Assembly: GCA_002794465.1 (NCBI GenBank) | Contig: MTSL01000041.1 | Span: 157,479 to 173,390, forward strand | Length of the DNA: 15,912 nt | Direction: 5' to 3' | DNA from: Paramicrosporidium saccamoebae KSL3 | Lineage: Eukaryota; Fungi; Cryptomycota | Part shown: positions 1-15,912 of the stretch, piece after piece | Layout of the letters: every line of letters begins with the position of its first letter | How positions within the stretch are numbered: position 1 is the stretch's first letter | Notes under the pieces: generated by a model | The model's database searches: none | Told to the model about the DNA's origin: nothing | The model's input: the letters and a program-made list of their open reading frames with translations, nothing else | Translations under genes and position numbers: made by a program

Positions 1-143
1 AGTTGATGCTGTTTAACATAGTCTTTATTACAGACCTCCTACAGATCAAAGCTACTCACTCAGTCTTTGTTAAGATCTCTCTTATAAGCCCTGGCCCATT
101 GGGATTGGGGACTAACATTTGACCATTTAGGATTGCTAACCGT

Positions 144-1466
144 ATGCAGGAGCTTTGTGCAAATAGCACAATGGCGAATGTCGATGAGAATTATTACAAA
201 GTTGAGGAGATTATCGATAGCCGCATTAGTCCCACAAACGGCCACTGTGAATTTCTTGTAAAGTGGAAAGACTACTCTTCCATTTGGAATAGCTGGGAAC
301 CGGCAGTTCATCTACAGCACTGTCATATTGCGCTTGCCAATTTCGAACACGCTCGACGCGCCGCCGAGATTAAGGACGAGGTGACTTTTGCGAAGAAGAT
401 GAAAGAAAATGCAGTGGATAGTCTGCACACGCAACTTGAACAGAAACAAGCAGTACGAATCGAGCGGGAAAAAACAAGGCAACCTGGATCTACACCAACG
501 GATCAATTCGACCATATCTCAAAAAGTCAACCAGGTCCTGCACTGGTAGGCTCTTTGGACTCTGAACGAGCACCCTCCTCCCATTCAGACCACCCTTTTG
601 TCCCTTCGCCTTATGCTCGTCGACGTGGAAGTGTATTTGAGAAATTTGAGAAAATGATGAATTCTTGTGGTGGGGAACTGATCACTGTCGAGAATGAGGT
701 GGACAATGTCTTTCCCCCAGCACATTTTAGGTGTCTTTCTGCACCAATTATCGGGAGTGGCGTTCCCACTTCTGACCCTTCCTTCCTCATTGGATGCACT
801 TGTCACCCAGACCGCCAGTGCCATGACGGCGAGTGTGCCTGTGTTTCCCAGAATCCCGATCCGAGGCGCATCTACTCTTCAGATGGACGGTTGCTCATCA
901 CTTCAGGCCCCATATATGAATGCAACTCCAAGTGCTCCTGTCCATTATCCTGTCCAAATCGTGTTGTTCAGCGAGGACGCACAGTGCCTCTCGTCATAGC
1001 ACGTTATGGCCCCATTAAGGGCTGGGGTGTGAAGGCAGCCGCTGAGATTCCCAAAGGCACTTTTATTGATGTATATCTGGGCGAACTAATCACCACTGCA
1101 GAGGCTACAAGACGAATTGCCTCCGCCAAACATGGCAGGGGAAGTTATCTATTTGACATTGACTTTAATTACGAGGTCGGCACCGAGTCCGCCTACACCA
1201 TTGACGCATATACATTTGGGAACGTCACTCATTTCATTAACCATTCATGCGAGCCCAATTTGAGGGTTCATGCATGTTTTATTGACACGGCAGATCCAAG
1301 TCTGCACATGCTTGCGTTTTTTGCAAAGCGCAATATTGCCAAAGGCGAGGAGCTATGCTTTGACTATCTTGGCAGCCATGGTGCGGCACAGGCTCCTCAA
1401 GGAACACCGGGCCGGAGGCAACCTTGCTCCTGTGGTACATCCAAATGTAGAGGCTTCATTTATTAA
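144..1466 (+). CDS. clr4: Histone H3K9 methyltransferase, Clr4/SUV39H type (chromodomain + pre-SET + SET + post-SET), 440 aa; start could alternatively be ATG 171
   Basis: Chromodomain YKVEEIIDSR...FLVKWKDYSSIWNSWEP; 9-Cys pre-SET (GCTC..C..CAC..IYECNSKCSCPLSCPNR); SET motifs KGWGV, YLGELIT, YLFDID, FINHSCEPN, EELCFDY; post-SET CSCGTSKCRG. Confidence 0.94.
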   Translation: MQELCANSTMANVDENYYKVEEIIDSRISPTNGHCEFLVKWKDYSSIWNSWEPAVHLQHCHIALANFEHARRAAEIKDEVTFAKKMKENAVDSLHTQLEQKQAVRIEREKTRQPGSTPTDQFDHISKSQPGPALVGSLDSERAPSSHSDHPFVPSPYARRRGSVFEKFEKMMNSCGGELITVENEVDNVFPPAHFRCLSAPIIGSGVPTSDPSFLIGCTCHPDRQCHDGECACVSQNPDPRRIYSSDGRLLITSGPIYECNSKCSCPLSCPNRVVQRGRTVPLVIARYGPIKGWGVKAAAEIPKGTFIDVYLGELITTAEATRRIASAKHGRGSYLFDIDFNYEVGTESAYTIDAYTFGNVTHFINHSCEPNLRVHACFIDTADPSLHMLAFFAKRNIAKGEELCFDYLGSHGAAQAPQGTPGRRQPCSCGTSKCRGFIY

Positions 1467-1725
1467 ACTGTAATTTATACTAGCAGTTGGCTCAGCAATG
1501 GACGAGGGGGACACGGGCCGAAGGCAACCTTGCTCCTGCGGCACACCCAAATGTAGAGGCTTCATTTATTAAACTGTAATTTATACTAGCAGCTGGCTTA
1601 GCAATGGACGAGAGGAACACGGACCAAAGGCAACCTTGCTCCCGTGGGTACATCCAAATGTAGAGGCTCCATTAAACTGGGATTTATGACTAGTTGACTT
1701 TGTTATCAATGAACGGGAGGAACAC
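1401..1725. repeat. Three tandem copies of a ~106-nt unit (starts 1401, 1508, 1614; residual GGAACAC at 1719) containing the clr4 post-SET codons, stop, short 3' flank and U1 3' end
   Basis: AGGCAACCTTGCTCC at 1416, 1522 and 1628; CCAAATGTAGAGGCT recurs in each copy. Copies 1 and 2 differ by 8 substitutions and 1 indel; copy 3 is more decayed. Confidence 0.97.
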
Positions 1726-1870
1726 GAGGAACCTCCCACTACCAAAAATTACATGGTTGAGACACCCGGAGGTGTTCACAGCCCATGAGGACGGAACCGG
1801 TTGTGCAATGGACCATCCAGGACCGGAGGCGCTGCCTTCTTGATCACAGCTGCCTCCCCACCAGGTAAGT
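1714..1870 (-). ncRNA. U1: U1 spliceosomal snRNA (~157 nt)
   Basis: The minus strand reads ACUUACCUGG at the 5' end. SL1 is GGAGGC-A-GCUGU/GCAGC-GCCUCC with loop GAUCAAGAAG (U1-70K site). SL2 has GGAUGG/CCGUCC and loop AUUGCAC (U1A site). SL3 is ACACC-UCCG-GGUGU, and helix H is GUGG/CCAU. Sm site AAUUUUUGG is followed by SL4 GGGAGG/CCUCCC. Order and spacing match canonical U1. Confidence 0.96.
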
Positions 1871-1892
1871 GCCGAGCCAGGGTAATTGGCCT

Positions 1893-1900
1893 TATTTATA
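1893..1900 (-). promoter_or_regulatory. TATA box of the U1 gene
   Basis: TATAAATA on the minus strand starts 30 nt upstream of the U1 5' end at 1870; a CCAAT lies at 1960-1956. Confidence 0.75.
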
Positions 1901-1973
1901 GGGCAGTCGGCCTTGATGAGCCGAGTTTGGTTGTGGGTTTAACTGGCGATTTTTCATTGGTTGCTTCACCTAA

Positions 1974-2201
1974 ATGGCGTCACCGTTGGTGAAACTGCTC
2001 CTTTTTGCCATAGGAAAAAAGGTTGCTGCATTCACTATTGCCAAGATTTATGGATTCCCAAAATTATACCGAAGATTAAGTGAGACGAACCGGAGGTTTC
2101 TCTCAAACCAACCGGCGATGAGAGCAAGAGTCCAGAATGCACTCTCCTTTTCATTCAGGCTTCCCAACCGCATACTCAGTTACATTACCAACAGAAAATG
2201 A
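1974..2201 (+). CDS. Small hypothetical basic protein, 75 aa, hydrophobic N-terminus
   Basis: Real ATG in good context (taaATGg). It fills the gap between U1 and the Bfr1-like gene. Sequence LVKLLLFAIGKKVAAFTIAKIYGFPKLYRRL looks protein-like, but no family was recognised. Confidence 0.6.
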   Translation: MASPLVKLLLFAIGKKVAAFTIAKIYGFPKLYRRLSETNRRFLSNQPAMRARVQNALSFSFRLPNRILSYITNRK

Positions 2202-2398
2202 CCTGAGGCTGTATTTAACGCATCTTGGTACAAGGGCGCTGGATATTGGAAATGAGGAGTCACCTCGATGGTAGAGTCTTTTACTTCTTGCAAATTCAGG
2301 CTACGCTCTTTTGGTCCTACTGCTATACTTGTTTTTGTTTCTGTTTGTCCAACTGTATTAGTAATAGAGAATGAATCAAAATTCAATTTATTCGCATA

Positions 2399-2496
2399 CC
2401 AGTTCTCCTCAGTCTGGACCTTGGCAGGCTTCTCAAACTGCGTTTTCAATTCTCCTCAGTCTTGGTCTTGATGGGCTTTTCCAATTGCGCCTTTAG
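2399..2496 (-). repeat. Two-copy tandem duplication (period 47 nt) of the last 16 codons and stop position of the Bfr1-like gene
   Basis: Coding LKAQLEKPIKTKTEEN-TGA (2496-2446) is followed by LKTQFEKPAKVQTEEN-TGG (2449-2399); TTCTCCTCAGTCT is present at 2403 and 2450. Confidence 0.9.
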
Positions 2497-3880
2497 TTCT
2501 TCAACTTGCTTCTCAAGGGCTTCGCGTTGCTTCTCCTTCTCGTCGGCGGCATCATCCTTCTTGGAGGTGAACGACGATTTCTTTGCCTCAATAGCCTCGA
2601 GGAGCTTTGGAACATCAGAGGCGGTGGAGGGGATGGAGAGGCTCAGGTCAGCAAGAGCACTGAGGATGTGGAAGGGCAGCTTGGAGAGGGGGACAACAGT
2701 AGAAGCTGTGGCAGTGTTCTTGTTGTTCTTCTTGCCACCCTTGGCTACGAAGAAAGCCTCGGGTTTCTTCTTGTTGATTGCGACAGCATCGGCAAGTTCA
2801 TCAGACAATTTGACCTGTCGAATTCCAGCCTCAACAGCGGCAACCTCATTAGCAGCATCTTTTTCATCCGATCCAAGAGCCTCCCGGAAAAAGGCCTTCA
2901 AGTTGTTGCACTCGGAAATCTTGCGGTCATTGGCCGTTTCAGGGTTGAAAGCAAGCAGCTTCTCCTCCAACTCCTCCAGCTTGTCCTCCAACTCGCGACG
3001 ACGATCATACTCGGCGCGACGAGCATCACGTTTGACACGGGCCTCAGCTTGAGCCTTCTTGGCAGTCTTGTACTCTTCATAAGCTTTCCGACGCTCCTCA
3101 TAGGCAGCATCAATTTCGGCCTTGACCTTGTCAATTGCAGCCTGGCGGTTTACACGTTCAGCCTGAGCCTCCTTGCTGGATCCAGCCATTTCGTCCAGTT
3201 TCTTGGAGACTTGGTCAGCTTGAGAACGGAACTTTCCAATAATCTCGTCTTTTCCATTAATTTCAGTCCTCAACTTGTCCATGCGAAGCTTCATGGAACC
3301 GACATCGCTTCCGGAGCCGTCAATGTTTTCGAATGCACGACGCGCCTTTTTCAACTTTGAGATTTCAGCCAGAATTTGTTTCTCCTCAATCAACTTGAAC
3401 TGGCCCGACTCAATCTTTGACTCTAGCTCACGGACGCGGTCCTCCATCTCTGGAATGCTGCGGAAGGGGAGCTTGTCCTTGGCCTCCTGAGCCTCGCCAG
3501 TTTTCTTCTTCAGGTCGTCGCGATTCTTGTTGAGTTGTTCGAATAGACGACGACGTTCCTCCTGGTGGGGACGGAGCTCTTCACGCAACTTCTTCGCCTG
3601 CTCAATGAGCAGCGTGCGCTCGTCCTTGTTACCAGACGCCTTTCCCGTGCCTCCAGCGAATAAATCCGCCTACAATAAGTTAATTGCTAAGCTGGCTTAC
3701 TAGACGGGCCTTGGCATCAGCGATTCTACCATCCAACTCGCCCATCTTCTTTTCATATGCCACGTTCACAGGGTTAGGACGGCCGCTGTAAGGCTTCGCA
3801 ATGCCATTCTCTTGCTTTACAGCATCATGTTTGCCAGTCTCCTGGGTAGTAGCAACATTTGTAGCAATAGCGGTAGTCAT
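2446..3880 (-). CDS. BFR1: Bfr1-like coiled-coil mRNP/nuclear segregation protein, join(3880..3701,3669..2446), ~467 aa
   Basis: Long Lys/Glu heptad-rich protein. IPEMEDRVRELESKIESGQFKLIEEKQILAEISKLKKARRAF resembles the conserved Bfr1 segment. A 31-nt intron joins the two ORF-track pieces in frame (..AKARL|ADLFAGG..). Confidence 0.8.
3670..3700 (-). other. Spliceosomal intron, 31 nt (Bfr1-like gene)
   Basis: GTAAGCCAGCTTAGCAATTAACTTATTGTAG; phase 0, removal restores the frame, retention hits TAA. Confidence 0.88.
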
Positions 3881-3969
3881 TGTGTCTCGGGTTAGATGAC
3901 CAGGTGGGCGCAATAAACCAGTGTTCAGGTCCAGGGCAGTATGACCAATCGTAATAACTTTGGCCGACA

Positions 3970-3982
3970 ATGATTGGCTGAA
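3970..3982 (-). promoter_or_regulatory. CCAAT box in the divergent BFR1/PNRC promoter
   Basis: TTCAGCCAATCAT matches the NF-Y/Hap consensus and lies ~90 nt upstream of the BFR1 ATG. The same core occurs at 6104 and 7258. Confidence 0.55.
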
Positions 3983-4074
3983 AGCCCTGACCGGTTTTAG
4001 CTTAACTAGCAGGGTGACTACGCGCACTCCATAGGTTGTCTTGTACATAGCACCGAAACTGTACGATAGGGAAG

Positions 4075-4162
4075 CAGTAACAATTCACTGCCATAACAGC
4101 AACAATTTACTGCCATACCAGCAACAATTCACTGTCATAACAGCCACAATTCACTGCTATGC
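4075..4162 (+). repeat. 4 x 22-nt minisatellite (CAGCAACAATTCACTGCCATAA) whose fourth unit contains the PNRC-gene start codon
   Basis: Units at 4075, 4097, 4119 and 4141, each 1-3 mismatches from consensus (4 in unit 4). ATA at 4093, 4115 and 4137 aligns with ATG at 4159. Confidence 0.96.
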
Positions 4163-4707
4163 AAGTTTCTACCGAGCAGCCCACCAAGGGCAAGAAGAAG
4201 CAAAAGAAAAAGAGGCAGAATAGGACAGAACAGACGCCTCCCAGGAGCATGTCCGTCCCCACTGGAAAGCAGCCACTTCCACCTCTACAGCCAGCACGGC
4301 CGACAATCATGCAGGCCAAAGAACGTGCCATGGCCGACGCGCTCTTTGCATCGTCTTCGTCCCAATGGTATGCTGGTGCGGCGTTTGACCGGTCGCCTGC
4401 CGCAAATACTCTCCCTCGTCCCACCAGACTGCTGACCAAGTCGCCGACCAAAGAGGAGGGACAGAATGTAATGGCATCATCTTGTCCCGTCAGTTCGATT
4501 TTGGCTGAGCGGACGTCCCTCACCTCTCCAGGGACACGGACAAGAATGCCGACACCGCCGATGGATTCCAATCTGCGACAAAAGTCGCGTGATTTGTTAA
4601 ATTTGCTGCGTTCCGAACCGCAGGCGGTGACTGTTCAGGACAAAAGCAAGAGCGAGGATTTAGAGGAAATGACTCGACAGGTTCGCAAATTGCTGAATAT
4701 ATCCTAG
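4159..4707 (+). CDS. PNRC/Edc1-like proline-rich protein (probable mRNA decapping activator), 182 aa
   Basis: Motif WYAGAAFDRSPAANTLPRP matches the PNRC/Edc1 YAGxxFxxSPxxxxLPxP motif. N-terminal basic patch KGKKKQKKKR; C-terminal helices SRDLLNLLR and TRQVRKLLNI; otherwise disordered. Confidence 0.8.
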   Translation: MQVSTEQPTKGKKKQKKKRQNRTEQTPPRSMSVPTGKQPLPPLQPARPTIMQAKERAMADALFASSSSQWYAGAAFDRSPAANTLPRPTRLLTKSPTKEEGQNVMASSCPVSSILAERTSLTSPGTRTRMPTPPMDSNLRQKSRDLLNLLRSEPQAVTVQDKSKSEDLEEMTRQVRKLLNIS

Positions 4708-4763
4708 TGTGCTTATAAGGAAGTCTTTGCTTCCAGCCTCACATCCCCGTTATGGTGTTGGGA

Positions 4764-5036
4764 GACGATTCAATGGGTTCATCATATTCTAAGAGCTTTT
4801 ATTATTGTCGAGACGATTAAAGCAGTGCTTTTTAGAAGTTTAGTATTGTTTAAGGTGCACATATGATAGATTCAAAGGGCTCCTTGAATCCTAAAGCAGC
4901 GCCTTTTAAAAGTTTAGTATTGTTTAAGATGCACATATGACAGATTCAAAGGGTTCCTCGTATCCTAAGAGCTTTTATTAGTGTCGAGAAGGTTAAAGCA
5001 GCGTTTTTTAGAGGCTTCATATTGTTTAAAACGCAT
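4764..5036 (-). repeat. Tandem triplication (~102-nt unit; middle copy has a 28-nt deletion) of the kinase gene's last ~24 codons, stop and ~30 nt of 3' flank
   Basis: CTAAGAGCTTTTATTA at 4789 and 4965; TAAAGCAG in all three copies; AGTTTAGTATTGTTTAAG twice; GATTCAA(A/T)GGG three times including a partial unit at 4764. Confidence 0.95.
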
Positions 5037-6105
5037 TACAGCATAAGACATGTAGTCGAATGGAATGTCTGAAAACAGGGCCTGCACCAGTCCCCATAAT
5101 CCCCAATAAAAGTGTGATGCGAGTGTAAACAAGTTGACTTCAACATAGAGCGCTTCTATCTCGACGTCTGTAGCAGGTCGGCCATAGTATTGTTTCCAAT
5201 ACGCAGCGAGCCATGGTAGTTGTTGCTCGCGGGTGGGATACAACGAGTAGTCGCATTGGAAGCCAGCAAACTCGCAGAAATGATTTGCAATGTCGTAGCC
5301 ACGATAGTTACTGCAGCCGTACTCGAAATCAATAAATTCCACGTCATTCTTTTCCTCCTCATAAATAATATTTCCGGAGAGTAGATCGTTGTGACAGAAT
5401 ACAATGGGGGACTTTAGCGCTGAAAGTGTCAATTCAAGCCGCTCCAGTTCCAATTTTAGATATCCAATATTCACATTCTGCTCAAAGATGCTCTGCGTCT
5501 CCTTTACCGGGTAGGAGGCTGGGATTCCTTTGAACCATTTCCACAAAGTACGGAACAGATTGGCCTCTTTCCCACCGGCACGGTACAGCTTGTGCCACAC
5601 TGCAACCTTGCGTGCAACTAGCTGGGACAGTTTTGGGTCTGACATGTCTGGCACCGAGAAGGGCCGACCCTCAATGTAGCCGTAGACAAAGCCGTTCGTG
5701 AAGCGTGCGTACAGCGGCGGCGATAATTCGGCCTTGCTCAGAGTCACAAAGTTGGTTAGCTCGGCCATGCGGTCGATAATGAGCTCAGACTTTTTACCGT
5801 ATGCCCTAATGAGCACAGTAGTGTCCAGCTCCTTATTTATGCACTTGACAACTACAAGTTATAAACGATACACATGGATTACGTTTGTTAGTGATGCCAT
5901 CCTTACACTGGACAAACTCGACCTGGCTTACATTCCAGGTGGGAAAGACGCGACAAAGTAGCGTCTTGCAAGAGGCCATCAGGTCATTATGAGCAACAAC
6001 GTAATCATGAAGCGGCACCTTGCCCAAGACAAAGGTCTCTAAAGCAGATAGCGATGGTGTCTTGCGGTGCGCAAGGTGTGAGCAGGATTCCAATGACTCG
6101 TGCAT
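4965..6105 (-). CDS. Ethanolamine/choline kinase, join(6105..5883,5851..4965), ~369 aa
   Basis: DGITNK|L..VLIRAYG across a 31-nt intron; Brenner motif FCHNDLLSGNII; IDFEYGCSN..DIANHFCEFAG; HFYWGLWGLVQ. The first in-frame ATG is at 6105. Confidence 0.93.
5852..5882 (-). other. Spliceosomal intron, 31 nt (kinase gene)
   Basis: GTAATCCATGTGTATCGTTTATAACTTGTAG; phase 1, removal recreates the conserved GITNKL. Confidence 0.92.
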
Positions 6106-6145
6106 GATTGGCTGAAGCAGCAGGGCATTGGGTTTTGTTAGAGAA

Positions 6146-6211
6146 TTGGAGTGTTTTTGGAGTATTGGAGCATTGGAGTATTGGGGTGTTGGAGTGTTGG
6201 AGTATTGGATA
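6146..6211. repeat. ~8 copies of an 8-nt unit TTGGAGTR upstream of the kinase gene
   Basis: ttggagtg-ttt-ttggagta-ttggagca-ttggagta-ttggggtg-ttggagtg-ttggagta-ttggata. Confidence 0.92.
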
Positions 6212-6351
6212 TTAGACACTAAACGCTATTCGACAGTTTCGAACACTTTGGAAATTTAAACCTGAACAAGTCGAGTGAACGAATGGTATACAATTGCCTA
6301 TTATACTCGAGACAATCATATGACATGGATGAATATTATACAGATTATGAT

Positions 6352-6937
6352 CTATGAAAGAACTCCAAGGTAATCCTCTTTAACAGTTCCAATGGCAAAC
6401 ATTTCAGTGGCGTCAATTCGGGTTCCAACAATTTTTAAACGAACCATATCGCCTGGCGAGATTTTCACATTTTGCTCCTCAGACATGTAACATGGCGGCA
6501 CTGAACCTGGCTCAAATTTGAAATCACCAGGAATCAACTACAACTTTAACCCCCACGAGTGTGTATTACGTGATTGGAAACAAAAACTTGGAGTGGCCCA
6601 AGGTTGGCAAAGAAGCCCATTTTGTTCACTGTGGCCACAATTGCATCCACCGTCTCATTTTTGTACGGCTTCAGCACCACCGCTGTATATCGTACCGCAA
6701 AGGCTACACTTCCAAAGCTATCCTGCACGACACCACTATCGATATGGTCGACAGCCACGATGGCCACTATGTAGCCGTAACGACCGTTGCAGGTGCCCTC
6801 TACTTGACGGTAAAGCTGCAGACGCAAGTGGTCACGTAATTGTGGACCTAGGAATTTGGGCTCCAGTGTTATGGTGTGCTCTAGCTCCTTCTAATAAAAA
6901 TTAGAAGACAGGCTGGCGATGATACGAGAAAGAACAT
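6352..6937 (-). CDS. RPB7: RNA polymerase II subunit RPB7, join(6937..6926,6890..6570,6537..6352), 172 aa
   Basis: Spliced product MFFL|KELEHTITLEPKFLGPQLRDHLRLQLYRQVEGTCNGRYGYIV...VFVSNH|LIPGDFKF...FAIGTVKEDYLGVLS has Rpb7 motifs and the expected length. Confidence 0.96.
6538..6569 (-). other. Spliceosomal intron, 32 nt (RPB7 intron 2)
   Basis: GTAATACACACTCGTGGGGGTTAAAGTTGTAG; phase 0, removal restores VSNH|LIP. Confidence 0.92.
6891..6925 (-). other. Spliceosomal intron, 35 nt (RPB7 intron 1)
   Basis: GTATCATCGCCAGCCTGTCTTCTAATTTTTATTAG with a CTAAT branch-like motif; removal restores MFFL|KEL. Confidence 0.92.
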
Positions 6938-6979
6938 CCTAGTGCCACAACCCTTGTAATGTAATGGAGGTAATAGAGA

Positions 6980-7074
6980 TATTTATTCGCTACTTATATT
7001 CGCTATTTGCTCGCCATTCATTCAATAGCTGTCCAGTGTTCGCCCGATAATATGCGAATAAATAGCCTTTGTAA
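6980..7074. repeat. 11-bp perfect inverted repeat (73-nt spacer) plus direct repeat TATTCGCTA x2 in the RPB7/Pumilio divergent region
   Basis: TATTTATTCGC at 6980-6990 and GCGAATAAATA at 7064-7074; TATTCGCTA at 6984 and 6997. Confidence 0.6.
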
Positions 7075-7257
7075 GAGTACTGCCTCTCAGAATTGCTCAA
7101 TGTGGCAACAGACAAACCATTTATTTTGCCAGCTGGGCTGTAACTTGCCATATTATCATGGACTAGACAACTTAAAAACCGCTTTCAAATTAGAATGAGC
7201 AGCAGTAGGAATTTCCATCTGCTTTACAGAATAATCACAGTGTATCATATTGCGATA

Positions 7258-7267
7258 ATGATTGGCT
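7258..7267 (-). promoter_or_regulatory. CCAAT box upstream of the Pumilio gene
   Basis: ATGATTGGCT (AGCCAATCAT on the minus strand), ~100 nt before ATG 7366. Confidence 0.5.
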
Positions 7268-7365
7268 TGGGCCTCTAGGCGCGCAGGCCTGGCAGTACCG
7301 CAGCCGCCACCGTACCCATACCTGGTCAATCCATCCATCCTGTACCATACACCAACCGACCTCAA

Positions 7366-9409
7366 ATGAATCCTCAGGGATATGTCGCAGGGTCGGGCGA
7401 CACTTACACTATGCCACAACCCAGCAAGTCGCGCAGCAAAGTACATTTTGCATGTTGCCTCACACCTTTGTAGTTTGTGGACTTTTTGGCTGGTGATAGA
7501 GATTTAGCGCCGAGTTCGGGTGTCGAGCCAAGCCGGTCTTGTTCAGCACCACCCGCCGAACGGCTATTCATGCCAGCGCCGATGGAATCTTTGCAGGAGG
7601 ATGACCCTCGGCTGGACCCCACGTATCCTGCATTTTTCCATTCCCACAGTCGTCTTGATCCACGTCTCCCGCCTCCATTCTATTCTCCAGGCCAGTCTTG
7701 GCAGCAATTATGGCCACTATCCTCGCTCGGTCCCGCAGGATCGTCGCAGTTGGCAATGCTGGATGGGGTGGGTGGAAATGACGCAGACCTTGACCATGCC
7801 TCAGCGCCAGCGAGACAATCGTTGGTGGACCGAATTCAGGCAGACTTTCCTCGTACTCCATCGCCCGTCTACGCCAACACACTGCGAGCGTTACGGCATT
7901 CAAAGGAAAATTTGAGTTCTCTGCATTCAGCCACTGGTGCGGAGCAGAGCACTGATGATTTCTTGACCTTTTCTATGGACCGGTTAGCGCTTGAGGAGGA
8001 GAGACGGACATTGAAAGCAGTCCAAAGACAAGGAAACCAACCGAGTGCATCTTCCAGCGCCGAGTTTGAATGGAACCGACAGGATGGAACTCTGTTTGGT
8101 GCGCAGAATCCTCGCACCGCCAGTGGCGTTTCAATTTCCCTTGGCGCTCTTGGAAAGGGACGTGGCAGCGAACAGAATGCAGCACGACCACCCATGTTGG
8201 CTGAAGATATCGGCTTTGGAATGATTGCACCCGGAGGTCCTATTCCCCTCAACTCGTCGCCATTCCTCCCCGCTGCTGGCAACCGACAGGCCAGTTTACT
8301 CGAGGAATTTCGTGCCAATAGACTTCGGAAATTAGAGCTGCAAGACATTATTGGGCATGTGGTAGACTTTAGTAGCGACCAGCATGGTTCTCGATTCATC
8401 CAACAGAAACTAGAAACGGCCAACAATGCAGAACGGAATATTGTGTTTGTGGAAATTATGCCGCAGGCCTTACAGCTGATGACTGATGTTTTTGGAAATT
8501 ACGTGATACAAAAGTTTTTCGAATATGGCGCATTGGATCAGAAGATTGGCCTGTCCAAGACGCTTCAGGGACACGTTCTTTCCCTCTCACTGCAAATGTA
8601 TGGCTGTCGTGTCATCCAAAAGGCGCTGGAGCATCTACCAGCCGAATATCAAGGCAAAATTGTTGCTGAACTCGATGGCCATGTTTTACGGTGCGTAAAG
8701 GACCAGAATGGAAATCACGTGATCCAGAAGTGCATTGAATGCGTTCCCTCGGATGTCGCCCCCTTTGTCATACAATCATTCAAAGGACAAATCTTTACAC
8801 TTGCAACGCATCCATATGGCTGTCGTGTGATCCAGCGGATATTTGAACATGGTGCCGAGATGCAGTCCCGACCCTTGATTGACGAGCTACACCGATTTAC
8901 GACAAATCTTGTGCAGGATCAGTATGGAAACTATGTCGTTCAGCACATTTTGGAAAAGGGCCCCCCAGAGGACAAGCACGAAATTATCAGCAAAGTCAAG
9001 GGAAATGTGCTGACCTTTTCCCGACACAAATTTGCAAGCAATGTGGTGGAAAAGTGTGTTGCTAATGGCAGTCGCTCTGATAGACAAGCGCTCATTGAAG
9101 AGGTCCTGGAACTGTTGCCTGATGGGTACTATTAATATTGCTATGGATCTCATTGATAGGACATTTCCTCTTTTGCTAATGATGCGCGATCAATATGCAA
9201 ACTATGTCGTTCAAAAAATGTTGGACATGGTGGATGGAGAACAGCGGGAATTGCTCCTTTCCCGGATGAAGCCGCATCTGTCCTCGCTGCGGAAATTCAC
9301 CTACGGCAAGCATATCTTGAGCAAAGTTGAAAAGTTACTTGGGTACGCAGTGCCTGAGGCCACTGGCGCAAAGAACGATGCACAGCCGGGTATTGCTCGG
9401 TCACGGTAG
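7366..9409 (+). CDS. PUF3: Pumilio/Puf3-type RNA-binding protein, join(7366..7440,7474..9125,9160..9409), ~658 aa
   Basis: Eight PUF repeats with recognition motifs SRFIQ, NYVIQ, CRVIQ, NHVIQ, CRVIQ, NYVVQ, SNVVE, NYVVQ, and C-terminal [15 protein letters not shown]. Repeat 8 is reached through a 34-nt intron. The first exon is inferred from a 33-nt GT-AG intron and is less certain. Confidence 0.93.
7441..7473 (+). other. Spliceosomal intron, 33 nt (Pumilio intron 1)
   Basis: GTACATTTTGCATGTTGCCTCACACCTTTGTAG; joins an ATG-initiated exon to an ORF lacking a nearby ATG; retention ends in an in-frame TAG. Confidence 0.72.
9126..9159 (+). other. Spliceosomal intron, 34 nt (Pumilio intron 2)
   Basis: GTACTATTAATATTGCTATGGATCTCATTGATAG; phase 2, removal restores DG|[18 protein letters not shown]. 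Confidence 0.9.
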
Positions 9410-9634
9410 ATTGTGCCAACAAGCAAATGTGCAAATGTGACATATGTAACTAGTATACACGCAGTAGTAATGCAAGCGAGTTTTGCCCGTGAGGAGGCGG
9501 TGTGATGAATTGAGTAGTGTAGTGTATTGGGTTGAGTTGTAGTTGCAGTTGTTTGTTGGGAATGTGAGGGATTCGATAGAAAGAATAAGAGTGATTTTAT
9601 TTAAGTTATGTAAAATTCATTTAGACCGTCTGTC

Positions 9635-10720
9635 ATGCGACTTTTCCCAAAGTTCCCGTCTCCGCTGATACAGGGACTATTCAGACGACTTCATGGCTCC
9701 CTTGGGAAAGACTTTGAGTGCAGGGAAGTAGATTTGGAGCCTCTTCAGTTTGATGAGCCTATGGACGACAGGATACGCCCGCAGCTACCCTCTTTCCACG
9801 AATTGTCTTGCGGCGGGTATAATGGACGTCTTGCCGTGGCCTATCGTTCCGCAAACCGGACACAAAACATCCTATCCATCATGGAGACTATGACTGCTGC
9901 AGGCGAACGACCTGCCAGCACCCTCTCGTACAATTACATTTTGTGTGCATTACTCGAGTCCGGTCGACCGAAGGATGCCCTGAGTCTGCTGCGGGAGATG
10001 GAGGTGCGTGGATTGCAACCTGACGTCTTTACATTTGAAATTCTGCTGTTAGAGTTATCAAAGGACTCGGTGATGGCTGTTACTGTTGACGAGCTCTTCC
10101 ATTTGATGCGGGTCAGATACCATTTGGTGCCTACTGGCCTTTGCTGGTATGCTCGTCTCCGCTCTTGGATGAGTCGACGTAATGAGCAACGAGTTTTGCA
10201 ACTTGTGGCCTCCACCCTCTCCCTGCGCATCGATCCCAATCTGTATTGTACTCTGTGCAAATTGGCCCTGAATCGGAACCTGTGGGAGGTGGTAGAATAC
10301 CTTTTTAGTCTGTTTGAGAGCGGCGGGGTTCGATTGACAGCCCAACAGTACTATCGACTATGGCAGACCAGACATGGTCGGATTTCGCCTCGGATGGTGC
10401 CTGCTACACGAACAATTTTTGACCGACTAGATGGATTTTTACTAGATGAAGGCACCTATGTCCGGTTGCTATACTTTTGCTCTCGGATTGGAAGTTCCGT
10501 GTCCGATCTCGCCTTTGTGGCCTTTAGGAAACTCTCCATGATCTACAAAGAGATGGGCGAGACGGCACTGCCTAAGATGTACCTTGAGGCATATGTGGCC
10601 TGTCTGGAGAAGGAGACGGATACACTGTATCAGCGGCCGCCCTACCGGATCGAATCGCGTCTTGATCCCCGACATACCGAACTGGCTCAAAAACTCAGCC
10701 TGCTCCTCAATAAACCCTAG
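9635..10720 (+). CDS. Pentatricopeptide repeat (PPR) protein, probably mitochondrial, 361 aa
   Basis: Canonical 35-aa PPR motif TLSYNYILCALLESGRPKDALSLLREMEVRGLQPD followed by degenerate helical repeats; Arg/Leu-rich, acid-free N-terminus MRLFPKFPSPLIQGLFRRLHGSLG. Confidence 0.85.
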   Translation: MRLFPKFPSPLIQGLFRRLHGSLGKDFECREVDLEPLQFDEPMDDRIRPQLPSFHELSCGGYNGRLAVAYRSANRTQNILSIMETMTAAGERPASTLSYNYILCALLESGRPKDALSLLREMEVRGLQPDVFTFEILLLELSKDSVMAVTVDELFHLMRVRYHLVPTGLCWYARLRSWMSRRNEQRVLQLVASTLSLRIDPNLYCTLCKLALNRNLWEVVEYLFSLFESGGVRLTAQQYYRLWQTRHGRISPRMVPATRTIFDRLDGFLLDEGTYVRLLYFCSRIGSSVSDLAFVAFRKLSMIYKEMGETALPKMYLEAYVACLEKETDTLYQRPPYRIESRLDPRHTELAQKLSLLLNKP

Positions 10721-10819
10721 ACTGTATCCTGTAGTATTGTGGGAGATGGTATAGCTGTCGTGCAGCTAATGATGGGTCTTATAGCCTCAAATATGTACTT
10801 TATTGTTTCTTTATACAGA

Positions 10820-11182
10820 TTAATAAGCTCCGGGACCCCAGGAGTTGGAGGAGTTGGGACTTTGCGGACTGTTATAGCTTGGCCGCTGGGGCTGACTAGT
10901 GCATGAACAGTGAAGCTTCATCTTTCGGCGCTGCTGCTGTCCGAAACGCGATCCCTGACCATATTGCGGGGGTGGCGACTGTCCATATGAAGGGTTTTGT
11001 TGTCCGTACTGTGACGGAGGTTGCTGTCCGTACTGGTAGGAGGGTGGCTGTCCATACTGCGATGATGGCTGTCCGTATGAAGAGCTTGGTGGTTGCCCAT
11101 ATGCAGAATTGGGCGAATATCCCCAGTCGCCAGAAGCATTGGCAAGGGCAAGGGTGCTGATCGCTATAACAAGAAGTTTCAT
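10820..11182 (-). CDS. Secreted low-complexity protein with (S/Q)YGQ(Q)PP repeats, 120 aa
   Basis: ATG at 11182 with signal peptide MKLLVIAISTLALANA; seven YGQ units plus FGQ; C-terminal HCSC. The ORF track's longer start is a non-ATG codon. Confidence 0.8.
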   Translation of the reverse strand: MKLLVIAISTLALANASGDWGYSPNSAYGQPPSSSYGQPSSQYGQPPSYQYGQQPPSQYGQQNPSYGQSPPPQYGQGSRFGQQQRRKMKLHCSCTSQPQRPSYNSPQSPNSSNSWGPGAY

Positions 11183-11208
11183 GATGGCGAGATCCCGTCC
11201 GTGTAGAC

Positions 11209-11216
11209 TATATATA
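11209..11216 (-). promoter_or_regulatory. TATA box upstream of the YGQ-repeat gene
   Basis: TATATATA starting 34 nt upstream of ATG 11182; CCAATCA at 11274-11268. Confidence 0.55.
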
Positions 11217-11388
11217 CTCGGTAGGCGGATCAGATCGTATCCAATGAGATTATCGTATTCCAACGATTGATTGGATAAAGATTGACGACAAGTAAGCGTT
11301 GGCCATTTCAACGTCCAATCAACTGAATGATCGAGACACCAATGCGCGTTGCTCTGAATAGATTTGCTCCTTTAATTACATTATTACA

Positions 11389-11898
11389 CTAGAGGATCGG
11401 TGCAGGATGGCATTTAATTGTTTGCTGTTGTTTTAGCTCAAACTGCCCGGGAGAGATTTCCTTCATGTTGATTGTATGAGTGGTGACCTGACAGTTCATT
11501 GTCCCACCCGTCTGTTGATGCATCTTGGTGGGAGGGCTGGCAAAGACGATTTTTTGTTCACTGGGCACCACCAGATACTGGATATGGTCCGTGTGTTGTG
11601 TGGGTTGAGTCTGAACCAACTGTGGATGTTGAACCTGGACTGACTGTGGGGGTTGAATCTGGACTAACTGTGGGGGTTGAATCTGGACTGACTGCGGGGG
11701 TTGAATCTGGACTAGTTGTGGAGGCTGAATCTGGACTAATTGTGGGGGTTGAGTCTGGACCGGTTGTGAATGCTGGGTTTGGACCAACTGCACGGGTGCA
11801 TCATGATGCATTGATGTTGATGCGACGCCAAAGAGGAAAACTATCGCAAATTCTGCGCTGAGCGCAAGCTGCATCCCAAGTTTGAGATCGAGAATCAT
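11389..11898 (-). CDS. Probable secreted Gln/Pro/Val-rich repeat protein, 169 aa (161 aa if started at the second Met)
   Basis: Hydrophobic segment FAIVFLFGVAS near the N-terminus; 8 x PQLVQIQP-type repeats; C-terminal domain with two Cys (MNCQV...IKCHP). Confidence 0.75.
   Translation of the reverse strand: MILDLKLGMQLALSAEFAIVFLFGVASTSMHHDAPVQLVQTQHSQPVQTQPPQLVQIQPPQLVQIQPPQSVQIQPPQLVQIQPPQSVQVQHPQLVQTQPTQHTDHIQYLVVPSEQKIVFASPPTKMHQQTGGTMNCQVTTHTINMKEISPGQFELKQQQTIKCHPAPIL
11602..11793 (-). repeat. Coding minisatellite, 8 x 24 nt (PQ[L/S]VQIQP)
   Basis: GGTTGAATCTGGACT(A/G)ACTG(T/C)GGG-type units on the + strand. Confidence 0.95.
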
Positions 11899-12200
11899 CT
11901 TTTGTCAATGTCAGACCAAACAGAGTTTTAATAACATCACTATTGGAGCTTGACCTTGCCCATCCAATCACAGCATATCCATAACCAATAGTAAAGTATT
12001 GATGTGTGATTGGTTGGTTAATTTTATTATTATATTGACAGGAACAAAAGGCTGCGTTACTATGGAATGGCTGCTTCTTGCCTATGATAAAACTTTCCCA
12101 TTAAATCAACATCTGATCATAGCTCATTGTATGGTTCATTACCTGAGAGTCCTGCTGATTGGTCCGCCGCGGTATAGTATTCATTTCTGGAGTGACCCAG

Positions 12201-15200
12201 ATGGAGGACAAAACACGTCGGCTTCCTTTGGAGTATGCAAACGTGCTGTCCCAGTGGACGTATCACTGGGTGGGCGCGGTCATGCATGCGGGCGTAAAGT
12301 TGGGAATGTACACTGTCCCCACCAGTCTCACCACATACACCAACACTCGACGGTTCCAAGAGGTGTGGAAGAAGGAGATATGTTGGACGCGTCTGGCCAT
12401 TATGTTTGGGGGAGGGCTCTTTTGGTGGAGCGGCGTACTGGCGTTGGCAGTGGAGATATTGAGCAACAGCAGTACACGGTGCATGCGCAACTTTATTGAC
12501 ACACTAAAGGGGACTGACGAGAGTCAGCGTTATTTCTGGGCAGAGCTGTTGCTTGTAGTATCGCTGGGCCGACGGGTTGCACTGAACCGTTCAATGGAGG
12601 TCATCTCGACGATTGCGTATATGCTACGGGCGGGAGTAATGGGGACAATGTATGAACGTCTGTTGGTAGCACGACGGATGTGGGCAGTAGGAAGCGGCTT
12701 TAACCGTCTGACCGTGGACAGCACCCGCCTGTCAGCACTGTTTCTGTATGTGCATCTGTTCTGGTCGCATCCACTGCGGATTCTGTTGGCCTTTCATACG
12801 GCGTGGGTGATGCAGGGTGTTCCAGCGTTGGCAGGGATAGCCTTTGTCAGTGGTATCATCTGCACATTGTTTTGGATTGCACGTCAAATGCGAATTGTAC
12901 GCCAACAGTTGGCACTTTTAGCCGATCAGCGACTTCAGTTGACCAGTGAAGCACTAACGACGCTTCGGATGGTCAAGACATTATCACTTGAAGAGGTTTT
13001 TGCTCAACGTATCGACTCGATCCGTCGTGTGGAGCTGCGTGGAATTCGTTGGTTAAACACGCTGTTTGCGCTGTCGGCGTCATTGAACTTTTGGTCGCCA
13101 GTCTTTGCCACAACGATTGTGGTGGTGGTGGCGACGCTGCAAGGAGAGATATTGCAGCCGGGAAAGGTATGTGCAGTAGCACGGACATTCCAAGCACTAA
13201 TGGTTCCGTTGTGGATGTTACCAATGATGGTTAATCGACTCATTGCGACGGCCGTCTCAGTGGAACGTATTGATGAATATCTCTCTGTCGATACTGTGGA
13301 GGAGGCTGAAACGACACCAAATCTGATCTTGGATCACGTAGACTTTTCCGACTCGGGTCAGGTGCTGCTCCGCGATATAAAGCTTGATTTGCGTTCCCCG
13401 GGACTGATTGGGGTGACAGGTGGCACAGGGAGTGGAAAGAGTGCATTTCTAACGGGACTGGCAGGATTGTTGGATGACACGGGTCCATATCGTCCTCCAA
13501 TAGAGTTGGGATACTGTCCAATGCCTGCTTGGCTGAAGAGGGACACTGTACAAGAAAATATTCTTTTTGGTCGACCACTTGAGCTGGAATGGTACCAAGT
13601 CGTCCTGTCAGCCTGCGCCCTGACGGAGGAATTGCGTGATGATCAATTAGTTGGCGAGAATGGCGTATTGTTGAGTGGGGGGCAACGTCAGCGAGTGGCT
13701 CTTGCCCGTGCCCTATACGGTCGTCCGCATCTCCTACTGATGGATGATATTCTGTCATCATTGGATCCCCGTATTTCCCGACACGTCTTTGACGCGTGTT
13801 TTTCTGAAAAAGGCATTCTTCCCAATTGTGTTCGACTAATTGTCACCAATGAACAAGAATATCTCTGTCGATGTGACAAGGTGCTATTAGTGTCTGATGG
13901 ACAAATTTCCGAGTTGGTTAAATCTACCGGATCTACTGAACCTACTGAATCTACCGAATCTACCGAATCTACCGCACCTACTAAATCTACTGAATCTACC
14001 GAGTCTACCGAACCTACTGTATCTACCGAATCTACTGAACCTACTGAACCCAACCAGTCCATCGAATTAGCTGAACCGATCGAGTTGATGGAACCCGCTA
14101 CAATCAAGGATCAGAACGAAGTCATTTTGAAGAGCACTCTTAGAGAATTGACTAGCACATTGGTAAGGGCAGTGGGAGGGATAGTGCCCATGGGACTTTT
14201 ATTTTTGGTGGTACTGTGCACTGATTTGAGCAGTTTGGGACGTGACATTATCCTACACAATCGACTGCAATCGGCCGATTCATCGACGCTGAATTTCCTC
14301 CTTACCGTTACGATAATGGGAACTCTTCAAGGGGCACTGACGGCATTCGCTAATCTAACGGCCGTGTTCCTGTGCCATCGCTCGTCCACGCGCATCCATC
14401 AAGAAGCCCTGCAACGCATATTGAGGGCGCGGATGGAGGCGGTGGATGGGGTGCCCACTGGTCGTCTGCTGAACCGTCTGGGTCCCGATTTGGAGACGCT
14501 CGATTATACATTTCCTGAGAAACTGATTGCCTGTATGGGCACCCTCAGCTCCTTCCTCTGCACCATATTGGCCTTTTGGTATTTTGTGCCCCTTTTGTTA
14601 CTCACTTTGCCCATCACTCTGTTAGTAGCAGTGCTGCTGCAACGACGTTTTGCGCGGGTATGGACAGAGTTATTGCGTCTGTCAGGAGCCGCATTGGCGC
14701 CCCTCTCCGCTCTGCTTGCTGAAACGGCAGTTGGTCTCCCCACCCTGCGCATCTTTAATCACACTCCGCATTATCTCCAGCGCTTTATGCGTTTCTGCGA
14801 CCAATACACGTTAATGGCGTATTTAGGCATTGGGGTGCGTCGTTGGATAGCCTTCCGTTGTCATTTAATAGCCATATTGTATTTGGCTGCAATTGTTGTC
14901 TATTGCATTGTGGCCAAGGTCGATGCCAGTACTGCCGGAATGCTGTTAATGTATGCTATGCGCACTGGCGAGTCTATCGAATGGATTGTGAAACAAATTG
15001 CCGAAATGGAACATTGTCTTGTTGCTGTAGAGCGTGTCTCTCTCTATACACGCACCCTCCCTTGCGAGGAATTTGGGGCGGAGGTGGTGGATGGTGGCGA
15101 TATTGTCATTGACAATCTGTCCGTGTCGTATGAAAATGTTCCTGTGCTCCGTCAGATTTCCGTAACCATTAATAACGGATGCAAAATGCTTGTTGTTGGC

Positions 15201-15785
15201 CGCACTGGTGCCGGAAAGAGCAGTCTCCTTGCCGCCATGGTCAATCTGACTCCCTACACTGGTCACATCAGTGTTGCTGGGGTGGATATTCGTCAGATTT
15301 CCAATCTACGCACCACAATGGTCAATGTTTTGCAGCAATCCGCACCATTCAGTCTATCGGTCCGTCAGAATTTGGATCCGCGTGGACAATATTCTGATGC
15401 GCAACTGTGGCATGTGCTTACTGATGTGGGATTGGCAGCGACGGTACGAAGTCTGCCTGAGGGACTGGAGGGTCGCTTTGAGACATCAACAGGACAGGGT
15501 CAGTTGTTATGTCTGGCCCGTGCATTGCTCATTGATCCGCCCATCTTATTGTTGGATGAAGCCACTGCCTCATTGGAATGCAATGTGGAGTATGCCCTGC
15601 ATGCCCACATTACTGCCTCGAAACGCACTGTAGTAACAGTCTCCCATCGACTGGACATTGCCCCTCTCTACTCACATGCGGTTGTCCTGGAAGACGGTCG
15701 CATTGTGGAGCATGGCGAAATTTCCAAGCTACTGGCTGATCCATCCACCCATTTCCATCGTCTCCGCCATGGGGTGATAGTGTAG
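12201..15785 (+). CDS. ABCC/MRP-family ABC transporter (short form without TMD0; TMD1-NBD1-TMD2-NBD2), ~1194 aa
   Basis: First ATG at 12201 (the track start is TTG). Lasso motif EYANVLSQWTYHWV. NBD1: GGTGSGKS, LSGGQRQRVALARA, LLLMDD. TMD2: PTGRLLNRLGPDLETLD. NBD2: GRTGAGKSS, ILLLDEATASL, VSHRL. Confidence 0.95.
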   Translation: MEDKTRRLPLEYANVLSQWTYHWVGAVMHAGVKLGMYTVPTSLTTYTNTRRFQEVWKKEICWTRLAIMFGGGLFWWSGVLALAVEILSNSSTRCMRNFIDTLKGTDESQRYFWAELLLVVSLGRRVALNRSMEVISTIAYMLRAGVMGTMYERLLVARRMWAVGSGFNRLTVDSTRLSALFLYVHLFWSHPLRILLAFHTAWVMQGVPALAGIAFVSGIICTLFWIARQMRIVRQQLALLADQRLQLTSEALTTLRMVKTLSLEEVFAQRIDSIRRVELRGIRWLNTLFALSASLNFWSPVFATTIVVVVATLQGEILQPGKVCAVARTFQALMVPLWMLPMMVNRLIATAVSVERIDEYLSVDTVEEAETTPNLILDHVDFSDSGQVLLRDIKLDLRSPGLIGVTGGTGSGKSAFLTGLAGLLDDTGPYRPPIELGYCPMPAWLKRDTVQENILFGRPLELEWYQVVLSACALTEELRDDQLVGENGVLLSGGQRQRVALARALYGRPHLLLMDDILSSLDPRISRHVFDACFSEKGILPNCVRLIVTNEQEYLCRCDKVLLVSDGQISELVKSTGSTEPTESTESTESTAPTKSTESTESTEPTVSTESTEPTEPNQSIELAEPIELMEPATIKDQNEVILKSTLRELTSTLVRAVGGIVPMGLLFLVVLCTDLSSLGRDIILHNRLQSADSSTLNFLLTVTIMGTLQGALTAFANLTAVFLCHRSSTRIHQEALQRILRARMEAVDGVPTGRLLNRLGPDLETLDYTFPEKLIACMGTLSSFLCTILAFWYFVPLLLLTLPITLLVAVLLQRRFARVWTELLRLSGAALAPLSALLAETAVGLPTLRIFNHTPHYLQRFMRFCDQYTLMAYLGIGVRRWIAFRCHLIAILYLAAIVVYCIVAKVDASTAGMLLMYAMRTGESIEWIVKQIAEMEHCLVAVERVSLYTRTLPCEEFGAEVVDGGDIVIDNLSVSYENVPVLRQISVTINNGCKMLVVGRTGAGKSSLLAAMVNLTPYTGHISVAGVDIRQISNLRTTMVNVLQQSAPFSLSVRQNLDPRGQYSDAQLWHVLTDVGLAATVRSLPEGLEGRFETSTGQGQLLCLARALLIDPPILLLDEATASLECNVEYALHAHITASKRTVVTVSHRLDIAPLYSHAVVLEDGRIVEHGEISKLLADPSTHFHRLRHGVIV
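13923..14093 (+). repeat. Coding 9-nt tandem repeat (TCTACCGAA/CCTACTGAA; STE/PTE), 14 clear and ~5 degenerate units, in the NBD1-TMD2 linker
   Basis: STG STE PTE STE STE STA PTK STE STE STE PTV STE STE PTE PNQ SIE LAE PIE LME. Confidence 0.96.
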
Positions 15786-15912
15786 ATCCAACGTTAATCA
15801 ATAATATTTGCTTGTCCATATAATTCAATTACCTCGGATGAGAGGATAACATGCTTGTAAAACTGGGTCATTAAAATGTCGCGTAGTGGGGGGGGGGAGG
15901 GGTAAATAGTGT

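Follow-up and report, generated by a model that had tools for sequence, protein, structure and literature searches.

Tandem copies of gene 3' ends in the compact genome of Paramicrosporidium saccamoebae as probable by-products of local duplication

The window analyzed here is the terminal 15.9 kb (15,912 nt) of a scaffold of Paramicrosporidium saccamoebae, an amoeba parasite with a compact genome. A clr4-like H3K9 methyltransferase gene (171-1466, plus strand), with Pfam Chromo, Pre-SET and SET domains and a C-terminus that aligns to its end with those of relatives, is convergent with a full-length U1 spliceosomal snRNA gene (1714-1872, minus strand; Rfam RF00003, 95.8 bits), which lies in the same position in five relatives. 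An alternative clr4 ATG is found at 144. A conserved gene of 75 amino acids (1974-2201, plus strand), unannotated in GenBank, faces a BFR1-like gene (2446-3880, minus strand) with a 31-nt intron at 3670-3700, a TGA stop at 2446-2448 and a C-terminus that matches those of relatives. At the syntenic place and in the same orientation, tblastn found the 75-aa ORF in the relatives L002, L005, L006 and L007 (E values from 1.6e-8 to 1.9e-19), and its conservation in these four indicates that the BFR1 junction is truly convergent. Further on, a PNRC-motif gene (4159-4707, plus strand; the PNRC match is weak) is convergent with a choline/ethanolamine kinase gene (4965-6101, minus strand; Pfam Choline_kinase, 6.6e-80), whose start near 6101 is approximate and whose 31-nt intron (5852-5882) and exon structure are as in relatives.

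The gaps at these junctions measured 247 nt (clr4/U1, 1467-1713, the right edge being set by the U1 end at 1714 as placed by Rfam), 244 nt (75-aa gene/BFR1, 2202-2445) and 257 nt (PNRC/kinase, 4708-4964). The convergent gap between the PPR and YGQ genes (10721-10819), used as a negative control, is 99 nt long and free of repeats, and the PPR assignment was confirmed. These lengths, the absence of duplication at PPR/YGQ and copy numbers of 3, 2 and 3 for the arrays described below are as given in an earlier sequence-only reading of this DNA.

The final 100 nt of each CDS were aligned against the following 300 nt, with shuffles as control, in a sample widened by 33.7 kb of the same scaffold to 49.6 kb. 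The coding tail and stop codon were repeated downstream in the clr4-like (z = 39-43), BFR1-like (z = 7) and choline kinase (z = 29) genes, far beyond chance, confirming that three genes have their own tail copied downstream; these three tails stood out over the whole 49.6 kb. Apart from those of the three genes, eleven 3' ends (eight in the window and three in its left flank) were compared in this way and scored only -0.8 to 2.2. No such copy, or ghost tail, was found for the 75-aa gene (z = 1.8-2.7) or the PNRC-motif gene. The 33.7 kb outside the window, with about 22 3' ends, yielded two weak ghost tails and no strong one.

The ghost copies of all three arrays follow one another head to tail, uninterrupted by unrelated spacer, and the borders of the copied units fall within the CDS, the last 47-80 coding nt being copied rather than the whole gene. 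The copies are homologous to the adjoining CDS, degenerate and non-coding; those of BFR1 and the third clr4 unit show a frameshift, loss of the stop or displacement out of frame. The unit had been described as the coding tail alone; in clr4 and the kinase it also takes in approximately 37-39 nt of spacer, for a total length of 106 nt in clr4 and about 102 nt in the kinase. Removal of the extra copies leaves 35, 197 and 81 nt, in agreement with the earlier figures except the first, which had been put at about 36. Together these results support the view that the ghost tails are genuine, occur repeatedly and arose independently by local duplication.

The clr4/U1 array was detected by TRF at 1400-1673 (period 106, 2.6 copies, 88% matches), and by alignment it covers 1400-1726, with three plus-strand units of 104-107 nt and the 9-nt start of a fourth. 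Unit 1 (1400-1506) opens with the left microhomology arm AGGAACAC (1400-1407, plus strand) and consists of the genuine last 64 coding nt and stop (1400-1466) followed by 39 nt of spacer. Unit 2 (1507-1613), 92% identical to unit 1, is a ghost tail with its frame intact (EGDTGRRQPCSCGTPKCRGFIY and a stop), and unit 3 (1614-1717) is a ghost tail frameshifted by a 1-nt insertion and missing 4 nt at the former stop. The clr4 stop TAA (1464-1466) sits within ATTAAA (1462-1467).

Unit 3 includes the final 4 nt of U1. Beyond it, inside the U1 terminal stem-loop, lies the right microhomology arm AGGAACACG (1718-1726, plus strand). Eight of its nine positions agree with AGGAACACC, the start of the unit at 1400, an arm of about 8-9 nt being repeated. 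The left arm falls in constrained clr4 coding sequence. The U1 stem sequence is also present in the relative L008, indicating that the homology of the arms predates the duplication. Just downstream of U1, ATAACAAAGTCAAC (1693-1706, minus strand) is likely to act as the U1 3' box, judging from the motif ATAACAAA(A/G)TCAA or near variants that follow U1 in L007, L002, L008, L005 and L006. This element is retained only in unit 3 and is degenerate in unit 2; units 1 and 2 share its derived loss, and unit 3 is approximately 85% identical to both, a pattern of stepwise growth by one duplication after another. Decay is thus complementary, the clr4 tail being intact only beside clr4 (copy 1) and the U1 3' box only beside U1 (copy 3).

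At the BFR1 junction the last 47 nt of the gene were copied once. The copy (2400-2446, minus strand) is 74% identical, ungapped, to its source at 2447-2493, and its stop is changed to TGG. The shift of 47 nt places the copy out of frame with the CDS, and the ghost translates as KTQFEKPAKVQTEENW, compared with the genuine KAQLEKPIKTKTEEN and stop. The arm at this array (GCG-AAT) needs a gap and is too short to count as microhomology.

The kinase array extends over 4767-5047, all copies being on the minus strand, and TRF gave a 74-nt period at 4818-4968 (89%). The proximal copy, K1 (4943-5047), holds the genuine last 80 or so coding nt, the stop TAG (4965-4967) and 22 nt of spacer. The distal 102-nt copy, K3 (4767-4868), is a ghost tail that keeps AATAAA and TAG, followed by spacer, and the repeat search paired 4767-4853 with 4943-5029 (85% identity, 176 nt apart). 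Three copies had been read here; the repeats are present, but the middle copy is more readily explained by a subsequent 74-nt tandem duplication (4818-4965; 4892-4965 and 4818-4891 are 89% identical) that straddles the junction of both 102-nt copies and lacks the segment with the stop and AATAAA. The identities point to a history in which the 102-nt duplication (85%) came first and the 74-nt one (89%) after it. The arms are again too short to count (GTCT; roughly 3-6 nt in the 74-nt duplication). Microhomology slippage, already named in the sequence-only reading, is a good fit for the clr4 array, the only one of the three with a convincing long arm.

Poly(A)-like hexamers pile up at stop codons generally in this genome. 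Those reported to overlap the CDS ends were present, ATTAAA in clr4 and, in the kinase, AATAAA at 14 nt ahead of the stop. Of the copied hexamers, ATTAAA is retained in all three clr4 units; AATAAA is retained in the distal kinase copy and absent from the middle kinase unit.

At the orthologous junctions of relatives, with gaps of 43-223 nt, no arrays were found, which is partly a matter of ascertainment as these contigs are short-k-mer assemblies that break at young repeats. The comparison lent no support to a required gap of about 250 nt. The spacers could not be aligned even with those of a relative 87% identical in coding DNA. Since the copies in the arrays are 74-92% alike, the spacers cannot be aligned at that distance and the relatives are without arrays, the duplications appear to be lineage-specific and young.

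Arrays were not limited to these junctions. Over the 49.6 kb they occurred at five of the 12 convergent junctions, three of the nine tandem ones and two of the 12 divergent ones, indicating that they are not specific to convergent 3' ends. A 5'-end array at 4053-4162 (plus strand; 22-nt unit, 4-5 copies) ends on the PNRC start codon, and its upstream units have ATA where the last unit has ATG. Another, in the kinase 5' region (6157-6213; 8-nt unit, 7 copies), occupies the tandem junction with an Rpb7-like gene. Arrays within coding sequences had periods of 24, 24/72, 9/27/36, 39 and 36, all divisible by three, compared with only 2 of 11 non-coding arrays. Nine of the 11 non-coding arrays had a fractional copy number of at most 0.3 (p about 0.002), that is, whole units and a short remainder. 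Ghost tails were found in 5 of 33 genes and the corresponding "ghost heads" in 0 of 25 (p = 0.05). All five ghost tails (three strong, two weak) are convergent, with the strong three within 3.6 kb, and none occurred at the nine tandem protein 3' ends. The earlier statement that tandem junctions are free of 3' ghost tails is in agreement with this count, but arrays as such are present at tandem and divergent junctions as well.

The ghost tails are probably by-products of ordinary local tandem duplication, microhomology-mediated or by slippage, filtered by selection in a compact genome. In fungi and other organisms, tandem repeats have been attributed mainly to microhomology-mediated duplication (PMC8639346; bioRxiv 10.64898/2026.02.28.708716). 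The anatomy of the repeats, the arm within U1, the succession of events, the way the copies decay and the spread of arrays over the 49.6 kb are shown by the sequence; the molecular mechanism and the neutrality of the ghost tails are what we infer from these features. In P. saccamoebae and the nearest relative sampled, duplication would be unusually active or readily tolerated. With original spacers of only about 35-200 nt, units of 47-106 nt would nearly always reach a neighboring gene; a 106-nt unit at a starting gap of 35 nt, or a 102-nt unit at one of 81 nt, can be placed without effect on a protein only if it includes a gene end. A duplication running from the last codons past the stop would leave the protein, the stop codon and the poly(A) hexamer unaltered, and as a nearly neutral change it could persist. 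Inside coding sequences only frame-keeping duplications would survive, and those copying a start codon would be purged. After duplication the extra copies would decay, and the presence of two copies would make further rounds easier, leading to arrays of 2-3 units. The coding periods divisible by three, the tails without heads and the ATA of the upstream PNRC units fit such a selective filter.

It is unlikely, though the best placed of the alternatives, that the duplications were adaptive, selection favoring those that restored room for 3'-end formation or termination between convergent genes, toward about 250 nt. The gaps before duplication were 35 nt at clr4/U1 and 81 nt at PNRC/kinase, and among relatives the U1/clr4 gap never falls below about 105 nt. 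The four array-bearing convergent gaps cluster at 244, 247, 251 and 257 nt despite widely different added lengths; when the added lengths were permuted among the base gaps, only 1 of 24 arrangements did as well. ATTAAA is also conserved through the three clr4 units. On the other hand, the twelve convergent gaps of the 49.6 kb measure 13, 32, 38, 45, 75, 99, 101, 244, 247, 251, 257 and 435 nt, and the seven of 13-101 nt (six without a repeat, one with a weak one) show that convergent genes can do without a gap of about 250 nt. In relatives a gap of 43-55 nt is enough at PNRC/kinase, and one of about 60-108 nt for BFR1. Moreover, the U1 3' box is gone from two units and AATAAA from the middle kinase unit, and like arrays are found at promoters and tandem junctions. 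The idea of a system directed to convergent 3' ends or to a length of about 250 nt was thus not upheld, given the seven short gaps, the 43-223 nt of the relatives and the arrays elsewhere. The gap of a fifth array-bearing junction, in tandem orientation, is 250 nt.

In a broader form, also improbable, tandem duplication would be length-restoring, spacers squeezed by compaction being regrown toward about 250 nt by selection or by a length-dependent mutational bias. If true, this would explain the gaps of 244-257 nt and the 250-nt tandem gap despite differing starts and unit sizes; a neutral process alone does not predict four gaps at 244-257 nt.

We also consider it improbable that breaks or fork stalling at convergent units (collisions, R-loops, supercoiling) raise the duplication rate at convergent 3' ends. 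Such a hotspot would agree with ghost tails at 5 of the 23 convergent protein 3' ends and at none of the 9 tandem ones, and with arrays somewhat commoner at convergent than at divergent junctions, but significance was reached in neither comparison (p = 0.17 and p = 0.19, respectively), and tandem junctions carry arrays at a similar rate. In-frame arrays within genes indicate that duplication is not confined to junctions, and the DNA secondary structure of the repeat units was unremarkable (z from -0.9 to 1.2). The numbers are small, and a real positional bias may lie behind the convergent clustering.

An assembly artefact, with repeats or alleles mislaid in tandem, is very improbable. The assembly was made from short reads only (PMC5701793; Velvet, k = 53, 80-nt reads) and a scaffold gap of Ns immediately precedes the window, but indels and a divergence of 8-26% separate the copies, each 53-mer in the 49.6 kb occurs only once (the longest exact repeat is 46 nt) so that unique k-mers anchor every copy, and misassembly would not give rise to ordered, function-dependent decay. 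That the ghost copies are coding, as alternative C-terminal exons or readthrough extensions, is hardly credible: clr4 unit 2 retains an intact frame and stop and the GenBank clr4 model extends through the array to 1788, but that model ends in sequence antisense to U1, clr4 unit 3 carries a frameshift and the BFR1 ghost is not in frame with its gene, the copies are not bridged by splice signals of the local type (GTAAGY...TAG), and the genuine C-termini match those of relatives.

The preferred reading, local tandem duplication under a selective filter, has counterparts in known systems. Microhomology-mediated tandem duplication (MTD) is known from Schizosaccharomyces pombe and, through later work, from a range of microbes (PMC8639346; bioRxiv 10.64898/2026.02.28.708716), and neither source mentions a class of stop-spanning duplications. 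Shared with MTD are head-to-tail duplication between short direct repeats, later growth into multi-copy arrays, a preference within genes for events that keep the frame, with freedom outside them, and an inter-arm distance of about 50-150 nt. However, MTD events are subclonal and reversible, whereas the arrays of P. saccamoebae are fixed, diverged and present in the reference assembly, and a clear arm is found in only one of three. Yeast minisatellites include arrays of one CDS plus a gene relic, and coding minisatellites can persist outside the CDS (PMC2822764). As in the yeast relics, a degenerate, non-functional coding copy adjoins its source gene in a compact fungal genome; those relics are mostly whole-gene remnants (PMC2822764), whereas here the last 47-80 coding nt and spacer are copied. 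The duplicated unit can also, unlike the relics, take in the end of a neighbor (U1).

Tandem duplication-random loss is known from animal mitochondrial genomes, and duplication-degeneration-complementation is a related precedent. Likewise, a unit of two elements (clr4 tail and U1 3' box) was duplicated and each element kept in one copy, but the surviving copy was set by adjacency to the gene body rather than at random, and gene order is unchanged. Microsporidia are known for genome compaction and overlapping transcription (for context, PMC5701793), and their literature describes shrinkage. P. saccamoebae resembles them in the extreme shortness of its spacers, the position of poly(A)-like signals at or in the stop codon and the presence of convergent genes tens of nt apart; in contrast to that shrinkage, local duplications here add length back, in one lineage.

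Ghost tails, decaying copies of the last coding nucleotides and stop codon of a gene lying just downstream of it, were confirmed at three genes of Paramicrosporidium saccamoebae, an intranuclear amoeba parasite of the Rozellomycota (PMC5701793). These are the clr4-like methyltransferase gene (171..1466, plus strand; Chromo, Pre-SET and SET domains), which faces the U1 snRNA gene (1872..1714, minus strand; Rfam, 95.8 bits); the BFR1-like gene (3880..2446, minus strand, one 31-nt intron), which faces an unannotated 75-aa gene (1974..2201, plus strand); and the choline/ethanolamine kinase gene (about 6101..4965, minus strand), which faces a PNRC-motif gene (4159..4707, plus strand). All three arrays were found by TRF and by a repeat finder. 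The last 100 coding nt of each gene were aligned to the next 300 nt and the score was compared with shuffles, giving z values of 39-43 for clr4, 29 for the kinase and 7 for BFR1, and of only -0.8 to 2.2 for eleven other 3' ends (eight in the window and three in the left flank). The 75-aa ORF was matched by tblastn in four relatives, syntenic and in the same orientation (E 1.6e-8 to 1.9e-19), indicating that all three array junctions are truly convergent. The convergent gaps reported in the sequence-only reading (247, 244, 257 and 99 nt) proved exact, and subtraction of the extra copies leaves 35 nt at clr4/U1, 197 nt at BFR1 and 81 nt at the kinase. That observation is confirmed, and its interpretation, that spacer at convergent junctions, all about 250 nt wide, may be re-expanding or that a mutational process targets 3' ends, is partly supported.

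The assembly was built by Velvet (k = 53) from Illumina reads of 80 nt (PMC5701793), and an assembly artefact is a very unlikely source of the arrays, since exact repeats in them reach 46 nt at most, no 53-mer recurs within 49.6 kb (the window and 33.7 kb leftward on the same scaffold), so that each copy is anchored by unique k-mers, and substitutions and indels separate the copies in a distribution that tracks function. The same result implies that arrays of younger age and higher identity would have escaped assembly, and array density is therefore probably underestimated. Repeats make up only 0.53% of the genome and gene coverage is 76% according to its authors (PMC5701793). The window forms the final 15,912 nt of scaffold MTSL01000041.1 (GCA_002794465.1). 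A scaffold gap of N directly precedes it and also accounts for a strong apparent "repeat" bordering the window on its left, rejected as a false positive. Hairpin terminators or other structured elements were also rejected as an identity for the repeat units, with single-stranded DNA folding z values of -0.9 to 1.2.

A requirement for about 250 nt between convergent genes was not borne out. The twelve convergent gaps in the 49.6 kb measure 13, 32, 38, 45, 75, 99, 101, 244, 247, 251, 257 and 435 nt, and most are short and array-free, indicating that such a distance is not needed here. Four array-bearing convergent gaps all fall at 244-257 nt (1467-1713, 2202-2445, 4708-4964 and, in the left-flank segment L009, 3589-3839), and one array-bearing tandem gap is 250 nt long (6102-6351). 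The four convergent gaps started from 35 nt (clr4/U1), 81 nt (kinase), about 87 nt (L009) and 197 nt (BFR1) and gained 212, 176, about 164 and 47 nt in that order; when the added lengths were permuted among the base gaps, 1 in 24 arrangements did as well as the observed range. With n = 4 and a pattern noticed post hoc, this coincidence is a lead and not evidence of a set point. If it held genome-wide, it would point to spacer length being constrained, something that is not known from compact genomes. The sole similarity within the 435-nt gap, between PDI-like and BAR-PH-VASt genes, is a 25-nt direct repeat, TATAAACAACTCAATCG(T/C)GAATCA, whose copies are 24/25 identical and 286 nt apart (L009 11555-11578 and 11841-11865, or window positions -6098..-6075 and -5812..-5788).

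Restriction of arrays to convergent 3' ends was contradicted by their distribution. The 49.6 kb hold 11 non-coding or boundary arrays, and junctions with an array number 5 of 12 convergent, 3 of 9 tandem and 2 of 12 divergent. Examples from tandem junctions are an array of 35 nt x 3.3, which follows a tetraspanin gene, and others of 25 nt x 4.3 and of 8 nt x 7. At a divergent junction, the end of a 22-nt array of 4-5 copies (4053-4162) coincides with the PNRC start codon; the ATG of its last unit is ATA in the upstream units, so no upstream start codon was created. Ghost tails themselves were sought in the 33.7 kb leftward, where no strong one was present among about 22 further protein 3' ends. 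Two weak ones were detected, both at convergent junctions: a 183-aa Tudor-like gene has 22-nt units whose start lies within its final ~20 coding nt (z about 3.5), and the tail of a 170-aa methyltransferase-like gene is repeated 72 nt downstream (z = 5.4). Over the 49.6 kb, ghost tails occur at 5 of 23 convergent and 0 of 9 tandem protein 3' ends (p = 0.17); a rule of orientation is not established. Strong ghost tails were found at 3 of 11 ends in the window and 0 of 22 outside it (p = 0.03), a comparison biased by the choice of the window, which was flagged for these very repeats.

Generic tandem duplication acting with a selective filter in a compact genome is the best explanation for these arrays, and a likely one. 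Duplication would occur everywhere, and selection would remove any event by which a protein is altered or an upstream start codon is gained. Five more arrays lie in coding sequence, with periods of 24, 24/72, 9/27/36, 39 and 36 nt, all divisible by three; only 2 of the 11 non-coding array periods are. These in-frame minisatellites are in a YGQ-rich secreted protein (10997-11059), a Q/P-rich secreted protein (11596-11790; 24-nt unit, 6.8 copies), the linker of an ABC transporter (13921-14050; 9-nt unit, 14 copies), an RRM protein (17241-17380 of L012, also in the left flank; 39-nt unit) and a SANTA-domain protein (L009 6863-6940; 36-nt unit). When the opening 100 coding nt were aligned to the 300 nt before them, ghost heads were seen in 0 of 25 genes, against ghost tails in 5 of 33 (p = 0.05); the lone signal in the head test was an internal RRM domain repeat and was rejected. 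Base gaps of 35 and 81 nt combined with units of 106 and 102 nt mean that each protein-neutral placement must include a gene end, and for the 197-nt gap and 47-nt unit about 38% of neutral placements were calculated to do so. In this region the filtering of tandem duplications in a compact eukaryote can be read off cleanly: they persist over stops and, inside genes, only in frame, and are absent over starts.

Microhomology-mediated tandem duplication has been documented to give rise often to tandem repeats, filtered by reading frame, in fission yeast and in a wide range of other organisms (PMC8639346; bioRxiv 10.64898/2026.02.28.708716), and yeasts contain relics of coding sequence beside the source gene as well as coding minisatellites that continue past the coding sequence (PMC2822764). 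The P. saccamoebae arrays therefore belong to a known kind, and the neat element among them is the complementary decay at clr4/U1. A literature search found no paper singling out stop-spanning duplications in compact genomes.

Positions 1400, 1507 and 1614 mark the starts of the three 104-107-nt units of the clr4/U1 array. Each comprises the last 64 clr4 coding nt with their stop, which sits in ATTAAA, then about 35 nt of spacer and the final 4 nt of U1. After unit 3, at 1718-1726, comes AGGAACACG, a repeat of AGGAACACC, with which the first unit opens at 1400. This right arm lies within the U1 terminal stem-loop, and the stem sequence is identical in one relative (contig L008), indicating that the arm homology was not created by the duplication. 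The layout is as expected from microhomology-mediated tandem duplication, and the unit took in the entire then-existing spacer of about 35 nt. The motif ATAACAAA(A/G)TCAA, or close variants, is found 3' of U1 in P. saccamoebae (1693-1706, minus strand) and in five relatives (contigs L002, L005, L006, L007 and L008), at about 8-20 nt from U1 across the six genomes; this conserved motif is probably the snRNA 3' box. This putative box is kept only in unit 3, which adjoins U1. Units 1 and 2 have a common derived loss of the motif, and their mutual identity is 92% (about 85% to unit 3), indicating that the array arose in two steps. Conversely, unit 1 carries the real clr4 tail, unit 2 a copy whose frame is still open, and unit 3 a frameshifted one. 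Each function is retained solely in the copy touching its gene, the pattern expected of extra copies free to decay. Two abutting genes, clr4 and U1, thus had one duplicated spacer in common, which was then partitioned between both.

The kinase array comprises, in transcript order, K1 (5047-4943; real tail, stop TAG and spacer), a 74-nt unit and K3 (4868-4767), a kinase ghost that retains AATAAA and TAG. K1 and K3 are 85% identical, and the two 74-nt units (4965-4892 and 4891-4818), which straddle the K1/K3 junction, are 89% identical. In the simplest history, 102 nt were duplicated first and 74 nt later. The arms here are at most 4-6 nt, too short to serve as evidence. The BFR1 array has two 47-nt units with 74% identity; the ghost begins at the final base of the stop codon, reads TGG in place of its own stop and, as 47 is not a multiple of three, lies out of frame. 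The real BFR1 C-terminus agrees with the C-termini of relatives. In the 197 nt left in the gap without the ghost copy, no decayed older repeats were detected above shuffles.

Relatives whose BFR1 protein is 53-68% identical keep the order PPR, Pumilio, Rpb7-like, choline kinase, PNRC, BFR1, 75-aa gene, U1, clr4. The PNRC/kinase gap is 43 and 55 nt in relatives and 257 nt in P. saccamoebae; the BFR1/75-aa gap is about 60-108 and 244 nt, and the U1/clr4 gap about 105-223 and 247 nt, respectively. No long-period array was observed at the three orthologous junctions in relatives, whose short-k-mer assemblies are prone to break at young repeats. Counting arrays with a period of at least 15 nt and a TRF score of at least 70, we found 13 in 49.6 kb of P. 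saccamoebae, 4 in 11 kb of the nearest sampled relative (Logan DRR438482; contigs L007 and L022) and 1 in 60.7 kb of four more distant relatives (p = 0.0003 against P. saccamoebae), the relatives' counts resting on those breakage-prone assemblies. The DRR438482 relative, uncultured and at 68-72% protein identity, is also rich in tandem arrays. In another uncultured relative from public reads (Logan SRR16214429; contig L010) the PDI-like protein is 90% identical in amino acids and its coding DNA 87% identical; its spacer did not align at all to that of P. saccamoebae, so this relative is unable to date the arrays directly. Since array copies are 74-92% alike and that spacer is unalignable, the arrays are younger than the split between the two. 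A search with the BFR1 protein did not recover this relative. A metagenome scan with the single clr4 protein found no relatives, and one with a clr4 alignment returned distant fungi only (28-46% identity), of no use for junction comparison.

The poly(A)-like hexamers noted earlier at the clr4 and kinase ends held up as part of a general pile-up at stops. Of 33 genes in the 49.6 kb, 10 have an AATAAA or ATTAAA whose first base falls between -15 and +14 nt relative to the final base of the stop, where about 0.6 would be expected; examples are 1462-1467 (clr4), 4976-4981 (kinase) and 10704-10709 (PPR). Four genes use the TAA within the hexamer as their stop. The position of these hexamers suggests very short 3' UTRs, and, should cleavage occur as close to the hexamer as is usual, the ghost copies would lie beyond the mature mRNA.

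The ghost copies have misled public annotation: the GenBank clr4 model (854 aa; window 1-1788) spans the scaffold gap, passes through the ghost copies and continues antisense into U1. Gene finders for compact genomes should expect such copies. Public gene models in this region are often fused or overextended. A 626-aa model (4965-7446) is a fusion of the Rpb7-like and choline kinase genes, and the PPR model (9179-10720) swallows the last Pumilio exon. In the GenBank tables, which list protein-coding calls only, the conserved 75-aa ORF (1974-2201) has no gene, and the U1 locus has no call except the clr4 model, antisense over the 3' part of U1. Introns can be just 31 nt long, as at 3670-3700 and 5852-5882 on the minus strand (GTAAGC...TAG and GTAATC...TAG).

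Follow-up and report, generated by a model that had tools for sequence, protein, structure and literature searches.

The gap between two convergent genes, a predicted Clr4/SUV39-type H3K9 methyltransferase gene (clr4) and a U1 spliceosomal snRNA gene, is occupied by three tandem copies of a unit of about 106 nt that straddles the 3' ends of both genes. The best explanation of this array, and a highly probable one, is a microhomology-mediated tandem duplication that became fixed and later gained a third copy. The array lies within a 15.9-kb stretch of DNA, analysed as a whole and referred to below as the window, whose source, judging by its sequence, is an early-diverging fungus outside Dikarya. 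Because the two ends of the unit belong to different genes and relatives show the ancestral copy of each part, the history of the array is unusually readable, and the locus offers a clear natural example of how a tandem repeat can arise from a short direct repeat and then expand.

Two convergent genes and the unit between them

On the left of the junction, the clr4 reading frame is taken to start at the ATG at 144, with a second ATG at 171, and ends with the stop codon at 1464-1466. Its product carries the Pfam domains Chromo (PF00385), Pre-SET (PF05033) and SET (PF00856), each above its cut-off. The protein ends in CSCGTSKCRGFIY, within which CSCGTSKC is the CxCx4C post-SET motif as read from the translation, and the corresponding C-terminus of relatives reads CxCGxxxCRG[FY][IV]Y. 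In a protein search the homologues of this product were SUV39/Clr4 proteins, with environmental relatives at 46-64% identity, and 'clr4' is used here as an acceptable family name for the predicted protein. The ATTAAA hexamer of the clr4 stop, a candidate polyadenylation signal, recurs in copies 2 and 3, and AATAAA is found at or soon after the clr4 stop in four relatives (L001, L002, L003 and L009).

On the right, facing clr4 3' end to 3' end, lies the only Rfam match in the window, a U1 gene whose match to RF00003 covers model positions 1-166 and is thus full length. It carries the 5' ACUUACCUG sequence for 5' splice-site recognition, the Sm site AAUUUUUGG and four stem-loops, of which stem-loop 4 (1737-1714) has the predicted fold GGGAGG-UUCCUCGUGUU-CCUCCC. 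When the flanks are aligned in U1 sense, AAYAAAATCAA or a close variant (AAGAAAATCAA, AATAAAATCAA) is found 9-15 nt downstream of U1 in all seven relatives, and within the window this motif is present in copy 3 only. The metazoan snRNA 3' box, which is recognised by Integrator, has the sequence GTTTN0-3AAARNNAGA and lies 9-19 nt past the mature end. The element described here resembles it in being short and conserved and in its distance from U1, 9-15 nt beyond the 3' end in all relatives, but it differs in sequence, and it is best regarded as a candidate element of putative function. Our literature searches returned nothing specific on a fungal snRNA 3' box or on Integrator in fungi.

Between and within these two gene ends, positions 1401-1725 consist of three head-to-tail units followed by one further GGAACAC (1719-1725), with nothing intervening (Table 1). 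Tandem Repeats Finder (TRF) reports a repeat at 1400-1673 with a period of 106, 2.6 copies, 88% matches and a score of 439, a repeat search finds four blocks, collinear and each present three times, at intervals of 103-107 nt, and a MAFFT alignment extends copy 3 to 1718. Assembly artefact or chance similarity is therefore scarcely credible as a source of the array, given this score and the agreement of two independent tools on the collinear blocks; moreover, the copies differ by 7.5-18% and by indels, unlike collapsed or duplicated reads.

Table 1. Features at the junction of clr4 and U1, in window positions.
Feature	Positions	Strand	Length	Remarks
Clr4/SUV39-type H3K9 methyltransferase CDS (predicted)	144..1466	+	440 aa	uninterrupted ORF; Pfam domains
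ATTAAA hexamer, candidate polyadenylation signal	1462..1467	+		overlaps clr4 stop; putative function
Left microhomology arm AGGAACAC	1400..1407			within clr4 CDS, codons Q-G-T
Repeat copy 1	1401..1507		107 nt	functional clr4 end, spacer and U1 relic
Repeat copy 2	1508..1613		106 nt	wholly redundant; 92.5% identity to copy 1
Repeat copy 3	1614..1718		105 nt	post-SET relic decayed; U1 side preserved (3' flank and genuine terminal 5 nt)
Candidate U1 3'-end processing element, AACAAAGTCAA in U1 sense	1694..1704	-		starts 10 nt past predicted U1 3' end
Right microhomology arm GGAACAC	1719..1725			U1 stem-loop 4; minus strand GUGUUCC
U1 spliceosomal snRNA gene, complete	1714..1872	-		Rfam RF00003, 95.8 bits vs gathering score 69.5
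TATAAAT box	1894..1900	-		22-28 nt upstream of U1 5' end; kept in relatives

An earlier note on this DNA had proposed that each unit boundary is marked by GGAACAC or GGGACAC, that the unit reaches from the post-SET end of clr4 to U1 stem-loop 4 within 7-nt boundaries, and that stop and U1 end were once about 36 nt apart. The first two proposals are borne out by the sequence, and the third agrees with the spacer that it implies. Every unit opens with the arm (GGAACAC at 1401, GGGACAC at 1508, GGAACAC at 1614), which returns once more at 1719. The right-hand arm is formed by the 3' part of the stem-loop 4 loop and the first two bases of its 3' arm, and, counting the preceding A, the outer arms are identical over 8 nt (AGGAACAC, 1400-1407 and 1718-1725), which sets the arm length at 7-8 nt. 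Copy 1 comprises the last 21 codons of clr4 with its stop (1401-1466), a 36-nt spacer (1467-1502) and a 5-nt relic of the U1 3' end (1503-1507). The spacer between the clr4 stop and U1 before duplication would thus have been these 36 nt, and it is 247 nt today.

The copies differ in which conserved feature each of them keeps. Copies 1 and 2 retain TTCATTTATTAA, which encodes F-I-Y-stop as in relatives; in copy 3, 4 nt are missing from the post-SET relic at this place, which removes the F-I-Y ending, and 1 nt has been inserted further upstream. Copies 2 and 3 both lack one C that the clr4 frame needs and that copy 1 has. On the U1 side the downstream motif survives in copy 3, and in copy 1 it is gone through a 4-nt deletion, which copy 2 shares together with the substitutions that destroy the motif. 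A second clr4 C-terminus made by alternative splicing into copies 2 or 3 was considered and rejected, since the sequence before the stop offers no plausible splice site and copy 3 does not continue the frame.

The junction in related loci

We compared the junction with seven related loci from Logan/ENA assemblies (L001, L002, L003, L005/L006, L007, L008 and L009), with protein identities of 46-64%. In all seven, U1 lies tail to tail directly after the clr4 homologue, and in none of them is there a tandem repeat at the clr4/U1 junction. The copy-number comparison that the earlier note had suggested thus gives the same convergent layout in single copy throughout. In the order listed above, the spacers from stop to U1 are 151, 113, 47, 137, 117, 44 and 93 nt. 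The closest relative is L003, and the two nearest relatives, L003 and L008, have the shortest spacers. Since these two stand at 47 and 44 nt, near the 36 nt of copy 1, a short ancestral clr4/U1 spacer is plausible. L001 and L002 share with the window further genes downstream, namely those for a coiled-coil protein, choline kinase and Rpb7; the whole block is syntenic there, and the linkage of clr4 with U1 is therefore not special on its own.

The loop of stem-loop 4 is enlarged in the lineage of the window only, whereas relatives have UUCG-type tetraloops or short loops. Given that the right-hand arm lies partly in this loop, the enlargement may be the reason why this lineage alone has the arm pair. 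Indeed, GGRACAC is absent from either arm site in all available relatives. The earlier note had held that relatives lacking GGAACAC at both positions would speak against its reading, but at 46-64% protein identity this absence neither refutes nor confirms it. Likewise, a single-copy allele with both arms was not found among these distant relatives or in metagenome scans. The scans, made on metagenome DNA with U1-derived patterns, yielded no closer relative and one chance match, in a bacterial contig (L010). Elsewhere in the window, a PUF domain has its best named matches in Mortierellomycota, Zoopagomycota, Kickxellomycotina and chytrids, at 64-69%.

Origin and divergence of the copies

How the array arose is indicated by the short sequence at its two ends. 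GGAACAC occurs at only two other sites in the 15.9-kb window, where about 2.2 are expected by chance; the probability that the bases after the last unit repeat its first 7-8 bases, were the breakpoints unrelated to them, is P = 6e-5 to 1.5e-5. Duplications are known to arise between arms that measure from a few to about 25 nt and are up to a few hundred nt apart, and the arms described here, of 7-8 nt at a spacing of 106 nt, fall inside that range (PMC8639346). In fission yeast, microhomology-mediated tandem duplications are predicted by arm length, GC content and arm spacing (PMC8639346). Longer and GC-richer arms about a hundred nt apart are preferred, and the mechanism is documented in fungi and beyond (PMC8639346; 10.64898/2026.02.28.708716). 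A later preprint reports that this process is the chief origin of tandem duplications across life, and also of their growth to three copies or beyond (Wei et al. 2026, bioRxiv 10.64898/2026.02.28.708716).

The clr4/U1 array resembles these known duplications in its head-to-tail copies, in consisting of n units and one short extra arm, in its fungal host, in having 7-8-nt arms of mixed GC content about 100 nt apart, and in the later gain of a third copy. It differs from them in being old, fixed and diverged, whereas the known events are subclonal or polymorphic, and in that its unit straddles two convergent 3' ends, one of a protein-coding gene and one of an snRNA gene. The origin by microhomology-mediated duplication that the earlier note had put forward is very probably right, three units plus an extra arm being the hallmark of such events, and the array as a whole is an ordinary, probably neutral tandem triplication of known mechanism that leaves current understanding unchanged. 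Three further results come with it: a tail-to-tail layout of clr4 and U1 that is conserved in poorly sampled early-diverging fungi, a candidate U1 3'-end motif, and a lineage that seems prone to duplication.

We infer slippage as the mechanism, together with the following order of events. An ancestral clr4-type gene and U1 would have faced each other 3' to 3', with about 36 nt from the stop to the U1 end. By chance, (A)GGAACAC would have been present twice, 106 nt apart, once 21 codons before the clr4 stop and once in U1 stem-loop 4, and the segment between them would have been duplicated by replication slippage or by a template switch from one arm to the other. After some divergence, homology-driven unequal exchange or slippage between the 106-nt copies would have added the third unit. 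This second duplication would have copied the first junction and so yielded copy 2, which is mostly like copy 1; a 1-nt junction deletion common to copies 2 and 3 is what would be expected if the second step copied that junction. Since then clr4 would have read its true end from copy 1, and U1 would have used the 3' arm and downstream motif in copy 3. What lies between, namely the remains of U1 in copies 1 and 2, copy 2 as a whole and the post-SET relic of copy 3, would be redundant and decaying, and the visible effect would be a clr4-U1 gap widened from 36 to 247 nt.

Neither gene needs to have been damaged in the process, because after a tandem duplication the gene on either side still adjoins a full copy of the unit. 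The earlier note had described the outer copies as conserved in opposite directions. This holds as a description, since the frame and the FIY-stop are intact together in copy 1 only and the U1 motif survives in copy 3 alone. As an indication of selection it does not hold: with both genes intact from the start, complementary decay is automatic, and it follows from a unit that straddles the ends of two genes. The same note had contrasted GGGAGG as the functional U1 3' arm with GAGAGG and GAGGGG in the other copies. The sequences are as it gave them (GAGGGG at 1504-1509, GAGAGG at 1610-1615, GGGAGG at 1715-1720), but GAGAGG is used in the real U1 of L003 and L008, in L003 by pairing with GGGAGG through a G-U wobble, and the difference in the arm is thus weak evidence.

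Models of duplication-degeneration-complementation for genes, and of tandem duplication and random loss for mitochondrial gene order, describe a related outcome. As in these models, a segment with two functions has been duplicated, and the two functions have come to be kept in separate copies while the remaining relics decay. At the clr4/U1 junction, however, the segment is only about 100 nt long and holds gene ends only, position and not chance fixes which function is kept in which copy, and no new function or expression pattern results.

The divergence between the copies was examined in pairwise alignments. Copies 1 and 2 match at 98 positions and differ by a single 1-nt indel and by 8 substitutions, all of them transitions and none a transversion, in agreement with the earlier count. 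Copies 1 and 3 are 84% identical, with 13 transitions, 3 transversions and 12 gap columns between them; copy 3 differs from each of copies 1 and 2 by 13-15 transitions and 3 transversions, with four indel events. Over all copies, transitions make up 18 of the 21 substitutions. Because the 4-nt deletion in the U1 motif is derived and common to copies 1 and 2, the copies root as ((1,2),3). A recombinant origin of copy 2, with its left part from the lineage of copy 3 and its right part from copy 1, would fit the junction deletion, but it was set aside: no crossover point is demonstrable, because every variable site is a singleton among three sequences.

At a 2:1 transition bias, eight transitions out of eight have a probability of P about 0.04, so that the transition-only divergence of copies 1 and 2 is marginally unusual. 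We considered whether a mutator that targets repeats might lie behind it. Repeat-induced point mutation (RIP) introduces C-to-T (G-to-A) transitions into repeated DNA, with a preference for CpA. The eight transitions without a transversion, and the 18 of 21 overall, would suit such a process, yet once the copies are rooted, each of the eight changes between copies 1 and 2 runs from AT to GC, opposite to C-to-T, one site only lies in a fitting CpA context, and the P value of about 0.04 is itself slight. Furthermore, 106-nt units are shorter than the repeats that RIP is known to detect, and the best named matches of the PUF domain (Mortierellomycota, Zoopagomycota and chytrids) lie outside the groups with known RIP. 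RIP is thus highly improbable, and we rejected it for the array on account of the wrong direction, the short units and the unfitting taxon.

Spontaneous mutation does not usually give such an AT-to-GC bias as the eight sites show; biased gene conversion, or a transcription-associated asymmetry downstream of the heavily transcribed U1, might account for it. Decay has also been uneven within copy 3. Compared with copy 1, its formerly coding left half is substituted at 5 of 56 positions and its right half at 11 of 44 (Fisher P = 0.05). Pure neutral decay does not predict a better-kept left half, which may reflect occasional gene conversion or some constraint.

Transcription across the junction and a second array

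In fission yeast, transient dsRNA and heterochromatin form at convergent genes. The earlier note had raised the idea that read-through transcripts of clr4 and U1 might pair across the array, and in this form they would feed small-RNA or heterochromatin pathways near, or on, a heterochromatin gene. The present locus resembles the convergent genes of S. pombe in its close 3' ends and in that one gene encodes an H3K9 methyltransferase, but the host is not a fission yeast and the locus is known here from DNA alone. What speaks for such a role is the geometry, i.e. two convergent genes with a shared 247-nt interval. However, nothing in it is specific to the array, as any overlapping convergent transcripts would be complementary, and the array lengthens the intergenic distance. 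The hexamer at the clr4 stop and the conserved motif 10 nt past U1 suggest early 3'-end formation on both sides, and neither strand is notably structured alone. A dsRNA function is thus very unlikely.

In line with this, the predicted folding of the array RNA is no more stable than that of shuffled sequence, whichever strand is taken (z = +1.6 for the minus and +2.6 for the plus strand). A structured non-coding RNA within the array was rejected on the basis of these positive z values and the lack of any family match beyond U1. Pairing of the U1 3' arm with 1636-1645, to which it is complementary over 10 nt, was likewise rejected as a processing stem, since such a match is not above chance for a 600-nt region.

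The clr4/U1 array is not the only one of its kind in the window. A second array at about 4752-5031 has three units of about 102 nt, the middle one lacking 28 nt, and its units include the last ~22 codons of a minus-strand choline kinase gene (stop at 4965-4967). It fills the convergent spacer between choline kinase and an ORF at 4159-4707. Both flanking genes have orthologues in L001 and L002, and the orthologous spacer there is 55 and 43 nt, respectively. Of the window's three convergent junctions, two thus carry an array of three ~100-nt units that includes a coding 3' end.

One reading of this coincidence is that, in this lineage, 3'-3' junctions about 40 nt wide have been preferentially widened by triplication of ~100-nt units including the gene 3' end. 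We regard this as rather unlikely. Were it so, convergent termination zones could be hot spots of replication slippage, or selection could have relieved an interference of 3'-end processing signals, such as a U1 3'-box-like motif inside the clr4 3' UTR. An enrichment of this kind at convergent junctions, if it extended to the whole genome, would be relevant to the way in which compact genomes cope with crowded 3' ends. Literature searches gave nothing specific on tandem duplications at convergent gene ends.

A related proposal keeps the same origin for the clr4/U1 array but has its expansion retained by selection for separating crowded 3' ends. With a gap of 247 nt in place of 36 nt, the 3' UTR of clr4 would be free of the U1 processing motif, and RNA polymerase II leaving U1 would gain room to terminate before the clr4 coding sequence, with less convergent interference. 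The arrays at two of the three junctions (clr4/U1, and choline kinase with the ORF at 4159-4707) would fit this, as would the very short orthologous spacers in relatives, of 44-47 nt and 43-55 nt; the clr4/U1 spacers of the more distant relatives, at 93-151 nt without repeats, indicate that spacer length is labile. Against it, relatives evidently function with spacers of 44-47 nt, and the sample is of three junctions. Retention by selection is accordingly doubtful, and we infer that the clr4/U1 triplication is neutral.

The window is, moreover, rich in repeats in general. TRF returns 16 rows in its 15.9 kb, whereas the syntenic loci L001 and L002, of 13 kb each, yield 1 and 2 small ones, respectively, and the other tandem repeats of the window lie also in coding and 5' regions. 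A general mutational tendency would explain both arrays without selection at either junction, and these counts point to a lineage that is repeat-prone rather than one bearing a special device.

Layout of the clr4/U1 junction and a conserved motif 3' of U1

The tail-to-tail arrangement of clr4 and the U1 snRNA gene (window 144-1872) is kept in the relatives' loci L001, L002, L003 and L005-L009, whose Clr4 proteins are just 46-64% identical to that of the window. A conserved motif, AAYAAAATCAA, lies 9-15 nt 3' of the predicted U1 end; the window has it, and so does each of the seven relatives (7/7). As the clr4/U1 spacers of the relatives are as short as 44-47 nt, this U1 flank motif lies within what must be the clr4 3' UTR. 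By its position it resembles the metazoan snRNA 3' box, and it is a candidate signal for 3'-end processing in the early-diverging fungal group concerned.

Location of the U1-side arm and divergence of the junction copies

The loop of U1 stem-loop 4 is enlarged to 11 nt in the window, compared with UUCG, CUCG or other short loops in the relatives, and contains an internal direct repeat (GUUCCUC..GUUCCUC, 9-nt offset). It is this lineage-specific insertion that holds the U1-side arm of GGAACAC, the microhomology shared by clr4 and U1. Copies 1 and 2 of the junction array (1401-1613) are separated by eight substitutions. Polarised against an outgroup made up of copy 3 and the relatives, every one of them (8/8) proves to be an AT-to-GC transition, five in copy 2 and three in copy 1. 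The usual mutational bias is GC-to-AT; these changes therefore run the opposite way.

A second junction array and tandem-repeat density

A second tandem array, closely resembling that at clr4/U1, was observed at 4752-5031. Its three units, of ~102 nt, include the last ~22 codons of a minus-strand choline kinase gene and fill the convergent spacer between this gene and the ORF at 4159-4707. The orthologous spacer is repeat-free in both L001 (55 nt) and L002 (43 nt). Overall, the window is far richer in tandem repeats than these two syntenic loci, with 16 Tandem Repeats Finder rows in 15.9 kb versus 1-2 small ones per 13 kb.

Coordinates of features in the window
Feature	Position	Strand	Remark
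AAYAAAATCAA motif	1694-1704	minus (sense)	just 3' of U1
U1 stem-loop 4	1714-1737	minus	
Non-coding array	4075-4157		
Choline kinase array unit 1	about 4752-4855		
Choline kinase array unit 2	about 4856-4929		28-nt deletion
Choline kinase array unit 3	about 4930-5031		
Choline kinase stop	4965-4967	minus	
Non-coding array	6157-6213		
PUF ORF pair	7477-9135 and 9032-9409		
In-frame coding array	10997-11059		
In-frame coding array	11596-11790		
In-frame coding array	13921-14050		

Additional reading frames

Between U1 and the coiled-coil gene, a 75-codon ATG-to-stop ORF (MASPLVKLLLFAIGKK...) can be read from the sequence at 1975-2202 on the plus strand. The PUF (Pumilio) gene (7477-9409) is apparently divided over two overlapping ORFs in different frames. 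This suggests that a short intron, or alternatively a frameshift, lies around 9030-9135; in the relative L011, too, there are two adjacent PUF gene calls.
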